From the sequence record NC_048668.1: a stretch of 64,000 nt of DNA; one strand, written 5' to 3'. The translations under genes were made by a program, and so were the position numbers. Each line of letters starts with the position of its first letter. The first letter of the stretch is position 1. Shown in pieces: positions 1 to 64,000 of the stretch. The notes under the pieces were generated by a model. The model was not told the origin of the DNA. It saw nothing but the letters and a program-made list of their open reading frames with translations, and searched no databases.

Positions 1-2
1 AA

Positions 3-224
3 TTAGAGCTATCGGTGAGGGAACAAGATCATCACTTCGAAGAATACCGTAGACATAATGCTGATGTTAACGTTCTGGCTAACCGCCAACGGGAAATAAT
101 GCATTTACACGGTATTGCTGAATGTCTGGATCGTGGGGTATTGGCTGAGGAAATAGCCTACTACCTGGACGCTCCAGTATCAGAGATCGAAGAGAAGATT
201 GAGAAGATCAAGTCGTTTAAGTAA
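3..224 (+). CDS. hypothetical protein, 5-prime partial; C-terminal HTH-like segment
   Basis: Frame is open from the window edge to TAA at 222-224; contains IAYYLDAPVSEIEE; followed by a terminator hairpin. Confidence 0.6.
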   Translation, partial: LELSVREQDHHFEEYRRHNADVNVLANRQREIMHLHGIAECLDRGVLAEEIAYYLDAPVSEIEEKIEKIKSFK

Positions 225-231
225 ATAAATG

Positions 232-255
232 AGGTAGGGTTAATTCCCTACCTTT
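232..255 (+). terminator. intrinsic terminator
   Basis: aggtaggg-ttaatt-ccctacct followed by T residues. Confidence 0.75.
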
Positions 256-285
256 ATTCTGTCTTATCATAAAGGGTAATTGTAA

Positions 286-447
286 ATGCATATTTTAATT
301 CTGTTGGTTCTCTGGGTTATCGGCTCTTATGTTGTTGCTAATCGTGCGCAGTCTAAGGGCGGTAATTTCAAAACGTGATTCTGGATCTCTATGATCTTCG
401 ATCCACTCGGTGGCTACGTGATCTATAAGCTCCTGTTACGCAAATAA
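286..447 (+). pseudogene. small two-TM membrane protein with in-frame TGA at 376-378
   Basis: MHILILLVLWVIGSYVVANRAQSKGGNFKT*FWISMIFDPLGGYVIYKLLLRK; hydrophobic pattern continues in frame past the TGA. Confidence 0.55.
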
Positions 448-457
448 ACATAACACT

Positions 458-487
458 CCCTCAGTAGACCTAATGGTCTACTGAGGG
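458..487 (+). terminator. strong hairpin terminator
   Basis: ccctcagtagacc-taat-ggtctactgaggg, 13-bp perfect stem. Confidence 0.75.
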
Positions 488-516
488 GATTGTACCCATT
501 TCCAATTTTTTTGGTG

Positions 517-549
517 TCTATATAACCGTGGCGCAAGGGTAGAAGTAAT
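517..549 (+). promoter_or_regulatory. class B promoter-like motif TCTATATAACC-NN-GGCG...AGTAAT
   Basis: Near-identical copies at 517, 1438 and 27823, each intergenic and upstream of a + strand operon. Confidence 0.7.
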
Positions 550-730
550 ACCTTTGTTAAAATCACAAACCTGCCTCTAAAGGGGAAATACTGTAATCAG
601 ATAGAAACCATATACTCCTATTGAAGTACTTAACCAGTTTTGACTTACGGACTACGTGAGTCGAAGAGCGTGTACAATCGTACACGTTAAACTGAGTTCC
701 GGAACATTCGTCCGGAATAGGAGCACTACC

Positions 731-1330
731 ATGGAAATCGACTACGATTTCAAAACACCTAGTTTATGGATTGACAAAGGTGTTGTCGAAGACGCTAAGA
801 GATTTAAGTCTCTTAATAAATCCGGCAAGAAAAAGTTCATTGAAGAACTAAACGACTACGCCAGTAAAATGGACGCGACTGACTACTCTAGTGATGGATT
901 GAATCTACTTTGTACTCTTCTTGATAATATCGAGAAGGGATATGACGTAGAGGCATCTAAGGTGGTTATCTACTGCTTGTTGAAGCGCGTTGGTTTCAAT
1001 GAGCTCGCCGAGAAGTTAGAGTCAGCTACTATGGAATCGTTATTAGTTAAAACGATTTTGAAGAAAGCGGCTCGTACGTTGTTATTCTTTATCTGTACAA
1101 CATACTTAAAGTCCTTTTCGATATCAGCTTTCATAGCTAAGTTTGCTTATGAATTCATGATACTAGTCGAAAAACGACTGGCGTTGATTAAAGCTGTTTT
1201 TAGATACTTTACCGTTAAAGGACATAAAGAGAAGACTGGGGACAACCAGTCTTCTCTGATTTACGGTCTTGGTACTAAGATCAGTTTGGTTTTCACTTTC
1301 TTAAAAAAGGAAGTGGAGGAATATCTATAA
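731..1330 (+). CDS. hypothetical protein (199 aa)
   Basis: RBS TAGGAG at 718-723 precedes ATG 731; the GTG at 656 in the ORF track is unlikely. Confidence 0.7.
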   Translation: MEIDYDFKTPSLWIDKGVVEDAKRFKSLNKSGKKKFIEELNDYASKMDATDYSSDGLNLLCTLLDNIEKGYDVEASKVVIYCLLKRVGFNELAEKLESATMESLLVKTILKKAARTLLFFICTTYLKSFSISAFIAKFAYEFMILVEKRLALIKAVFRYFTVKGHKEKTGDNQSSLIYGLGTKISLVFTFLKKEVEEYL

Positions 1331-1437
1331 GATACTGAGGAGATAAACTACCACTAGGCCCGTGTTACCGCAACGGGCCAATACCCTTTTCATAAAAAGA
1401 AAAGGTACGTAAAAATTGATTTCCATTACTTTTCAAG

Positions 1438-1469
1438 TCTATATAACCTAGGCGAATATCCAGAGTAAT
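1438..1469 (+). promoter_or_regulatory. class B promoter-like motif
   Basis: ttttcaag-TCTATATAACCTAGGCGAATATCCAGAGTAAT, almost identical to 27815-27855. Confidence 0.7.
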
Positions 1470-1505
1470 CTGGTCTTTTATCATACTTTATTTAGGAAAA
1501 TCACC

Positions 1506-1841
1506 ATGTTCAACAAACTGAAATCTCACCCAATCGTAAACCGCATCAAAGCTATCGCTCAGAAAGTTCCAGTGATCAAAGTAGAGATCATGACTATCTC
1601 TGAAAACGATTCCGCTCTGCAGGTTGAAGTGAAACAGACTCTGAACTTCGGTCTGTCTGTAATCATGACCATCGCTCTGCTGGTAACTCTGGCAAACCTG
1701 ATCGCAGTCACTTGGCCTATCCTGGCGTTCTACTCTGTTGTTCGTCTGTGCAACCGTGCTAGCCAAGCGTACAACAACTGGGCAGCTAAGCGTAAGGAAA
1801 CCGAAACTCAAACCCCTGAAGCAGAACCAGTAACTGCGTAA
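1506..1841 (+). CDS. membrane protein, probable paralog of 1938..2388
   Basis: RBS AGGAA; hydrophobic stretch FGLSVIMTIALLVTLANLIAVTWPILAF; biased codon usage. Confidence 0.8.
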   Translation: MFNKLKSHPIVNRIKAIAQKVPVIKVEIMTISENDSALQVEVKQTLNFGLSVIMTIALLVTLANLIAVTWPILAFYSVVRLCNRASQAYNNWAAKRKETETQTPEAEPVTA

Positions 1842-1937
1842 TAGCTCGATAACCCAAACTGTCGCGACCAGTGAGGGATCATCGAGGATCGTTCTATCAC
1901 AAACTCCAATCCATCATCTAATATTGAGGAAAACATT

Positions 1938-2388
1938 ATGTTTCACTAAAGCTAAATCTTTCATCCGTAATATCGTCTCTCGTGCTAAAGCTGAGAAAAT
2001 CGAAGTGCTGACCGTTGAGCTGGTAGAAGTTCAGGACGTTGCTACTGCAGTTAAAACTGCTAAGAGCCGTCGTAACAAAGCCTTCGCAATCAACATGATT
2101 GCAAACTGCATCGTTTCGTTCTCCTTCGGTTACGCGTTCATGTTCATCCTGTGCCTGTTCCCAGAAATCGTTCTGGCTCTGTGCACCCTGTTCGCTTTCA
2201 TTAAATGCGTCGATAAGATTGCCAACTTCTTTGCGGCGCGCGATGTTAACTCCACTAAAGCTCACCACGCTAACATGGAAGTAATCCTGAGCGTCTTCGG
2301 CGGTGAGGCTGTCAGCAATGTTCTGGATAAAAAATCTAAGTCGTCCAAGGAGGTGGCGGCTGACGATGGTGTAGTTGCTGCAGCGTAA
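1938..2388 (+). CDS. membrane protein; +1 base at 1941-1943
   Basis: RBS GAGGAA then ATG TTT CAC TAA; removing one T gives MFTKAKSFIRNIV..., continuous with the ORF-track frame. Confidence 0.7.
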
Positions 2389-2451
2389 TAAACAGACGGC
2401 GGTGGTAATCCCACCGCCAATTATTTAAACTTGTTCAAAAGGTATATCCTA

Positions 2452-2625
2452 ATGGAACTGATCTTCTTGATGGTACTTCTCATCGTACTGCTGTCTTTCG
2501 TCACCAAATACCGTCCGAGCTTCATTACCGTGTTAGCGCTCAATCTCGCTATTGATGAGATCGGTATTAGAATCGCGCAGATGGCTTTCCGTGGCCTGGG
2601 CTCTGCTTTTAGTCGGGGTAATTGA
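2452..2625 (+). CDS. small membrane protein
   Basis: MELIFLMVLLIVLLSFV..., hydrophobic. Confidence 0.65.
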   Translation: MELIFLMVLLIVLLSFVTKYRPSFITVLALNLAIDEIGIRIAQMAFRGLGSAFSRGN

Positions 2626-2626
2626 A

Positions 2627-2824
2627 ATGGTACTAATCACTCTGTTGATGCTCATGTTCGTATTCGCTGAATGTAAGAACCCTATCTTGCGTTTCATTGC
2701 GAACATCGTATTCAAAATGTGTTACTGGATCGGGATGACCTATATTGTCATCGTAGGGACTTTCCTGAAACTGTTAACATTCATCTACGCTTCCATCTTC
2801 GGTCGCCGTAATTCTTTAGCTTAA
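2627..2824 (+). CDS. small membrane protein
   Basis: ATG 1 nt after upstream TGA; MVLITLLMLMFVFAEC..., two hydrophobic segments. Confidence 0.65.
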   Translation: MVLITLLMLMFVFAECKNPILRFIANIVFKMCYWIGMTYIVIVGTFLKLLTFIYASIFGRRNSLA

Positions 2825-2835
2825 GGAGTTTAATC

Positions 2836-3117
2836 ATGATCAGTAAATTGATGATGTTCCTGTTCGTCATGACGGTATTCGTCTTGAACGCAGCAGCCGG
2901 TTTCGTAGTTACCATTGTCATGCTGATTTCTTGGATCGCCTCTAAGGTGTACAACGATGCGGCAGTGGGCTACGTGATCAACGTAACTGCTCTGATTGCC
3001 ATGGGTATCATCTTTGGCATCGATGCGGTAGTTCCAGTAATTGCTTTGGCGGTACTGTTCAAGGTATCTGCGGAAGTCATTAAGACAATGGCTACTCCAG
3101 TACCAGCAGTGGCCTGA
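2836..3117 (+). CDS. small multi-TM membrane protein
   Basis: RBS AAGGAG; almost entirely hydrophobic 93 aa. Confidence 0.8.
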   Translation: MISKLMMFLFVMTVFVLNAAAGFVVTIVMLISWIASKVYNDAAVGYVINVTALIAMGIIFGIDAVVPVIALAVLFKVSAEVIKTMATPVPAVA

Positions 3118-3191
3118 TCGAAAAATACTCTAATAAAGAGTATTATGCTTTTGTTAACAACCCACTCAACTTAGTAAAAGGAAAGTGAAAT

Positions 3192-4167
3192 ATGGCAACT
3201 CCAAAAGTAGTAGACTTCTTTGACACCAACGCAGCGGCGGCTAAACCTCAACGTACCGGTTCGCAAGTTCCGTAGCTGGGCCAATGGTCAGCTGAACAAG
3301 GCTGAAAAAGAAGCCGGTCTGAGCCTGGTCGGCTTCCCTAAGCCGGTAGGTAAATCCGGCAAACATCACTGGTCGAATCGTGCCCTGTCTAAATGGGCTA
3401 AGGTGAACAACGCAGCACTGGTTACTCTGGGTTACCATGTTAAGGTAGCTGAGAAGAAGACCGTTCAAACTATCGGCACTGCTGAACTGACTCGCGAATA
3501 CGGTATTTCCGCAACCCGTCTGAATATGCTGGCGAAAGCAACTGGCGTGACTCGGGAAGAGGCTGGAGCAGGAATGTCCTTGGGCGGATTCCCTAAACCG
3601 ATAAAAGTCGGGGCTGCAAATCTCTGGCCTAAAGTAGCGATCCGTAAGTGGTTCAAAGCTAACAAGGATGCCCTGGAGCATCTCGGTTATATCCCTTCAT
3701 TTAACAAAAAGGCTGCTAAACCAGCTAACGCCGCTAAGGCAATCAAACCTAAGGCGCTGAAACAACCGGTCGTTAAGGCGAGCAAGAAAGTTGAAACGGC
3801 GCCGGATATTCTGGGCGAAGAAAACACAAAGAGAAAGCCGAGCTACTCTGCGACGATCTCCGCTCCGGATAATTTGAAATTCCTTATTGCCACTAAGCCC
3901 GGTAGTTCGGTTAGAGCGTCCTCTATCTCCGTCGCCAGCACGGATGTAGAAACCGCCCTCATCGCACTGGCTGAACTGTTAAAACCCGTCGTCGTCGTTA
4001 GCACCAACGCTACGGCTCGTCTTGTCATGAGCAAGTACAATGCTCAACTCAAAGAACTGATGGGTGACGCGGGACAGCTCACTAAACTGAGTAACGACTT
4101 TGAAAAGCGTCTGATGGACGTTCAACGTCTGTCGTCCGGTATCGAGATCGCTGTAACTAAACTGTAA
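3192..4167 (+). CDS. putative DNA-binding protein with two AlpA/Xis-like FPKP repeats; +1 base at 3246-3247
   Basis: ATG 3192 (MATPKVVDFFDTNAAAAK) joins the 3220 frame after removing one C; repeats GFPKPVGKSGKHHWSNRALSKW and GFPKPIKVGAANLWPKVAIRKW. Confidence 0.65.
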
Positions 4168-4237
4168 TATCCCTACCCGAGTAGAGAGGAATAACCCTCT
4201 CTACTTATACTCTTTTTTAACATCAGGAATAAATATC

Positions 4238-4681
4238 ATGAAGAAACTCACCGCTGTTATCGCACTGACCGCCGCTCTGTTCTCCGCCAATACCCTGGCC
4301 GGTACATGGGGCTCGTCCTGGGCACAAGGAACCACTGAGGTTATTAACAATAACGCAAACGGTTCCTCTGTAAACTTCTCCTGTTCGGACGATGGCGATA
4401 AGCGCATTCTGTTCGTAGATACTGCAGATGGCCGTCGCTACGACAGCGAAACTGACAGTTACACTATCGTTGCTAAAATCGATGGTAACGAAGTTCAGTT
4501 CGTTTCTACCCTTAGCCGCGTTGGTGAGGCGAACTGGGCGTACTTCTGGAAGAAGGCGGAAACTGTGAAATCCAAAACCATCACAGTGATCGTCCCTAAC
4601 CACAAACCGTTCACTGTATCCACCGCAGGCCTGAAAGCTGTCGCAAAAGACAAATCGCTGAAAGACTGCTTCTTTAAATAA
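4238..4681 (+). CDS. secreted/periplasmic protein
   Basis: Classical Sec signal MKKLTAVIALTAALFSANTLA; RBS AGGAA. Confidence 0.8.
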   Translation: MKKLTAVIALTAALFSANTLAGTWGSSWAQGTTEVINNNANGSSVNFSCSDDGDKRILFVDTADGRRYDSETDSYTIVAKIDGNEVQFVSTLSRVGEANWAYFWKKAETVKSKTITVIVPNHKPFTVSTAGLKAVAKDKSLKDCFFK

Positions 4682-4692
4682 TCGAGGTATCG

Positions 4693-4992
4693 ATGAAGTT
4701 CGAAATTGATAAAGGCCTTCTGCAATTCCTGTACGCTGACGACACAGGTACTTACGCCGTAGTCGGTGCGCCAGGGAAACGTGACTTCTCACTCAACCTT
4801 CGTTCCGGTGTCTACAAACAGGTTTCATTCGCTGATTTCGGCTCAAAGCCTAAAGACGGCGATAAGATCTACTTCGACGTCAACGGGACTTTCGTCACTC
4901 TCGTTAAAAAGGCGAAGAGTACTGAAAAAGTTAACGAAGGGAAAGGTGGCATGGGCAAAGGCTCAAAAACTTTCCGTGAACACTGCTTCTAA
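4693..4992 (+). CDS. hypothetical protein
   Basis: RBS GAGGT; followed by terminator hairpin near 5003-5030. Confidence 0.75.
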   Translation: MKFEIDKGLLQFLYADDTGTYAVVGAPGKRDFSLNLRSGVYKQVSFADFGSKPKDGDKIYFDVNGTFVTLVKKAKSTEKVNEGKGGMGKGSKTFREHCF

Positions 4993-5060
4993 CGGGGCAT
5001 AGGAGAGGGCATTTAGCCCTCTCTTTATTTTTTGTTTCATTGACAAATAAGGAGATCGTT

Positions 5061-5588
5061 TTGTCCATTATTCTTTATCACAAGGGTGTTATTGCTGCTG
5101 ACTCAAGAGGGATTATTGATCAGGGGAAATACACAGAGCGTTTGTGTGGTATGCTCAAGCTATTCTCATTCGGCGGGAAAGTCGTTATGGGGATGGTTGG
5201 CGATAACACGACTATTGACTGGGCGTGTAAAGAGTTCTTTTATTTCAGTGAGAAAGTCATTGAAATGGAAGAGGGGGATTTAGATACGCTTCCATTATCT
5301 AAAGACATCCTGGAACGATACGGTATGGAAGACTCTACCCGTACGCTTTGCTTCATGACACGTAGACACCATTACTACGTCGGGGTGACTGGTATCATAC
5401 GCTGGGAGAAAGGTATCCCATGGGCAGCTGGTAACGGAATGCGTACTGCTCTGCAATCGTTATCTAACGGATTCGATGTAGAGTCATCGGTGCGGAACGC
5501 CATATTGATGAATCCTGATTGCGGTGGCACGGTAGTCATTCACCATGCTAAAGATCTGGAGCTTATCAAAAGGAAGAAATCTAAATGA
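5061..5588 (+). CDS. Ntn-hydrolase / HslV-proteasome-beta-like protein
   Basis: RBS TAAGGAG (5048-5054) then TTG 5061 gives M-SIILYHKGVIAADSR, like T-T-I-x4-G-V-x-A-A-D-S/T-R; also WAAGNG and C-terminal CGGTV. Confidence 0.65.
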   Translation: MSIILYHKGVIAADSRGIIDQGKYTERLCGMLKLFSFGGKVVMGMVGDNTTIDWACKEFFYFSEKVIEMEEGDLDTLPLSKDILERYGMEDSTRTLCFMTRRHHYYVGVTGIIRWEKGIPWAAGNGMRTALQSLSNGFDVESSVRNAILMNPDCGGTVVIHHAKDLELIKRKKSK

Positions 5589-6049
5589 AAAACTTCGCAG
5601 CTTTCTACGATGATAAAGTCATCTTTAGTACGAAGATCCAAAAGAGTTCAGGACTACCGACTACCCTTAGTTGGGATTCTCTATTCACGCCACATGGATT
5701 CATTGTCCCCTACTCCCTAAGCTGTTTCGCTATCCTTGATATCATCGAAGACAACAAGGTTCCCGTTGATCGTTCCGGTGAAATGCTAGGGATGCTCATT
5801 ACTCCCGAGGGTAGGGTTTACGAGTATGCGGTAGGGAGTAACAACAAAGTTATCTGTAACCGTCTGGTAATCGGTAAAGGTTTCCGTCATTGCCGTTCTG
5901 CCGATTACCTTACTGAAGATACAATGAACTCTGCGATCCACTTAACAACCAGTCCAGAAGCAGCGTTGGATTGGTTCCACAAAACGTTGCCGACATTCAC
6001 TAACAGTTACTTCGTGATGGGTGTCGACGACATCGTAGCCAAGATTTAA
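5585..6049 (+). CDS. hypothetical protein, possibly a degenerate Ntn-fold partner
   Basis: Four-base overlap with upstream gene; similar secondary-structure pattern. Confidence 0.6.
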   Translation: MKNFAAFYDDKVIFSTKIQKSSGLPTTLSWDSLFTPHGFIVPYSLSCFAILDIIEDNKVPVDRSGEMLGMLITPEGRVYEYAVGSNNKVICNRLVIGKGFRHCRSADYLTEDTMNSAIHLTTSPEAALDWFHKTLPTFTNSYFVMGVDDIVAKI

Positions 6050-6061
6050 GGAAAAGGGTCT

Positions 6062-6685
6062 ATGAACGAAATAGAAAAAGATGAGGTTGTCACCAGCAGG
6101 CCTCCAGCTACTGATCGCGCTACGCTTTACGATGTACTGAACGTAGACATCAATAAAGTGGTTCTCCGTGTACGTGGTCGCGTTACGCCGGTTGATGCAG
6201 CTAAACGGCTGTTGGCTTTGGTGGAAACTGCTAGAAGTAAATACTCGGGTGAACATTCGATCGATCTTCATGTCGTTTCTGATCATCGTTACATGATCAT
6301 CGAACGTAATAACGACATCATTGAGTTCGGTGGCGTCGATACTACCAGTGACCGTGTCGCCTCAGTTAATCTGTCTTTAGAGGTTGCTATACTGGATCGC
6401 GGTATCGAATTCCTCACCAAGTTCATTGAGATAAAGTCTGCGGAAGTTGATCAGATTTTACTCGGCGGCGGCCGTGCTATTAGTTGCCCGGCTGTAATTG
6501 AGAAATACTTCGAAGCTGAAGAGATCGAACTCTTACGCGATGAGTCTGAGTTACCTCAACTAAAGATGTTTAAACCTAAGGGGATGAACATCCCAGGGAA
6601 CAACCGATCCATCCACAACAAAGTTAAACCAGGGAAATTCTTCAACAAAAACAGGAACTTCCGTTCTTCTGGTCGGGGCAGATAA
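6062..6685 (+). CDS. hypothetical protein
   Basis: 207-aa ORF with upstream purine-rich RBS. Confidence 0.75.
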   Translation: MNEIEKDEVVTSRPPATDRATLYDVLNVDINKVVLRVRGRVTPVDAAKRLLALVETARSKYSGEHSIDLHVVSDHRYMIIERNNDIIEFGGVDTTSDRVASVNLSLEVAILDRGIEFLTKFIEIKSAEVDQILLGGGRAISCPAVIEKYFEAEEIELLRDESELPQLKMFKPKGMNIPGNNRSIHNKVKPGKFFNKNRNFRSSGRGR

Positions 6686-6855
6686 TTTCCCCTTGATTCT
6701 ATGATTCCGGGAAGTAAGCAGTACAAATAACCCCTCCCTTTTGGGAGGGATTCTTAAGAGGGTCGTCCCTCTTTTTTTGTTCCCTTATTTTTTCAAATAC
6801 TCTTTAAATAGTTTAGTAACAACTAGACTATCACCCCTCCTTTAAGGAATAAACC

Positions 6856-7014
6856 ATGCAACAGTCAGCACCTGCTAATGTAGCAGAAGTAAAACCAGAG
6901 AACGCTTATTTCGAATCTGGTTCAAACGAGCAACCTGTGTCAGTCTCTCAATGCGACTTCCATTACGGTAGCCTGGACGGCCTGGCAACCATTATGGCAA
7001 ACCCTCAGCACTAA
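6856..7014 (+). CDS. small hypothetical protein (52 aa), absent from ORF track
   Basis: RBS TAAGGA then ATG 6856: MQQSAPANVAEVKPENAYFESGSNEQPVSVSQCDFHYGSLDGLATIMANPQH. Confidence 0.6.
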   Translation: MQQSAPANVAEVKPENAYFESGSNEQPVSVSQCDFHYGSLDGLATIMANPQH

Positions 7015-7025
7015 GGAAAATAAAC

Positions 7026-7295
7026 GTGACTAAAGATCTTTCTTCCTATTTCAAACCAGCCGCCGATTCTACTGCTCTGCCAGGTCAAACTCGTGGCGAA
7101 ACTAAATTAACAACGACCTTCGACGAGCTCCCTGTAACTGGCGCCGGCGCAAAGGTTATCGATCAAAGTGGTGATTCCCTGGATTCTCTGTTCGACGGCA
7201 TCGATTTCGACGCGGTAGCTGCTCGTAACGAAGAGCGGGCTGAAAGCGGTGAAGAGTTCGTCGATGACGGCGACTGCGAAGGCTGCAAGATCTGA
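7026..7295 (+). CDS. small acidic protein ending in CxxC-KI (NrdA C-terminal tail-like)
   Basis: RBS AAGGAA; C-terminus EEFVDDGDCEGCKI. Confidence 0.7.
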   Translation: MTKDLSSYFKPAADSTALPGQTRGETKLTTTFDELPVTGAGAKVIDQSGDSLDSLFDGIDFDAVAARNEERAESGEEFVDDGDCEGCKI

Positions 7296-7310
7296 AGATA
7301 ATTTCAGGTC

Positions 7311-7328
7311 TATATTACTTTAATGATA
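7311..7328 (+). promoter_or_regulatory. early promoter TATATTAC-N5-TGATA
   Basis: Matches the published phiKZ early motif TATATTAC; the same bipartite motif occurs at 25376, 39930, 56687 and 61874. Confidence 0.8.
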
Positions 7329-7407
7329 ATCGAATCAGTCGATTAAATCGAGAGTAGGATTTTCCTACTCTCTACTATTTTACAATTTAGTTTAGAGAGA
7401 TTTACAC

Positions 7408-7782
7408 ATGAGCGTTACATCTTTGACCAAAGTCCGTTTACCGATTCCATCTTTCTGGCGTCAAAGCGATTTGGAAAAGATCGCAAAAGCTTTGAACAAC
7501 CGTAGCGTGGTACTGGGTGAAACTAACCCTACCTTCCCAGTTAAAGAACCGGGTCGCTTCTACGAAATCAAAAAGCCAACGCATCGCCTGGAAAACTTCC
7601 GTGCTACTGACGGACAGTTAACCGCAAGTGTTAAGATCATCGACCCTGAAGTGCTGGGTGACATTATCGATGGTCGTTCTTACAATTTCAGTATCCGTCG
7701 TAACAATGACGTTTTCGCTAAAGACGGTAGTACTTGCTCAAGTGCTCCTGGTCTGATCGCGATCGATATCCGTTTTAACTAG
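7408..7782 (+). CDS. hypothetical protein, possibly prohead-protease-like fold
   Basis: VLGETNP...PTHRLENF...GQLTASVKII, loosely like the GElgHP/SH pattern. Confidence 0.6.
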   Translation: MSVTSLTKVRLPIPSFWRQSDLEKIAKALNNRSVVLGETNPTFPVKEPGRFYEIKKPTHRLENFRATDGQLTASVKIIDPEVLGDIIDGRSYNFSIRRNNDVFAKDGSTCSSAPGLIAIDIRFN

Positions 7783-7829
7783 CCGTTGTGAAGTACGAGT
7801 AATTCACTGGCAATACCAGGGAAACCATT

Positions 7830-8123
7830 ATGTCTGAACTTAAACAAATAGAGGAAGCGATGATGAACATGAGCCAAGTAGAAAAGGAAGAAATGTCGGA
7901 TGCCCTGATCTCCCTTCAGTTGTGCAACTACAACAACCCGACTAACAACGTCGCGATTAAGAACTGCGCTGCATCTATCCGTGGCCGGGCACTGACTTTA
8001 CCGGTACGTGATCTGATGCATCTGGTTCAGATGTCGCCGCAACCACTGCGTTCAGTTATCAACGCGCTGCAGAAGTACCGTCCAACTGACTTGAAGGAAG
8101 GTACGTTGTCAATACACCGTTAA
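7830..8123 (+). CDS. hypothetical protein
   Basis: ORF in a tightly packed operon. Confidence 0.7.
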   Translation: MSELKQIEEAMMNMSQVEKEEMSDALISLQLCNYNNPTNNVAIKNCAASIRGRALTLPVRDLMHLVQMSPQPLRSVINALQKYRPTDLKEGTLSIHR

Positions 8124-8133
8124 CAGGTGGAAC

Positions 8134-8553
8134 ATGGCATTCAACACAACACCAAGGAAACGCGTCCTCGTACTCGGGGACGTACCTATTTATTTCAAGG
8201 CGTACGCGAAAGCATACCGTCTTGATATAAACGACATCGCTAACGCGCTATTACAAGGTGTAGCCTATGTCCTCTCCAACGAATGGGACGCAAACAGCGA
8301 CCGTGATGAGAACTTCTCTATGGCGATTCAAGACTACCTTTATTGGGAGTATGAATTAGCTCAGATAACGGAAGAGGACTTGCAGCACTTAATAGATCGT
8401 TGGGAAGAGATCATTCATAGCGTACTGGTAAACAACCGGTTAGATTGGTTAATTCGGATGGCGGAAAGTAACGGACTTGACGTCGATAGTTGTCGAGATC
8501 GTTTCAAAGCTCGCGTCGTCAAGAATCGATTAGAGATCGAATTCCTGAGGTAA
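8134..8553 (+). CDS. acidic hypothetical protein
   Basis: RBS AGGTGG; layout resembles the 40-44 kb array members. Confidence 0.7.
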   Translation: MAFNTTPRKRVLVLGDVPIYFKAYAKAYRLDINDIANALLQGVAYVLSNEWDANSDRDENFSMAIQDYLYWEYELAQITEEDLQHLIDRWEEIIHSVLVNNRLDWLIRMAESNGLDVDSCRDRFKARVVKNRLEIEFLR

Positions 8554-8558
8554 GAAAG

Positions 8559-8750
8559 ATGTCCGTAATTTCGATTACCCCTCCGGACTACAGTCCGGTT
8601 ACGATTTCGGGTCAGGTTGCTCAAGATAGTCTGCGCGATATCGAAGCACTTGAGGCTAAGTTAGGTATCACACTTCCACGCAAACTTCGTATCACGATGA
8701 TTGAGAAGTTGATTACCAGCAAACTTAACAAATGTAATATCACACAGTGA
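8559..8750 (+). CDS. small hypothetical protein
   Basis: ATG 8559 (MSVISITPPDY...) follows the upstream stop. Confidence 0.6.
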   Translation: MSVISITPPDYSPVTISGQVAQDSLRDIEALEAKLGITLPRKLRITMIEKLITSKLNKCNITQ

Positions 8751-8787
8751 GGCGAAAGCCTCACTCCTATTTTCTACAGGAGGATAA

Positions 8788-9075
8788 ATGTCTGTACCTT
8801 CAGCTAATGGAACGTCAATGGATGAGCTTCGTTGCTTTATGGATGTCCTCATGACTATCGCCATCAGTTACAAAATTCATAACGGTAATCCCGGTAAGGT
8901 AATGGCTACCGCGATGTTGGTATTGCAGCGTGTCCCTTATGATTATCCTAAGGAAGTTTGCAAGGCGGTCATTAATGAACCTAAGAACACATTGGCAATT
9001 GTTAATACGATTACCATGTCTCACTTCAAACGACCAATAATCATCCCAAGCCCGGCTGATCTTAAGCGCGGGTAA
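8788..9075 (+). CDS. hypothetical protein
   Basis: RBS AGGAGG. Confidence 0.75.
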   Translation: MSVPSANGTSMDELRCFMDVLMTIAISYKIHNGNPGKVMATAMLVLQRVPYDYPKEVCKAVINEPKNTLAIVNTITMSHFKRPIIIPSPADLKRG

Positions 9076-9124
9076 AAATACGTACAGAGGGGTTCTGATG
9101 AACCTCTCTTTATTTTTTGTTTAG

Positions 9125-11121
<1,997 letters not shown>

Positions 11122-11226
11122 AACGATTAATTAAAGGCTGCCTCTTCGGAGGCGCCTTCCTTTTTGTTGCTGGCTTTTCTTTTTTGTTCGGATTATGGTT
11201 TACGTTTATAAACATCTGAGGTCAAA

Positions 11227-11505
11227 ATGCCATACGTAAATTTACCTGAGGGGGAGTTAACCAAAGACTCCAGTTTAATCATCACCGGGGTAATTTCTAA
11301 GGAAGTTACTTATCTGCCTTTAGTCGATATTAAAACTATCGGTAAACCTTATCGTAGCGGGCCAGGTAAATGGGCTCTCTGGGTATTCGAAGTGGAGAAG
11401 AAGGACGGTACTTCCATTACTCTTACTCCTTTAAAGAACTTCGGTGGGACTCGTGAAGAGCTCCATCAAAAGTGCGAGTTAATCAGTTCACTGTTGGGGG
11501 AATGA
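11227..11505 (+). CDS. hypothetical protein
   Basis: RBS GAGGT. Confidence 0.7.
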   Translation: MPYVNLPEGELTKDSSLIITGVISKEVTYLPLVDIKTIGKPYRSGPGKWALWVFEVEKKDGTSITLTPLKNFGGTREELHQKCELISSLLGE

Positions 11506-11506
11506 A

Positions 11507-12439
11507 ATGTACGATTATCCTGTTAATGATAAAAACGTTGTAGTCTTCTATCACGATAGTTGCATGGACGGCTTCGCAGCCGCTGCGCTGATGTATACTC
11601 GCTATCCATTGGCCACGTATCAACCAATTAACTACGGCCGTCCTAATACCATGGACGTCGAAGGTAAGGTAGTCTTCTTCGTAGACTTCTGTCCTGACAC
11701 TGAGTGGACAAGCGCTAACTGGGAAAAGACCCAGCGTTGCATTCTACTCGATCATCACAAAGACTCTACTGACCGTGCTGGTCATGCGAAAGAGCACGTG
11801 CGTCCAGGTGACCACATCGGTTTCGATATGGCTCACTCAGGTGCAGGCCTGGCATGGGAATACCTCTATCCAAACGAACCAATGCCACCTATGGTTAAAT
11901 TGGTAGAACTACGTGACCTTTGGTTACTTACCCCGGACATGCGTAAGTATCATGAGTACTTCGCTACCTTCCTGGCTAAGGGTGAGCCGGATGTTATCTT
12001 CCCGCCGTTCGTTGAAATCCTTTACACTCAAGACCAAGCCGGTGTAGATGAGATTACTGCGATGGCAGATATCTTGGTCAAGGCACGCGATCAGCAAGTA
12101 GAGTGGTTCATGAAGAATGCTACTTGGTGGTATCGCGGTCAGGTTATTCGTGGCCCTAAAGGTCAAGTCGATACTACCATCGCCGTTCTGAACTGCCCGC
12201 ATATCTTCATCTCTGAGGTTGCTTCTCAGATCATGGAGAAGAACCCGCGTGTCGATCTGGTGATCGGTACAAGTATTAGCGGTAAGGGTATGGGATTCAG
12301 CTTCCGTTCTCGTGCTGGTTCCGGGCTAGCGTCCCATGTAGCTAAGAAGTTCTCTGGTGGCGGCCACCCTGATGCAGCAGGTGGTCGTTGTGCGGGTATT
12401 AAGAGTTACGAAGAACTGGTGAAAGAGGCCTGTGAATGA
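11507..12439 (+). CDS. DHH/DHHA1-family phosphoesterase
   Basis: YHDSCMDG, VDF, LDHH and GGGHPDAAG motifs. Confidence 0.85.
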   Translation: MYDYPVNDKNVVVFYHDSCMDGFAAAALMYTRYPLATYQPINYGRPNTMDVEGKVVFFVDFCPDTEWTSANWEKTQRCILLDHHKDSTDRAGHAKEHVRPGDHIGFDMAHSGAGLAWEYLYPNEPMPPMVKLVELRDLWLLTPDMRKYHEYFATFLAKGEPDVIFPPFVEILYTQDQAGVDEITAMADILVKARDQQVEWFMKNATWWYRGQVIRGPKGQVDTTIAVLNCPHIFISEVASQIMEKNPRVDLVIGTSISGKGMGFSFRSRAGSGLASHVAKKFSGGGHPDAAGGRCAGIKSYEELVKEACE

Positions 12440-12948
12440 TCGAAGCTCCTGAACTATCTATAGAGCCCTGCGGGGGCTCTAAACAAATGATTCGTTACGC
12501 CGGTACGACCATCGTAGTCGACTTCGATACACTGGCGAACATCTCAATCAATAAACCAAATTCCTTTGGCTATCGTTCTTCGATAGTCTTTATTGACAAC
12601 ACCGGGTTCCAACAAGTCGTCCAAGTCGAAGGTAACGACTTTGCTCTCTACGAAGAGTTCACTCTCCGTGTTATCGATATCTGGAAAGTTTGGCTACGTA
12701 ACACTGCTGGCTTTGTTAACGATATTGAACCACCTGTTATGAGATATTATGCTGATAGAAAATTATTGGCTATCAAGTGGGGTGGTAATACAGTTAACGT
12801 CTACAAAGATGGACTCGAAACTGTTAGGCATTTAGGTGACCAATTGGTCATCGATTACGGTAATCGAAAAGTTATCAGGCTGCTGAGTGCTCGAGTGGAT
12901 CTCCTGGATACAGTTAACAAGGAGATACAAGGCAGACTGATAGTGTAA
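12436..12948 (+). CDS. hypothetical protein
   Basis: ATGA overlap with the DHH gene. Confidence 0.7.
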   Translation: MIEAPELSIEPCGGSKQMIRYAGTTIVVDFDTLANISINKPNSFGYRSSIVFIDNTGFQQVVQVEGNDFALYEEFTLRVIDIWKVWLRNTAGFVNDIEPPVMRYYADRKLLAIKWGGNTVNVYKDGLETVRHLGDQLVIDYGNRKVIRLLSARVDLLDTVNKEIQGRLIV

Positions 12949-12969
12949 TAATCACAGCAGAGTCCTCGT

Positions 12970-13246
12970 ATGCAAAAAGACATCTTTATGGCCCTTAACC
13001 AAGATGAGACTTCTTTCATCGTTAAGGATAAAAACAGTAACACTGTAGTAATGGCAGATAAGATCCTCAGTGTCGGTAATGTCTTCCGTCGTTGTCTGGT
13101 AGGATCTTGGTTCCTCGACTTACGTTTCACCTCTGGTGAAGCCGTCCAGGTTCGTGGCCAATCGTGATCAATTAATCCGCTTGAAGATCGCTTTGATCAG
13201 TGCGGTAGAAACTAACGCCCGGCGTTTACGTCGAAAGACCAACTAA
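12970..13246 (+). CDS. hypothetical protein; probable +1 base at 13158-13159
   Basis: Removing one C extends the ORF to TAA 13244-13246, just before the next RBS. Confidence 0.55.
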
Positions 13247-13259
13247 GAAAGGAAAGTAA

Positions 13260-13877
13260 ATGGAACAACAGCTCGCTCAAAATATTCCCGGTTACAAAAT
13301 GTTTATTGTCTGGGATCTGGACGATACTGTATTTGATACCGAACATGCTTTAGTTAATTGGATTAACAAAAAGTATAACGCCAACTATGTCTGGGGTAAT
13401 CGACTGGGTCGTAAAGGTGTTGAAGGTGAACGCCTGATGGATGCACTGGAAGATGCATTCTTCATGCGCGACGGAGTATTCTGTCCGGGCTGGGAAAAGT
13501 TCCCTGAATGGTTACGCTTTATGGAGTTCGCGTATCCTGAAGTTGGTCACCTCTTCGTTACTCACCGTGGTTACCACAAACGCGGTATGGAGTACACGTT
13601 AGAAAACTTCAAGAAACACGGCCTCGTTATGGAGGGCGTCGCTTTGGATCCTGAAGTTCACCCAGATAAAGAAGTCTGGCTGAAAACCCAGACTAACTTA
13701 CCTTTCCTGTTATTCGACGATCGTCCTCATTGGACGAACGGCAATGGCGGATCGGATAATGTCATTTTGGTTAATCGTCCATGGAACTCTGAGCTACAAG
13801 GTTATCGTCGCGTTGAGTCTTTCAAGGATGTTCAGAAGCAAACGGTTGATTTCATTGTTTCTCATTTGGGTTATTAA
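13260..13877 (+). CDS. HAD-superfamily 5'(3')-deoxyribonucleotidase-like protein
   Basis: Motif I WDLDDTVFD, motif II VTHR, K in DKEVW, motif IV FDDRP. Confidence 0.8.
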   Translation: MEQQLAQNIPGYKMFIVWDLDDTVFDTEHALVNWINKKYNANYVWGNRLGRKGVEGERLMDALEDAFFMRDGVFCPGWEKFPEWLRFMEFAYPEVGHLFVTHRGYHKRGMEYTLENFKKHGLVMEGVALDPEVHPDKEVWLKTQTNLPFLLFDDRPHWTNGNGGSDNVILVNRPWNSELQGYRRVESFKDVQKQTVDFIVSHLGY

Positions 13878-13952
13878 AATAACGGAGTACGCAAAAGCGT
13901 ACTCCGTTTATTTGTTTATGCACTCTTTTATTTTTTATTGAGGTATAACCTA

Positions 13953-14624
13953 ATGATGGAATTCGATCGTAACACTGCTAAGGCTCTGCAAGAGTCTCTG
14001 AACGCCGCAGGTTTTAACTGTGGCACTCCTGACGGTATTTGGGGAAAGAACTCCCAGGCTGCGCTGGAAGCATCTTATAAGCAGTACGATATCGCGTGGT
14101 CGGGTAACAAGAACGTCAATGACGAGTTCGTTACTAAGACTAAGAAAATTGCTAAGGATCTGCAGCAGACAGATGATGGCGGCTGGTTAATGTCTTGCAT
14201 GGCATTCGAAACTGGCCGTACTTTCTCCCCTACCATCCAGAATGGCGCAGGGGCCCAGTACTTTGGCCTCGTACAGTTTGGTTCCATGGCGATGCAGGAC
14301 ATCGGTGTCACTAAAGCACAACTGCTGGCTATGACCGCAGTTCAGCAATTAGACTGCGTCTACAAATACTTCAAACCGTACACCGGTAAGCTCTACGATC
14401 TGACTTCATGCTACATGCGTATCTTGTGGCCGGTTGGTGTTACCAAACCGAACTCTTACGTCATGTGGGATAAAAATATTCCAAGTCAAGCTAAGGCCTA
14501 CGAGCAAAACCGTGGCCTGGACGTGGATAAGGACGGTAAGATTACCCGTGCAGAAGTGGGTACTACCATTTGGAAAATCTACGGCGAAGGTCTTCTGATC
14601 AAGAACCGTAAGAAGATCGCGTAA
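13953..14624 (+). CDS. modular endolysin: N-terminal peptidoglycan-binding domain plus lysozyme-like catalytic domain
   Basis: ALQESLNAAGF.CG.PDGIWG (PG_binding_1 pattern); MAFETG.TFSP, GLVQF, Y.QN.GLD.DKDG.IT. Confidence 0.85.
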   Translation: MMEFDRNTAKALQESLNAAGFNCGTPDGIWGKNSQAALEASYKQYDIAWSGNKNVNDEFVTKTKKIAKDLQQTDDGGWLMSCMAFETGRTFSPTIQNGAGAQYFGLVQFGSMAMQDIGVTKAQLLAMTAVQQLDCVYKYFKPYTGKLYDLTSCYMRILWPVGVTKPNSYVMWDKNIPSQAKAYEQNRGLDVDKDGKITRAEVGTTIWKIYGEGLLIKNRKKIA

Positions 14625-14641
14625 CCTCGTAGGGGTGGCGT

Positions 14642-14764
14642 ATGAATGCAGAGATAGTAATTACTATTTCCGCAGCTGAGGTCTTAATCACTTCCGTGGT
14701 TATCTTGGCTATCCTGGTTGGGATATCGGGAGCAATTGCGTTTGTTAAGTTTGGACCTAAGTAA
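14642..14764 (+). CDS. 40-aa single-TM protein directly after the endolysin (holin/antiholin candidate)
   Basis: MNAEIVITISAAEVLITSVVILAILVGISGAIAFVKFGPK; purine-rich RBS; below ORF-track cutoff. Confidence 0.55.
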   Translation: MNAEIVITISAAEVLITSVVILAILVGISGAIAFVKFGPK

Positions 14765-14774
14765 TAAAGCAAAC

Positions 14775-14803
14775 ATAGACCAGGGCGTTTTGCCCTGGTC
14801 TAT
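14775..14803. terminator. bidirectional terminator between convergent lysis and tail genes
   Basis: atagaccagggc-gtttt-gccctggtctat. Confidence 0.75.
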
Positions 14804-14819
14804 TATCTTATTTTGTCGA

Positions 14820-15689
14820 TTAGATACCGACGCCGCCTTTGGACATTTTCTGCATCCACTCAACGTAACCAGTATCAGCAGCAGCAACGTCAGCTTCTGC
14901 GGATTGCAGGAAGGCCGGACGGGTGTTGATGTCAATACCAGTTTGACGAGCGCGATCCAGGAACTGCTGGCCCAGTTTACGAACACCGTCACCTACTTGC
15001 TGAATACCCGTGAAGGTAATCGAGTGAGTTACGGATTCAGGGGTAGCGGTGATGTCACGGCTACCTTCGTTACGAGGGCCCTGCATTGGCATCATGTTGG
15101 TAACCAACCATGCTTCCTGGCAATAACGCTGAGATGCATCCGGCTCTACGAAGAGTACGGTGAACGCAGTGTAGTCAGGGTAGCTGGTACCAGGGGTGAT
15201 GTTGCCTTTGGCGATGATGCCTGGAACGTTACTCTCTGGGTTACCCAGGAAGTAAATGATGTAGCGCTGCCAGAAGTTCAGGACCGGACGACCGATCTTC
15301 TCTACCCACTCGAACTGAGGAACAGAACGAGCGCGGCGAACTTTAGCCAGAGACTGCATCATCTCACCAGAACCACCGAACGGGTTTTCGACGTATTCAA
15401 GGTCCAACGACTGATCCAGGCCGGAGATAGAACGCGGGTGCAGTTCGATCAGGGCCTTCAGAGCTGCTTGCCATTTCGCCGGGTCATCCGTGTCCAACAT
15501 TGCTGCAGGACATTCCAGAAGGAATGGGATAACCGGACGACGGGTGTAGTCAGCTGCACCGTGGTAGTAACGGAAATCAGGAGCGTATCCCATCATGCCT
15601 GAGTTAGGCAGGTTGGTTACGGGCCCGAAGGATCCGTTGACGTACGCTGTGTTGGAAGGGAGAATGGTATTTGGATCTTTCTTAGCCAT
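14820..15689 (-). CDS. tail tube protein (phiKZ gp30-like)
   Basis: 289 aa directly downstream of the sheath; WLVTNMMP motif; phiKZ-family synteny. Confidence 0.8.
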   Translation of the reverse strand: MAKKDPNTILPSNTAYVNGSFGPVTNLPNSGMMGYAPDFRYYHGAADYTRRPVIPFLLECPAAMLDTDDPAKWQAALKALIELHPRSISGLDQSLDLEYVENPFGGSGEMMQSLAKVRRARSVPQFEWVEKIGRPVLNFWQRYIIYFLGNPESNVPGIIAKGNITPGTSYPDYTAFTVLFVEPDASQRYCQEAWLVTNMMPMQGPRNEGSRDITATPESVTHSITFTGIQQVGDGVRKLGQQFLDRARQTGIDINTRPAFLQSAEADVAAADTGYVEWMQKMSKGGVGI

Positions 15690-17760
15690 TCGCTAACTCC
15701 TCGGCGGTATAAGCTACGGACGACATGTCCAATACGGTACGCATGTGGTTCGCACCGAAATCAACACGCAACGACCAGCTGTAACCACGTTCACGGTCAC
15801 CGTCGGTGATCTGAGCATGAGGGATATAACGCAGACGGTTATCGAAGGCGTTTGCGCCGCGATCAGTTACGATCTTCTCGGTACGTTCCAACAGCTGATC
15901 ATCAGACAGTTTACCGTTACCCGACAGATCACGCCATGCATCGAAGCCGAAGCGGTTGATGTTGGCAACCAGCAGACCAGTCATGGAAGACTTCAGCACA
16001 GAACCAGGTTCTGGGTAGAAGCTCTGCTGGCCGGCATAGAACTGGGAGCGGGTGTCGTAGTCTTCCACGTATACCAGACCACTTGCCCACTGACGGCGTT
16101 TTACACGCCAGGACTTGTCGAGGTTGGTCACGTTTTTGACTACTTGAACGATACGGTTAGCACCGTCGTCGATCGCGTTTTCAGATTTCAGTACACCGTT
16201 AGCTGCGCCGGCATAAGAGCACATTGCAGCGAAACGGTCCAGGTTCAGCGGAACACGGAACTTGCGAGTAGTACCGGTGTAGTCGCCACACTGACCTACG
16301 ATCTGACCACGGAATGCCGGGGTAGCGAAATCGGTAGAATCAGGGAACTGTTGGACACGGGTCAACAGAGACAGAGCGATGGACTCTTCTTCTTCGTTGG
16401 TGTTGTCCGGGAGGCTGATATCCTGTGTACACAAGCTGATCCAGGTATCAGCACGGAAGCCGATAATTGCCGGGATGAGTTGCTTGGTAGCCAGATCGTA
16501 ACCGGAGTCCCAGAAGGCGTTGAATGGATAACGCGCCATGTTGCTCAGGTTGATACCGGTGTTGCTGGTCAGGTTACCCAGGATTTTAGCCACTGCCTTG
16601 TTAAAGGAAGCGTTACCCAGAGTACCGTCACCACCACCTACCATGTAGAAGGATGCGTTCTCAGAGAGAACAGTACCGCCTTCAGAAACCGGCTGGATTT
16701 GCACAGTGTGGTAAGGTACGCCTTCCACAGTTTGCGCGCCGAACAGGTTGATTTCGTACAGGTCATCCGGGTTGTCAGAGACAGCCGGGTTAGCCGCAGA
16801 TTCCAGAGCCTGGATTTCTTTCAGCAGCATGTCTACGTTAGCCTGATACAGATAAGGCTTATCGATTGGAGATTCCAACCAAGTAGACGGGTCGCTATCG
16901 TTGTAGCGCTCATCGATGCGTTCAGCGAAATCGTAAACGATCCCGGTTTCACGGTCGATGGTGTCAGTCCCCAGGCTTACCAATACGGAAGATTCCTGAG
17001 ACAGAGTCTCAAGGATTGCCGGAGAAGACAGTTCGTTTTCACGAACCAGCATCTGGAAGCGATACAGGAAAGACTTCAGTCGAGCTTGCAGATCGGAATC
17101 TGCCGCTTGACGAGATTGAGTAGTCGGAGCCCAGATGCGCAGTGCGGTGTTTGGACCCAGAGACGATTTGTCACGAGCGATCCAGTCTACCAGCGGCAGC
17201 AACTGAGATTTACCCGCGGTGTCGTCACCCAGGGTACCGTCGGATTTTTCACGGCGGCCGTACATTGTTTGTTGGCTATCTTTGTCAACCGGAATCGCGC
17301 CGAAATGGAACGACATCAGGATGCCAGGGATAGTGGTACCAGTTGCTTGCTTCTGGCCATTGGAGTCCAGAATGTAGCGACCTTCTTCGTCACGTTTGTA
17401 TTCTGGAAGATCTTTCTTCATCCAGTCTACAGACAGACCGAGAGTTGCTGGGTCGGGAATATCTTCCGGCTCAACACGCATTGCCAAGAACTGGTTGCCG
17501 GCTTTACGCGCTTCGATAACGAATGGCGTAGAGTGAGTAGCATAAGGGGAGTTCAGGTCAACAGCTTCGGAACCGAAGATATCTTCGAACTTGTTCGGGT
17601 CGATCCACATCGGCGTAGTTGGCCCTTTCCGCGAGAAGAACGGAATCAGAGGACGGTGCAAAGGGAGCGTGGTTGGTGCCCCAGTGCTACGCTGATAAGA
17701 TGTGTCCCGAGTACCCCGATAATAAATATTGGGAGTAGAGCTTGTGATTTGCTCAGACAT
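15682..17760 (-). CDS. contractile tail sheath protein (phiKZ gp29-like)
   Basis: 692 aa; N-terminal PLHRPLIPFFSRKGP; WDSGY motif; divergent from structural/terminase operon. Confidence 0.85.
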   Translation of the reverse strand: MSEQITSSTPNIYYRGTRDTSYQRSTGAPTTLPLHRPLIPFFSRKGPTTPMWIDPNKFEDIFGSEAVDLNSPYATHSTPFVIEARKAGNQFLAMRVEPEDIPDPATLGLSVDWMKKDLPEYKRDEEGRYILDSNGQKQATGTTIPGILMSFHFGAIPVDKDSQQTMYGRREKSDGTLGDDTAGKSQLLPLVDWIARDKSSLGPNTALRIWAPTTQSRQAADSDLQARLKSFLYRFQMLVRENELSSPAILETLSQESSVLVSLGTDTIDRETGIVYDFAERIDERYNDSDPSTWLESPIDKPYLYQANVDMLLKEIQALESAANPAVSDNPDDLYEINLFGAQTVEGVPYHTVQIQPVSEGGTVLSENASFYMVGGGDGTLGNASFNKAVAKILGNLTSNTGINLSNMARYPFNAFWDSGYDLATKQLIPAIIGFRADTWISLCTQDISLPDNTNEEEESIALSLLTRVQQFPDSTDFATPAFRGQIVGQCGDYTGTTRKFRVPLNLDRFAAMCSYAGAANGVLKSENAIDDGANRIVQVVKNVTNLDKSWRVKRRQWASGLVYVEDYDTRSQFYAGQQSFYPEPGSVLKSSMTGLLVANINRFGFDAWRDLSGNGKLSDDQLLERTEKIVTDRGANAFDNRLRYIPHAQITDGDRERGYSWSLRVDFGANHMRTVLDMSSVAYTAEELANG

Positions 17761-17785
17761 GGTGTTGCTCCGTATACAGAGTGAT

Positions 17786-17805
17786 CTTACGTAAGTATGT
17801 ACATA
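17786..17805. promoter_or_regulatory. divergent late promoter region, palindromic TATGTACATA
   Basis: TATG (phiKZ late start motif) present on both strands between divergent virion operons. Confidence 0.55.
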
Positions 17806-17869
17806 TCACGTGTGACATTACGCGTCATAATAAGCATTTAAGCCTTAGTTAAACATTTGGAGAGTAGAA

Positions 17870-18790
17870 ATGTTCAAACGAACCTACGATACTACCGCAG
17901 GAAGTATCCACTACCAGAACACTTTACCAGGTCGTCTGCTGGTAGCAAAAGCAGAACAAACCCTGACTGCAGATCTGATCCCTGGTATCCCTGACCTTTA
18001 CTGTCTGGTAGAGAAGTCTGCTCGTACCGACATGATCCCGACTTTCTTCCACTTGATGAAAGTTTCAGCTTCCGCCAATGAAGCGCCGTTCTACGTTATC
18101 GACCTGCGTCCTTATCGTAGCCAACTTCGTGACGGCGGCAATGGTCGCCCTATCCTGTCTAACGAAGGTACCGTTGGTCACTTCACTCGCCGTGCTCTGC
18201 TGGAAATGCATTGGGACAAATTCGGTGGTCGTCCTCTGTTGTTCGCCGGGGATGTTCCGGTAGTTATCTTCGCACGTTGGATCGGTGGTCTGCTTCGTAG
18301 TCGTTTCAATCTGAACGAAGAAAGCTCTCCGCGTGTTCAGGTGTTTGCAGCTTACTACTACATGTGCCTGCACTTTAATAAGGAAGACTTCACTGCTGAT
18401 TCGAACAAAATGCTGGCCGTTCGTATCTCACGTGCTCTTCGTCTCCCTGTACAGAAAGTCATCGACTGGGTAGCGCCGCTTCCTTATTTAGCTAACCTGG
18501 ACGACTTCTGCAACATCGCCCTGGTCAAGAACAGCGGTACTGTAGCGCTGAGCGGTATTGACCGTCGTGTTCTCTGGGCCATGACCGGTACCGGTTGGTT
18601 CGGCTCTGCTGATACTAAAGAAGTATTGGCTGTCTCTCTGGAGTTCCCTCCAGCGTTTGTTTCCATGGTTTATACCGGGACTACCGATCGCCTGGCTCGT
18701 AAAGCTGCTCTCAGTCAATTGATTGAGAAAGAAGGCCGCACCCTGGGTGCGCAGGCTTACTGTCAGCGGGATCGATGGTCTAATTCGTGA
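17870..18790 (+). CDS. virion structural protein (phiKZ gp28-like position); possible +1 base at 18768-18770
   Basis: Synteny between sheath and terminase; corrected end would be 18806. Confidence 0.7.
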   Translation: MFKRTYDTTAGSIHYQNTLPGRLLVAKAEQTLTADLIPGIPDLYCLVEKSARTDMIPTFFHLMKVSASANEAPFYVIDLRPYRSQLRDGGNGRPILSNEGTVGHFTRRALLEMHWDKFGGRPLLFAGDVPVVIFARWIGGLLRSRFNLNEESSPRVQVFAAYYYMCLHFNKEDFTADSNKMLAVRISRALRLPVQKVIDWVAPLPYLANLDDFCNIALVKNSGTVALSGIDRRVLWAMTGTGWFGSADTKEVLAVSLEFPPAFVSMVYTGTTDRLARKAALSQLIEKEGRTLGAQAYCQRDRWSNS

Positions 18791-18822
18791 ATTGAAAATC
18801 GTTTGATGCTAAGGTGCGCGAC

Positions 18823-21381
18823 ATGAATAGTCTTACAGCTAGTTATTTACTCGATCATGCGCGCACTAACCTTTGGTGCGCACCATTCCAAGACCGACAG
18901 GTCATCTTAGACCTGACCCGTATCAGCCGAGATGGCGGTGCTTTGCAATCTATCCTTGTTCAATGGACAGATATTCCACTGCCTACTAAGGATGAGTTCT
19001 ACCACGTTTACCAGATCGGTAACAACAGTAGCTGGCGTACTAACTTGCCTGACCAACGAAATATTTGGTTCCAGATGAGTGCATGGTCTGCTACGGGTAA
19101 TCTCATTACTGATCTCTATCTGAACAACGGGGAAAGAATCCCTACCTTCAGCAGTTACGTCCTTCGTACCAAGAACGACAACTTGATTGTCGCAGTGAAG
19201 CTCTATAAGTCTCGCTGGAATCTGGACGAAGACAATCTCTACCTCCGCATTTACAACAACGCCTTCTTCTCCTCTAAACGCTCAGCAACGATCGAAACGA
19301 AAGTTGCCTACGGCGGTGGTGAATACAAAAACCCTAATGATGGGAAAACGTGGCGTGACGAAATTCGTGCATGGCGTAAGAAACGCGGTATCGTAAACGT
19401 ATTCGTCAATGGGGTATGGGTAGACGATTTAAATCTCTCTGCGATGGTTACAGGCGATTTGGTCGAATGGGTTTATGACAGTGCTGTCTCCCGTATCGTT
19501 GACTTTAAGTTGACGTCGTTACCGGACTTCACTTCTACCTTAGATAAAACGAAAAAGTATTTGCTTCACCCCAGTAAGAACTCTCATGAGGAAATGATCT
19601 ACTATCGCGACGATGTGGACGTTTACCTTTATGCCAAGAGCGGGGATGGCAACGACAAGCTGATTGGTCGTTATTACCAGCGTAACCGAGAAGACTCGAT
19701 GCGCATGGTCACTCACGCTGATTACTCGATCCCAACTGGTTACATCTACAACTACGTCGTTGATGGATGGACTAACCGCGACAACTTCTACATCCGCTTA
19801 CATCTGCGTGACAGTGGATTTAAGCGTCCTCTCATTAATGAGGTCAACCGTATCCAAACTTTGTATCGTTTAGACGATATGGATATTCTTCGCGCTATGC
19901 TGGGCATTGATGCGACGATCAAGGAATGGAAGGTTGAGAATCTAGAAGAGTCCATGTACACCGCTATCATGCGTGACCAGTATGCAACCTTCACTGCAGA
20001 AGATGTAGTGAACGCTTACGGGTATAACGCATTGGCTAAGCTGTTTGCTGACACTCCAGTAGACAGTAACCCGGATAGTAATGGTGACTGGGCGCAAGTG
20101 CCATTCGGGATTCAACAAGGCGGGACATTCTTCGAGTACACCAAAGATGGTAAACTCTTAGGATGGAGTTTTGACGGGTTCAGTGATCGCTTCTTTACCA
20201 AGTTCGAAGGGACTGGAATGGTAGAGATGCTCATGGGTCACGGTAGAAAGGATATCAACTGGAATCCTTCTAACGACGATTTCCAGATGGGCGACAAGTA
20301 CCAGTATTACTTCTTCGTAAGTCCAGTCAAGAACGGGGTTATTACCGGAGCATGGCGGCCTGCTGAGGAAGGGAAGGACTACATGGTTAGTCCTAATGGA
20401 TTGGTTACCTGGATCCACGTAAAAGCGCGTAATATGGGTTTGGTGCTCTCTAACGAGTACTTCCTCTGTTACACCCAGGATGTTAATCCGTCCGATGGCA
20501 TCATGCGGTTCTCCATCACTCACTCTAATCAGCTGGGTACCGTACTTCCTATTCAGCCTGAAGTTCTCGATATCTTCCAAGGAAGTTATTCGCTTATTGA
20601 AGGTTTGGACTATATCGTAGAGTGGCCGGTAGTTACGGTCATCACTCCGCGTTACAACGTGCCGGGTGATGTGCAACGGTTTACCATTCGCGGTATGGGC
20701 TGGGAGACTCCGACTGTTAAACGTCGCAAGCCAGATGATGCAGGGTTCGCTTACCAAGGAATCTTGAGCCTCAACGGTCGCTTCGATGTACGTGACGATA
20801 AAGTCATGCGTTGCGTTGTTGACGGTAAGCTCGGGATCGCAAGTGAATTGCCATTTGCTGAGAACTACGGTAAGCCGGGAATTATTACTGTCCCTAATGG
20901 TACGGCGTATTCAGAAATGACCATGTACGTTCCGCTGTTCGGTTTGTCCACTAAACAGAATGAGATCCTCATGCTGCGTGGTGAAGAAAGCGATAAGCGT
21001 TTGAGCGATTACATGACGCTGAAGTACCCGGAAGTAGTGGTAGAAGGCCCGAACCCGATTGAGGAACATTATCGTCTCTTCAGTCCGTTGATCACCCGCC
21101 TCTACTATGAAATCAACTTGGGAACATTGACTCCTCCGTCCAATCCGAAAGATCGTGTAACGCTCTCTAACGTGATCAATGATTATCTCGATTACTTGAA
21201 CATCGACCCTTGTCGTTTCGATTTGAACGAGAACTATCTACGGATTGATTGTCACCCGTTTGACGATATGCTTCCTATCGATAAAGCAACTTGGCTGTTC
21301 TTCGAGCAGGTTAACCAAGTGTACCTTCGTGGGAAACTCAAGTTAAATAGCTTCTTCATCATCAAGGACAAAACTGTATGA
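18823..21381 (+). CDS. large virion structural protein (phiKZ gp27-like)
   Basis: About 850 aa; NLWCAPFQDRQ N-terminus; synteny. Confidence 0.75.
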   Translation: MNSLTASYLLDHARTNLWCAPFQDRQVILDLTRISRDGGALQSILVQWTDIPLPTKDEFYHVYQIGNNSSWRTNLPDQRNIWFQMSAWSATGNLITDLYLNNGERIPTFSSYVLRTKNDNLIVAVKLYKSRWNLDEDNLYLRIYNNAFFSSKRSATIETKVAYGGGEYKNPNDGKTWRDEIRAWRKKRGIVNVFVNGVWVDDLNLSAMVTGDLVEWVYDSAVSRIVDFKLTSLPDFTSTLDKTKKYLLHPSKNSHEEMIYYRDDVDVYLYAKSGDGNDKLIGRYYQRNREDSMRMVTHADYSIPTGYIYNYVVDGWTNRDNFYIRLHLRDSGFKRPLINEVNRIQTLYRLDDMDILRAMLGIDATIKEWKVENLEESMYTAIMRDQYATFTAEDVVNAYGYNALAKLFADTPVDSNPDSNGDWAQVPFGIQQGGTFFEYTKDGKLLGWSFDGFSDRFFTKFEGTGMVEMLMGHGRKDINWNPSNDDFQMGDKYQYYFFVSPVKNGVITGAWRPAEEGKDYMVSPNGLVTWIHVKARNMGLVLSNEYFLCYTQDVNPSDGIMRFSITHSNQLGTVLPIQPEVLDIFQGSYSLIEGLDYIVEWPVVTVITPRYNVPGDVQRFTIRGMGWETPTVKRRKPDDAGFAYQGILSLNGRFDVRDDKVMRCVVDGKLGIASELPFAENYGKPGIITVPNGTAYSEMTMYVPLFGLSTKQNEILMLRGEESDKRLSDYMTLKYPEVVVEGPNPIEEHYRLFSPLITRLYYEINLGTLTPPSNPKDRVTLSNVINDYLDYLNIDPCRFDLNENYLRIDCHPFDDMLPIDKATWLFFEQVNQVYLRGKLKLNSFFIIKDKTV

Positions 21382-23099
21382 CTGTCTTGAAAACGACTGG
21401 CGGTTTGCCTTACGTTACAGGACTTACGGATACCACACCGGGCGATGTCCCGGTTTGGAACCCCAAGGCCCTGTGGCAGTATCGGCACATCAGTGAAATT
21501 TATAGGGGTCGTGAAAATATTGGCCAAGGTAATATCGGTCGTTATGTCCCTAATAAAGGCGATAAAGTATTTGACCCAGAAACGGGCGATTACCTGGTAT
21601 CCGAAGTTGATCAATCAACTCTGCTCTCTACGTTGATCTCTTATACGCCGCCGACCACCGAAGGTTCCAATCTTCCTGATAAACTCCTCGGTGTTGGCCC
21701 GCGTTATCCGCAGGCTGGTTACTTTGTCTACGTTGACAGTACCGTTAACCCGCCACGGATGAGTTTCGACTCCATGCTTCACTACTACTCTAAGAGTGCG
21801 ATTAAAGTTCGCGTCTATGCTGGGGAAGATATTACTTCTAACCCAGAGGTATTGTCTGCATGGTACGATCAGTCCGGTGTTTATCGTGGTGACACGATTG
21901 ACCTGGTTAAGGTAAACGATATTGCCGGTAATGCCGACTACAAGGTTCCTCTGGAAGCCTGGTCTAAACGACCAATCAAACAGGGTGAATCTGTCATGGT
22001 TGTCTGCTACAGTGCGGAAGGTATCCCTACTTCTAAAGTAGTGATGCGCGCCATCGACTCCGGTATCATCCGTCAGAACAACACTGCACAGCGCGAGATC
22101 CACTCTATTGAGTTGGTATCGAGTTACCTGTCACCTACCGATAAGACTCGTCTCCTGATTCCTTCTCAGGCTCTGATGGATTCTATCGATCTGGGTTGCC
22201 GGGTTACTTACAGCGACGGTACTGTGTCTCCACTGAAACCGATTGATGACTCTAAGATTCGTCTGTCTGGTTTCCGTGAGTACGTGTCTACTGAAGTTGG
22301 TCGTGAGAACCCACTGACGTTGTTCTATCAGCTGGATAGTACCGAGAGTTATTCCGGTACCAACACTTCGGCTAACGGCGTGGTTGCTGTTCGTTACACG
22401 ATCGAAACAGTTGCTGTCCGTAACGCATTTGCCGTTAAGCTGTTCATGTATCCTTACTGGGTAGATGATAACAACGGCTACCGTCTGCGCTTCTGGCTGC
22501 ACTCCTTGGATCGTCTGTCGATGTACGACGTGACTAACTTGATCGAAATCTCTCCGAGCTCAGCTACCTGGGATCCGAAAGGTTACGGGATTAAACAACA
22601 CATGCAGTTCGACTTGGACTTGTCTCGTGTTGATCCTAGCTATCAAGCGTATCGTCACACTCAACGTAACGACATCTCTCTGGTTCGCGACGGTGTTACC
22701 GATGACGGTACCGCCTGGTTCGTTAACTTCGAGAATGGTGACGAGGACTACGGCGGTGGTTTGGAATGTCGTCTGAAGTTCGTGAGTTCTCAGAACTGGA
22801 GCGTCGATATCGCTGCTCAGGCTAAAACCCTGGAAGAGTGGCTGGATCGTGTTTACTACCGTACTCACCCTCTGTACGATAGCAGCAACGAACTGGCACC
22901 TCCGGCTCCGACTCACTTCGTACTGGTTGTTGACGGGATGCGTGTACGTCGTCCGATCTCTGATTGGAACCAACCGTTCACTGTTCCTACCGGTGGTAAA
23001 GTTGGTGATCTGGCAGCAGTTCACTGGATCAAAGAAGTCGACGATGTCGATTTGCAGTTGGGTACTAGCGGCTTCATTATCCGCCAGAACATCCCATAA
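21378..23099 (+). CDS. virion structural protein (phiKZ gp26-like)
   Basis: 573 aa; ATGA-coupled; synteny upstream of terminase. Confidence 0.75.
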   Translation: MTVLKTTGGLPYVTGLTDTTPGDVPVWNPKALWQYRHISEIYRGRENIGQGNIGRYVPNKGDKVFDPETGDYLVSEVDQSTLLSTLISYTPPTTEGSNLPDKLLGVGPRYPQAGYFVYVDSTVNPPRMSFDSMLHYYSKSAIKVRVYAGEDITSNPEVLSAWYDQSGVYRGDTIDLVKVNDIAGNADYKVPLEAWSKRPIKQGESVMVVCYSAEGIPTSKVVMRAIDSGIIRQNNTAQREIHSIELVSSYLSPTDKTRLLIPSQALMDSIDLGCRVTYSDGTVSPLKPIDDSKIRLSGFREYVSTEVGRENPLTLFYQLDSTESYSGTNTSANGVVAVRYTIETVAVRNAFAVKLFMYPYWVDDNNGYRLRFWLHSLDRLSMYDVTNLIEISPSSATWDPKGYGIKQHMQFDLDLSRVDPSYQAYRHTQRNDISLVRDGVTDDGTAWFVNFENGDEDYGGGLECRLKFVSSQNWSVDIAAQAKTLEEWLDRVYYRTHPLYDSSNELAPPAPTHFVLVVDGMRVRRPISDWNQPFTVPTGGKVGDLAAVHWIKEVDDVDLQLGTSGFIIRQNIP

Positions 23100-23242
23100 T
23101 CGATTATAGACCGAGAGGGGACCTTAGGGTTCCCTCTCTCTATTTTGTCTTATTGTGAGGCCCTATAGAGGCTACTAGCCTATTAACTGAGTCTTCTGGC
23201 TCGGTATTAACTATTAAAGCCAACCGTTTATGGAGCAATAAG

Positions 23243-25357
23243 ATGATACTGCACAAAAAAGATTGGGATAAGTTCCCCAGCGCAATTCCGCATATTACGA
23301 CAAAAAATAAATCGTTCAAACGATTCGTCGGTGTGCTGCAGAAAATGGGGATCGAGAACTGTTGGTGGCCTTTGGCACTGCTCAACCCGGAGTTGGCTAA
23401 TGTCGACCCATTCGACCCTAACCTGACTGACTCGCAGAAAGCAGCAGTCAAACTGGAAGCTGAATACAACATCTGGTATTACCTGAGGGAATGCGTTCTC
23501 GTACCTAACCCTGCAGGTGATGGTGGCGATATGTTCCGTGCTAACCGTGCGAACATGTCCTTGATCTGGTCTTACATGAATCACGTAGCATATCTTCTGA
23601 TTCAGCCTCGTCAGACTGGTAAATCGATTTCCTCTTATGTACTGTACAGCTGGTTACTTTACATCAAGTATCGTAAGACCCGTATCTCCCTGGTAACTAA
23701 GTCGGATGAACTGCGTGCTGAAACCACAACTAAGGTTAGACAGATTCGCGAGCTTCTTCCTCCGTACATGACCATTACGGATAAGACCGATACCATCGCA
23801 GGTGACAAGGCGACTTACAACGTTCGTCAAAACTTACTGGCTGTTGCGGTATCGCGTTCTGACCCAGCGGGTGCTAACAAAGTTGGTCGTGGTAACACCT
23901 CCCCTACCGTAGGTTGGGATGAGGCCCCCTTCATTACCCACATCAAGATTGCTTACACCGCAGCAATGCCAGGTATGAACGCCGCGATCAAAGCAGCGCG
24001 TGACCGTGGTATGCCATACGGTACCATCATGACAACTACTGCCGGTGAGCAAACAGACCGTGACGGTGAGTTCATCCACAAAATGTGGACTGAAGCAGCT
24101 CCATGGACTGAACACTTCCTGGACGCAGGGGATCAGGATAAACTGGAAGGGATGGTTAAGTTATCCTGTAAAGGCCGTCAGGTTCTGATCAACGGTACGT
24201 GGTCACATACTCAGGTTGGTGTTAGTGACCGTGAGCACTACGATAACATGGCACGTGCGCAGGCTGATGGCCCAGAGGCAGACCGTGACTTCTTTAACAT
24301 CTGGACTTCCGGTGGTGCTAATAACCCATTGGATAAAGGTACTCTGGCTCAGATCGTTGCAAGTCAGCGTTACTCGGATTACTCTGAAGTATTCGCTGGC
24401 GGCTACGTTATCCACTGGTATTTGAGTAAAGAAGAGCTAGAGGAACGTAGACCTAACCTTCAGATGATTGTGGGCGCCGATACCTCCGAAGGCGGCGGTA
24501 ACGATGCCTTGACGCTCATCTTCACTGACCCGTATGATTTGTCGGTGCTAGGTACTTCGGTCATTAACGAGGCGCTTATTCCTAAGTACGCTGAGTTCCT
24601 CCATCAGATGTTAGTTCGTTATCCTAAGTCAGTCTTTATCCCTGAACGTAAGTCAACCGGTCAAACCTTTATCGACTACTTGTGTATCATGTTGCACAAA
24701 GACGGTATCGATCCATTCACTCGTATTTACAACACTATCGTAAACGAGTCGGACAGTGACCGTGTTGCATTCCAGGAAATCAAAGGGTCGATGGATCATC
24801 GCGATGACTCGTTCTACATTCGTCGTAAAACGAAGTTTGGTTTCTGTACCGGTACCACAACTCGCCGTACTCTCTACAGCGAGATTCTTCAGATTGCTGG
24901 TAAGAAAGGCGCGAGTCGTGTGCACGATAAAGTACTGATCTCCGAACTGACTGGACTGGTGTCCAAGAACGGTCGTGTCGACCACGCTTCGGGTAAACAC
25001 GATGATACCGTCATCGCATGGTTACTGAGCGTCTGGTTGCTCGTATACGGTCGTAACCTCGACTACTACGGCATTGATGCTCGTCGTGTAATGACACGTG
25101 CTCTGGAAAGCTCTGGGATGTCTAAGGAAGAAGAACAACGCCACATGGACATCGAAGCGTTGCAACGTCAGATTGAAAGTACCCTTGAGCAACTCAAGAG
25201 TGCAGATAGTCCAGCGTTGGCTATTCGCTACGAGAAACGAATCACTCACCTCAGCGAGATGTTAAGTGAGATGGGTATCGATTCTGTAAACATCTCAGGT
25301 AAGATCGAAGAGATCAATGACGAGCGGAGACGTAAGGTTTACAACAACTATTACTAA
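23243..25357 (+). CDS. terL: terminase large subunit
   Basis: Walker A PRQTGKS, Walker B WDE, nuclease ADTSEG and HDD motifs; 704 aa. Confidence 0.92.
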   Translation: MILHKKDWDKFPSAIPHITTKNKSFKRFVGVLQKMGIENCWWPLALLNPELANVDPFDPNLTDSQKAAVKLEAEYNIWYYLRECVLVPNPAGDGGDMFRANRANMSLIWSYMNHVAYLLIQPRQTGKSISSYVLYSWLLYIKYRKTRISLVTKSDELRAETTTKVRQIRELLPPYMTITDKTDTIAGDKATYNVRQNLLAVAVSRSDPAGANKVGRGNTSPTVGWDEAPFITHIKIAYTAAMPGMNAAIKAARDRGMPYGTIMTTTAGEQTDRDGEFIHKMWTEAAPWTEHFLDAGDQDKLEGMVKLSCKGRQVLINGTWSHTQVGVSDREHYDNMARAQADGPEADRDFFNIWTSGGANNPLDKGTLAQIVASQRYSDYSEVFAGGYVIHWYLSKEELEERRPNLQMIVGADTSEGGGNDALTLIFTDPYDLSVLGTSVINEALIPKYAEFLHQMLVRYPKSVFIPERKSTGQTFIDYLCIMLHKDGIDPFTRIYNTIVNESDSDRVAFQEIKGSMDHRDDSFYIRRKTKFGFCTGTTTRRTLYSEILQIAGKKGASRVHDKVLISELTGLVSKNGRVDHASGKHDDTVIAWLLSVWLLVYGRNLDYYGIDARRVMTRALESSGMSKEEEQRHMDIEALQRQIESTLEQLKSADSPALAIRYEKRITHLSEMLSEMGIDSVNISGKIEEINDERRRKVYNNYY

Positions 25358-25375
25358 TCCACTTGGATTGAGATC

Positions 25376-25393
25376 TATATTACTTTAATGATA
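25376..25393 (+). promoter_or_regulatory. early promoter TATATTAC-N5-TGATA
   Basis: tctatattactttaatgata, identical to the copy at 7309-7328. Confidence 0.8.
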
Positions 25394-25469
25394 GCTGAGT
25401 AGTGGCTTCGGTCACTACTCCTATTTTACATCCATCCTGAAATAACTATGACCAACTGAGGAGAACATT

Positions 25470-26462
25470 ATGTCTGTTATGAACTTTGAGAAATTTGTTA
25501 CCCGTGAAAAGAATCGTTATTCTGTTTACAAGCTTCATGAAATGTACGTCATGAAAGATAACGATGAAATTATCTCGGTGCTACGTAAAGATCGCCCTCT
25601 GGATTCAGAAACAGAGATCGTCGTTATTACTGAGCGCGGTGAGTCGGGTATCTGGTATCTGGGCTTGCAGTCCGGCAACATGAATAACCGTAAGGAGATT
25701 AAACGTCTCCTGAAAAGAAATGCACCTAAGGGCGTTAAGTTTGAGTTCTTCGAAAAGATCCGCTTCAAAATCGACGGCAATCAACGCTTCCTGACATCTG
25801 CGGGCAATCGTATCGCAGAAGGGGCAATGAACGAAGACTTCAACAACTGGCGTGGGCCGTTCAGTGGTCGTCAGTGGAAAGAAGATCTGGGTGGTAAATT
25901 CAAAGACTACCTGAAAGAACAGTTCGACTTACAATGGGCTCACAAAGCCATTTGTCAGCGTCGTGGTGAATATCAATATCTACCCGATGTTGCGCTGTTC
26001 TTCGACACCACTAAAGATCTGGTACTGAAGTTGATTAAGCGTCCCAATGACAAGGATAGCTGCGAAGGCTTCTACGTCGGCACGCTCTACGGTAAACCAT
26101 TCGGTTACCACATAGACGGCAATCAACCTAAGATCACTCAGATCGATGACTACGTCCGTCGTTCGGTTGCTGACATCACGCAGACTCCAATCGAATCCGT
26201 CGAACTCGAAGGCGAACGCTTCGCTACGGATGTTAACTACGATCGCGTTGCTGACCGTTGGATCCTCAACTCTACGATCGGCGAGATTGGTCACTTGGTC
26301 AAAGGGGTTCGTCCTGATAACACTTGTGATATTCGCAAGCACGTTAAATGGACATACCGCGTTAACGGATTTGCTCTCAACGAAATTCCATTGTTGGAAC
26401 CGTTGTTGGTAGAAAGTTTCCTTCGTGGTTACCATCGCCTTATTCAGCACACCACCGTCTAA
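25470..26462 (+). CDS. early hypothetical protein (330 aa)
   Basis: RBS GAGGAG; own promoter and terminator. Confidence 0.8.
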   Translation: MSVMNFEKFVTREKNRYSVYKLHEMYVMKDNDEIISVLRKDRPLDSETEIVVITERGESGIWYLGLQSGNMNNRKEIKRLLKRNAPKGVKFEFFEKIRFKIDGNQRFLTSAGNRIAEGAMNEDFNNWRGPFSGRQWKEDLGGKFKDYLKEQFDLQWAHKAICQRRGEYQYLPDVALFFDTTKDLVLKLIKRPNDKDSCEGFYVGTLYGKPFGYHIDGNQPKITQIDDYVRRSVADITQTPIESVELEGERFATDVNYDRVADRWILNSTIGEIGHLVKGVRPDNTCDIRKHVKWTYRVNGFALNEIPLLEPLLVESFLRGYHRLIQHTTV

Positions 26463-26509
26463 GTGGCATAAAAGAAAGGGCATTGCGCCCTTTCTTTTTT
26501 TTGTGTTTT

Positions 26510-27763
26510 TTAAGAGGGACGAACACCAGTACGAGAATGAGAACTACCGCCAGCTTGATAATACTTCATCGTAACAGTACGCAGAACGATGTAGAGAATA
26601 ACACCGGTACGTTCTGAACTTACTGGGGTAGGCGGATTACGACCCGTGGCTTTACGAACGAGATCGTCGCCGTTGGTACGCAGGAACATGACATCCGGCT
26701 CTTTGTTACGCGAGGCGTTGATAACACCTTTCAACCCAGAGATTAACTCTGCCAGGTTTTGAGGGTTAATGCCGCGAGCATGGATAAAGTCGAAAGTATA
26801 TTCCAACGTTCTCTCAACAAAACTTTTCACCTTCTTGCCTTGTGGCTTAGAGTACATCGTAGAGATGAACGTAAGCGTCTCTGTTAAGAGTTTAGGCTGA
26901 AGGCTAGGGTTTGTCTTACTAATCAGATCAACGAGCTCCGGTTTGACGAAGGAGCTTGTATCAGTGATAGTTTCGTTGAGGTAACGACGGTACATCGGGA
27001 ACAGACGTTTAACGTCGCGTACTTCTAACGAGCCATCTACTTCAACCATAGTCGATGTAGCAATCACGCGGTCGCCAGCTTCTTTGACTTGATAGTACAG
27101 CGCAGTCAGCGTCTTGATCACTACGCGGATACGGGTCTGTATATCTGACAGGATGTATTTCACATCGTCGTCGTCATTGAAGCGAATAAAGGATTCGTAG
27201 TGAATCCCGTTAGTAGCGATGATTGACTTGGCACGTTCCTCGATTAACTTAGCCCAGGTCTTGTATTGCTTAAGGTCGTACTTGTAGGACATTGCCTCGT
27301 AAGTACGCAGGGCGATCTGGGGATCGGTACCGTACGGGAAGTACTGCGTTAAAATACCACAGATGAACTTAAAGTGCAGGACACGAATAATGTCGATTGC
27401 GCAGTTCGTCTTTTGAGTCGGGTTCAACTTATCGCTAGTCAATACCCGGTGAACGAAGTAAATCGTGGTCAGGTTGAAAGCGTCAGTTGTAACGATGTGG
27501 TTAGGATCGATGTTGTCCAGGTTATCGATGTTGATCTTTAACGTGTCCATATCGGTCACTGCGATATTGTCGAACCATTCTTTCAGTTCGGTCATCGTCC
27601 AACGAACCTTGTGCGCTGCCAATAGCCCTGAACCAAAGAAGGCTGAGTGCTCGCCTTTGTTCATGAATACACGGACAAAGGTATTTATTTTTTTGGCTAA
27701 GCTAGGGTCAAAGGAGATGTGCGAATAGGTGCTGTCGAAAAGCTGTTTGATTTCCACGGACAA
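26510..27763 (-). CDS. conserved phiKZ-family virion-associated protein
   Basis: 417 aa; AFFGSGLL motif; TATGTA late-type motif upstream on the minus strand (about 27790). Confidence 0.7.
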   Translation of the reverse strand: MSVEIKQLFDSTYSHISFDPSLAKKINTFVRVFMNKGEHSAFFGSGLLAAHKVRWTMTELKEWFDNIAVTDMDTLKINIDNLDNIDPNHIVTTDAFNLTTIYFVHRVLTSDKLNPTQKTNCAIDIIRVLHFKFICGILTQYFPYGTDPQIALRTYEAMSYKYDLKQYKTWAKLIEERAKSIIATNGIHYESFIRFNDDDDVKYILSDIQTRIRVVIKTLTALYYQVKEAGDRVIATSTMVEVDGSLEVRDVKRLFPMYRRYLNETITDTSSFVKPELVDLISKTNPSLQPKLLTETLTFISTMYSKPQGKKVKSFVERTLEYTFDFIHARGINPQNLAELISGLKGVINASRNKEPDVMFLRTNGDDLVRKATGRNPPTPVSSERTGVILYIVLRTVTMKYYQAGGSSHSRTGVRPS

Positions 27764-27822
27764 GGTCCTTTGGTCAGTTATTCAAAAAGTTACATACCAA
27801 CCGATTTCAAACAATTTTCAAG

Positions 27823-27855
27823 TCTATATAACCGTGGCGAATATCCAGAAGTAAT
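27823..27855 (+). promoter_or_regulatory. class B promoter-like motif
   Basis: TCTATATAACCGTGGCGAATATCCAGAAGTAAT. Confidence 0.7.
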
Positions 27856-27890
27856 GGGTAAAGTTTAATAATCGAATAGGGTAATTCTTA

Positions 27891-28223
27891 ATGGCTATCA
27901 ATACTATCCTAGATGCAAAGGTTCGTCTCGAAGAACTTCGTAAAGTGGTAGGTTCCGTTTCTCTCAATAATGACGAATCGCGTAAGCACGCTTTTTTAAC
28001 GGTGCGTACAATTACAGTAGGTATTGCTGACGTCATCATGCATGACTTCGGTAACGATTACGCTCGGCTCTTACTCAGCGCCGATCATTATCAGCTTTAT
28101 AGCTGGGCAACCGCTACAGCGTTCTACTGCAGTAAGATGTTAACGGAAGATAACTCTTCTAAGTTAATTCGTGCAATCCATTTCCTCGACGATCAGATTG
28201 AAGATCAGCTCGAAAAACTGTAA
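27891..28223 (+). CDS. hypothetical protein
   Basis: First ORF after the class B motif. Confidence 0.7.
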   Translation: MAINTILDAKVRLEELRKVVGSVSLNNDESRKHAFLTVRTITVGIADVIMHDFGNDYARLLLSADHYQLYSWATATAFYCSKMLTEDNSSKLIRAIHFLDDQIEDQLEKL

Positions 28224-28263
28224 TTCCATTTAATCCATTTTCACTAATAAAGAGGTATTTATC

Positions 28264-28698
28264 ATGGCTATCAACTTCACCGAAAAACAAACTCGTTCTA
28301 TCACTGCTGCGCGTATCGCTGGTCTGGTTCAGGCATTGGCTCATGAAGTCGCAATGTTCGGTCGTGATCCACAAACTCTGCTGGAAACTGAATACCTGCC
28401 ACTGTACTCTCAACTGCAGGATCTGGGCTTCAATGCCAAAGGCGACATCAAATGGATGCTGCTGCAGGATCTGGAGCGCAGCCATGGTATCGCGTTCCAC
28501 AAAACCGATCTGGGTTTCGGCTTCCAGTTCAAAGGCCTGACTCTGGAAGTAGCTTCTAAAATCGAAGCGCAAAACTCAACCGGCGGTAAGGACTTTCCTT
28601 CCGTCATCCGTAACCGCGAAGCCAAATACAAAGGCTACGAAGTCGTTTACGCTGTTGCAACTAAAACTGGTAGCGACCACGCGATCGTACGCGCTTAA
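28264..28698 (+). CDS. hypothetical protein
   Basis: RBS GAGGT; strongly biased codon usage. Confidence 0.8.
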   Translation: MAINFTEKQTRSITAARIAGLVQALAHEVAMFGRDPQTLLETEYLPLYSQLQDLGFNAKGDIKWMLLQDLERSHGIAFHKTDLGFGFQFKGLTLEVASKIEAQNSTGGKDFPSVIRNREAKYKGYEVVYAVATKTGSDHAIVRA

Positions 28699-28733
28699 AA
28701 TCATCGCTGTTTTTCGATAAGTAAGGAAACAAA

Positions 28734-29498
28734 ATGACCATTAACAAATTCCCTCATGAAGTCTCTGAGAAATTGGGCTGGTACGTTTATACTCTCACTA
28801 ATCCTCTGAATAATGACGAGGTGTTCTACGTTGGTAAGGGTTGTGGTAATCGCATCTTCGCTCATGTTAATGATCAACTCAAAACCAAGGATGCGAGTAA
28901 CCTTTCACTTAAACTGGGAACGATTAAAGAGATTCATGAATCCGGTCTGGAAGTAGGTCACAACATCGTGGCCTACAACTTAAGGGATGAGACAGAAGCC
29001 TTTGCCGTAGAATCTGCTTTGATTAACGTCTACCCTAACTTGACAAATGAAGTCAAAGGACACGGTAATAAATTCGGCGTACTTACTGTCGAAGAAGCCA
29101 TTGTCCAATACGGGGCTGAGGAAGCTGTTCTGGAAGATGACGTCTTGATCATTAAGATCAATGACAGTTACGATAAGATGAGTACTTACGACGCAGTACG
29201 TTTCTCCTGGCCAGTAGTCGTTAGTCGCGCTAGTAGAGCTAAAGCTGTGCTGGCTGTTGCTAACGGTATCGTACGTGGCGTTTTTGAAGTAGACAGTTGG
29301 AAACCTGCTACTCCAGAAAACTTCCCTGAGATGTATCGTTTAAGAACCATCGAAGATGTTGCTAAAGAAAGCAAAAGAAAAGCTTTCTCAGGAAGGGTGG
29401 CTTCAGAGCCACTCTATTCCCGTTACATTAACAAAAAGCTCCCTGCTGAATATTCCTTAAAAGGTTCTCAGCAATCAATCCGTTACAATTTCAAATAA
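28734..29498 (+). CDS. LEM-3-like GIY-YIG nuclease
   Basis: YVYTL.NP...EVFYVGKG.GNR.FAH, A..VESALI, C-terminal YDAVRFSW domain. Confidence 0.8.
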   Translation: MTINKFPHEVSEKLGWYVYTLTNPLNNDEVFYVGKGCGNRIFAHVNDQLKTKDASNLSLKLGTIKEIHESGLEVGHNIVAYNLRDETEAFAVESALINVYPNLTNEVKGHGNKFGVLTVEEAIVQYGAEEAVLEDDVLIIKINDSYDKMSTYDAVRFSWPVVVSRASRAKAVLAVANGIVRGVFEVDSWKPATPENFPEMYRLRTIEDVAKESKRKAFSGRVASEPLYSRYINKKLPAEYSLKGSQQSIRYNFK

Positions 29499-29508
29499 GG
29501 AAATCATC

Positions 29509-29859
29509 ATGCATAGTGTAAACGCCATTATCCGTACTATCGAAACTAACCCAGAGTTTGACAAAATCGCAGCTCCGTTCAACCGTACCTTGGTTCTGGC
29601 TCGTAAAGGTAAAGTCAAAAAGATGATCAAAATGATCGAGTCTTTGGCTAACGAGCCTACTGAGCTGTATGTCATCAGAATCGAAACTGGCGATAGCTGG
29701 TTCAAAACTCCGGTCGGTGGTGATCACTGGATCCTTAGCCGGACTGAAATCTCTCGCCTGCGTGCCGCACTTTATCGTGCGATCGAAAAGGACAGCTATC
29801 CGGTCAAGTTGAGTCGTACCATCGTTCAGTATCAGCCGATCGTAAACTTCGTAAAATAA
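29509..29859 (+). CDS. hypothetical protein, paralog of 29881..30258
   Basis: Shared LSR...RL...L.R..E...PV motif. Confidence 0.75.
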   Translation: MHSVNAIIRTIETNPEFDKIAAPFNRTLVLARKGKVKKMIKMIESLANEPTELYVIRIETGDSWFKTPVGGDHWILSRTEISRLRAALYRAIEKDSYPVKLSRTIVQYQPIVNFVK

Positions 29860-29880
29860 TTAACCTCGAGGCCAGAACAA

Positions 29881-30258
29881 ATGAGCACCATGGAAATTCT
29901 GTTATCTCACGTCGAATCTAAAGTTTGGCGCAAGACTATCGATATTAGCTATCGTGAAATGAAACGCGCTGTATCGGCTTTAGAAGAGTTGTTGGATGAA
30001 CCTGTACAGTTTGTCAACTTTGAAGATGGCGCGATGCGTGATCGGATTAGCGACTCTGTGAATGAGGTTTTGGAGTTGTCCACCGCTAAGTTCTGGCCTG
30101 GTTGGAAATTCATCTACAAAACCGAAATCGTTTATACCCTCAGTCGACTGGATGCGATCCGTTTAGTCGGTGAACTGAAGCGTCGTCTGGAAACCGGTAA
30201 TACTGCGCCTGTAAGCTTCACTATCGAACGCATTCGCAGACTGCCTATCATTCGTTAA
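29881..30258 (+). CDS. hypothetical protein, paralog of 29509..29859
   Basis: Shared motif with upstream gene. Confidence 0.75.
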   Translation: MSTMEILLSHVESKVWRKTIDISYREMKRAVSALEELLDEPVQFVNFEDGAMRDRISDSVNEVLELSTAKFWPGWKFIYKTEIVYTLSRLDAIRLVGELKRRLETGNTAPVSFTIERIRRLPIIR

Positions 30259-30323
30259 TAAAACTATAGGAGAGGGCTACGGCTCTCTCCGCTTATTTTC
30301 TCTATTTTAAAAAGGATACTATC

Positions 30324-30645
30324 ATGGAACAGTGCATCTTCGATTCAGTTTTGGTTGCAGACTACAAAAAGACTATCATCCGTACTTTAGATCGTAAAAC
30401 TGTAGTTATTCCGCTTGACCAAATTCAAAAGGTCGCTTCTTTCGTTTCGATCACTAAAGATGAAGCTACTGGCTTTGTTCGTTTCTCTTTCTTTGGGTGA
30501 GCGTAAAGATCTTTTTGTTCAAGTGGACTTCGGTAAGATGGACGAAGACACTCTGCAATACCCTGGACTGATCCGTGAAGGTATTCAAACTGTTCTGGAT
30601 CGTATCATCGGCTGCTACAACGTCGACGCTATTGTTAATAAGTAA
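30324..30645 (+). CDS. hypothetical protein; +1 base at 30495-30497
   Basis: RBS AAGGA, ATG 30324; removing one G joins it to the 30415 frame. Confidence 0.6.
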
Positions 30646-30655
30646 GGAGTCAGTA

Positions 30656-31066
30656 ATGAGTAAGAACGAAGAACATCACAATGCGGAAGCGCGCTTAACT
30701 GTACAATCTTTCTTCGAGGCCTTGGGTCTGCGTACTCAACCTAAGTTGCCGGAAGGGATTATTGGTTACAACGGCCAAGTAAACATTTCGTTGCTCCGTG
30801 GGATTATTAACGCGCATCCTCTGCGTCAGTTGATCCAGGTTTCTAAAGCCAAGTCTGACTTCACTAGTTTGCCTATGGCCGTGCAGGATATCGTCAAGGC
30901 ACTGTCTCGTTATGAAGATAGCGAGTGGGTACTCACTAAGTTTGGGGTATTCAAGTTTAAGGTGAAGAAGCCTCAGGAAGAGATTCAAACCGTGATTGAA
31001 AAATACCGGAACGAGATTCCTAACCACGTTTACGACAAACTGAAAAACGCATTGAAGTCGTGGTAA
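30656..31066 (+). CDS. hypothetical protein
   Basis: RBS TAAGGAG then ATG 30656. Confidence 0.75.
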   Translation: MSKNEEHHNAEARLTVQSFFEALGLRTQPKLPEGIIGYNGQVNISLLRGIINAHPLRQLIQVSKAKSDFTSLPMAVQDIVKALSRYEDSEWVLTKFGVFKFKVKKPQEEIQTVIEKYRNEIPNHVYDKLKNALKSW

Positions 31067-31092
31067 ACCACTCTCTTTAATTCATTTTTTAC

Positions 31093-31255
31093 GTCGTGTC
31101 TTATAGTGTGCTAAAAGCACACAAGACATCTCGCAAGAGGGGTCACGGCGGAGCCTGTGACTATTAGGGGTTAGAATGACTGAGGAATGTAATGACGAAA
31201 GGAATTCCCTAAGAGTACGGCTAGCTAAATACCCTAGATGAATTAGTGTGATTAT
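31093..31255 (+). ncRNA. candidate structured non-coding RNA or leader
   Basis: ORF-free interval with consecutive stems tgtctt/aagaca, gtgtgct/agcacac, ctc-gcaa-gag, gtcac/gtgac, ggaat/attcc. Confidence 0.35.
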
Positions 31256-31279
31256 AACTCAATAATCCACGTCTAAGAG

Positions 31280-31639
31280 ATGGAAAATACGATGAGAAGA
31301 AACCAAGCAGTAATCGATAAATCAATCGAAGAACTGAACGATCTGTGCATTGGTGGCCCAGAGACTAAAGAGAAAACTCTGGCAATCAGCTCTGCTATGA
31401 TGCAGATCTTTACCAACGGCTTAGGCTTGATGGTAAGTGCCTCTGAGGAAGGGAAGTATCCTCTGGGCAAATACGATTCATTCGCTGAAGTAAGTTTAGC
31501 GTCTAGTCGTATCTACGGTCAGATCGTAGTCTTCCGTGTACGCATTGGTTGGCAGGACACGACGTTCACTCGATTCGTGTTCCTGGATGAAGCAGGTGCT
31601 CCAGCCGCAGCCGTTGATGATATCGGTACTCCGTACTAA
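31280..31639 (+). CDS. hypothetical protein
   Basis: 119-aa ORF followed by terminator. Confidence 0.7.
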   Translation: MENTMRRNQAVIDKSIEELNDLCIGGPETKEKTLAISSAMMQIFTNGLGLMVSASEEGKYPLGKYDSFAEVSLASSRIYGQIVVFRVRIGWQDTTFTRFVFLDEAGAPAAAVDDIGTPY

Positions 31640-31766
31640 GTAAAAATGATCCAGCTCATTCCTCTAACCGGGAGTGGGTTGGGTTATTCCTTTTATTTTT
31701 TGACGCTATGTATCCATGGTATAGCGATTATGCTAGTTTAACTATTGAAAACAAGGGAAGAGAAAC

Positions 31767-32414
31767 ATGTCTGATACTCGTAAGCCGACTAAGATCCTGA
31801 GCATGGGTAAGCTCGTAGTAGAAGAGCAAATGGTTCGTGTGGTCGATATTAATCTTCTGGATCAAAACGGTGCACAACGCCCGGATATGGAAGCATTCAA
31901 TCCAGCCTTCGGCTTCACTAAAGATCCGGTAGTATTCCAGAACCCAATGGCAATGTTCGGTTGCGCCAGCTCTATCGAAGAGCTGAACGAGGCGATTAAA
32001 CCTCACTACGAAAACCTGCCGTGGGAACTGTTCGAACTGATCGCTACCTTCAGCGAGACGTTCCGTATCTCCATCATGGTGAGCGCTAACAAAACGATCA
32101 CCGCGCTGCTGGAAAGCAACGAAAGTACCACGCTGGCCTGGTGGGTACCTAACCAGGGCGTGATCTATACTTCCTCTACCGATCGGGTACAGGCGATTCA
32201 ACGTCGTCCACTCAACCCATCTGAAGTTCTGTATGCATTCAGCATTGCGTTGGCACAGCTCGGTATCGGCGCGCCGGCGGTAAGCATCTCTCGCACCGAA
32301 GACAACGAAGGCGTAGCGGTTACTTATATCGACCAGGAAATGGCGATGAGCAACCCAGGTGCGTGTCGTATCTCTTTCGTGTTCCCATCCATGGCCACGG
32401 AAGTAAAACACTAA
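31767..32414 (+). CDS. hypothetical protein
   Basis: 215 aa, biased codon usage, RBS. Confidence 0.75.
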   Translation: MSDTRKPTKILSMGKLVVEEQMVRVVDINLLDQNGAQRPDMEAFNPAFGFTKDPVVFQNPMAMFGCASSIEELNEAIKPHYENLPWELFELIATFSETFRISIMVSANKTITALLESNESTTLAWWVPNQGVIYTSSTDRVQAIQRRPLNPSEVLYAFSIALAQLGIGAPAVSISRTEDNEGVAVTYIDQEMAMSNPGACRISFVFPSMATEVKH

Positions 32415-32534
32415 TTCATTCGACATGAGGGAGTTCGCTCCCTCTTTTTGTACAGGAGGATATAAACGCGAAGTGGTAACACTCTCCTCTCGCCAAGGTA
32501 CTCGTTAAACACGACTACTTGAGGAAAAAAGAAC

Positions 32535-33204
32535 ATGCGCATGGTATTCTGGACTCTTGTCCTTTGCTTGGTAACATTCAGTTTCCCAGCAACCGCATCT
32601 GTATCCGTGAACCAGGCCGGTTGGAATAAACACAAAACCGTCTTGCTTTCTACGTCCAAACGTACGGACGTAAACATGATGGATCTAGTCATTTTGGCTA
32701 GCATCGAATCAACTATGGGTCAAAATCGTCATAACCGTTCCAGCTCCGCCGCAGGTCTGTTTGGGTTCACCGACAGTACGTGGCGTGTAATGGTTAAGCG
32801 TTACGGTAAACAGTACGGCATTCGACCTGGTACAAGTAAACAAAACCCGCGAGCCAACGCTTTGATGGCTGCGGAAATACATCAAGGAAAATCAACGATA
32901 TCTTGAGAAGCAACTTCACCGTAAAGTCGGTATCGAAGAAATCTACATGGCTCACTTGCTCGGGCCTGGAGACGCTGTCAAGATCCTCAAAGCGCGTAAC
33001 GGTTGTTACGCTTCTTCCGTAACGCCTAGTGCTGCTCGGGGCAATAAAGCGTTCTTCTACGATAAAGGACGTGCCCGTACTGTAGCAGGATTTAAGCAAT
33101 ACGTTCATTCGAAAGTTAACAGCCACCGCAAAGCTTATAAAAGCGAAGTGGTTCTCTTAGCTTACAAACATCAACTCCCCCTAACTTTAGCTGACGCAAC
33201 TTAA
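32535..33204 (+). CDS. signal-peptide-bearing lytic transglycosylase (phiKZ gp144-like catalytic domain); +1 base at 32875-32877
   Basis: ASIES catalytic Glu, SSAAGLFGF..STW, NPRANALMAAE, YMAHLLGPG; removing one A joins the two ORFs. Confidence 0.8.
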
Positions 33205-33313
33205 GCGTTCCGGGAATAACGAAGTGACCATGGCGAGAGTAACTCATCCTTTCCTCTAGTTAATTCTAGAGGAAAGGGATCTATTCACTATTTTGTTAAA
33301 ACAAGGAAACAAA

Positions 33314-33838
33314 ATGATTCACTATTCTCTGACTTTTCCATGTGGTTTGATCGAACGTGTCTCTAAGAAAGGAGATGCAACTATCGTCACTGCTAATATC
33401 GCCAAGGGGAATTTCCACTTTAACGTACGCGGTGTTCGGGTCTACGATTCTTCCGTAGATAAGAAGCTCCCTAAGGAACATAAGGCTGCTATCGAGAAGT
33501 GTGAGCTCTACGGAGTTTGGCTGCATGTTCAGAAACACGGCGTCCCACCGAAGGTTCAGTTCTTCTCAGACCTGCCGTATTACTTAGACGACTCGAAAGA
33601 GTTCCCTAAGTTCGTTCAGAGTTTCTGTGGTAAAGATGCCTCTGTGGTCGAGCTCTATTTCAAGCCAGGTTATGACGATGACCTTTTCAAGTCTATCGTA
33701 GAGGCCGCAGGTCGACCGGTACCTTACCTCAACCCGATTAACCGACCTACGCTTTATGATGCGTTGACTTTCGACGTATTCGCGTCAGCGTTCAACCCTC
33801 GTGAACTTAAACAAAACATGTCTCGTGCAAAAGGATAA
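33314..33838 (+). CDS. hypothetical protein
   Basis: RBS AAGGA then ATG 33314. Confidence 0.7.
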   Translation: MIHYSLTFPCGLIERVSKKGDATIVTANIAKGNFHFNVRGVRVYDSSVDKKLPKEHKAAIEKCELYGVWLHVQKHGVPPKVQFFSDLPYYLDDSKEFPKFVQSFCGKDASVVELYFKPGYDDDLFKSIVEAAGRPVPYLNPINRPTLYDALTFDVFASAFNPRELKQNMSRAKG

Positions 33839-33844
33839 CTGAAA

Positions 33845-34453
33845 ATGAAAACTGATTATATCCAGGTCTTTAACTCCGGCTCAGTAAACGTTGAATCTCG
33901 CAGAGTAGACAACGACCAACTCCATTATGTCATTCGCATTGATGGTGGCGTTCAAGTTACATTCACCTCCGTAAAACTTCCACTGACCTTCGTACTCGAG
34001 CGAGCTTATATCCTGCACTACTACGAAAACTATGGTGGTTCTAACTATTGGAAGAAAGCGGTCCCTTCTGCTATCGCGGAAGCCCTTCGTACCATCAGCA
34101 CTACTCATCTGGTCGGGGAAGTTTATCTCGATACTTTCAAGCGTCTGATCGTTTCCGGCCAGGGTCGTTTGAACATTCCCCACATGGTGAGGGAAGTTGC
34201 TAAGTTGATCGATATGGGTACCGAAGATTTTACTGTTAGGGTACAACGTTTCGAACTGAGTACCGACAGCAAGTTCCAGGTAATTCAAACTCTGTCAGCG
34301 GTATTCGATTTCGGCGAAGATCATTTCCGCCCGACCAAAACGGTCACCTTCACCCGCGTCGTTCCACAAGGCGCCTATCCGTTTAATTACCAAGAATTGG
34401 CTCAAGCTATGCGCGCTGAAGTCAATTTAGTTATCCGTGACATCAACGGCTAA
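33845..34453 (+). CDS. hypothetical protein
   Basis: 202-aa ORF. Confidence 0.7.
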   Translation: MKTDYIQVFNSGSVNVESRRVDNDQLHYVIRIDGGVQVTFTSVKLPLTFVLERAYILHYYENYGGSNYWKKAVPSAIAEALRTISTTHLVGEVYLDTFKRLIVSGQGRLNIPHMVREVAKLIDMGTEDFTVRVQRFELSTDSKFQVIQTLSAVFDFGEDHFRPTKTVTFTRVVPQGAYPFNYQELAQAMRAEVNLVIRDING

Positions 34454-34513
34454 ATAACAACATACTCGCCTAGGGAATTCCCTAGGCGTTTTATACCGTA
34501 TATCGGAGTAGTC

Positions 34514-35092
34514 ATGAAAGATTCAATTAAACACGCGTTTCGTACCGTACTTGAAACATACCGTACTGAGATAGAGCCATCACGAGTCATTAGCGACCAT
34601 GGTGGTATTGCCTTATTCCACCAATTTGAAACTGATTTACCAGAAGAACACATCCATACGGCTGCATTGATTAACATTACAGATCACGTAGATCTCTTCG
34701 ACATTGATCCTCTACGTGGTATCTGCCTACCCTGTGCATTATTTGTTACTGCCTATATGCAGGATGTTTACGGGTATGACGTAGTTAGGCAGGATCTTAA
34801 AGTACCGAATGAAGACTTCAGTGATTCGGTATTCCTTCATACTTTCATCTTGGAAGACGGTCTGCACTTCGATACATGTTACGTCGAAGGTCTGCGCTAT
34901 ATCCACGATCATCCTTTACTGCGCCAATTCGATGAAGACGAAGATTGGTGGTTATCATTCTCGGATACTAAAGAAGATTACGGTATTATCCATAAGGGTA
35001 CGGAACTTAGTGACTTCTTCGTTAAATGCGCTGATTTGATCTACCCCGCTGCGTGCTCCCGTACGGAATTCAAAAAGATATTCCTTAACTAA
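34514..35092 (+). CDS. hypothetical protein
   Basis: RBS GGAG; 192 aa acidic. Confidence 0.7.
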   Translation: MKDSIKHAFRTVLETYRTEIEPSRVISDHGGIALFHQFETDLPEEHIHTAALINITDHVDLFDIDPLRGICLPCALFVTAYMQDVYGYDVVRQDLKVPNEDFSDSVFLHTFILEDGLHFDTCYVEGLRYIHDHPLLRQFDEDEDWWLSFSDTKEDYGIIHKGTELSDFFVKCADLIYPAACSRTEFKKIFLN

Positions 35093-35181
35093 GTTACGTA
35101 AAAAATAAACTCATCATCGTAGTCTATGTACGGGATTCTCTTTAGAGTATCCTTTAGTTCATTAACGAAGAGAGATTTCTC

Positions 35182-35781
35182 ATGGCTAAAAGTAATGAGA
35201 ATGAAGTAGCGTTCTTCTTCCAGATTACGCCCGAAACACGGCAGACTCTGTTGGAGACACCAGACTACCTCATCATCACTCAGTCGGAAATCCAAACCGT
35301 AGCCGACAACGGCCTGCGGTTAACTAACCGTGTTCGTCGTACCGAAGCTGTTCAGGCTAAGACCTCAGTTGGGGTTGTGTTTGAGTGCGCGACTAAATAT
35401 CGGTTCCCTGGTAAACCCGGCGATATGACTTCTCGTTGTCTGGAACGTGAATTCCAAGTTAGCGAAGAAGAATACGAACTTGCGTTGCCTTTTGGTGAGC
35501 GAGTTTACCACAAGCGTCGTTTCTCATTCAACTTAGCTGGATTTGAAGCAGACCTTGACTGGTTCGTCGAGAAAGAGTCTAACGACTTCGGCGAATGGGT
35601 TAAACTGGATATCAATGTTCCTGAGGAAGGCATCACTGACAGTAAGCTCTATCAGTTACTGACTAAGTTGCCGCAATCAGGCATCACTATTGCAAACCTG
35701 ATTAACCCACCTGGTATTTACAACGAACGTATCAAATCCACTATTAGTGACCTGATGCAGAATACCTGGAACCTGGCATAA
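35182..35781 (+). CDS. CYTH / triphosphate-tunnel-like protein
   Basis: N-terminal ENEV (ExE), RVRR, EREFQVS, HKRR and DLDWF match the CYTH pattern. Confidence 0.6.
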   Translation: MAKSNENEVAFFFQITPETRQTLLETPDYLIITQSEIQTVADNGLRLTNRVRRTEAVQAKTSVGVVFECATKYRFPGKPGDMTSRCLEREFQVSEEEYELALPFGERVYHKRRFSFNLAGFEADLDWFVEKESNDFGEWVKLDINVPEEGITDSKLYQLLTKLPQSGITIANLINPPGIYNERIKSTISDLMQNTWNLA

Positions 35782-35851
35782 AGCCAACCGTACGGCGTAG
35801 GGGAATTCCTCTACGCCAAAACACCCATTTATTTTTGAGGAGTATATCTCC

Positions 35852-36292
35852 ATGCGCAAACAATGTATTATTTGTAACGTAACCTTCGATCTTTCCCAAT
35901 TCATGCGTGACGGTAAAGAACATGCCGATTGCAATGGTTGCAACTGCTTCCAAAAAGCGAAGCCTGCTGCCAAAGTATTTGAACGTGTTACTGAGGTAAA
36001 AGATACCTGCAAGTGCCCGACGTGTTTAGAAGAGAAATCGATTAAAGAGTTCACAAAGGACTACAAGGTATATCGTTATTGCAATACCTGTCGTACCGAA
36101 GCACTCGAAAAACGAAGTGCAAAAAACAAAGAACTCTTGGGTGCATTCGCGCCCAAATCTCAAACGCTTTGCCGCTGTTATCGTTGCGGTCGCATTAGTG
36201 CCACAACGAGTGGGGATTTTAAAATATCAACAACCTCCGAAACAGGGTATAGCTTTTACTGTTATACGGTTTGTAAAGGGAGACGTGGATGA
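35852..36292 (+). CDS. multi-CxxC zinc-ribbon protein
   Basis: Three C..C-x-F-x-C..C units. Confidence 0.7.
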   Translation: MRKQCIICNVTFDLSQFMRDGKEHADCNGCNCFQKAKPAAKVFERVTEVKDTCKCPTCLEEKSIKEFTKDYKVYRYCNTCRTEALEKRSAKNKELLGAFAPKSQTLCRCYRCGRISATTSGDFKISTTSETGYSFYCYTVCKGRRG

Positions 36293-36750
36293 AAGTCACC
36301 GTTAAACTTTCTGAAGGTATTGTTCAGAACGTTTCAGTGATCGATGATAGTAACGACGTAGTGCTGAACATCGCCCGTCGTTCCTCGGTAGCCAGACATT
36401 GTTTAATCGTTGGTACCAAAGACGGTTTACAAGTTTACCGCATTACTCGTACGCAGGCTGGTCGTAAGTTACCGATCCGCCCACTACTTAATCTCATCGA
36501 AGAAGATCTGAAAAGCCACTATAACTTAATGTTCCGTGGCGTATGCTGGGGTAAGCCGTCCTACTCTGTTTACAATGGCGTTAACCACTTCGTACTCAAT
36601 ACCTGTTTTATTAGTACCTGGGAAGGCGAAATCACCGAAGTCTTTAAAGAGACTCTGGAAAAGGCTGGGCTAGACACAGTTCCCAAAGCTGGACTTGTCG
36701 AGTTCATCAAGTACTTTACCTTCCAAACACCTGAGCCAGAAGAAGAATAG
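36289..36750 (+). CDS. hypothetical protein
   Basis: ATGA-coupled ORF. Confidence 0.7.
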   Translation: MKVTVKLSEGIVQNVSVIDDSNDVVLNIARRSSVARHCLIVGTKDGLQVYRITRTQAGRKLPIRPLLNLIEEDLKSHYNLMFRGVCWGKPSYSVYNGVNHFVLNTCFISTWEGEITEVFKETLEKAGLDTVPKAGLVEFIKYFTFQTPEPEEE

Positions 36751-36825
36751 AGAGAGCCTCTGCACACTTTGTGTGCAGAGGTTTTTCTTTCTGTTACCCT
36801 CTTTTCTTTTTTGTTAGGAGTGCCC

Positions 36826-37633
36826 ATGGAACAAGTCACCTCAGCTATACCTGAGTCTACTGTAGATGAAAACAAGTATGCCATGACCTTCATGCTTTCT
36901 TTCAAACCAGAGAATGTAACACCTGGGTCATTGATTATCGACTTGTATGCCAATGGGGAAACTTACCCCGTTACTGCTCTCTGTACCGCTGGGCTATGAA
37001 GTTCCATTTGAGAACACCGGGGACGTTAAGAAGATTATTGAAACCCTGATGAAAGGGGGTGCTAAGTTCACGGATGATTGGAGGATTGTTTCTACTTTCC
37101 TGGTCCACAAGGTCAGCCTCATCGACGATATGTATCGCTTTGAGTTTGGTGAAGTCGTTTGCGTTCCACACGTAGACGAAGATGGGTTCGTTAGCGACTA
37201 TCAGGTTTTGGCTGACGATACTGAACTCGATATGTCTGTTCACCGCATTGATCGCCATCTCATTGTTGTTCACGATAAAGTCAGCAATGAAGATATTACC
37301 GTCCACATGGTGACTGAAGATCAACCGGTTAAAACTGGGGACTGCATCGCCACAATCTTCGATATCGATACCAAGGAGAACTTCATCTACAACCTTTACA
37401 ACTACAAACGTAAAGACGATGAAGAAAAGACCAACTACATCTGCGCCATGGTTTGGTTGACTCAAACTCAATCACTTGGTCAGTTTAGTTTCATGACAGG
37501 TGACTTCAGTTTGGCTAAGAGCGACTTAGGTGATATTGACCCAGGTTACCTTGCAGCGACAGTAACAGAACCAGACGGAACTGAGTACGATTTCGAAATT
37601 CCTAAAGAGCACTATATCGCCTCACTTCACTAA
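36826..37633 (+). CDS. hypothetical protein; +1 base at about 36955-36958
   Basis: RBS TAGGAG, ATG 36826; removing one G joins it to the 36947 frame. Confidence 0.6.
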
Positions 37634-37673
37634 AACAAAATAGGTAGGAGGGTTTCCCCTCCTACTTGTGACC

Positions 37674-38507
37674 TTACATGAATCCGCCGATAAGGTTTCG
37701 GTAATAGTTCCCAGCTGCACTGGCATCCGAAAGGAAGTTGACAGCTTGCCATTCTTCCCTGAAGTATTCTTTATAGAGCTCTGCTGCATCCGAGTATCCG
37801 TCGACGAACTCTTGGATGACTGGCATTTCACTACCACCTTCCAAGTAGCCCTGATTAAGACTTACCTTCAGATTATTATAGATCCATGCTTTCGTTGCAT
37901 AGACGCACAGCTGAACAAATTGTGGAACAGCCCTAGGTGGCAGGGTATTCATATCAGCGTCATGGGAAACACGGCAGGTAATAGAGCCTTGTTTAACAGA
38001 ACCCATGTAGTCCGTGATGAGAATCGTATTCTCACCAATCAGACGGACAGCTGCTGAACCCGTAAGACCACCTGGGGCGGCGGAGGTGAGGATTTTAGAT
38101 GCGTAGTTCATCAACTGGGAGTTACCACAGTTGTTCATCGAGTAGTCGTTGTTCAACGTACCACCGATCATGGTTTGTGCACCCAGGTTATACGTATAGT
38201 TGAAGTACAACGTTTCAACAATAGTACGACCCTGAGTTAAACGTTTAGGGATACGTACCACGGTACGATAGTCACCAGTTGGATCAGGGATTACTTCCGC
38301 TTGAGCTAATGGGATGTTAATCTCAAGAGCACCGAGAAGGTTACAATCTGCCCTGACTTTCGCATCGATAACTTTGTTACGGATCTCCCAGTCCAATGAC
38401 CCCGGAGAGATTCGTTCCCTTCCTCGTTTACCGAGAAATGCTATTTCAAGGACATCGGTTGGAATTTCAAACCGAATATCCGAGATAACTTTATGAAGGA
38501 CTGACAT
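37674..38507 (-). CDS. conserved phiKZ-family virion-associated protein
   Basis: 277 aa, divergent from phuZ as in phiKZ-like genomes. Confidence 0.65.
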   Translation of the reverse strand: MSVLHKVISDIRFEIPTDVLEIAFLGKRGRERISPGSLDWEIRNKVIDAKVRADCNLLGALEINIPLAQAEVIPDPTGDYRTVVRIPKRLTQGRTIVETLYFNYTYNLGAQTMIGGTLNNDYSMNNCGNSQLMNYASKILTSAAPGGLTGSAAVRLIGENTILITDYMGSVKQGSITCRVSHDADMNTLPPRAVPQFVQLCVYATKAWIYNNLKVSLNQGYLEGGSEMPVIQEFVDGYSDAAELYKEYFREEWQAVNFLSDASAAGNYYRNLIGGFM

Positions 38508-38613
38508 GGGCTACCTCCTAGTAGGATCCGTCAGGTTATTTTTTACATCTCTTCTGAAGATGTGTAGCAATTACACAGATAAAGTAGTTTTTTCTTATCA
38601 GTAGTGAGGAAAT

Positions 38614-39576
38614 ATGCAAACTCGTAATAGCGTCTCTATCTATGGTTGTGGCGGTGCCGGTATCGACCTGGTAAACCGTCTGCTCGATCAAGACCTCAGT
38701 GGTCTGGCTTATGTCAACGCTGCCTTCGTAGACAGCAGCAAATCCAACTTCAACGGACGCTACGATCCTAAGACGTGTTACGTCCTGGAAGGCGTAGATG
38801 GCTCCGGTAAAGAGCGTTCGATCAACTACCCTCTGATCGCTCGTGCAGTAGACGATGTTCTGCTGTCACACAAACCATCCGACCTGAACATCCTGGTCTT
38901 CTCTGCATCCGGCGGTACTGGTTCAGTATTCTCACTGAAAATCGCCGAAGCGCTGTGGGAACAAAACAAAGCCGTTCTGCTGTTCGTCGTCGGTTCGACC
39001 GAAAGCGGTAAAACCACCGGTAACGTTCTGGATACTCTGTATTCGATCGATACCATGGCTCGGAAGAAAAACGTCTCTGCGGTTGTCTACTACGACACCA
39101 ATGGCAGCAACGTCCGTAACTCTGAAGTCGACATCAACATGCTGACCGGTATGCGTTGGATCCTGGATCTCTACGCAGGTACTCACCACGGCCTTGATAG
39201 CGCCGATGTTCTCAACTGGGCTCGTCCTACTAGCGGCGCCAAAGTAACACCTCAGCTCTGCCTGCTGGACATCACCGAAGATCGCAACGAAGCGATCGAA
39301 ATCGAAGCACCAATCTCTGTTGCTGAACTGCACGGTGACGACTATCGTGGTGAAGGTACTATCGCCGCTGACTACAGCGCGTATGGTAACCGTCGCGAAA
39401 GTGGTAAAGGTTCTCTGTACTTCAGCATCTACACCCATGGCCTGGGTTCGCTGATGGATGAACTGAAAACCATCAAGGACGATTACGAGCGTCGTAAGGC
39501 CTCTCGTGAGAAACTGACTTCTTCTGTAATGAAGAACTCTGGGCCGTCCGAAGACGACGGGATGTTTTTCTCCTAA
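38614..39576 (+). CDS. phuZ: PhuZ phage tubulin
   Basis: GCGGAG, GSGKER and tubulin signature SASGGTGS; 320 aa. Confidence 0.92.
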   Translation: MQTRNSVSIYGCGGAGIDLVNRLLDQDLSGLAYVNAAFVDSSKSNFNGRYDPKTCYVLEGVDGSGKERSINYPLIARAVDDVLLSHKPSDLNILVFSASGGTGSVFSLKIAEALWEQNKAVLLFVVGSTESGKTTGNVLDTLYSIDTMARKKNVSAVVYYDTNGSNVRNSEVDINMLTGMRWILDLYAGTHHGLDSADVLNWARPTSGAKVTPQLCLLDITEDRNEAIEIEAPISVAELHGDDYRGEGTIAADYSAYGNRRESGKGSLYFSIYTHGLGSLMDELKTIKDDYERRKASREKLTSSVMKNSGPSEDDGMFFS

Positions 39577-39579
39577 TAG

Positions 39580-39910
39580 TATGTAGAAAACATTCTTCGT
39601 GTTTCAAAGTAGTTCAATCTTGATCTTCGGCAGTTAACGCTGCGCTTGGATTCGGATAAAACTCTGGGCGGGGTTAACCTCCCGCTCCGTTTAACAATTT
39701 GGAAAAGGTCTGAAGAAGACCAACTCCTCGCGGATTAAGTTCCGTACATTAGCCGACTAAATCGTATTCGGCTCTAAACAAGATATACCGCACTATAGAT
39801 CTGCAAACAAACGTTGAACGATTGAACGCTGTAGCGTCTTCCTTCCGTAGCTATCTCCCTCGGCGACCTTAACCGGTCGTCGGGGAGAGATATGCTATTA
39901 TGACTTTTTG
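39580..39910 (+). ncRNA. candidate non-coding RNA with repeated UUAA-loop hairpins
   Basis: TATGTA motif at 39580, no ORF, at least six hairpins, long terminator stem 39848-39897 with T-run. Confidence 0.45.
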
Positions 39911-39929
39911 CTCGAAATGATTTCAGAAC

Positions 39930-39947
39930 TATATTACTACAATGATA
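39930..39947 (+). promoter_or_regulatory. early promoter TATATTAC-N5-TGATA
   Basis: ctatattactacaatgata upstream of the 11-gene array. Confidence 0.8.
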
Positions 39948-40062
39948 GGAGTTTTATACTCTAGAACTTACTGTATCAAATTGTACGTAGCTTTCACTTA
40001 TAATGAGGGTAGTTGCTGCACATTTGGTATTAAATTGAATCTGGTGGATTACAGGGACAATT

Positions 40063-40455
40063 ATGATTGGGCAAACTACAGTAGTAGGTAACGTACCATT
40101 GCTGTTACGTTCTATCACGAAACCTTATCCTTACTTAGTCCATGAGAACACGATCTTCCAATTGATGTTATTCACTTGGTGGAGTGTAGGTGACCTCGGC
40201 TGGGCAGAGCAGTTGTATACCTGGGTAATCAGGACTGGTAAGGATGAGCTTCCTCGAGCAGCCATGCTACTACCGGGAAGGAACCCGGTCGATTACGATA
40301 GGATGTTATTCGAGATATTTGATAACGTCTGTAATCACGAAGACATCCTCACTGACTACATGATCTCGAGCTTCGACCATTATCGACATCTGTACATTGA
40401 GGAAATCTATTTTAGGAAAAGGGAATTCACACTGAAACTAGCGGTGAGAAAATGA
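40063..40455 (+). CDS. array gene 1, hypothetical
   Basis: 130 aa; ATGA overlap with the next gene. Confidence 0.7.
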   Translation: MIGQTTVVGNVPLLLRSITKPYPYLVHENTIFQLMLFTWWSVGDLGWAEQLYTWVIRTGKDELPRAAMLLPGRNPVDYDRMLFEIFDNVCNHEDILTDYMISSFDHYRHLYIEEIYFRKREFTLKLAVRK

Positions 40456-40817
40456 TTATACTTTACGACATCAACACGATGATCAGTATAGCGAGAAAGA
40501 TAGACCCAGAACTGAGCCAAGGAGACTTGCTTGAAATATTCATATTTTGCATTACGAAAGACAATGATCTAAATTTGGTACATCCGACTTATATTGACGG
40601 ATCAAACAGAAGAGTAGCTGAGACAGTCAGGAGATTATGGCGGTTCATGCCAGGTTATAATTTCTTGGATATAGAGGATGTTCAACTCGCTCCATTCGGC
40701 CGTGTAGCAATACACGTAGATGAAGAGGAGTTCTACGACAGAAACCCTAATGCAATCCCTAGGAGTAAGTCATGGAGAGAATATACCGTCTCGACTACCC
40801 AATGTCTGTTCAAGTAA
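40452..40817 (+). CDS. array gene 2, hypothetical
   Basis: 121 aa; begins MIILYD. Confidence 0.7.
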   Translation: MIILYDINTMISIARKIDPELSQGDLLEIFIFCITKDNDLNLVHPTYIDGSNRRVAETVRRLWRFMPGYNFLDIEDVQLAPFGRVAIHVDEEEFYDRNPNAIPRSKSWREYTVSTTQCLFK

Positions 40818-41188
40818 TCCTGAATAAGCTGGATGGTTTGGAAGCTAAATACCGATTCCTTTATTCGTTAGTGAACACCGCTATATGGACAGGGATCTAC
40901 GAAGGGGAATCGGATAAAACCCTTTCCTTCAACGAACATTATTACAACGATCACATCGAGTACGTATACGACGACGAAGAGATGTCTGAAGAAACTCTAC
41001 AGGCTAGGATGAAGGAGTTGGATTTCTTATCTGACTTATTCACTCGACCTGAGGGAATCAATCTCTTCGAGAACAGCCTGGCTACAATGGGTCGTTCTTT
41101 GTCAGATATCGTAGACGGTTTAGCCGATCCAGTTCTGGCTGTAGAAACCGCCTTGATTAGTCACTACGATGTTTCAGTTATGGATTAG
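40772..41188 (+). CDS. array gene 3, acidic hypothetical
   Basis: RBS AGGAG; 138 aa. Confidence 0.7.
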   Translation: MERIYRLDYPMSVQVILNKLDGLEAKYRFLYSLVNTAIWTGIYEGESDKTLSFNEHYYNDHIEYVYDDEEMSEETLQARMKELDFLSDLFTRPEGINLFENSLATMGRSLSDIVDGLADPVLAVETALISHYDVSVMD

Positions 41189-41197
41189 AGGATTGCA

Positions 41198-41677
41198 ATG
41201 GGCAAGTTAGTTGTCGTAGATAGTTATTCGTTAACCGGGTTCTTGCTCAGTACAATACGACAGTTTATCCGTCGGTATCCTGAGTACCGTGAACGAATCG
41301 ATCCGAACATTTCGATAAACAATTTGCAAGAAACTACCGAGCGCATCATCTGGAATATCATTCAGAAGGACAAGCGTTTCGGTTCCCCGGAGTATTGGGA
41401 TGAGGTTCAGGAAATCGGGAAGTGGTTCAAGGGCTACGATCCCGAAGGCGTCTATATAGACGACCGTGGTGAAGAGCAAAATAGCGATGAGATGTCAGGT
41501 GAATTCTTCCGTGAAGTTATCGACATGTACGAAGTTCGTATCCGGTCAGTATTGGGATCGATCGGCGTAGATCTCAGCTGGGAATATTTGGAGTACGAGA
41601 AATCTACACCAACCGCTCTTCTATTACGGAGTCACGGTGACTATCGTATTTACGATTATCACAAACGTAATGGGTGA
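41198..41677 (+). CDS. array gene 4, acidic hypothetical
   Basis: RBS GAGGA; begins MGKLVVVD. Confidence 0.75.
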   Translation: MGKLVVVDSYSLTGFLLSTIRQFIRRYPEYRERIDPNISINNLQETTERIIWNIIQKDKRFGSPEYWDEVQEIGKWFKGYDPEGVYIDDRGEEQNSDEMSGEFFREVIDMYEVRIRSVLGSIGVDLSWEYLEYEKSTPTALLLRSHGDYRIYDYHKRNG

Positions 41678-41680
41678 GTT

Positions 41681-42028
41681 ATGAGGACATGGTTGATTCC
41701 AGTAGAAACGCTACGGGCAAGATACACGAGGTTACTCGATAATGTAGATCGGGATGCGAAGAACTCAGTTAACGTTGAGGTGCATCTGAAATACTTGTTG
41801 GCTAACCTTATGGAACCCGATCTCTTCTCCTACCGTGTTGATGAGATAGCGAACGACTTGAGTATGTTTGGTTTCGACCATATTGTCTTTGATTGTTTGG
41901 TCTTGGAGGTTAGTGATTTCTTCAAGAAACAAATCGTCTATCACACCGGCTTACCCCCGCATCTTTTCGAAGGAAACTGGCACCTTGACTTCCCAACAAG
42001 AACGTTATCGGTCAGTGCATATTGTTGA
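41681..42028 (+). CDS. array gene 5, hypothetical
   Basis: 115 aa; begins MRTWLIP. Confidence 0.7.
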   Translation: MRTWLIPVETLRARYTRLLDNVDRDAKNSVNVEVHLKYLLANLMEPDLFSYRVDEIANDLSMFGFDHIVFDCLVLEVSDFFKKQIVYHTGLPPHLFEGNWHLDFPTRTLSVSAYC

Positions 42029-42488
42029 TATCTCGAACCTACTCAGTCTATTTAAAGTCATGGTGAGTCCGTATGGGCTCTCCGTGGCTGATTGTGTTCG
42101 GGTAGCATTCCTTTATGCCATGACCTATTCAGTAAACAGTGATGGATCCTCTGTCTTTGACATGAGGTTACGTTATCGTATCGTTAATGAGATGGAGGTA
42201 CTGGTCGAGAAATCGTTGATCAAACATCCACTTAATAACGAAGAGGAGTATGAATTACATCGGACTAATATCTACCTGATGATTCAGAAAATGTCTCGTA
42301 ATCTAGGGCCGCAATCCTCAGGGTACTTCGGCGTTATTGATTCTATAGAGGATATAATGTTCGATTTTGATCTCACCTTAGGAACGCTCTATGTTAGATT
42401 TAAGAAGCCCGCCTGGGAGGCATTCAAAGAGAATAGTTCTATATCTCGACTACAAAGAGGAAATCCACGATCTCTATCTCAGCCTTAG
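42015..42488 (+). CDS. array gene 6, hypothetical (start uncertain)
   Basis: GTG at 42015 (VHIVDISNLL) overlaps the upstream stop; in frame with the 41868 ORF. Confidence 0.6.
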   Translation: MHIVDISNLLSLFKVMVSPYGLSVADCVRVAFLYAMTYSVNSDGSSVFDMRLRYRIVNEMEVLVEKSLIKHPLNNEEEYELHRTNIYLMIQKMSRNLGPQSSGYFGVIDSIEDIMFDFDLTLGTLYVRFKKPAWEAFKENSSISRLQRGNPRSLSQP

Positions 42489-42798
42489 TAAAGACTGGGG
42501 GATCATTGGAGCACCTCGATTGTTGATCGAAGGGGCTATCAACTCTATTACGGCCTCTACGCCTCCTAAGGTAATACTTAAGGAACTCTCCGAAATCATC
42601 ATGTTAGTTCGTAATCCGTTCTTCCAGAAAGAGAATTGGGACATGAACAACTGGATGTCTGACGCGCTCGTTTTTTACGGCATGTTTCAAAAGTTCTATG
42701 CGCATGTTCTACTTGCCAGGAACTTAACCGGAGAGTACTCCGTATCATCTATCGACTTCAGTCAATCTTCAATAAGGTTGATGTTGGAGAAACCATGA
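42391..42798 (+). CDS. array gene 7, hypothetical (start uncertain)
   Basis: RIVLYLDY N-terminal strand; ATGA overlap downstream. Confidence 0.6.
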   Translation: MLDLRSPPGRHSKRIVLYLDYKEEIHDLYLSLSKDWGIIGAPRLLIEGAINSITASTPPKVILKELSEIIMLVRNPFFQKENWDMNNWMSDALVFYGMFQKFYAHVLLARNLTGEYSVSSIDFSQSSIRLMLEKP

Positions 42799-43235
42799 TT
42801 AACCGTAACTTCACTTCCACGGCATTATTCGAGATTCGTGGATGGAATGCAAGTGTTCTAGATGCATTCGTAAAGAGGCACGCTCCGGATCTAACTGGCC
42901 CGGAGTTACTTAAGTATGCTGCTCAGTTGTCTTTGGATTACTACATCCATCCCAATGGAGAAGCGTTTGATAATCTCCAGGATAATCTTGAAGAACAGTT
43001 TGGTTATAACGAGTTGACGGAAGATAGCCCGGATTACGTTTATGAGCAAATTGAACGTGAAGTGCAAGTATATGTGGAAATCGTATCTGACTTCGCAAGG
43101 TATCTTGATAAAGAAATCGAACGCATCGCCAGCCGTATCGACATCCCGTTGAGCCGAGTCAGTATTGATCGTGCATTCGTACGCGGGCACACATTCGGTT
43201 TACAGTTAGTCGATTATGACCGGGAGGTTTGGTGA
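42795..43235 (+). CDS. array gene 8, acidic hypothetical
   Basis: RBS GGAG; 146 aa. Confidence 0.75.
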   Translation: MINRNFTSTALFEIRGWNASVLDAFVKRHAPDLTGPELLKYAAQLSLDYYIHPNGEAFDNLQDNLEEQFGYNELTEDSPDYVYEQIEREVQVYVEIVSDFARYLDKEIERIASRIDIPLSRVSIDRAFVRGHTFGLQLVDYDREVW

Positions 43236-43687
43236 GCACCGTAGCTAAAGTAATTGTCTTTGAAGCACTTGAGTATTTAAGGCTGTTGGAAAACCTGTGT
43301 TCTGTAGTAGAAGCCTCTGACGAAATGGTATATGTCAACCGTGAAGGTATTACCCATTGTATTCTGGATGATATCATGAGCGGCGGCACATTCGAGGGCT
43401 CTATGCGGGGCTATGTGTTTGCCGATAGTAAATGTAAAATGGATGTTGCTCTTGAAATAATCGAAGAGCAGCGTGAGTTATTAAGGAATGAATTGACTCA
43501 GGTAATGATGCGTCAGTGCATGGGTGTAATCAAAGATGCCTCTTTCATTGATAACTTCACCATACTCGGGTTAACTAAATCCATTGCGATGAGATACCTG
43601 ACAAATGATTCTGAAATGTTACCACAGCAGCGTATATCTCCCCGTCGTAATTGGGGAATACGTAGACGCGATAACCGGGCGTATTAA
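43229..43687 (+). CDS. array gene 9, hypothetical
   Basis: RBS GGAGGT; KVIVFE strand. Confidence 0.7.
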   Translation: MVSTVAKVIVFEALEYLRLLENLCSVVEASDEMVYVNREGITHCILDDIMSGGTFEGSMRGYVFADSKCKMDVALEIIEEQRELLRNELTQVMMRQCMGVIKDASFIDNFTILGLTKSIAMRYLTNDSEMLPQQRISPRRNWGIRRRDNRAY

Positions 43688-43985
43688 GAAAGAGGCTAGC
43701 GAGTCTGGGGAAGATCTGGAGATCGACCCCGTCTTCGTCATGGAAGAAGCCGTTAAAGAGATTGAATGGTGTTTCATTGAACTGTTGTCTCTCGAGGAAG
43801 GAGCGCCGCCTACTTTCGATTGGTTAATTAACTCGAGTTTACCTGCAATCAACTTCTATCGTTCTTTGATGGATACCGATGTCTTCACCCATCTACGCAA
43901 TGAGGAGTTCGACTTCGTAAGTCTGGATGTTATGAATTCTTGCGAAATCTTAGTAACTCTGAAATGGAGAAGTAAAAATGGCTGA
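43605..43985 (+). CDS. array gene 10, acidic hypothetical
   Basis: 126 aa; overlaps both neighbours. Confidence 0.65.
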   Translation: MILKCYHSSVYLPVVIGEYVDAITGRIKKEASESGEDLEIDPVFVMEEAVKEIEWCFIELLSLEEGAPPTFDWLINSSLPAINFYRSLMDTDVFTHLRNEEFDFVSLDVMNSCEILVTLKWRSKNG

Positions 43986-44403
43986 AGCAGGTAACAAGAT
44001 CCTGGGTAAGTTTAACCTGGGTGATCGGGTTACGTTCCAGATTTACCCGGTGACACTTTACGGTGACATTTTCCGTAACTGCGTCCCTACTGACCTTATC
44101 TCGTTCAAGTCAACGCCTCGATTTAATGTCGATGCTGCGGCTGAACACGCTAAGGTCTACAACTTACTTCCACCTGGCCAAGCGCCAAATGACCCTGCGG
44201 GTTATAAGTGGTTAGTAGTTACTCTGGAGAACGGCGATGAGCGCGTAATCGGTTTACCTTGGATTAAGGTTGATACAATCCAGGTAATCCAGGTAGTTAA
44301 CACCTACGTGACTATCCCGAACACTGCCCCAGAAGATCAAGAGAAGATTCGACTGGCACTCTCTGCCGCAGGTTTCAACGACGTCGAAATCAATCAGCGA
44401 TAA
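43978..44403 (+). CDS. conserved hypothetical protein (beta-rich), last gene of the operon
   Basis: GDRVTFQIYP and VIGLPWI motifs; terminator at 44411-44436. Confidence 0.75.
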   Translation: MAEAGNKILGKFNLGDRVTFQIYPVTLYGDIFRNCVPTDLISFKSTPRFNVDAAAEHAKVYNLLPPGQAPNDPAGYKWLVVTLENGDERVIGLPWIKVDTIQVIQVVNTYVTIPNTAPEDQEKIRLALSAAGFNDVEINQR

Positions 44404-44519
44404 CATACTCCTCCCTCTGCCATTAGGCAGAGGGAGGGCTATTTATTCTCTTTCTTTTTTCTTTTACGTCATGAGCTGATGGTATAGATGAAAGTTTAAG
44501 ATTAGAAAAAGGGATTAAC

Positions 44520-46748
44520 ATGTCCGCTAATATTCAGAACCCATTTAATCGTCCTGCGTCACACTACACGCGTAACATCGATGTCATTACGGGTTACATC
44601 GAACAGAATACTTTACTCCTCCATAAGTCAACTGGACTTCCGATGGATGAGTGCGAAGCTTTCGTAAGGGAAGAACTCTTCGAAGGCCCGAATAAAATGA
44701 AGGATCCTGAGTTCCTGTTATTGGAAAGGGACGACGAACTCGATCAGCATCCTAAAGCAGTGAGGTTTACTCAGTACATCAGTACAGTGACTTCAAACGG
44801 CTGGTTACTGGCACCTACCTTCACTACGGTACTGCCACCGCACATCAAACAGTCTCTGCTTTCTGAATACATCAAAGGAAACTTGAGCAAACGTTCCGCT
44901 GAGAAGCACTTGATGTTTGAAGCCGAGCGTAAAGGTAATGGATTTAAAGCTACGTTCCACAAGAACAACCAGAACAACAAAAAGATCCTGAACAACGCCA
45001 TCTCAGGCAACCACCGTTCTGAGCACAGTCCGTTACATGACCGTAGTACTCACCCGGTGTTGACTTCGTGCTGTCGTATTGCTAACGGTAGTGCTAACTC
45101 CAACGATGATCGGTTGTTGTCCGGTAACCGTCACTATTGGAAGCCTGAAGTTGTACTGAACAATATCAGTAGTATCCTCAGCCTGAGCAATTGGGACGAA
45201 GTGGAAGAAGCGGTAGTGAAGCATAACCTCCATATCCCGACAGTGGATGAAGTTATGGAAGTTATCCGTTGGGGTAGTGACCTTTATTGGGGTCGTGGTA
45301 ACCCTGACTCACCAGCTCACCGTACGATCCGTAAGTACGTAGAGGGTTGCACGGATATCGAGCGTGCAGGTATTGTTTATACCGGCGACCTTTACCACTT
45401 GCGTAAATACAACGAACCGTTAGTACGTGACTTCATCTCTGGTCTGGTTACTCCAGCTACCGAGATCGACCCTGATCATGAAGCGTGGCTGAAACACGTA
45501 GATGATGACACCATCGCACAGATGAAAGTTATGTTCCCACACATTCTCTTGGAAGAGGATCTTTGGGATGACTACGAAGAAGTGAGTCAACGTGAAGGCT
45601 TTGGTCTGATGGGCACAACGTGCAAACAGATCTACCAGAAGCTGGACAAGTATAAGGAGATCATCAACGTCTTCTTCATGTCTAAGAACATTCCGTTCCT
45701 GACTTGTGACTTCCCCCACTCCATCCGTCGTAGTGGTGTAGGTTCAGATACAGACTCCGCAATCTTTACGGTGCAGGATTGGGTACAATGGTACTCTGGT
45801 CACAACCGCGTGAACCATGAGAACATCATCATAGCCGAATCTATGGGCTTCATTGTATCTCAAACCACAACACACAACCTGGCTAGCTTGGCGGGTAACA
45901 TGGGTGTTGTAGAACCTAAAGAAGTATTCCGTCTCTCAATGAAGAACGAATACCTGTTCCCTATCTTTACTCTTACGTCTCGTGCTAAGCACTACTTTGC
46001 TAACATGGCGGTACAAGAGGGGGTAATCTTTAAGAAGTATAAACGTGAGAAGAAAGGTGTGGAGTTAATCGCATCTAACTCACCGGCCGGGGTACGTGCT
46101 GACCTTGACAGAATCATCGAGGAAATCACTGACCTGGCTACGGAAGATAAAAAGATTAACCTCGCTCGTTACTTACGCTGGGTAGCTCGTTGGGAATACA
46201 CCATTTACGATTCTATTCGTAACGGTGAAGTAACTTACCTGAAAGCTGCTCGTGTAAAAGAGGAAGATGGTTACGAAGGTGAAAACACCCCTTACCTGAA
46301 CTATGAGTTGTGGCAGGAAGTGTTCGCACCTAAGTATGGTTTGATCGAACCACCTCCGTATTCTGCTTTGGCGTTTAGCATTATTCATGACACCAAGAAG
46401 AAAACGGATAACTGGTTGAATACGTGGGAAGATCAGGAGATGGCTGGTCGCTTCCGTAAATGGTTAGCGTCTAAAGGGAAGAGTTACGTTGGTCGTATGT
46501 TGCTGCCTGAGAGTATCATTATCTCCATGGGTATTCCATCAGAGATTCTGGATGCAATCGACGTTCGCAAGATTATCGGTTCAGCAATGAGCCCGATGTA
46601 CCTGGTCTTAGAGAGCCTGGACTACTATCTGTTTGACAGTAACCAGACTCGCCTTATCTTTGACCACATCGACCGTGACGTAGCCTTTATGGACGTAGAC
46701 CAAGTGGACTCAGCACTTCGGACTCAAGTAGTTGAAGAGTTCGATTAA
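44520..46748 (+). CDS. DNA polymerase, polymerisation subunit (phiKZ gp50-like, divergent family B)
   Basis: K...NN.ISG motif (KKILNNAISG), SDTDS catalytic motif, RAKHY; 742 aa. Confidence 0.85.
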   Translation: MSANIQNPFNRPASHYTRNIDVITGYIEQNTLLLHKSTGLPMDECEAFVREELFEGPNKMKDPEFLLLERDDELDQHPKAVRFTQYISTVTSNGWLLAPTFTTVLPPHIKQSLLSEYIKGNLSKRSAEKHLMFEAERKGNGFKATFHKNNQNNKKILNNAISGNHRSEHSPLHDRSTHPVLTSCCRIANGSANSNDDRLLSGNRHYWKPEVVLNNISSILSLSNWDEVEEAVVKHNLHIPTVDEVMEVIRWGSDLYWGRGNPDSPAHRTIRKYVEGCTDIERAGIVYTGDLYHLRKYNEPLVRDFISGLVTPATEIDPDHEAWLKHVDDDTIAQMKVMFPHILLEEDLWDDYEEVSQREGFGLMGTTCKQIYQKLDKYKEIINVFFMSKNIPFLTCDFPHSIRRSGVGSDTDSAIFTVQDWVQWYSGHNRVNHENIIIAESMGFIVSQTTTHNLASLAGNMGVVEPKEVFRLSMKNEYLFPIFTLTSRAKHYFANMAVQEGVIFKKYKREKKGVELIASNSPAGVRADLDRIIEEITDLATEDKKINLARYLRWVARWEYTIYDSIRNGEVTYLKAARVKEEDGYEGENTPYLNYELWQEVFAPKYGLIEPPPYSALAFSIIHDTKKKTDNWLNTWEDQEMAGRFRKWLASKGKSYVGRMLLPESIIISMGIPSEILDAIDVRKIIGSAMSPMYLVLESLDYYLFDSNQTRLIFDHIDRDVAFMDVDQVDSALRTQVVEEFD

Positions 46749-47785
46749 CATCGACGCCGGTAATCCCATTGAAGTAGTTACCGTTCTTTAACCGATTGAA
46801 ATAGCGATCAAGGTATTGAGCAACGCGGGTATTGTTCTGCGTCTTAGTCTCTTTACCTGCCCAGGCAAGGAACGCCAGGTATCGCATATAAGCCAAGGTA
46901 TAAATACCCAGGTTCTGTCGGTTGAAGAACGTATCCGGGATTCGCAGTTTATCTGCGAGGTTATCCAGGAAGATCAGAGGGATCTGAGCTGGCAAAGTAA
47001 GGAAGTCTTTGTTGGCTGTACGTAACCGATTGATCAAGTCGGCAATAACTGAATCTGCAGGTGTGTTTAAATCCACGGAGGCCAGCCCAATTCGTTTGGG
47101 TTGGCTTACCATGGGTTTATGCTCCCATCTCGCTGCCAGACGGTTAAAGAAGCAAGTATCGATATCGCTACTGATCATGTTCACCAATGGGTATTGATAA
47201 ACGAACTGAGTAACTAGCGGTTTGACTTCGCTATATGTCTGGACATTAGCTTTCCATTTAACGAACTGGAGAGCAAGTAAACCGATGTCCAATTCTAGGA
47301 AAGCACCGGGCCTTACCGATCGGATAATCTTCACCGTTACGAGTCTGCATGGTCAAGTCGGTAAATGGATGAGATATTACCTTAATAGGTTCCAAGTCCA
47401 TCCAGATGTCTGTCACGTCCAAATTGGTTGGGTAGCGACGCTTGACGCAGATAATGAATTCGCGAACGCTTTTAGGGAAGAAAGAGTTCTTACTCAGCGC
47501 ACCTGACAGTTGAACTTCATTGTTCAGTCCAAGTGCACGGATGATCTTATCAGCCTGGGTGTTAACACGGTAATAAAAGTCTTCATCATCACCCAGGTAC
47601 TGAACCGCTACGTGCTGAAGAACCTGAACCAGGATATGGTCGGACTCCACCGCGTGTACAGATTTACGGTACCAGTATTTGGTACGAACCAAATTCGATT
47701 GAGCATTGTTCCTGAGGAGATTCATGGCGCCAGGCGTATAATCCCTGACGTTATCTGTCCTTAGGTCTTTGAATATTTCGATCAT
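46687..47785 (-). CDS. conserved virion-associated protein (phiKZ gp52-like position); +1 base at 47308-47310
   Basis: Two ORFs join into about 365 aa after removing one base (GKAGAFLELDIGLL). Confidence 0.65.
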
Positions 47786-47976
47786 CGTTTACCTCATGGG
47801 TAAAGGGTTAGGTAATTTTTTACATACGATCCATTAGATATGTAAAAGTAACTATTCCGATTGGAATTGTTGCTAGGTACGTATAATCTATTATATGTAC
47901 AAACTATTCTTGGGTGCCTCGGGGTGCTCAGGTCGTACTATAGGCTATATAGCCGAAATGAAACTTTTTTCACGTC

Positions 47977-47994
47977 TATATTCCTACTATGAAG
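47977..47994 (+). promoter_or_regulatory. variant early promoter upstream of chmA
   Basis: cacgtc-TATATTCC-tacta-TGAAG; upstream context matches the copy at 56681. Confidence 0.6.
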
Positions 47995-48073
47995 ATAAAC
48001 AAAGATGTTTCTTCTTCAAATAATTACTTTCATTGCAATGAAACAATAAACAATGCTTTTAAGGAGCAAAACA

Positions 48074-49909
48074 ATGAGTCTGTCTGACCAAAACGTTAAC
48101 GAAGCTAAAAACACCCAACGCGCTGCAGCTGCACAGGGTCAACAACCTCGCGAACAAGCAGGCCGTCGTCTGAACACCAACATCTTCGAAAGCGGCCAAC
48201 TGGTACAAGCCGGCGTTTCCGGTAACGAACTGACCACTTTCATCGAGCGCTTCAACGCTTATCACGACGCAAACAAAGCTGCTCTGTCTGCCGGCGGTCA
48301 ACTGACCTGGGCCGTAATCCCAGCATCTTCTGGCGAAACCAAAATGAAGCTGGATGCAGCTGTCGTTGTCGGTAAAGCCACTACCTCCGAAGGCGTGATC
48401 ACCACTGCACTGACTCTGCTGTTCACCGGCGGCCAGCCTCTGCCGAAGCAAGTCGTAGAGATCAGCAACCGTAACGAGCGTCAGTACTCTGCCGTCGCGA
48501 ACGATCAGTTCACCGAAGCGTATCAGAAAAAGCTGACCGAAATCATCAACCGCAAAGCGCCTTACATGGGCGAAGCTGAAAACATCGTTCTGATGGGCGC
48601 CGTGGCAGTAACCAACGCGCAACTGAGCGAAGCGAAGTGTGAAGACCTGATCATCTCCGCGGTGAACTCCGTCTTCGGTTACCTGGGCAACATGCTGCGT
48701 ACCGAACACTTCTCTCTGACCGATGCGATCGACTCTCAGCGCAGCGAGTTCGTTTCTCGCGTGATCTACAATCAGGGCGATGCCCATGACGAAATCACCG
48801 AGCGTCCTCGTCGTCGCGATCTGGCCGTCGAAGTATCTCTGGCAACCAAAGGTCAGCGTAACCGTGTGTCTAACGCACTGGAAAACGCTGAAGGCGCAAT
48901 GGACATCGCAACCAATCGAAGGTTACGTTGATCTGCTGTTCCTGGGTCGTCCGGATGGTCAGCAACGTCGTTCTCGCTACCGTTCTCAGCGTGAAGAAGA
49001 CGCAGCGCGTCAGATCTACGGTAAAAACCTGGTCATCACCCACATGAAGCACGAAGCTTCTCCCGAGCACCTGTGCCTGGCACTGGCCCAGGATCCCTGT
49101 ACTGATCAACGAAAACGTTCTGACCACTGGCCTGAAGCCAGCCGGCGACAACGCGAAACTGCGTACTCCGGTTGCTCTGACCTACGAGCTGGACGAAGAG
49201 TTCGAAGCAGTGCCGGACGTTCTGGACGATGCAGAGTGGGCTGACCTGACCGACGTAGTGATCCAACCGGATCAGAACTTCGTAACCGTACTGATCGACG
49301 AAACCGGCATCACCACCCAACAGCAGAAACTGCTGCTGCAAGCGACCGACCGCATGAACCCGAACCGTGACCTGTTCGCAGACATGCTGGTACAAGCGGC
49401 TGATAACCTGACCAAAGGCGCCTTCATGGAAAGCCTGGGCGCAGCGCGTATCAACCCGCTGGATATCGGCGAACGTCAAGACCCGTATCGTCCTGCTGGG
49501 CGAATGGACTGACGACCGTGGCCAAATCCGTTCTCTGACCGAAATCGACTACTACGCGATCCTGACTGCCTTCGGCCAGAAAGATCGTCGCATCGTAGAA
49601 GACTGGGATCGTTGCCAGAACGATGTAAGCCTGCCGATCGAAATCCGTCTGGCGAAAATGGAAGAGATCATCGACCAATTCACCGGCGGTTCCTACCGCA
49701 TCACCGGTCACGGTGTTCCAGTACTGGTTAACACCCAGTGGCTGTTCACTCTGACCAACGCCGCAGAGCGCGCTGGTATGGTTACTCAGGCTGACGGTAT
49801 CTATCAGGATACTCGTTTCCGTCGTGGTTTCCAATCTCAGTACGCTACTTCCGGTTACGCCGGCAAAGCGTTCCGTATGCGTGGTACTGGTCGCAACGAT
49901 TACTTCTAA
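48074..49909 (+). CDS. chmA: chimallin, major phage-nucleus shell protein; three +1 bases (48914-15, 49091-92, 49498-500)
   Basis: RBS AAGGAG; corrected 610 aa; very strong codon bias; immediately upstream of nvRNAP beta-prime, as phiKZ gp54-gp55. Confidence 0.8.
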
Positions 49910-50010
49910 GTAATAGTTCGGAAGTAATTGAAGTACTCCCGTAAGGGTGAGAAAGGGGGCGTTTGCCTCCTTTCTTTTTTTCTATCTTTTCAGAAAAGAG
50001 GGGAAAGTAA

Positions 50011-51758
50011 TTGGGTGTTTATCTGTTAAATCCGGACTATGACAGGGATATCGCAGCTCTGCCTCGTCCTCCAATTATCCTCAATGATATCGACCCGGCG
50101 CATTATGAAGGTACTGATCCAGTCAAAGAACTGACCATGACCGAATATAGCGACGACTTCATTGAGACATTACCGGCGTGTGAGTGTGGCCACACCCATG
50201 GTCGGTATAATTCATCGAACGACCCAAGTATCCCTAACACGGTATGTCCGAAATGTCAGACTGAAGTGATGAGCCCAATCGATCGAGGGTTTAAATCTTC
50301 TGTGTGGCTGAGAGCACCTAACGGTGTTCGTGCGTTCATCCGTATCAATGCGTTGGTCATGTTGCTGAAGAACTTCACCCAGGAGAACTTCTCGGCAATT
50401 GAATGGCTCTGTAACACCAAATATAAGCCAACCAACGATACCAGTGCCACGTTCCGTCGGTTCAAAGAACTGAACATCCCTCGTGGCTATAATCACTTTA
50501 TCGAGAACTTCGATGACATCCTGGGAGCGATGGTGGATAGTAAGATATTCAAGCCATCTGCTAACCGTAACGATGCGTTGGTGTATTTCGATAAGTTCAG
50601 GGATCTCCTGTTCCCAACTGTCCTCCCACTACCATCTCGCCGGTCTATCATCACGGAGCTTAGTAACAAAACTCGGTTCTGTGCTGAAGGCTATGCAGAT
50701 GTCGTCGATGCTGCACGAGCTATTTACAGCTTGGTCGGTAAAGATGAACCGCGTTATCAAGTGACTAAGGAATATCACGTATTCCGAGCACTGATGATGT
50801 TGGTGAAGTATCGGGAATATATCGACAAGAACATCCTGGGTAAGAAAGAAGGCTGGTTCCGTAAACAGATCTATGGATCTCGTACCGGGCCAACTTATCG
50901 TGGCGTAGTAACGTCTATCGCGGGATCTCACGACTATGAAGAAATGCATATGCCGTGGGGGATTGCGTTAGGGGTTTATCACACCCACTTGATCGGAAAG
51001 TTAGTTCGTCGCGGATTCACCATCCAAGACTCTGAGGATCTACTGATCTCTTCAGTAGGGCGTTATAATCCACTGATCTCCACACTGCTGGATGAGCTGA
51101 TTGACGAATCTCCGTTTACGACAATTAGTGGTAAACGTGGACTGCCTCAGTTGCTGGGTCGAAATCCAACGTTGAACTTACGTTCGATTCAGAACCTGTT
51201 TGTCACCAAAATCAAAAGGGACGTGCACGACAATACTATCGGCCTATCGCTGCTAGTGCTGAAGGCTCCGAACTGTGACTTCGACGGTAGAAGTAACCCA
51301 ACTAAGTTGCCGTCTTAAAACTCCTTTAACTGCTGGGAACTCTTGCTAGGTAGATTGGCTACAACGTAACTGGAAACGGTAAGCGTGAATGCTTGAAAAC
51401 AATCTAATAGAGACAATCAGCATCCAAGCTCCTGTAAAATGGAGAAGGTTCAACGACTATCGAAAGCACGTAACACGGATGTGGTAAACGTAGTGAGTAG
51501 AGTAGGGGAAACCCGAAACGGGGAGCACTTGAACGATTCAAGTGAAGATATAGTCTGTTAAGTACTCGGTGCATTTAGCCGAGGGACATGTTGGGCGGGA
51601 TGCCTATCCTGAGTAAGGCGGATTATCATCGTGTGCGCAAATTAGCTCCTCACACGGGTACATTCGATCTGAACAAACCGCACGCCTTGAACAACAATAT
51701 GGCGTTGGGTGCTCCGGTAAGGGCTACGATAAACAACTACCTTCACAGGAGGAAGTAA
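50011..51758 (+). CDS. non-virion RNA polymerase beta-prime N-terminal subunit (phiKZ gp55-like), spliced join(50011..51288,51585..51758), 483 aa
   Basis: Zn-binding CECG/CPKC, RNPTL, catalytic NCDFDG|D restored by splicing; exon 2 DMLGGMPIL...LAPH ends at TAA 51756-51758. Confidence 0.9.
51289..51584 (+). mobile_element. group I intron (IA-type), 296 nt, no ORF
   Basis: P1 exon GACGGU pairs with IGS GCCGUC (51309-14) with U.G at the splice site; P aactgctgggaa, Q aatcagca, R gttcaacgacta, S aagatatagtct, P8 and P9 hairpins, terminal G. Confidence 0.92.
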
Positions 51759-52379
51759 TTGAAAATTTCTATAGTTAGCGGAGACGAGCGATCGTTCCGA
51801 GCGGCTGCGTTCGGGATGCCTGATCGTGACTCCGTAGAGCGGACATATTCTCGTCTGGAAGAATTCAGTCGTGGGTTGTCTTCTCGGGCAAGGGAAGGTC
51901 TGGAGCGTACTCGTGGGTTGATTGAATCCATGTATGACGATACGGTGCGTAACTCGCTGCGTATTCTGGGCCGGGTTAAACGCGGGCTGTTCCGTGATGA
52001 CGTTATCCAGTTCTTGGATGATCAGACAGAAATTGCCACAGCACCGATGACCATGCGTCGTTGGATTCTGGCGCACCCATTCATCCGTAGTCGTTATGAT
52101 ACCCAGTCCATTGATGCTTGGGGTAGTAAACCCGGTCAGTGGGATCTGGAAGGTAAAGGCTATGAAGATCTCTTCTATCGTGCAGCGACCAATGGTCTGG
52201 CAACGAAGAACGAGAAAGGTGAATGGTGGAGCGAATATACGTTTGGCGGTTGTTCTGTTCCTGGTGCGGGTACTATCTCTCTGGAAGAGCAGATGGATAT
52301 CCTGGCTACCTGGGATATTATTGACGACTGCATCGCAGACGGAATCGATCCGACTTCAGTAATGAAAGAGCGTCTTTAA
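51759..52379 (+). CDS. conserved phiKZ-family hypothetical protein
   Basis: TTG directly after the exon-2 stop; MRRWILAHP and DGIDPTS motifs. Confidence 0.75.
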   Translation: MKISIVSGDERSFRAAAFGMPDRDSVERTYSRLEEFSRGLSSRAREGLERTRGLIESMYDDTVRNSLRILGRVKRGLFRDDVIQFLDDQTEIATAPMTMRRWILAHPFIRSRYDTQSIDAWGSKPGQWDLEGKGYEDLFYRAATNGLATKNEKGEWWSEYTFGGCSVPGAGTISLEEQMDILATWDIIDDCIADGIDPTSVMKERL

Positions 52380-52461
52380 TAGACGAAGAAGAGGGGCGTT
52401 TGCTCCTCTTCTTTTTTTGTTCGAATTCTATGGACAAGTAATCATTCATTAGGAGTTCTAG

Positions 52462-52857
52462 ATGGCAACTGTACATGCCTCTTTAAACGGGTACGGTTAC
52501 ACCAAAGACCCAACTATCATTGCCGATGAGTTATTCGGCGAGAGCATCTATAGCAGGCGCTCTCAGACCGAGATCTACTTCGGGAAGATCGTCTCCTTGG
52601 ACGACATGATTCGACAATTCAGCGATCGACCTACTGAGCTTTGTAAGGAGTTGGAAGATCAATACACTGAGTTGTTTGGTCGTCACTTTGTGGACGTACG
52701 GGTTCAGGCTACTTCCGAGGAGCCTGAAGGTAAAGACACTTTCAACGTAGTGTTAAAAATTAGATATCTGCGAGATGGTATACGGTACGACTTCGCGCGT
52801 GTCATCGAGCACTACGATGGCGTCGTTAAAGAGATTACAAGGATACTTGACAAATGA
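52462..52857 (+). CDS. conserved hypothetical protein
   Basis: RBS AGGAG; core-block position. Confidence 0.75.
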   Translation: MATVHASLNGYGYTKDPTIIADELFGESIYSRRSQTEIYFGKIVSLDDMIRQFSDRPTELCKELEDQYTELFGRHFVDVRVQATSEEPEGKDTFNVVLKIRYLRDGIRYDFARVIEHYDGVVKEITRILDK

Positions 52858-53417
52858 CCGATCTCACTCCTCCAATTCCTCAGGAAGATACCAGATTCCT
52901 GGATGCGATCTTAGACTGGAGCGAAGCCTCCATCGGATCCATCGATAAAGAAACATTTGCCCGTACCTGGCTACCTGCCTTGACCAGCGAAGATAAAGTT
53001 ATTCGTGAAAACGCCTGGCGTGCCTGGGAAGCTGACGTTGCCAAAAGCTTTTCCTTGCCGGTCTATGTTACCGAAGACGGCGAACGTAAGTGGTTAGTTC
53101 CTCCTGTCATCGGCACCATTAACTCGGGTTACACTGCCAACCCAATGTCAGTAAATACTCAGAACCAGATGGTAGCAACTATGCGTAACCGTCTGCTCGC
53201 CAACGGCGACATTGCCCAGGACAAAATGTTCGAGGGTATCGCCAATGCAGATGGCACTGCCGCAGATATCAATAAGTTCTATCAGCTGAACTGGTTTGTT
53301 ATTCTCCGTGACTTCGGTCACCTGAAAGATGAATCTGGAAAGGCGGTTGCTGCTACTAATGTAGAAGCGGCTAATGGTAGTGATGATGTCTACGAAGAAG
53401 ATGAGTATGATTTCTGA
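52854..53417 (+). CDS. conserved hypothetical protein
   Basis: ATGA-coupled; acidic tail. Confidence 0.75.
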   Translation: MTDLTPPIPQEDTRFLDAILDWSEASIGSIDKETFARTWLPALTSEDKVIRENAWRAWEADVAKSFSLPVYVTEDGERKWLVPPVIGTINSGYTANPMSVNTQNQMVATMRNRLLANGDIAQDKMFEGIANADGTAADINKFYQLNWFVILRDFGHLKDESGKAVAATNVEAANGSDDVYEEDEYDF

Positions 53418-54531
53418 CGAAAAAGGCCTGCGTATTGGGCTCGTCAGTGATGTTCACTTTTTCCATAAACGGACTCGGTCGCCACGTATGTTGGCGGCCA
53501 TCCGTCGTCTATTTCCGGATAATGACGAAACGGGAGAATTAGACATCATTGCGATTACCGGTGACTGGACAGATCACTTGGTATCGTTAGATGATCCCGA
53601 TGTATATTTCGCCCAGGAAGCGGCGATTTACTTGATGCGACTCTGTGCCAAACGGGACATTGACCTTATCGTCCTGGAAGGTACCAAATCACATGACCGA
53701 AACCAAAACATCATGTTCGACAAATTGAACAAGATACTGGAATTAGGTTGTAACGTTATCTACCGAGACACGCTGTGTATTGAGTATCTGGAAAAGCATG
53801 GGATTAACATTCTGTTCTTACCTGATGAATGGTCGCCTAATGCTGAGGTTACTCTGCAACAGGCCAAAGACTTGATTCACTCTCGTGGCTTGGCAAAAGT
53901 TGACTTTGTCTTTATGCATGGCGGATTCACTTACCAATTACCCGGCATCCCATCTCCAGCGTTGCACGACGCAGTAGCATGGAGTGAGTTAGTTGAGTAT
54001 GCGGTATTTAGTGGACACATTCACACTCACTCTCGTTATCTTAACGTCATGTCCGTAGGCTCTCTGGAGCGCCTTGGGCACGGCGAAGAAGAAAACAAGG
54101 GCGTAGTCTACATGACCTATGCAAATGGGCGTGAGACGGACTACGTGCGTAAATTCAACCATGATGCTAGGATTTACCGTACTCTTGATGTTCAGGGTAT
54201 GGAGATCAATGACGTCTTACAGATTATTGATTCAGAGGGGCCATGGGAACCGGGTTCTGCGATTCGTCTTCTGTTCGATCCTGAAGATCCTAAGATGGCT
54301 ATAATGGAGGCGGTAAAAGCAATATACGGAGATATTGAGTTTACTGAGAAAGTCAACGGTAAGAAGTTAAAAACAATGCATCGTGGTACTGCGTTTGTCC
54401 AGCAGAAATACGTAGCTACGCCGATTACTCGTGCAAACGTATCTTCTCTTTTAGAGAAGCGCTGGTCTGATCGTGGTACTGATTCAGCAACCATCGAAGA
54501 ACATCTTGATTTGGTAAGGGGACTTTTGTGA
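53401..54531 (+). CDS. SbcD/Mre11-like metallophosphoesterase nuclease
   Basis: SDVH, GDWTD, GTKSHD, MHG and GHIH motifs. Confidence 0.85.
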   Translation: MSMISDEKGLRIGLVSDVHFFHKRTRSPRMLAAIRRLFPDNDETGELDIIAITGDWTDHLVSLDDPDVYFAQEAAIYLMRLCAKRDIDLIVLEGTKSHDRNQNIMFDKLNKILELGCNVIYRDTLCIEYLEKHGINILFLPDEWSPNAEVTLQQAKDLIHSRGLAKVDFVFMHGGFTYQLPGIPSPALHDAVAWSELVEYAVFSGHIHTHSRYLNVMSVGSLERLGHGEEENKGVVYMTYANGRETDYVRKFNHDARIYRTLDVQGMEINDVLQIIDSEGPWEPGSAIRLLFDPEDPKMAIMEAVKAIYGDIEFTEKVNGKKLKTMHRGTAFVQQKYVATPITRANVSSLLEKRWSDRGTDSATIEEHLDLVRGLL

Positions 54532-54932
54532 AGGCAATTGTTAGAAACTCAATGGAGGTCACCGTAGACAATACGGTGCCTTATATCCTACTTTTGGCTT
54601 TGTCGCCTGTATTAGGACTTATCGCTAAGGTAACGTTCTGGTCGTTTTACGGCGGCTCCAGTATTTTGATCTTCGGGGCAGGTGTTGGGTTAATCGTTCA
54701 CTGGTGTTCGTGGGTGATGACTAACACTACTGAGAACGACGGTATCCCTGGCTGGTTAGCTGGGGTAATGTCTTACCTGGCTGTCAGTATTGGTTTTGTT
54801 CTGATCAACTGGGGACTCCACCTTATCGACTACAGAGTACGAGTTGATACAGCTAACGCGTCTATCGTCTGTCTGTTAGCGGCATCTGCCGTACCGTTGA
54901 TTCGCTTATGGTTCGATAAACGAAAAGGGTAA
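54528..54932 (+). CDS. four-TM membrane protein
   Basis: Four hydrophobic segments; basic C-terminus. Confidence 0.7.
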   Translation: MKAIVRNSMEVTVDNTVPYILLLALSPVLGLIAKVTFWSFYGGSSILIFGAGVGLIVHWCSWVMTNTTENDGIPGWLAGVMSYLAVSIGFVLINWGLHLIDYRVRVDTANASIVCLLAASAVPLIRLWFDKRKG

Positions 54933-54935
54933 GTT

Positions 54936-55760
54936 ATGAACGCATACGACGTCCTTTCTCAGCGGGCTGTCGGCGAACTTCCGATTTCTATAGGCACGGC
55001 TCTAGCTCTTGAGGGGCTAGAGAAAAACATTAGCGCTGGTGATTCTGGTAATCAGCGCTATGGTGCTTTGTGGATTAACATTCGCACGCTGTACCGTAAC
55101 ATCTACGAATCGGTGGAGAATATCCGCCGACCTTTATTAACGCCAAAAGCAATTGCGGATACATTGATCGAAGAAGTTCAGTATATTCGTCGTTTTGCTA
55201 GCGGTAAGATTGACCACGTTCAGTTGTACCACCGTGAGTACGCAGATCTACTTCGTCGGTTCCCGAAAGCGTACATTAAGGTTCCTAATACCCCATTGCA
55301 AAAACAATACGATGCGTTCATGAACAAGACACTGGACATTGTCATTGCTCGTGATGTCGACCAAAGTATTGAATGGGATAAGGGATCAATATTGCGCGGT
55401 GAGCCTACCAAAGCGTTGATCATTACTCACTACCCGGTTGACTTACTTTCTCGTACCAAGTTCACTCAGCTACGTTTGCTGGAGTCGTACACGGCTGCGA
55501 TTAAGTCTAAGTCACAATGGAACACGAAGTTGACAGAAGGTAAGAACCTCAAGAACATGCCTTTCAACGATTTCACTATTCAGGTGTTTGGCGATGGCCC
55601 GACGCAGTTCTTGCGTATGCCAATTGCAATTCGCCGAGCGGTTATCGATTGTGCAATTAAGTACAAATGGACACCGATGACCACCACTGAAAAGATCCGT
55701 CAGAACATCCAATGGATACCTGACAAATCGATCGTAGAGCTACTCAGAGAGGCTCTCTAG
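54936..55760 (+). CDS. conserved phiKZ-family core protein (possible nuclease-like fold)
   Basis: PISIGT.LALE, INIRTLYRN, THYPVDLL, LLESYT motifs. Confidence 0.7.
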   Translation: MNAYDVLSQRAVGELPISIGTALALEGLEKNISAGDSGNQRYGALWINIRTLYRNIYESVENIRRPLLTPKAIADTLIEEVQYIRRFASGKIDHVQLYHREYADLLRRFPKAYIKVPNTPLQKQYDAFMNKTLDIVIARDVDQSIEWDKGSILRGEPTKALIITHYPVDLLSRTKFTQLRLLESYTAAIKSKSQWNTKLTEGKNLKNMPFNDFTIQVFGDGPTQFLRMPIAIRRAVIDCAIKYKWTPMTTTEKIRQNIQWIPDKSIVELLREAL

Positions 55761-55837
55761 TAGTATTTTACGCCGGCTCTAGTGATATGAGCCAACTTAC
55801 AAATTTATCTTCAAACCGAATATTAAGGGTTTACCAA

Positions 55838-56629
55838 ATGGCAGAACAAAAGTCTTATAGCCTGGGTCGTCGCGAACGTGCACTCGATGATTGGGCATGT
55901 CGCCTGTTTGCTCCGGCTACTCAAAGCAGCGATGGTAAAGAACCATTCCTGTTTATTGATTTCCGCTACAATCATCAGGATAAAGTTCGTGATATCCAGA
56001 TGGGTGTAAACCTGCGCAAAGGCGGTAAAGACGGTAAGATCGACTTCTTCCCTAACCTGGTTCAGTTCAACGCGCTGTGCGAAGCTATCCGCATGGTAGC
56101 TAACGACCAGATCCCTGACGGTATGGTCAAAATGGAAGTCATGACTACGTTCATGTTCGGTAAGAAACTGGATCGTCCAGAAACCGAATTCATGATCGTG
56201 GTCGGGAAAGACCAGGAAGGCGTATTCATCGGGATCACTCAGAAAGGTCGCGATAACGTGAAGTTCTACTTCACGGGTCCACGCATGACCATTCTGCGAA
56301 ACCGTGCAGGTGAAGTGTTCGATAATTCGGTCACCAGCAAAATCTTCGCCATCGCTCGTGCGAACATGTGGGAAAGCCACATCAACTATCTGATGCAAAG
56401 CGCATACCTGGACGCTCCTGAACTGGAGCAAGCAAAGGAAGCGAAGAAACGCGCCAACCAAGCACGCTTCAGCCAGAACCAAGGTCGCCAGGGCGGTGGC
56501 GGAAATTCATGGGGCGGAAATGGTGGTGGTAACGGCGGTGGCAATAGCTGGGGTGGCGGTGGCCAACAACAGCAACAACAATCTGCTCCTCCGGCCGATG
56601 GCGGCTTTGATAACGACATTCCGTGGTAA
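55838..56629 (+). CDS. chmC: probable ChmC nucleus-associated RNA/ssDNA-binding protein
   Basis: Directly upstream of the gp68-like gene; Gly/Asn/Gln-rich tail ending DNDIPW; assignment by synteny. Confidence 0.6.
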   Translation: MAEQKSYSLGRRERALDDWACRLFAPATQSSDGKEPFLFIDFRYNHQDKVRDIQMGVNLRKGGKDGKIDFFPNLVQFNALCEAIRMVANDQIPDGMVKMEVMTTFMFGKKLDRPETEFMIVVGKDQEGVFIGITQKGRDNVKFYFTGPRMTILRNRAGEVFDNSVTSKIFAIARANMWESHINYLMQSAYLDAPELEQAKEAKKRANQARFSQNQGRQGGGGNSWGGNGGGNGGGNSWGGGGQQQQQQSAPPADGGFDNDIPW

Positions 56630-56686
56630 TACGGTAAAGCTGCTGAGGGCTACTTGCCCTCAGCAGTCTCTACTATTTTTCACGTA

Positions 56687-56704
56687 TATATTACCTAATT
56701 GATA
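56687..56704 (+). promoter_or_regulatory. early promoter TATATTAC-N5-TGATA
   Basis: tatattacctaattgata. Confidence 0.8.
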
Positions 56705-56732
56705 ACAAACCAAATGGTCTACAGGAGACTTC

Positions 56733-58250
56733 ATGGAAATCTATTTTGATCCGGAAATCGACGAGAAACAAAAGCTCGTTTTGATGGGACATCCCGGAGA
56801 AGAACCGTTGGTCTGGGACATGCGTTATTACAAGAAGGTAAACGCGGAAATGTTCCGGGACATCAACGATTTCTGGCGGTGGCGTCCAGAAGAAGAACAG
56901 GCTGCGATCTTCCAGGCGTTCAGGAATATCCGCGATGTGCTCGGTGTAGTATTCGATCCAAACGTTCTGTTCAGTATCATCAACAAGGAAGTCATTAAGA
57001 TCGCGAAGTATCATCCGATCGACCTGGTTGATCACTGGGTAAGAACGCGTTCTCAGATTCGTTTTCCGGATAACCTGAAAGACGAAATGGATGATCGTGA
57101 CCGGCCTGAGCAAACGTATCTGCGTGACGACTATCGTCAGCTGACGTCTCTGTCGGTAATCCTGAAGTTCATGTTGCCGATCTGGTCTGAGTATACCATG
57201 CTCAAACTGGGGTTGCGTGAGAACCAGCAGGAAGTAGTATCCATGGCGTTGCTGCAACGTAGTGGTATTGAAGAGAGTGCTCCATTCCAGCGGTTCCGTG
57301 TATTCGTGGATTATATCGCATCGGATAACGATCCGGGTATGAGAAACATTCTCGAAGGTATCGGGACGTTGGACATGCCAGAGTGGATCTTCAGTCTGAT
57401 GATGGTAGAACGACTGGCGGCTGCAGTAGTGTCTCACAACGACGACGCGAACAAAGAGCAAACGGTTAACCTGATCTCTACGCTCTGGGCACAAACTCGA
57501 GCTAAACTGAGTCCTGACCAGAACCGTAAGAAAGGGGATGTTCGTCCTAAGACGTTTACGTCGGCGAACGGTAGCGAAGAAGACAACTCGTCTACAGCGG
57601 AAAGTTATAAACCCAAGGAACGTATCAGTGATGGTACTCGAATTGAGTTCGACTATTCTGCAGCAGATGCGGCGTTGATGGGTCGTCGGTTGATGAACGA
57701 TATCGATCTGGATCTGTTGAAACGACTGGTTCGTCGTAACTCGCTTCGTAAGTATTTCAACCCGACCGAAGAGCAAGTTAAGTTAACGGCACTGACGTTA
57801 GCGAAAATTAACCCGACTCGTGCAATGCCTCACACCGATCGTACCGGTGCGATTAACATGCTGTCGGTAGCTCAGACCTATCTGCATCAGAAAGGGTTCT
57901 CTACTCTGGCTGATCTGTTAGGTGCAAGTCGTGGTGAGCCGTGTAATACGATCTCTGGTAGCGAGCAGATCAAAGATCACCACAAAACTATACTGGCAAC
58001 CATCTATCCATATCGTCGCCAAGTAAAAGCGGGTACTGGCTCTAAGACGGTATTGAAAGATCCGGGCACAATCGCCATTGAAACATTAACAAGTAAATTC
58101 GCAGGCTATTATTGGTATCGTGATACTGATGACGTCATTGCGGAAAGCTCCAAGATGGTTATTCGGGAAGGCGGTATGGTTATCCCTAGTGATATCCGAC
58201 TGATCCTGGCTGACTTCATCATTGCATTAAACGGCCCAACTGGCCTGTAA
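56733..58250 (+). CDS. nvRNAP promoter-specificity subunit (phiKZ gp68-like)
   Basis: 505 aa; early promoter; synteny in the gp67-gp73 block. Confidence 0.7.
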   Translation: MEIYFDPEIDEKQKLVLMGHPGEEPLVWDMRYYKKVNAEMFRDINDFWRWRPEEEQAAIFQAFRNIRDVLGVVFDPNVLFSIINKEVIKIAKYHPIDLVDHWVRTRSQIRFPDNLKDEMDDRDRPEQTYLRDDYRQLTSLSVILKFMLPIWSEYTMLKLGLRENQQEVVSMALLQRSGIEESAPFQRFRVFVDYIASDNDPGMRNILEGIGTLDMPEWIFSLMMVERLAAAVVSHNDDANKEQTVNLISTLWAQTRAKLSPDQNRKKGDVRPKTFTSANGSEEDNSSTAESYKPKERISDGTRIEFDYSAADAALMGRRLMNDIDLDLLKRLVRRNSLRKYFNPTEEQVKLTALTLAKINPTRAMPHTDRTGAINMLSVAQTYLHQKGFSTLADLLGASRGEPCNTISGSEQIKDHHKTILATIYPYRRQVKAGTGSKTVLKDPGTIAIETLTSKFAGYYWYRDTDDVIAESSKMVIREGGMVIPSDIRLILADFIIALNGPTGL

Positions 58251-58282
58251 AATAAATCGACTAAGAAAAGGAAAGACAATAA

Positions 58283-59776
58283 ATGAAACCTCAAGTTATC
58301 GACGCAATCTTCTTCGAATCTTCTAACTACGATGATCAGTTCTCTCGTTCTTTCGATACTCACTTCGACGGAGATGTATCGAATGACCTGTTGCGTAACA
58401 CCAGCAATGGTCGTAACTTGTCACCGACTGCATTGTCCCGCTCTGTGGGTTCTGCGATCACGATGCAATCTCGTCACCGTGGCGAAATCGTAATCCCAGG
58501 CGGCTGGGGCGAAAAACGTCTCAGTTTCATCATCACTGTACTGATCGACGATTATAATGGTCGTAGTCGTCGTCAGGTATTGACTGGCTATACTGACTAT
58601 AACGGCGTGTCTCGTGTAAGTGGTTCTCTGGATGATGAGATGTTGCTGTATGTCAACAACTCTACCACAATCGCAGATACCGTGTTCAGCACCGGTCGTG
58701 GTAATACTCGCCGTTCTCGTATTGAGAGCAACGATTACATCATCCGACCAAACGCACTGCGTAACGACCGTACTCGTCGTCTGGGCTTTGACGAACCTGA
58801 ACGTCTGCTTCGTCCAAACGATATCTTCAATAACCGTTCTATTGCAGAACAAACACGCTTCCTGGGCGGTAGTGACGAAATCATCGATACTCGTGGCGAT
58901 CTCGGTAACGAAATCAAACTGGGTCGTCGTACTGATAACAATGCGTCCAACTATCTGTCTCGCGTTCTTCGTGCAGGGATCATGGCTGAAACTAACACTC
59001 AGCCGGAGTTCAATGTCGAATCTCGTTTTGCGGCAGAAGAGCTGACTCCAGCGGAACATGCAGCAGCGGCAACTATGCCGAACGATATCGGTTCAAACAC
59101 ACTGTTCATGGAATTCCTGGCCAGCTGTGATTTCGGCGTAAGTGGTTCCATCACTCTGCGTGAGTTTGCAGACTGCACCGATTGGGATGAGCGTGCAACG
59201 CGCTTCATCGATGCCGGCGAAGTGGGTAAACGTGGCTATACTGGTTACGAACGTGGTCGTGGTAGCGACTGGAAAGGCTCTGACCGTAAGACCATCGCAG
59301 CATCTATCATCGCGCAATCTGTTCCGGCGTTGATGATGCAACACTTCATCTCCGATGCTATCATTAAGATCACTAATGATACATTGACTGGTGAAATGAA
59401 AGCGCTGGTAGAAGGTCCTCGTGCAATGATCCCAGGTATGGACGTAACTCCATATCTGACTCCGCTGGAAGACCTGCTGGTTCTGCAAGTCGGCGAAGTG
59501 GTATCGCACAACAACCAAATGTTGATCGATGTTCAGATCGACTGTTCTGTCATTACCGATATCAAAATCACCATCAGCATTGAAGGTGATGAGGACGAAG
59601 AGTTCGTAGCTCCGTGCTTCTGTGATGGCCTGACTTCTCCGATGAAAACTCCTGACTACGATCAGGCAGCTAAGATCGGTAACGACCTGAGCGCAATCAT
59701 CGACGACGTCGTAGACCAAATGCGTGCTGAGACCGATGAGCCAACTCGCGACTACTTCGACCGCGACGGTTATTAA
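58283..59776 (+). CDS. picA: probable nuclear import factor PicA/Imp1 (phiKZ gp69-like)
   Basis: 497 aa immediately after the gp68-like gene; assignment by synteny and size. Confidence 0.6.
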   Translation: MKPQVIDAIFFESSNYDDQFSRSFDTHFDGDVSNDLLRNTSNGRNLSPTALSRSVGSAITMQSRHRGEIVIPGGWGEKRLSFIITVLIDDYNGRSRRQVLTGYTDYNGVSRVSGSLDDEMLLYVNNSTTIADTVFSTGRGNTRRSRIESNDYIIRPNALRNDRTRRLGFDEPERLLRPNDIFNNRSIAEQTRFLGGSDEIIDTRGDLGNEIKLGRRTDNNASNYLSRVLRAGIMAETNTQPEFNVESRFAAEELTPAEHAAAATMPNDIGSNTLFMEFLASCDFGVSGSITLREFADCTDWDERATRFIDAGEVGKRGYTGYERGRGSDWKGSDRKTIAASIIAQSVPALMMQHFISDAIIKITNDTLTGEMKALVEGPRAMIPGMDVTPYLTPLEDLLVLQVGEVVSHNNQMLIDVQIDCSVITDIKITISIEGDEDEEFVAPCFCDGLTSPMKTPDYDQAAKIGNDLSAIIDDVVDQMRAETDEPTRDYFDRDGY

Positions 59777-59808
59777 TCCAACCCAATTTTAAAAGAGAGT
59801 AAAGTATA

Positions 59809-61134
59809 ATGAGCGCAGAGAACAAAAAGAAACTGACTACGATCTATAAAGAGATCATGATCGCATTAGGTTTCGAAGTTGATTCCAAGATGCACGTACT
59901 GCTGAACGAGGCCGGGGTGAAAACCCCGTTCACGATCAAAGGTAAGCAACTGATCATCCCGACCGATGAGTGGTTGAAGAATCCGGACTACGATAACCAG
60001 ATCCCGTTCCATCCTCTGTCTGAGAACGTACGTCGTAAGAAATCGGAAGTCCAGGAACGTCTGGCGCTGGCGGTTTCTAATCGGGTATATCGCGTAACCT
60101 GCACTCTGCTGAACTTCATCTTCACGCTGGCGCTGGATACCGACAAACACCCGCAGTTGACTCCGGAACAACGTGAGTATCTGCGCGACGTGCCGGACGT
60201 GACCAAGAAGACGCTGACTGCGGTGCAGAAACTGATCCAGGAGAAAGTAGACTTCAAAGGTCAGTATGCCCTGGTCAACATGTTCGTGAAACGTAGCGGC
60301 CTGTGGAAGGGTGAGGAATATCCTCGTGTCTGTACGACCACCTTCCCGATCATGGACGAAGAGCATTCTCCGGAAAAGAAAATCTTCGACGTACCGTTCC
60401 TGGTTCGCGATCGCAGTACCTTCTTCAAAGTGATGCGTCGGATCTTCCCGAACATCGATACTTCCATGGACGACTATTCTTACGGTAGCCGTTCTCAGGT
60501 AGCGCCAAACTTCCACAGTCTGATGATGGCGTTCTCTCTGCTGGCCAATGACCTGAACAAGGTCACCAAAGTATTCTGCGAAGACTTCGCGGAGCTGGAA
60601 GGTTGCATCATCCAGACTAACTGGGTGAAAAACATGGCCGACCTGAACGACTACAAAAACGATATCCCGCCACTGGACGGTAATATCGGTGAAGCGAATG
60701 AAGATGAACTCGCTGAGATGAAGTCTCGTCAGGAAGAGAAAGTGAAACGTGAAGAGCGTCGTACTCTGCGTCGTGAAGTGTCTGCAGGTCGCCAGAGCAT
60801 CCTGCGTCCTCGCGACGAAGGTAACCGCTTCGTGCGTCAGGAAGAAAGTCGTGAAGATGAAAGAACTGTTAGCTGGCGTGGTCGCGCTGGTCGGGACGAC
60901 GATCGCGGATATGGTCGTGAAGATCGTTATCGCAGCCGTCGTGATGATCGCTACGACGATCGTGATCGTGGCCGGGATAGCCGTTATCGTGATGAACGTG
61001 ATGACCGCGGATTCGGTCGTCGAGACGACCGGTATAGCCGTGAAGACCGGTTCAGTCGCGATGATCGCCGAGATACTCGCGGCGGTAATGACGATTCCTG
61101 GTTCGACAACGTAAGTACTCGTCGCCGTTGGTAA
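59809..61134 (+). CDS. phiKZ gp70-like core protein with an Arg/Asp-rich disordered tail
   Basis: FHPLSEN motif; C-terminal about 100 aa of RD/RE repeats. Confidence 0.7.
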   Translation: MSAENKKKLTTIYKEIMIALGFEVDSKMHVLLNEAGVKTPFTIKGKQLIIPTDEWLKNPDYDNQIPFHPLSENVRRKKSEVQERLALAVSNRVYRVTCTLLNFIFTLALDTDKHPQLTPEQREYLRDVPDVTKKTLTAVQKLIQEKVDFKGQYALVNMFVKRSGLWKGEEYPRVCTTTFPIMDEEHSPEKKIFDVPFLVRDRSTFFKVMRRIFPNIDTSMDDYSYGSRSQVAPNFHSLMMAFSLLANDLNKVTKVFCEDFAELEGCIIQTNWVKNMADLNDYKNDIPPLDGNIGEANEDELAEMKSRQEEKVKREERRTLRREVSAGRQSILRPRDEGNRFVRQEESREDERTVSWRGRAGRDDDRGYGREDRYRSRRDDRYDDRDRGRDSRYRDERDDRGFGRRDDRYSREDRFSRDDRRDTRGGNDDSWFDNVSTRRRW

Positions 61135-61187
61135 GTTAAGCATAGAGGAGGGGTAAAACCCTCCTCCCTATTTTGTTCGAGGAAACT

Positions 61188-61397
61188 ATGTCTGGATGTA
61201 AAGAAGTTAGCGGTATTGTGAAAGAAGCTGTTCTGTTATACGGGGAAGTTCTTGAGCTATCTCTGTGGCGCCAGGTTCAGGTTGCAAAAGAGAAATCGAT
61301 TGACGATGAAACTATCGCAGCCGTATTGGATATCTCGGTTGAAGAAGTCCAACAGTATTCCAACTCCACCGAAGCAGAAGTCGTTCGTTGGTTCTGA
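61188..61397 (+). CDS. small HTH-like protein
   Basis: RBS GAGGA; TIAAVLDISVEEV. Confidence 0.6.
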   Translation: MSGCKEVSGIVKEAVLLYGEVLELSLWRQVQVAKEKSIDDETIAAVLDISVEEVQQYSNSTEAEVVRWF

Positions 61398-61498
61398 CAT
61401 AACCCTCTCTACCTATTAAGGTAGAGAGGGGATCTATGTTTAGTCGATTTATTTTTTACGTAAATAGGTCGCAATTTACGCCGGCTACACTTGATTTG

Positions 61499-61846
61499 TT
61501 AACTGGCTTTAAAGGCCAAATACTTTTCCATCAGGGTTTCAATCTTACCATCTTTAGGGATGAGTATCTCATGCCAATTCTCATCGAACTGAATCGGTGA
61601 GGTCATGTTATTAACTCTGAGGATCGTGTAGTAGTACTCCGGTTTATTGGCGTTCACTACATCGCGAAGGAATGCATAAAAGCGGCCGTAATAGCGGTGA
61701 GCTTCCATCCCGCTGACTTTGTGAAGATTAGAGTTTGCCGGATCTTGGAGCCACTGCAGATGATCTTCTACGATATTGTAGAACCCGCGTTCGTAGTAGA
61801 TAGCTGGCCCAGGATTATTCATTGCGTCGATTAAGTTAGTCGCCAT
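61499..61846 (-). CDS. conserved hypothetical protein
   Basis: 115 aa; YYTILRVNNMTSP motif; divergent from the nvRNAP beta gene. Confidence 0.7.
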   Translation of the reverse strand: MATNLIDAMNNPGPAIYYERGFYNIVEDHLQWLQDPANSNLHKVSGMEAHRYYGRFYAFLRDVVNANKPEYYYTILRVNNMTSPIQFDENWHEILIPKDGKIETLMEKYLAFKAS

Positions 61847-61873
61847 GATGATTTCCTAAAATGATTTCATGTA

Positions 61874-61891
61874 TATATTACCTAAATGATA
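61874..61891 (+). promoter_or_regulatory. early promoter TATATTAC-N5-TGATA
   Basis: tatattacctaaatgata. Confidence 0.8.
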
Positions 61892-61966
61892 GGTAAATCA
61901 AAACAAAAGAAAGGTGTTGGTTTAAAAGCCAACACCAGTATTATTCACTATTCCATCGAGGAGCGT

Positions 61967-64000
61967 ATGACTGAATATCAGATGTCGGAACTAGAGCAAG
62001 GACAAGTGGACGTAAGGGTAGCAGGAACAGCGACCAACTTGGCACCGTATGCTCCGTGTACATCTCCAAGTCGTCTGGTGATGTTAGGTTCTCAGATTCA
62101 GCAGAAGCTGTTGACCAAAGGACTGAAGCGTCAACGATTCTTCACCGGTGTTGAACACGAATATGCCAAGTATACTTTTGGCGTTAAAGTGGACGAGCCG
62201 GTAGAGATCATCGCAGCAATCGATAAATATAACGTCGGGTTCGGTGAGCGTAGTTTCAAATATAACCCAACTCGGTATCTGTTCGTCTTCAACGTGAAGA
62301 AGCAAGAATATGACTTGATGGAAGTCACTAAGTATTGCTCTCATCACAATAACTTTGGTTTTGAGTTCGACATCAATGAAGAAGCGATGTTCCGTACTCA
62401 AGCGGGTAACGTACTTCAAGCAAATACCTGGTTGACAAAAAGTCCTGGTGTTATGCCTGAGGGTGATTATATCTTCGGTACCCCAACCAAAACGGCGTTC
62501 ATGTCGTCGCACTATGTTACCGAGGATGGTTTCATGGTGTCTCAGGAGTGGTGTGAGGAAAACACTACAACTGGCTATGGCGAGATTGTCATCAACGTAC
62601 CTAAGGGTAAGTATCTGACTAACAGCTATGGGTCGAAAGGGTCGTATATTCCGTTCCCAGGTCCGGGTGATAAAATCCGTCCAGATGGACTGATTGCATC
62701 TCTTCGGGATTATGATGATATCCTGGGTGCGGTAGAGATGACCGAAGACGCCATGGGTACAGTGGATCACTTCTTCGATGAGCGTTATTACATCGAGGCG
62801 GGTTCTCTGAATGCCCGTGTACTGGATGTCGATATCTGGTGTACTGACGGCGACGGCGTTGATAAGATGCCGACGTTTGAAGCCACTGGTCCGAATGAGT
62901 CTGACTATATCGACAAGTTCTGGAAAGCTAAGCAGAAGTTCCACAAGCAAGTAGATGCTGCCTATACGCTGATCAAGAACCGTAGCCGTGGGAAACCTCG
63001 TCTGAGCCGTGCACTTCATCGGTTCATTACAGACTCCCGTGACTTCATGCTGACCAAACCAGGGAAGCGTCGTTATCGTTACAAGAACACTCCGATCCCA
63101 ACGGTGCGTATTGCGATTCGTTTCATGTACGATATCGTGCCGACGATCGGTTTCAAATTAACCAATATGTACGGTGGCAAGGGCGTAATCTGTCGCATTA
63201 AACCGCGTTCGGAGATGCCAACTTATCCTGATGGTACAGTTGCCGATTTCATCGGCGATGGCTTAAGTACTATCAACCGTATGAACCCGTCGGTCTTGTT
63301 CGAGCATTACATGAACTATAAGGCCGAAGAGGTTGAGAAGAAAGTCCGGGACTTCGTTGATCAGGATCGTTGGGAGGATGCCTTCGATATTCTGATGACG
63401 TATTATCGGGCAGGTGTTCCGCTGTATTACAACAAGATCGTTACTCAGAACTGGTCGGAGAAGCGTCGTCGTGAGCATGTGAAAGCTGTCTATGACGATA
63501 AGATCTTTGCGTATATGCCGCCGAATACCCCTGGGTTAGGTATTGAGCAAATTGGTCGGGTTGAAGATGCGTTACCTTCTAAGGTAGAGCATGTAACCTG
63601 GATCGGTGATTTGGGTCGTGAAGAACGTAGTGTTGATCCGGTAATGATCGGCGACATGTATATCATGGTGCTCGAGAAAACTGGTCACGACTGGTCTGCG
63701 GTCGATGTACCGAAACGTCAGGTACACGGCGTTCCAACTAAGGTGAGTGCTCGCGATAAGCACAACTTACCGTATCGTCAGTCTCCGCTCCGATTCTTCG
63801 GTGAAGCAGAGATCCGTAACTATTCAGGTATCCTGGGTGGTGACTGGGCTGCCGATATGTTGGATCGTGCAAACAACCCGAAAGCTCAAGAAGCAATCTG
63901 GAAACAGGTTATCGAGAATGAACGTCCAACCGATCTGGATATCACTATCGATCGTAATCAGATCCCAGTAGGCAACTCGTTGTCTCTGAGTTATCTGAAC
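61967..64000 (+). CDS. non-virion RNA polymerase beta C-terminal subunit (phiKZ gp71-73-like), 3-prime partial
   Basis: RBS GAGGAG, ATG 61967; TSPSRLVM, FTGVE, EDG, GFKLTNMYGGKGVI, STINRMN and RFFGEAE motifs; runs off the window so it is absent from the ORF track. Confidence 0.88.
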   Translation, partial: MTEYQMSELEQGQVDVRVAGTATNLAPYAPCTSPSRLVMLGSQIQQKLLTKGLKRQRFFTGVEHEYAKYTFGVKVDEPVEIIAAIDKYNVGFGERSFKYNPTRYLFVFNVKKQEYDLMEVTKYCSHHNNFGFEFDINEEAMFRTQAGNVLQANTWLTKSPGVMPEGDYIFGTPTKTAFMSSHYVTEDGFMVSQEWCEENTTTGYGEIVINVPKGKYLTNSYGSKGSYIPFPGPGDKIRPDGLIASLRDYDDILGAVEMTEDAMGTVDHFFDERYYIEAGSLNARVLDVDIWCTDGDGVDKMPTFEATGPNESDYIDKFWKAKQKFHKQVDAAYTLIKNRSRGKPRLSRALHRFITDSRDFMLTKPGKRRYRYKNTPIPTVRIAIRFMYDIVPTIGFKLTNMYGGKGVICRIKPRSEMPTYPDGTVADFIGDGLSTINRMNPSVLFEHYMNYKAEEVEKKVRDFVDQDRWEDAFDILMTYYRAGVPLYYNKIVTQNWSEKRRREHVKAVYDDKIFAYMPPNTPGLGIEQIGRVEDALPSKVEHVTWIGDLGREERSVDPVMIGDMYIMVLEKTGHDWSAVDVPKRQVHGVPTKVSARDKHNLPYRQSPLRFFGEAEIRNYSGILGGDWAADMLDRANNPKAQEAIWKQVIENERPTDLDITIDRNQIPVGNSLSLSYLN

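Follow-up and report, generated by a model that had tools for sequence, protein, structure and literature searches.

The closest described counterparts of the locus reported here come from phiKZ, another nucleus-forming jumbo phage, for which two UTR-derived non-coding RNA (ncRNA) candidates have been described, namely 5'UTR_p40 of about 180 nt and 3'UTR_PHIKZ298 of about 100 nt (PMC8545117; PMC10914365). The late promoter of phiKZ, which is read by the non-virion RNA polymerase, consists of the motif TATG, the G of which is the +1 position (PMC4666361). Late and highly abundant ncRNAs, ncRNA1 and ncRNA2, are also reported for the Pseudomonas phage PAK_P3 (Chevallereau 2016 cited in PMC10914365). 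In the citing account, these PAK_P3 RNAs figure as 3' UTR processing products without a transcription start of their own, and they belong to an unrelated phage group (PMC10914365).

The DNA analysed here, referred to as the window, is a stretch of 64,000 nt that corresponds to genome positions 186001-250000 of the Serratia jumbo phage vB_SmaM_2050HW, a nucleus-forming member of the genus Moabitevirus with a 276-kb genome. The gene for its tubulin PhuZ (320 aa) occupies positions 38614-39576 on the + strand, as judged from the ORF list, the RefSeq annotation of 2050HW and Moabite and tblastn searches of relatives. The stop codon of phuZ lies at 39574-76 and the next annotated gene begins at 40063, leaving a gap of 486 nt for which RefSeq and GenBank hold no annotated feature except one terminator in the Moabite record. 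A preliminary description, made from the letters of the DNA, had placed an ncRNA of about 320 nt in this gap, and a conserved and structured + strand non-coding unit of about 325 nt is what the present analysis recovers. The fold, the identity to the relative Totoro, the pattern of differences between the two and contigs from RNA-labelled libraries together point to a predicted ncRNA at 39583-39909 on the + strand. That such a structured, conserved, + strand non-coding unit is real is well supported, and we put the probability that 39583-39909 is the gene for a Moabitevirus-specific structured ncRNA of about 325 nt at roughly 60%.

With the two phiKZ candidates the predicted RNA shares the absence of an ORF, a wealth of stem-loops, a terminator at the end and a place in an intergenic gap of a nucleus-forming jumbo phage. 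It differs from them in being larger and more complex and in having its own predicted TATG(TA) start directly past a stop codon; moreover, while the phiKZ candidates are abundant in phiKZ, the Moabitevirus RNA is known from sequence prediction. 5'UTR_p40 was considered as a positional homolog and rejected, since PHIKZ_p40 is situated at 114.5 kb and in phiKZ only 55 nt separate PhuZ from gp40. A covariance model of the element, run against the phiKZ PhuZ locus, found nothing in that locus. The likeness to ncRNA1 and ncRNA2 of PAK_P3, as these are cited in PMC10914365, is that of late, abundant phage ncRNAs, and the element shares no Rfam family with them.

The element is 87% identical to its counterpart in Totoro, whereas third codon positions of phuZ reach only 60% and the downstream genes 59-70%, which supports strong selection on the element. 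Differences from Totoro fall on 8% of the paired as against 22% of the unpaired columns (Fisher p = 0.0005). Eleven pairs of the model are changed. Pairing survives in six of these, and in two of the six both bases have been replaced (hairpin C3, A-U to G-C; terminator, U-A to C-G); the five that are broken all lie at helix ends. Six positions vary when eight close genomes and three contigs of environmental origin are compared, and every one of them falls in a loop, in a linker or on a pair that is kept. The preliminary description had looked to covariation across relatives, and the stems and the UUAA loops are indeed largely kept in Totoro along with the two two-sided changes; coming from two distinct lineages only, the 2050HW-like one and Totoro as a single divergent relative, this covariation is suggestive, not conclusive. 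The pair-keeping changes support hairpins B and C3 and the terminator, the remainder of the fold being a prediction.

The asymmetry between the strands is consistent with a structured RNA read from the + strand. A 349-nt stretch folds at -114.7 kcal/mol on the + strand, compared with -87.2 +/- 5.0 in dinucleotide shuffles (z -5.5), and at -98.7 kcal/mol (z -2.3) on the - strand, and the fold model contains many G-U pairs that are possible on the + strand only. The 2050HW genome has 21 ORF-poor gaps that are 300 nt or longer; the one behind phuZ ranks third among them by fold energy, and the element is one of several structured non-coding regions in this phage. The strongest-folding gap lies outside the window, at genome positions 130712-131463; it spans 752 nt without an ORF of at least 75 aa, its best 330-nt window reaches -134 kcal/mol (z about -7.6 relative to mononucleotide shuffles), and it has no real Rfam match.

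In the model, a long and bulged stem-loop A (39606-39663, found in minimum free energy and consensus folds) carries the apical loop UUAACG (39634-39); its stem is invariant in Totoro, where the loop reads CUAACC, and an environmental contig has UUAACA instead. Stem-loop B (39666-39687), with a G-rich 5' arm and a C-rich 3' arm, resembles a terminator and is predicted to close on the loop GUUAACCU. Its two differences in Totoro are one-sided and keep the pairs (G-C to G-U and G-U to A-U), and the Totoro loop, AUUAAAAC, retains UUAA. There follows a multi-branch domain C (39688-39820), closed in the folds by a helix of CGUUUAAC with GUUGAACG and holding hairpins C1 (39707-21, loop GAAGA), C2 (39730-45, loop UUAAGU) and C3 (39751-73). 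Besides its two-sided A-U to G-C change, C3 shows a C-G to U-G change in Totoro, and the environmental variant A39809G turns a U-A pair of domain C into U-G. The closing helix of the domain and the other long-range helices are invariant in all sequences compared, and the long-range helices are best regarded as predictions. 

The alignment also reveals a run of 77 nt (39775-39851) that is invariant between 2050HW and Totoro and is largely single-stranded in the model. Inside it lies a tandem TTGAACG repeat (39814-28), which is complementary to CGUUUAAC (39688-95) or, shifted, to GUUCAAUC (39612-19; 8/8 complementary). An alternative pairing of 39612-19 with 39820-27 competes around this repeat in the model, all positions concerned being invariant, and such alternatives could amount to a pseudoknot or a switch. 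Kissing of the palindromic GUUAAC loops was also considered and was rejected, as these loops are not kept as such in Totoro.

At the 5' end, the preliminary description had placed a TATGTA late-type start 3 nt past the phuZ stop, and the motif is found there, at 39580-39585 on the + strand, with G39583 as the predicted +1 by analogy with the TATG rule of phiKZ. TATGTA is rarer than expected in 2050HW, with 35 copies on the + strand and 12 on the - strand against about 86 expected per strand, and roughly 20 of these 47 copies precede genes by 30-100 nt in DNA free of ORFs. The genes so preceded include the divergent pair of the tail sheath gene gp268 and the virion protein gene gp269, as well as the tRNA island. 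The motif recurs 3-28 nt past the phuZ stop in Moabitevirus, in Maaswegvirus (FBKp24, KpYy_2_45) and in Iapetusvirus (PhiEaH1), so that it is invariant in five lineages of three genera amid unrelated surrounding sequence, and its frequency in the phuZ loci compared is only once or twice per 6-kb locus. One environmental contig (run X25) begins at 39582, adjoining the predicted +1. On the phiKZ analogy, 39580-85 is a predicted late-type start of the ncRNA unit. Two further TATGTA motifs stand at genome positions 264773 and 264991, beyond the end of the window, at the start of the tRNA island, and this type of promoter may drive other non-coding RNAs too.

At the 3' end, the long terminator that had been proposed to close the unit is present. 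The folds, the comparison with Totoro and the terminator annotated at the equivalent place in the Moabite record agree on a hairpin at 39847-39909 (+) with a stem of about 22 bp (39847-39899), the loop UUAACC (39869-74) and a U-rich tail with a U run at 39905-09, that is, the G+C-rich hairpin followed by a U run that characterises an intrinsic terminator. A simple terminator scan, in which the U run had to lie 0-2 nt past the stem, did not list it, probably due to its U run standing 5-6 nt beyond the stem. The build of the hairpin is that of the terminator family of this genome, with a G-rich stem, a TTAATT or TTAACC loop and a TATTT tail. Standard 2050HW terminators have a G-rich 5' arm, a TTAATT loop and a C-rich 3' arm followed by (C)TATTTT, as at window positions 33247-33278 (genome 219247) and at genome positions 25558, 129160, 142067, 145665 and 186231; this family recalls the conserved terminator motif of phiKZ (PMC10914365). 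Hairpin B and the 3' hairpin share build and loop type with these terminators. The element as a whole differs from them in having four such loops in 330 nt and a conserved multi-branch fold, and two of its TTAA loops sit on small internal hairpins without U tails.

Directly past the terminator, at 39921-39948 (+), lies a motif of the early-promoter type, TTTCA-N4-TATATTAC-N5-TGATAG, which would serve the downstream operon. It belongs to a genome-wide family, TTTCA-N3-4-TATATTAC-N5-TGATAG, with 14 copies on the + strand, and TATATTAC itself occurs five times in the window. Given this promoter, the ncRNA unit is confined to about 39583-39909. A helix that joined the 5' and 3' ends in the first fold was discarded as spurious, since its 3' strand is part of the consensus of these early promoters.

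The absence of an ORF that had been claimed for 39580-39910 holds, in that no real ORF is present. The sole + strand ORF within the element, of 30 aa with a TTG start, was rejected as a gene; it has no ribosome-binding site, and its nine base differences from Totoro are mostly amino-acid-changing, with seven amino-acid changes, and hence give no sign of coding constraint. As to described RNAs, a search of Rfam 15 (cmscan, 38000-41500, both strands) with E values up to 10 matched no family, and ARAGORN found no tRNA in the window. Thus there was no match of the element to 6S RNA, tmRNA, tRNA, riboswitches, group I introns, ribozymes, GOLLD/ROOL or the other described families searched, and riboswitch, T-box and leader families in Rfam gave none at the element either. 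Tandem repeats of about 30-40 nt, as in ToxI-like type III antitoxins, are absent from the element, whose repeats are short and two-copy only (the longest 16 nt at 75% identity) apart from the tandem 7-mer. No paralogous copies of it were found in the 2050HW genome, and no similarity to the three-copy leader RNA at 31086-31212 was detected. The RNA would constitute a new phage RNA family and is a candidate for Rfam.

Homologs were sought by blastn against phages, by scanning viral, metagenome and genome contigs for exact patterns and with a 275-nt covariance model. The blastn matches were 10 Moabitevirus records only, the exact-pattern scans of all three kinds of contigs returned chance matches or nothing, and PhuZ-based locus searches revealed no new close lineage. 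In the gaps behind phuZ of PhiEaH1, SPLA10 and FBKp24, neither blastn nor the covariance model detected anything significant. A shared UUAAGU 6-mer and the 10-mer ATTAAGTTCC held in common with PhiEaH1 were dismissed as being at chance level, given how many words were compared (about 0.2 expected). Judged by these sequence searches, the RNA is confined to Moabitevirus, with no detectable homolog elsewhere.

The position behind phuZ is more widely occupied. Throughout the clade with PhuZ at least 41% identical, phuZ is followed by ORF-free gaps of 204-486 nt, and TATGTA opens all of these units except that of SPLA10, which begins with TATATATGAG in its place; more distant PhuZ loci have short gaps after phuZ. 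The units of PhiEaH1 and SPLA10 are about 270-300 nt long and structured (z -2.8 and -2.6, respectively). In locus coordinates, these positional analogs lie at 3497-3790 in PhiEaH1, at about 3545-3815 in SPLA10 and at 3477-3555 and 3977-4055 in Maaswegvirus, and they are ORF-free and terminator-ended, with no homology detected between them and the RNA of Moabitevirus. The Maaswegvirus unit, of about 70 nt, comprises about 38 unpaired nt and a covarying terminator, and in its predicted form looks like a small RNA.

Some bearing on expression comes from environmental libraries. Three RNA-labelled wastewater runs from two studies contain words of the query, and the proportion of words matched was higher with the 334-nt element as query than with a longer query of 701 nt. 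When mapped on 38300-41300, each RNA-labelled run yields a single contig inside the element (39656-39862, 39633-39792 and 39582-39724), with word depths of 8, 3 and 20 against 0 in the flanks, figures to be read in the light of the runs having been found via the element's own sequence and of one run being flagged as probably DNA. A DNA-like run, on the other hand, has contigs scattered across phuZ, the element and the downstream genes. There are signs that RNA of the element accumulates in environmental samples, and a late, independent transcript that accumulates as a stable RNA appears somewhat the likelier case.

A more specific idea about function arose from the loops. The preliminary description had named four hairpins, gcag-TTAACG-ctgc (39630-43), gggcgggg-TTAACC-tcccgctc (39666-87), cgga-TTAAGT-tccg (39731-44) and cggcgacc-TTAACC-ggtcgtcg (39861-82), all of which are present, the last as the top of the stem of about 22 bp. 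It had taken the repeated loops as the hallmark of a protein sponge, and of this claim the four repeated loops stand, while their being special to the element does not. Genome-wide, TTAA is the most enriched hairpin-loop 4-mer, with 64 hairpins against about 15 in shuffles, and strong hairpins, too, carry it more often than any other motif (21 of 316, or about 7%), mainly because the terminators carry TTAATT, as a caveat of the same description had rightly anticipated for ordinary terminators. Being generic in the genome, the motif is not specific to the element RNA.

The element does carry TTAA on four of its eight hairpins, as against about 7% of strong hairpins genome-wide, and it is the only 330-nt window in the 276-kb genome with four TTAA-loop hairpins; since one in 20 block shuffles of the genome reaches four somewhere, the clustering on its own is borderline with respect to chance. 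Elsewhere, three TTAA hairpins within 330 nt are found only at genome positions 129109-129239 and at window positions 33201-33296 (genome 219201-219296); the latter site surrounds a TTAATT terminator of 13 bp and is flanked by gp286 and gp287. Within the loops, 15 of 16 TTAA letters are kept in Totoro compared with 4 of 10 at the other loop positions (p = 0.005). Together with the share of four in eight, this conservation lends weight to the loops having some role.

In overall design, the element resembles CsrB and RsmZ, which also have several hairpins with one short apical-loop motif, no ORF and a terminator end. Its motif, however, is UUAA and not GGA, it occurs in four copies rather than 7-22, and it is a generic hairpin loop of its genome; the Rfam models of CsrB, CsrC and RsmX/Y/Z gave no match (38000-41500, both strands, E up to 10). 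GGA itself is not enriched, the five copies in about 327 nt being roughly the chance number, and none lies in the apical loops of the model. A trans-acting role in protein binding via the UUAA loops nevertheless seems a reasonable reading. A further step, which we consider doubtful, would be a multivalent decoy or scaffold whose four UUAA loops and invariant block capture a protein that reads terminator loops (UUAA(UU)) and is thereby titrated or retargeted late in infection. The captured protein could be of phage or host origin, such as a termination, RNA-stability or nuclear-export factor, e.g. ChmC, or a host RNase. In a bolder variant, the RNA could be associated with particles, which would explain why it is the sole piece found in virus-enriched wastewater RNA libraries.

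Given the position of the element, one rival explanation is that the region is only a structured 3' UTR that stabilises or ends the phuZ mRNA, with no separate RNA and no function in trans. The end of phuZ is relevant here. A hairpin with a T run at 39544-39569, within the last phuZ codons, was picked up by the terminator scan as terminator-like; it loses one pair in Totoro, its T run codes for two conserved phenylalanines (Phe-Phe) in the PhuZ tail, and it is probably not a terminator. As this hairpin is not conserved, read-through of phuZ transcripts into the ncRNA unit is likely, the first convincing terminator downstream of phuZ being the one at 39847-39909, and the region probably serves as the 3' UTR of phuZ transcripts as well. 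An abundant fragment could even then arise through 3' UTR processing, as has been proposed for 3'UTR_PHIKZ298, and phiKZ and, according to the account of it in PMC10914365, PAK_P3 do produce abundant ncRNAs in this manner. Yet TATGTA follows the stop directly in three genera, which favours an independent start; the contigs of the RNA runs end at 39582 and none enters phuZ, and an invariant, largely unpaired block of 77 nt exceeds the needs of a stabiliser. A 3' UTR and nothing else is, on balance, improbable. We regard as similarly unlikely a cis-acting boundary module, made of the late promoter, a leader and a conditional terminator in front of the downstream operon, or an insulator between phuZ and the early operon. 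Such a module would fit the order of a terminator followed by an early promoter, which recurs, for example, at genome positions 150109-150154, as well as the resemblance of hairpin B to a weak terminator, the alternative pairings around the TTGAACG repeat, which could make a switch, and the 17 candidates of the premature-termination 5' UTR type in phiKZ. It fits poorly with a downstream operon that has its own early promoter past the terminator, with a terminator that is very strong (about 22 bp) and faces no obvious anti-terminator, with the lack of any matched riboswitch, T-box or leader family and with the Maaswegvirus equivalent, which at only about 70 nt is more like a small RNA than a leader.

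The conservation could also have nothing to do with RNA if the DNA itself were the functional element, as a replication origin, a packaging site or a set of protein-binding palindromes. Conserved palindromes centred on TTAA are present, and centromeres adjoin tubZ genes, a setting that the place beside phuZ brings to mind. The arms of the palindromes, however, differ from each other, the fold is asymmetric between the strands with G-U pairs kept or created, and the element is enriched in RNA libraries. A replication origin was specifically rejected, there being no turning point of the GC skew near genome position 225.6 kb, and a role at the DNA level is altogether highly improbable.

The reading that we favour, a gene for a structured ncRNA, would work as follows. 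The non-virion RNA polymerase would start late at the G of TATG (39583), as suggested by the motif and the phiKZ rule, and phuZ transcripts probably run into the unit too. Transcription would stop at the long phage-type terminator, for which the hairpin and its covariation can be seen and termination is the expected outcome. The RNA would fold into the bulged hairpin A, hairpin B, the multi-branch domain C, a small hairpin D and the terminator hairpin. Its structured ends may confer stability and hence accumulation well above the flanking mRNAs, as the environmental RNA libraries suggest. Most likely, it would act in trans as a protein-binding RNA, with the 77-nt single-stranded block and the four UUAA apical loops as the candidate surface.

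Jumbo phages that form a nucleus control their own transcription and RNA traffic, and their ncRNAs are little known beyond the few phiKZ candidates. If the present reading is true, Moabitevirus would possess a large and complex RNA, transcribed from a promoter of its own and constrained by selection about as strongly as a protein is. Without a phenotype or a partner, the practical significance of such an RNA would be modest. The locus matters in its own right, given that a non-coding unit after phuZ has been kept in three genera, and the element offers a concrete, deletable target with which the roles of RNA in jumbo phages could be probed.

What the first reader, a model, noticed from the sequence alone, without database searches (positions are those of the whole stretch)
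39930..44436. Early operon of 10-11 coupled, similar-sized acidic genes that look like a diverged paralog array
One TATATTAC promoter and one terminator enclose 115-160 aa genes joined by ATGA or short overlaps. Most share a layout: an N-terminal hydrophobic strand (IILYD, IYRLD, LVVVD, WLIP, HIVD, VLYLD, VIVFE), a hydrophobic helix, an acidic loop (EYVYDD vs DYVYEQ), a long helix and a C-terminal beta hairpin (RVAIHV, ALLLR, TLSVS, TLYVRF, IRLMLE, FGLQLV, EILVTL). Gene 8134..8553 looks like a dispersed member. Coupling suggests a stoichiometric hetero-oligomer; the position between PhuZ and DNA polymerase/ChmA suggests nucleus assembly, replication or import adaptors. No function is known to me.
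Basis: inference. Interest (0 to 1): 0.7.

Follow-up and report, generated by a model that had tools for sequence, protein, structure and literature searches.

The report
Early operon of fast-evolving small paralogs
A nucleus-forming jumbo phage of Serratia makes, from one early promoter, ten small acidic proteins, at least some sharing a fold seen only in these phages, in the place where phage phiKZ keeps two cargo-specific nuclear import factors.

Summary
The window is Serratia phage 2050HW, a chimallivirus. A strong hairpin ends the PhuZ transcript. A phiKZ-type early promoter motif at 39930 and a strong terminator at 44409-44438 enclose eleven tightly packed + strand genes.

The eleventh gene is not an array member. 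It is the conserved SH3DP protein (Pfam PF20287), homologue of phiKZ gp49.

The other ten are more acidic than the window's other proteins. They evolve 2-15 times faster than their flanks but stay under purifying selection. Each has one ortholog per genome, at a fixed position in relatives.

Sequence and profile methods show no significant paralogy. Structure does better:
- The g8 model matches almost only small chimallivirus proteins, several per genome, including orthologs of g6 and the g9 position.
- Nothing in PDB or AlphaFold DB clusters matches g8.

In phiKZ the syntenic array is gp43-gp48, and g4 is homologous to the start of gp43. phiKZ gp47 (Imp2) and gp48 (Imp4) are published cargo-specific nuclear import factors.

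Most likely these are cargo adaptors or co-imported accessory proteins. This function is inferred, not shown. The hetero-oligomer idea stays untested.

The parts
39847..39898 (+). Strong hairpin that closes the upstream PhuZ transcription unit
   Evidence: RNA fold -35 kcal/mol, z -7.1, 0 of 200 shuffles as stable. Moabite annotates a terminator here.
39930..39947 (+). phiKZ-type early (virion RNA polymerase) promoter motif: TATATTAC plus the conserved downstream AATGATA
   Evidence: Five copies in the window, all + strand, with a shared extended consensus. Same motif upstream of the array in four relatives. Promoter activity is inferred, not tested.
40063..40455 (+). g1, 130 aa, pI 6.1
   Evidence: ORF with orthologs in Totoro, the Logan contig and the Klebsiella FBKp24-like phages. 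No family hit. Not modelled.
40452..40817 (+). g2, 121 aa, pI 5.1; ATGA overlap with g1
   Evidence: 7-9 positional orthologs, depending on the search, in the Moabite-like, Klebsiella and PhiEaH1 lineages; PCH45 and SPLA10 are added in two of the three searches. Not modelled.
40772..41188 (+). g3, 138 aa, pI 4.3, the fastest-evolving member
   Evidence: 46% identity to Totoro, dN 0.50. Positional orthologs in Klebsiella phages found by jackhmmer. An alternative start at 40802 is used in the 2050HW record.
41198..41677 (+). g4, 159 aa, pI 4.9; homologue of the N-terminal ~155 aa of phiKZ gp43
   Evidence: AF2 pLDDT 91.5, pTM 0.85; order b-a-a-a-loop-a-b-b-a. Invariant C-terminal GD[WY]R motif. 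hhalign to the gp43 family: 87%, E 3.9e-6, motif aligned.
41681..42028 (+). g5, 115 aa, pI 5.4; unannotated in the 2050HW and Moabite records
   Evidence: Those records call a minus-strand ORF instead. Totoro and the Logan contig call g5. 9-10 orthologs, depending on the search.
42015..42488 (+). g6, 157 aa from GTG 42015 (167 aa from TTG 41985), pI 6.3
   Evidence: Its PhiEaH1 ortholog (138 aa, W8CZK8, matched by length) matches the g8 model: Foldseek prob 0.99, TM 0.52-0.54. Weak hhalign link to g8, 15.9%.
42391..42798 (+). g7, 135 aa, pI 6.8; overlaps the g6 tail by 98 nt
   Evidence: Orthologs only in Totoro and the Logan contig, with the overlap conserved there. Not modelled.
42795..43235 (+). 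g8, 146 aa, pI 4.5; reference member of the fold
   Evidence: AF2 pLDDT 88.7, pTM 0.83. Strand 6-12, helices 19-29, 35-51, 56-68, loop, helix 80-114, strands 122-130 and 133-140. BFVD hits are almost all chimallivirus small proteins. No PDB or AFDB-cluster match.
43232..43687 (+). g9, 151 aa, pI 5.3, with a basic tail; same position as phiKZ gp47/Imp2
   Evidence: Positional orthologs in Klebsiella and PCH45-like phages. The PhiEaH1 gene at this position (132 aa, W8D040) hits the g8 model weakly: prob 0.33, TM 0.37-0.40.
43605..43985 (+). g10, 126 aa, pI 4.4; overlaps the g9 tail by 83 nt; same position as phiKZ gp48/Imp4 and Goslar gp193
   Evidence: Orthologs in Totoro and the Logan contig, with the N-terminus conserved inside the overlap. 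Position relative to SH3DP. Not modelled.
43978..44403 (+). g11, 141 aa; SH3DP protein, not an array member
   Evidence: PF20287, E 6.3e-39. Found in 166 phage records. Homologue of phiKZ gp49, which PMC12571901 describes as an SH3-domain interactor of the DNA polymerase. The PCH45 ortholog gp198 is non-essential.
44409..44438 (+). Intrinsic terminator of the operon
   Evidence: 13-bp GC-rich stem followed by a T-rich tract. -27.8 kcal/mol, z -7.0.

Best explanation
This is the Serratia-phage version of a gene array that chimalliviruses keep between the gp42-like head gene or PhuZ and the SH3DP-DNA polymerase pair.

Shown here:
- One early promoter and one terminator enclose ten small, mostly acidic proteins plus SH3DP.
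- The genes are translationally coupled.
- At least g6, g8 and the g9 position share one fold. g4 has the same order of elements, but its 3-D match to g8 was not tested.
- The fold runs: N-terminal strand, three helices, a variable acidic loop, a long helix, a C-terminal hairpin. It has no match outside these phages.

Inferred history: old tandem duplication, followed by divergence so fast that sequence similarity is gone.

Inferred function, by position and weak fold resemblance to phiKZ gp47/Imp2 and gp48/Imp4: each paralog is a cargo-specific adaptor, or a co-imported accessory protein. It would present one replication, recombination or repair protein, phage or host, to the PicA/Imp1 importer (homologue at 58283-59776) at the ChmA shell. 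On this view the fast evolution reflects co-evolution with cargo and importer surfaces.
For: Transcription unit and coupling.

Synteny of the array in Totoro, a Logan contig, Klebsiella phages, PhiEaH1, SPLA10, PCH45, Eowyn, Goslar, phiKZ, PhiPA3, 201phi2-1, Phabio, Noxifer, LucasX, RSF1 and Asesino.

Orthologs are strictly positional, one per genome.

Homology at two points of the array: g4 to the N-terminus of phiKZ gp43 (87%, E 3.9e-6, GD[WY]RI motif aligned), and g11 to gp49.

Fold:
- The g8 and g4 models are confident and have the same element order.
- The g8 model hits several array genes per genome. It also hits, weakly, six proteins assigned to the Imp2 family and one assigned to the Imp4 family. 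PhiPA3 gp044 is named outright; the other assignments rest on protein length and, for 201phi2-1, adjacent accessions.
- No PDB or AFDB-cluster match.

Literature:
- phiKZ orf47 is Imp2, needed for Nlp1 import and itself imported; orf48 is Imp4, needed for TopA import (10.1101/2024.03.27.586873).
- Both are called cargo-specific adaptors.
- Both lack transposon insertions (PMC12676376).
- Goslar gp193, the gene next to SH3DP by GenBank numbering, localises in or at the phage nucleus in 100% of infected cells (PMC9891218).

The window also encodes PicA/Imp1 and Imp3 homologues.

dN is 0.16-0.50 for g1-g10 against 0.03-0.08 for the flanks, with dN/dS 0.11-0.21 where it could be computed.
Against: - No sequence or profile link between any g protein and Imp2 or Imp4 (hhalign 1.2% or less).
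- Foldseek TM-scores to proteins assigned to the Imp2 and Imp4 families are only 0.22-0.30, with high rmsd.
- Kokontis et al. report Imp2 and Imp4 as conserved only in Pseudomonas phages.
- Inter-position hhalign scores do not beat a reversed-profile null, apart from g4 to gp43.
- Six of the ten members were not modelled.
- A later preprint calls Goslar gp193 a 'RecA homolog', which does not fit a 132-aa protein, so its identity is uncertain. No RecA Pfam match exists in the Goslar record.
- No experiment exists for any gene of this phage.
Confidence: 0.4

Rival explanations
1. These are host-takeover or counter-defence proteins. Small, acidic early products would each inhibit a host defence or housekeeping factor in the cytoplasm, before the nucleus closes. 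Their fast evolution would reflect an arms race with the host.
For: - Early promoter.
- Acidic and small.
- dN 2-15 times that of the flanks.
- Most families are confined to close relatives, and there are no homologues outside chimalliviruses.
Against: - The array keeps the same locus, order and one-per-genome orthology across the fetched genomes. Counter-defence islands usually vary by presence and absence.
- The phiKZ genes at the equivalent positions (orf47, orf48) have import phenotypes and lack transposon insertions.
- dN/dS 0.11-0.21 shows purifying, not positive, selection over whole genes.
- No PADLOC match, though that library is not built for counter-defence proteins.
Confidence: 0.2
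2. This is the first reader's idea: the ten products assemble into one stoichiometric hetero-oligomer, for instance a shell-associated or replisome-associated complex. Translational coupling would set the subunit ratio.
For: - 4-nt to 98-nt overlaps and 3-9 nt gaps link all genes.
- Gene order is conserved in relatives.
- A shared fold with an exposed edge strand could pair between paralogs (inference).
Against: - Complex prediction of g7+g9+g10 with g8 scored 0.00. The tool marks this as no evidence either way.
- The number of genes between the flanking genes and SH3DP runs from about 6 to 12 between lineages in the annotation tables. That is awkward for a fixed complex.
- phiKZ Imp2 and Imp4 mutants have separate, cargo-specific phenotypes.
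Confidence: 0.15
3. These are replication accessory factors. The products act with SH3DP and the DNA polymerase encoded just downstream, for example as replisome loaders or regulators, rather than in import.
For: - They are co-transcribed with SH3DP. The phiKZ SH3DP homologue is described as an interactor of the DNA polymerase.
- The array always sits directly upstream of the polymerase.
Against: - No nucleic-acid-binding or enzymatic domain was detected.
- The acidic charge argues against DNA binding.
- This does not exclude the import model, since known Imp2 and Imp4 cargoes are a recombinase and a topoisomerase.
Confidence: 0.15
4. There is no paralogy. The genes are unrelated small proteins that merely share a common alpha/beta composition, and the Foldseek hits reflect generic helix-rich packing.
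For: - There is no significant sequence or profile similarity between positions.
- Most Foldseek hits beyond the top eight have TM below 0.5.
Against: - The one exception is a coronavirus spike fragment at rank 49 (prob 0.04).
- The same model finds nothing in PDB or AFDB clusters.
- Three consecutive PhiEaH1 array genes are hit.
- g4 and g8, which have no sequence similarity, show the same order of eight elements.
Confidence: 0.1

Closest known systems
phiKZ gp47 (Imp2) and gp48 (Imp4), cargo-specific nuclear import factors (Kokontis et al., bioRxiv 10.1101/2024.03.27.586873)
   Same: - They are the last two genes of the syntenic array, directly upstream of SH3DP (gp49) and the DNA polymerase (gp50).
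- Similar sizes: 178 and 127 aa against 151 and 126 aa for g9 and g10.
- By eye, the same N-terminal strand, acidic loop, long helix and C-terminal hairpin pattern (sequences).
- Weak Foldseek hits of the g8 model to six proteins assigned to the Imp2 family and one assigned to the Imp4 family.
   Different: - No detectable sequence or profile similarity.
- TM only 0.22-0.30.
- The authors report them as limited to Pseudomonas phages.
- The import phenotype is unknown for any gene of this phage.
phiKZ gp43 family (357 aa, function unknown)
   Same: g4 aligns over its whole length to residues 1-157 of gp43. hhalign gives 87%, E 3.9e-6, with the C-terminal GD[WY]RI-x-[DE][WY] motif aligned. It lies in the same array.
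   Different: gp43 carries about 200 extra C-terminal residues, and its function is unknown.
SH3DP, Pfam PF20287 (phiKZ gp49, PCH45 gp198)
   Same: g11 matches over the full model, E 6.3e-39, and lies next to the divergent family B polymerase PF20286.
   Different: It has a different fold and evolves slowly (87% identity to Totoro). It is the operon's last gene, not a member of the paralog set.
Goslar gp193 (132 aa, nucleus-associated; Birkholz et al. 2022, PMC9891218)
   Same: By GenBank numbering it is the gene immediately upstream of SH3DP (gp192), the position of g10. Fluorescent fusions sit in or at the phage nucleus.
   Different: There is no sequence similarity to g10. A later preprint labels gp193 a RecA homolog, so the gene's identity needs checking.
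Early host-takeover gene clusters of large lytic phages (for example the SPO1 host-takeover module)
   Same: A single early transcription unit of many small, fast-evolving genes of unknown function. This comparison is from general knowledge; the SPO1 module appeared only in an abstract.
   Different: Here the array is syntenic and orthologous across the chimallivirus genomes fetched, and part of it shares one fold.

Membership tests
SH3DP (PF20287), for g11 | Match to the Pfam model above the gathering score | tested here: met
   132.8 bits against a cut-off of 25, E 6.3e-39, model positions 1-122 of 122.
SH3DP (PF20287), for g11 | Encoded next to a divergent family B phage DNA polymerase | tested here: met
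   The gene at 44520-46748 is PF20286, E 4e-238.
phiKZ gp43 family, for g4 | Profile-profile homology with the conserved motif aligned | tested here: met
   hhalign 87.2%, E 3.9e-6, 151 columns, score 46.5 against a null maximum of 27.1. GDYRIYDY aligns with KDYRIAEY.
Imp2 (phiKZ gp47) family, for g9 and other members | Sequence or profile homology to gp47 or PhiPA3 gp44 | tested here: not met
   jackhmmer never joins them. The best hhalign probability of any g family to Imp2 is 1.2%.
Imp2 (phiKZ gp47) family, for g9 and other members | Position in the array upstream of SH3DP and the DNA polymerase | tested here: met
   gp47 is the second gene upstream of gp49, and g9 is the second gene upstream of g11.
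Imp2 (phiKZ gp47) family, for g9 and other members | Same fold | tested here: inconclusive
   The g8 model hits proteins assigned to the Imp2 family in Noxifer, 201phi2-1, SL2, PS119XW, PhiPA3 and Phabio: E 0.007-0.37, TM 0.22-0.30. Apart from PhiPA3 gp044, the assignments rest on length. g9 itself was not modelled.
Imp2 (phiKZ gp47) family, for g9 and other members | Needed for nuclear import of a specific cargo, and itself imported via Imp1 | not testable with these tools
   Needs infection genetics and microscopy.
Imp4 (phiKZ gp48) family, for g10 | Sequence or profile homology to gp48 | tested here: not met
   g10 to Imp4 did not reach the 45 best hhalign pairs (0.5% or more). The best g10 link is 11.8% to the gp46 family, within null range.
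Imp4 (phiKZ gp48) family, for g10 | Position immediately upstream of SH3DP | tested here: met
   - g6: met through its PhiEaH1 ortholog, prob 0.99, TM 0.52-0.54.
- g9 position: weak, prob 0.33.
- g4: same element order, but the superposition was not run.
- g1, g2, g3, g5, g7, g10: not modelled.
   - BLAST: best E 0.04.
- hhalign: g5-g9 19.6%, g6-g8 15.9%, all inside the reversed-profile null.
- The g8 profile finds only g8 orthologs among 1.84 billion representatives.
phiKZ-type early promoter | TATATTAC consensus upstream of an early unit | tested here: met
   Exact motif with a conserved extension; five copies, all + strand; conserved in four relatives. That this consensus marks phiKZ early promoters is from my own knowledge. 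Activity was not tested.
Known defence-related families (PADLOC) and PHROGs or Pfam families | Any model match for g1-g10 | tested here: not met
   No hit at E 0.01 or better in Pfam, PHROGs or PADLOC.

The most novel reading that the evidence does not exclude
The array is a family-wide set of cargo-specific nuclear import adaptors built on one virus-specific fold. It would have diversified by tandem duplication, so that phiKZ Imp2 and Imp4 are two diverged members rather than Pseudomonas-phage novelties. In effect it would be the phage nucleus's own adaptor family, one paralog per class of cargo, feeding the PicA/Imp1 importer.
Probability: 0.3. Interest if true: 0.8.

Novelty: new variant of a known kind. 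Interest (0 to 1): 0.62.

Why it matters
How the phage nucleus chooses which proteins to admit is an open question. So far the cargo-specific factors (Imp2, Imp4, Imp5, Imp7) are known only in phiKZ-like Pseudomonas phages, and they look like lineage-specific orphans.

Suppose the syntenic arrays of other chimalliviruses are diverged paralogs of one fold and do the same job. Then import selectivity has a general, evolvable hardware. Ten candidate adaptors become testable at once in Serratia, Klebsiella, Erwinia and E. coli phages, and cargo could be predicted from the paralog repertoire.

Even if the function differs, the work defines a fold family with no match in PDB or AlphaFold DB clusters. 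It also corrects the gene models of this locus.

Tried and rejected
- The search for related loci with PhuZ as a single protein found nothing.
- Pairwise BLAST among the products gave nothing significant.
- All-against-all jackhmmer joined g6, g8, g9 and others into one cluster. I do not rely on this. With 248 queries about one false inclusion is expected, and hhalign against reversed profiles showed those scores (24-26) lie inside the null (maximum 27.1).
- A home-made Chou-Fasman predictor reached only Q3 0.47-0.54 on the two modelled proteins, so I discarded it.
- The ESM Atlas feature search gave only sub-threshold look-alikes and holds no model.
- Complex prediction on g7+g9+g10+g8 gave 'no answer', which counts neither for nor against.
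- Public RNA runs hold only a few short contigs of the locus, with no transcript ends or timing.
- Rfam gave only a chance SmY hit, E 0.088.
The g4-to-g8 superposition and the BFVD neighbours of g4 are therefore missing.
- The Moabite note 'thymidylate kinase-like' for g4 (HHpred probability 61) found no support in Pfam or in a PDB profile search.
- The Avs5 trigger JADA corresponds to phiKZ_124, a locus outside the gp43-gp48 array.

Full report
IDENTITY AND CONTEXT

The region is 100% identical to Serratia phage vB_SmaM_2050HW (MF285618, Moabitevirus). It is 99% identical to Moabite, BUCT660 and others, and 73% identical to Totoro. The window is bases 186001-250000 of a 276,025-base virus record.

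Going downstream, the neighbourhood reads:
- a DUF7484 gene on the minus strand, homologous to the phiKZ gp42 head protein
- PhuZ
- the array
- an SH3DP gene
- a divergent family B DNA polymerase
- a gp52-like head gene on the minus strand
- ChmA and RpoBC
- further downstream, homologues of Imp3, gp66, gp68 and PicA/Imp1

THE OBSERVATION

A very stable hairpin at 39847-39898 (-35 kcal/mol, z -7.1) ends the PhuZ unit.

TATATTAC lies at 39930. The window has five copies, all on the + strand, against 1.68 expected on both strands. All five extend to TATATTAC-yTwAATGATA and sit upstream of + strand genes. The same motif precedes the first array gene in Totoro, a Logan metagenome contig, KpLz_1_41 and Eowyn. 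That this consensus marks early, virion-polymerase promoters in phiKZ-like phages is from my own knowledge. Its activity here is inferred.

A 13-bp GC-rich hairpin with a T tract at 44409-44438 (-27.8 kcal/mol, z -7.0) ends the unit. No convincing internal terminator appears.

Eleven + strand genes of 115-159 aa fill the space. Their junctions are three 4-nt overlaps, one of 8 nt, one of 14 nt, gaps of 3 and 9 nt, and three long overlaps of 46, 98 and 83 nt. The long overlaps recur in Totoro and in the Logan contig. The N-terminus of g10 inside the g9/g10 overlap is conserved. The overlaps are therefore real and not sequencing artefacts.

Gene g5 (41681-42028) is missing from the 2050HW and Moabite annotations, which call a minus-strand ORF instead. 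Totoro annotates g5, and it has 9-10 orthologs depending on the search.

The ten upstream products are more acidic than the rest of the window. Their median pI is 5.2 against 7.3 (p 0.003). g1, g6 and g7 are near neutral.

WHAT THE GENES ARE

g11 is not part of any paralog set. It is SH3DP (PF20287, E 6e-39). It is present in 166 phage records and is homologous to phiKZ gp49. [quoted passage not shown] The PCH45 ortholog gp198 is non-essential (10.64898/2025.12.19.695335).

g1-g10 match nothing in Pfam, PHROGs, PADLOC or PDB sequences.

They have orthologs in related phages, always one per genome and always in the same order. Their range is limited:
- g4: 12 sequences
- g8: 11
- g5: 9
- g6: 8
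- g2: 7
- g1: 5
- g3, g7, g9, g10: 3 each by direct search, though g3 and g9 gain positional orthologs by iteration

They evolve fast. Identity to Totoro is 46-77%, against 87-95% for the flanking genes. dN is 0.16-0.50 against 0.03-0.08. Where dS was not saturated, dN/dS is 0.11-0.21, so they are real genes under purifying selection.

IS IT A PARALOG ARRAY?

By sequence, no.
- BLAST between members gives nothing better than E 0.04.
- Seeded jackhmmer never crosses positions.
- A g8 profile run against 1.84 billion representative proteins finds 16 proteins. All 13 newly found ones that a local scan could classify are g8 orthologs.
- All-against-all jackhmmer did merge g6, g8, g9 and some Klebsiella-phage and Pseudomonas-phage families.
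- However, hhalign gives only 13-20% for those pairs, and their scores of 24-26 fall inside a reversed-profile null whose maximum is 27.1.
- Only one inter-family link is solid. g4 aligns to the N-terminal 157 residues of the phiKZ gp43 family (87%, E 3.9e-6, score 46.5), with the invariant GD[WY]RI motif aligned.

By structure, yes for part of the array.
- AlphaFold2 on a 15-sequence alignment gives g8 pLDDT 88.7 and pTM 0.83. The order is strand 6-12, helices 19-29, 35-51 and 56-68, an acidic loop, a 35-residue helix 80-114, then a hairpin 122-130/133-140.
- Foldseek of this model against BFVD returns 330 matches at E 10 or better. 49 of the top 50 are small proteins of 94-287 aa, and every organism-named one among them is from a chimallivirus-type jumbo phage. 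The one exception is a coronavirus spike fragment at rank 49 (prob 0.04).
- In PhiEaH1 it hits three consecutive array genes, assigned by protein length: the g8 ortholog (E 2.5e-7, TM 0.77-0.79), the g6 ortholog (prob 0.99, TM 0.52-0.54) and the gene at the g9 position (prob 0.33).
- Several other genomes contribute two to four hits each, often with adjacent accession numbers.
- The same model finds nothing in PDB (best prob 0.15) or in AlphaFold DB clusters (best TM 0.32).
- g4, which has no sequence similarity to g8, models at pLDDT 91.5 and pTM 0.85 with the same order of elements. It adds a small hairpin in the acidic loop and an extra C-terminal helix.

g1, g2, g3, g5, g7, g10 and gene 8134-8553 therefore remain untested. 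Gene 8134-8553 has an ortholog only in Totoro among five relatives.

THE LINK TO FUNCTION

The same arrangement is present in all seventeen chimallivirus genomes and contigs fetched with enough flank, enterobacterial as well as Pseudomonas, Ralstonia and Xanthomonas phages. In each, a gp42-like gene on the opposite strand (with or without PhuZ) is followed by some 6-12 small co-directional genes, then SH3DP, then the polymerase.

In phiKZ the array is gp43-gp48. g4 is homologous to the start of gp43 and g11 to gp49, so the arrays are homologous at two points and not merely similar in form.

Kokontis et al. showed the following (10.1101/2024.03.27.586873):
- phiKZ orf47 (Imp2) is specifically required for import of Nlp1 and is itself imported through Imp1.
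- orf48 (Imp4) is specifically required for import of host TopA.

A 2026 preprint calls both cargo-specific adaptors. Neither tolerates transposon insertions (PMC12676376). Nlp1 is a recombinase.

By position, g9 and g10 correspond to Imp2 and Imp4, and their sizes agree (151 and 126 aa against 178 and 127 aa). Read by eye, the Imp4, Imp2 and gp46 sequences show the same N-terminal hydrophobic strand, acidic loop, long helix and C-terminal hairpin (sequences printed; this is inference).

The g8 model also picks up six proteins assigned to the Imp2 family and one assigned to the Imp4 family, at TM 0.22-0.30 only. PhiPA3 gp044 is named outright. The others are assigned by length and, for 201phi2-1, by adjacent accessions.

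In Goslar, gp193 is by GenBank numbering the gene next to SH3DP; the paper follows that numbering for ChmA (gp189) and PhuZ (gp201). It localises in or at the phage nucleus in all infected cells (PMC9891218). A later preprint calls gp193 a RecA homolog. That does not fit a 132-aa protein, and no RecA Pfam match exists in the Goslar record. I treat this point as supportive but unconfirmed.

MECHANISM PROPOSED

Shown:
- one early-type promoter, one terminator and tight coupling
- ten fast-evolving acidic small proteins plus SH3DP
- one virus-specific fold shared by at least g8, the g6 ortholog and (weakly) the g9-position ortholog, with g4 sharing the element order
- synteny with the phiKZ array that contains Imp2 and Imp4, and homology to it at two points

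Inferred:
- The array arose by old tandem duplication.
- Each paralog binds one cargo, probably a replication, recombination or repair protein, and presents it to PicA/Imp1 at the ChmA shell.
- The variable acidic loop and the high dN reflect co-evolution with cargo and importer surfaces.
- Coupling and early timing provide the adaptors as the nucleus forms.

I put this at about 0.4.

Rivals:
- cytoplasmic host-takeover or counter-defence proteins (0.2)
- a single hetero-oligomer (0.15)
- replisome accessory factors working with SH3DP and the polymerase (0.15, and not exclusive of the first)
- no true paralogy (0.1)

The complex prediction for g7+g9+g10 with g8 gave no answer and counts neither way.

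NOVELTY

I found no paper that describes these arrays as one fold family or that links Imp2 and Imp4 to syntenic genes outside Pseudomonas phages. Kokontis et al. state that Imp2 and Imp4 are conserved only in Pseudomonas phages.

The genes themselves are deposited as hypothetical proteins. I rate the finding a new variant of a known kind, namely chimallivirus early accessory or import factors. A more novel reading, a family-wide adaptor family, is not excluded.

LIMITS

- Only two of ten members were modelled.
- There is no 3-D comparison of the two models.
- There is no expression or functional data for this phage.

Noticed in passing
window 48164-49885 and 46702-47785: The ChmA nuclear-shell gene is not one ORF here. 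A relative's ChmA matches four pieces in frames 2, 3, 1 and 2. The gp52-like head gene on the minus strand is split in two. The 2050HW record annotates fragments, while Moabite annotates the head gene as a single 1,098-nt CDS. These are probably frameshift errors in this assembly rather than biology.
   Followed up: partly
window 41681-42028: g5 (115 aa) is missed in the 2050HW and Moabite records, which annotate a minus-strand ORF at 41765-41944 instead. Totoro calls g5, and orthologs exist in nine or more phages.
   Followed up: yes
window 7311, 25376, 39930, 56687, 61874: Five early-promoter-like sites share TATATTAC-yTwAATGATA, all on the + strand and upstream of genes. Together they give an extended promoter consensus for this phage.
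   Followed up: partly
window 41198-41677 (g4): The family has an invariant C-terminal GD[WY]R motif (G147, D148, R150), shared with the first domain of phiKZ gp43. This suggests a conserved binding or catalytic site of unknown role. The Moabite note 'thymidylate kinase-like' is not supported.
   Followed up: partly
window 51759-52379, 54936-55760, 56733-58250, 58283-59776: These are homologues of phiKZ Imp3 (gp59), gp66, nvRNAP subunit gp68 and the importer PicA/Imp1 (gp69; 27% identity, E 4e-43). The core import machinery is therefore encoded about 14 kb downstream of the array.
   Followed up: partly
Among five relatives it has an ortholog only in Totoro (69% identity). Its sequence reads as the same strand-helices-hairpin layout, but no structural test was possible.
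   Followed up: partly
L011 6567-6965 (Goslar_00193): Goslar 'gp193' is used in the literature as a nuclear marker and later called a RecA homolog. By GenBank numbering it is a 132-aa array gene, and the Goslar record has no RecA Pfam match.
   Followed up: partly
window 42391-42488 and 43605-43687: Two long gene overlaps (98 and 83 nt) place the N-terminal part of g7 and g10 over the C-terminal tail of g6 and g9. The same overlap arrangement recurs in Totoro and the Logan contig. Residue conservation in both frames was examined only for the g9/g10 overlap.
   Followed up: partly
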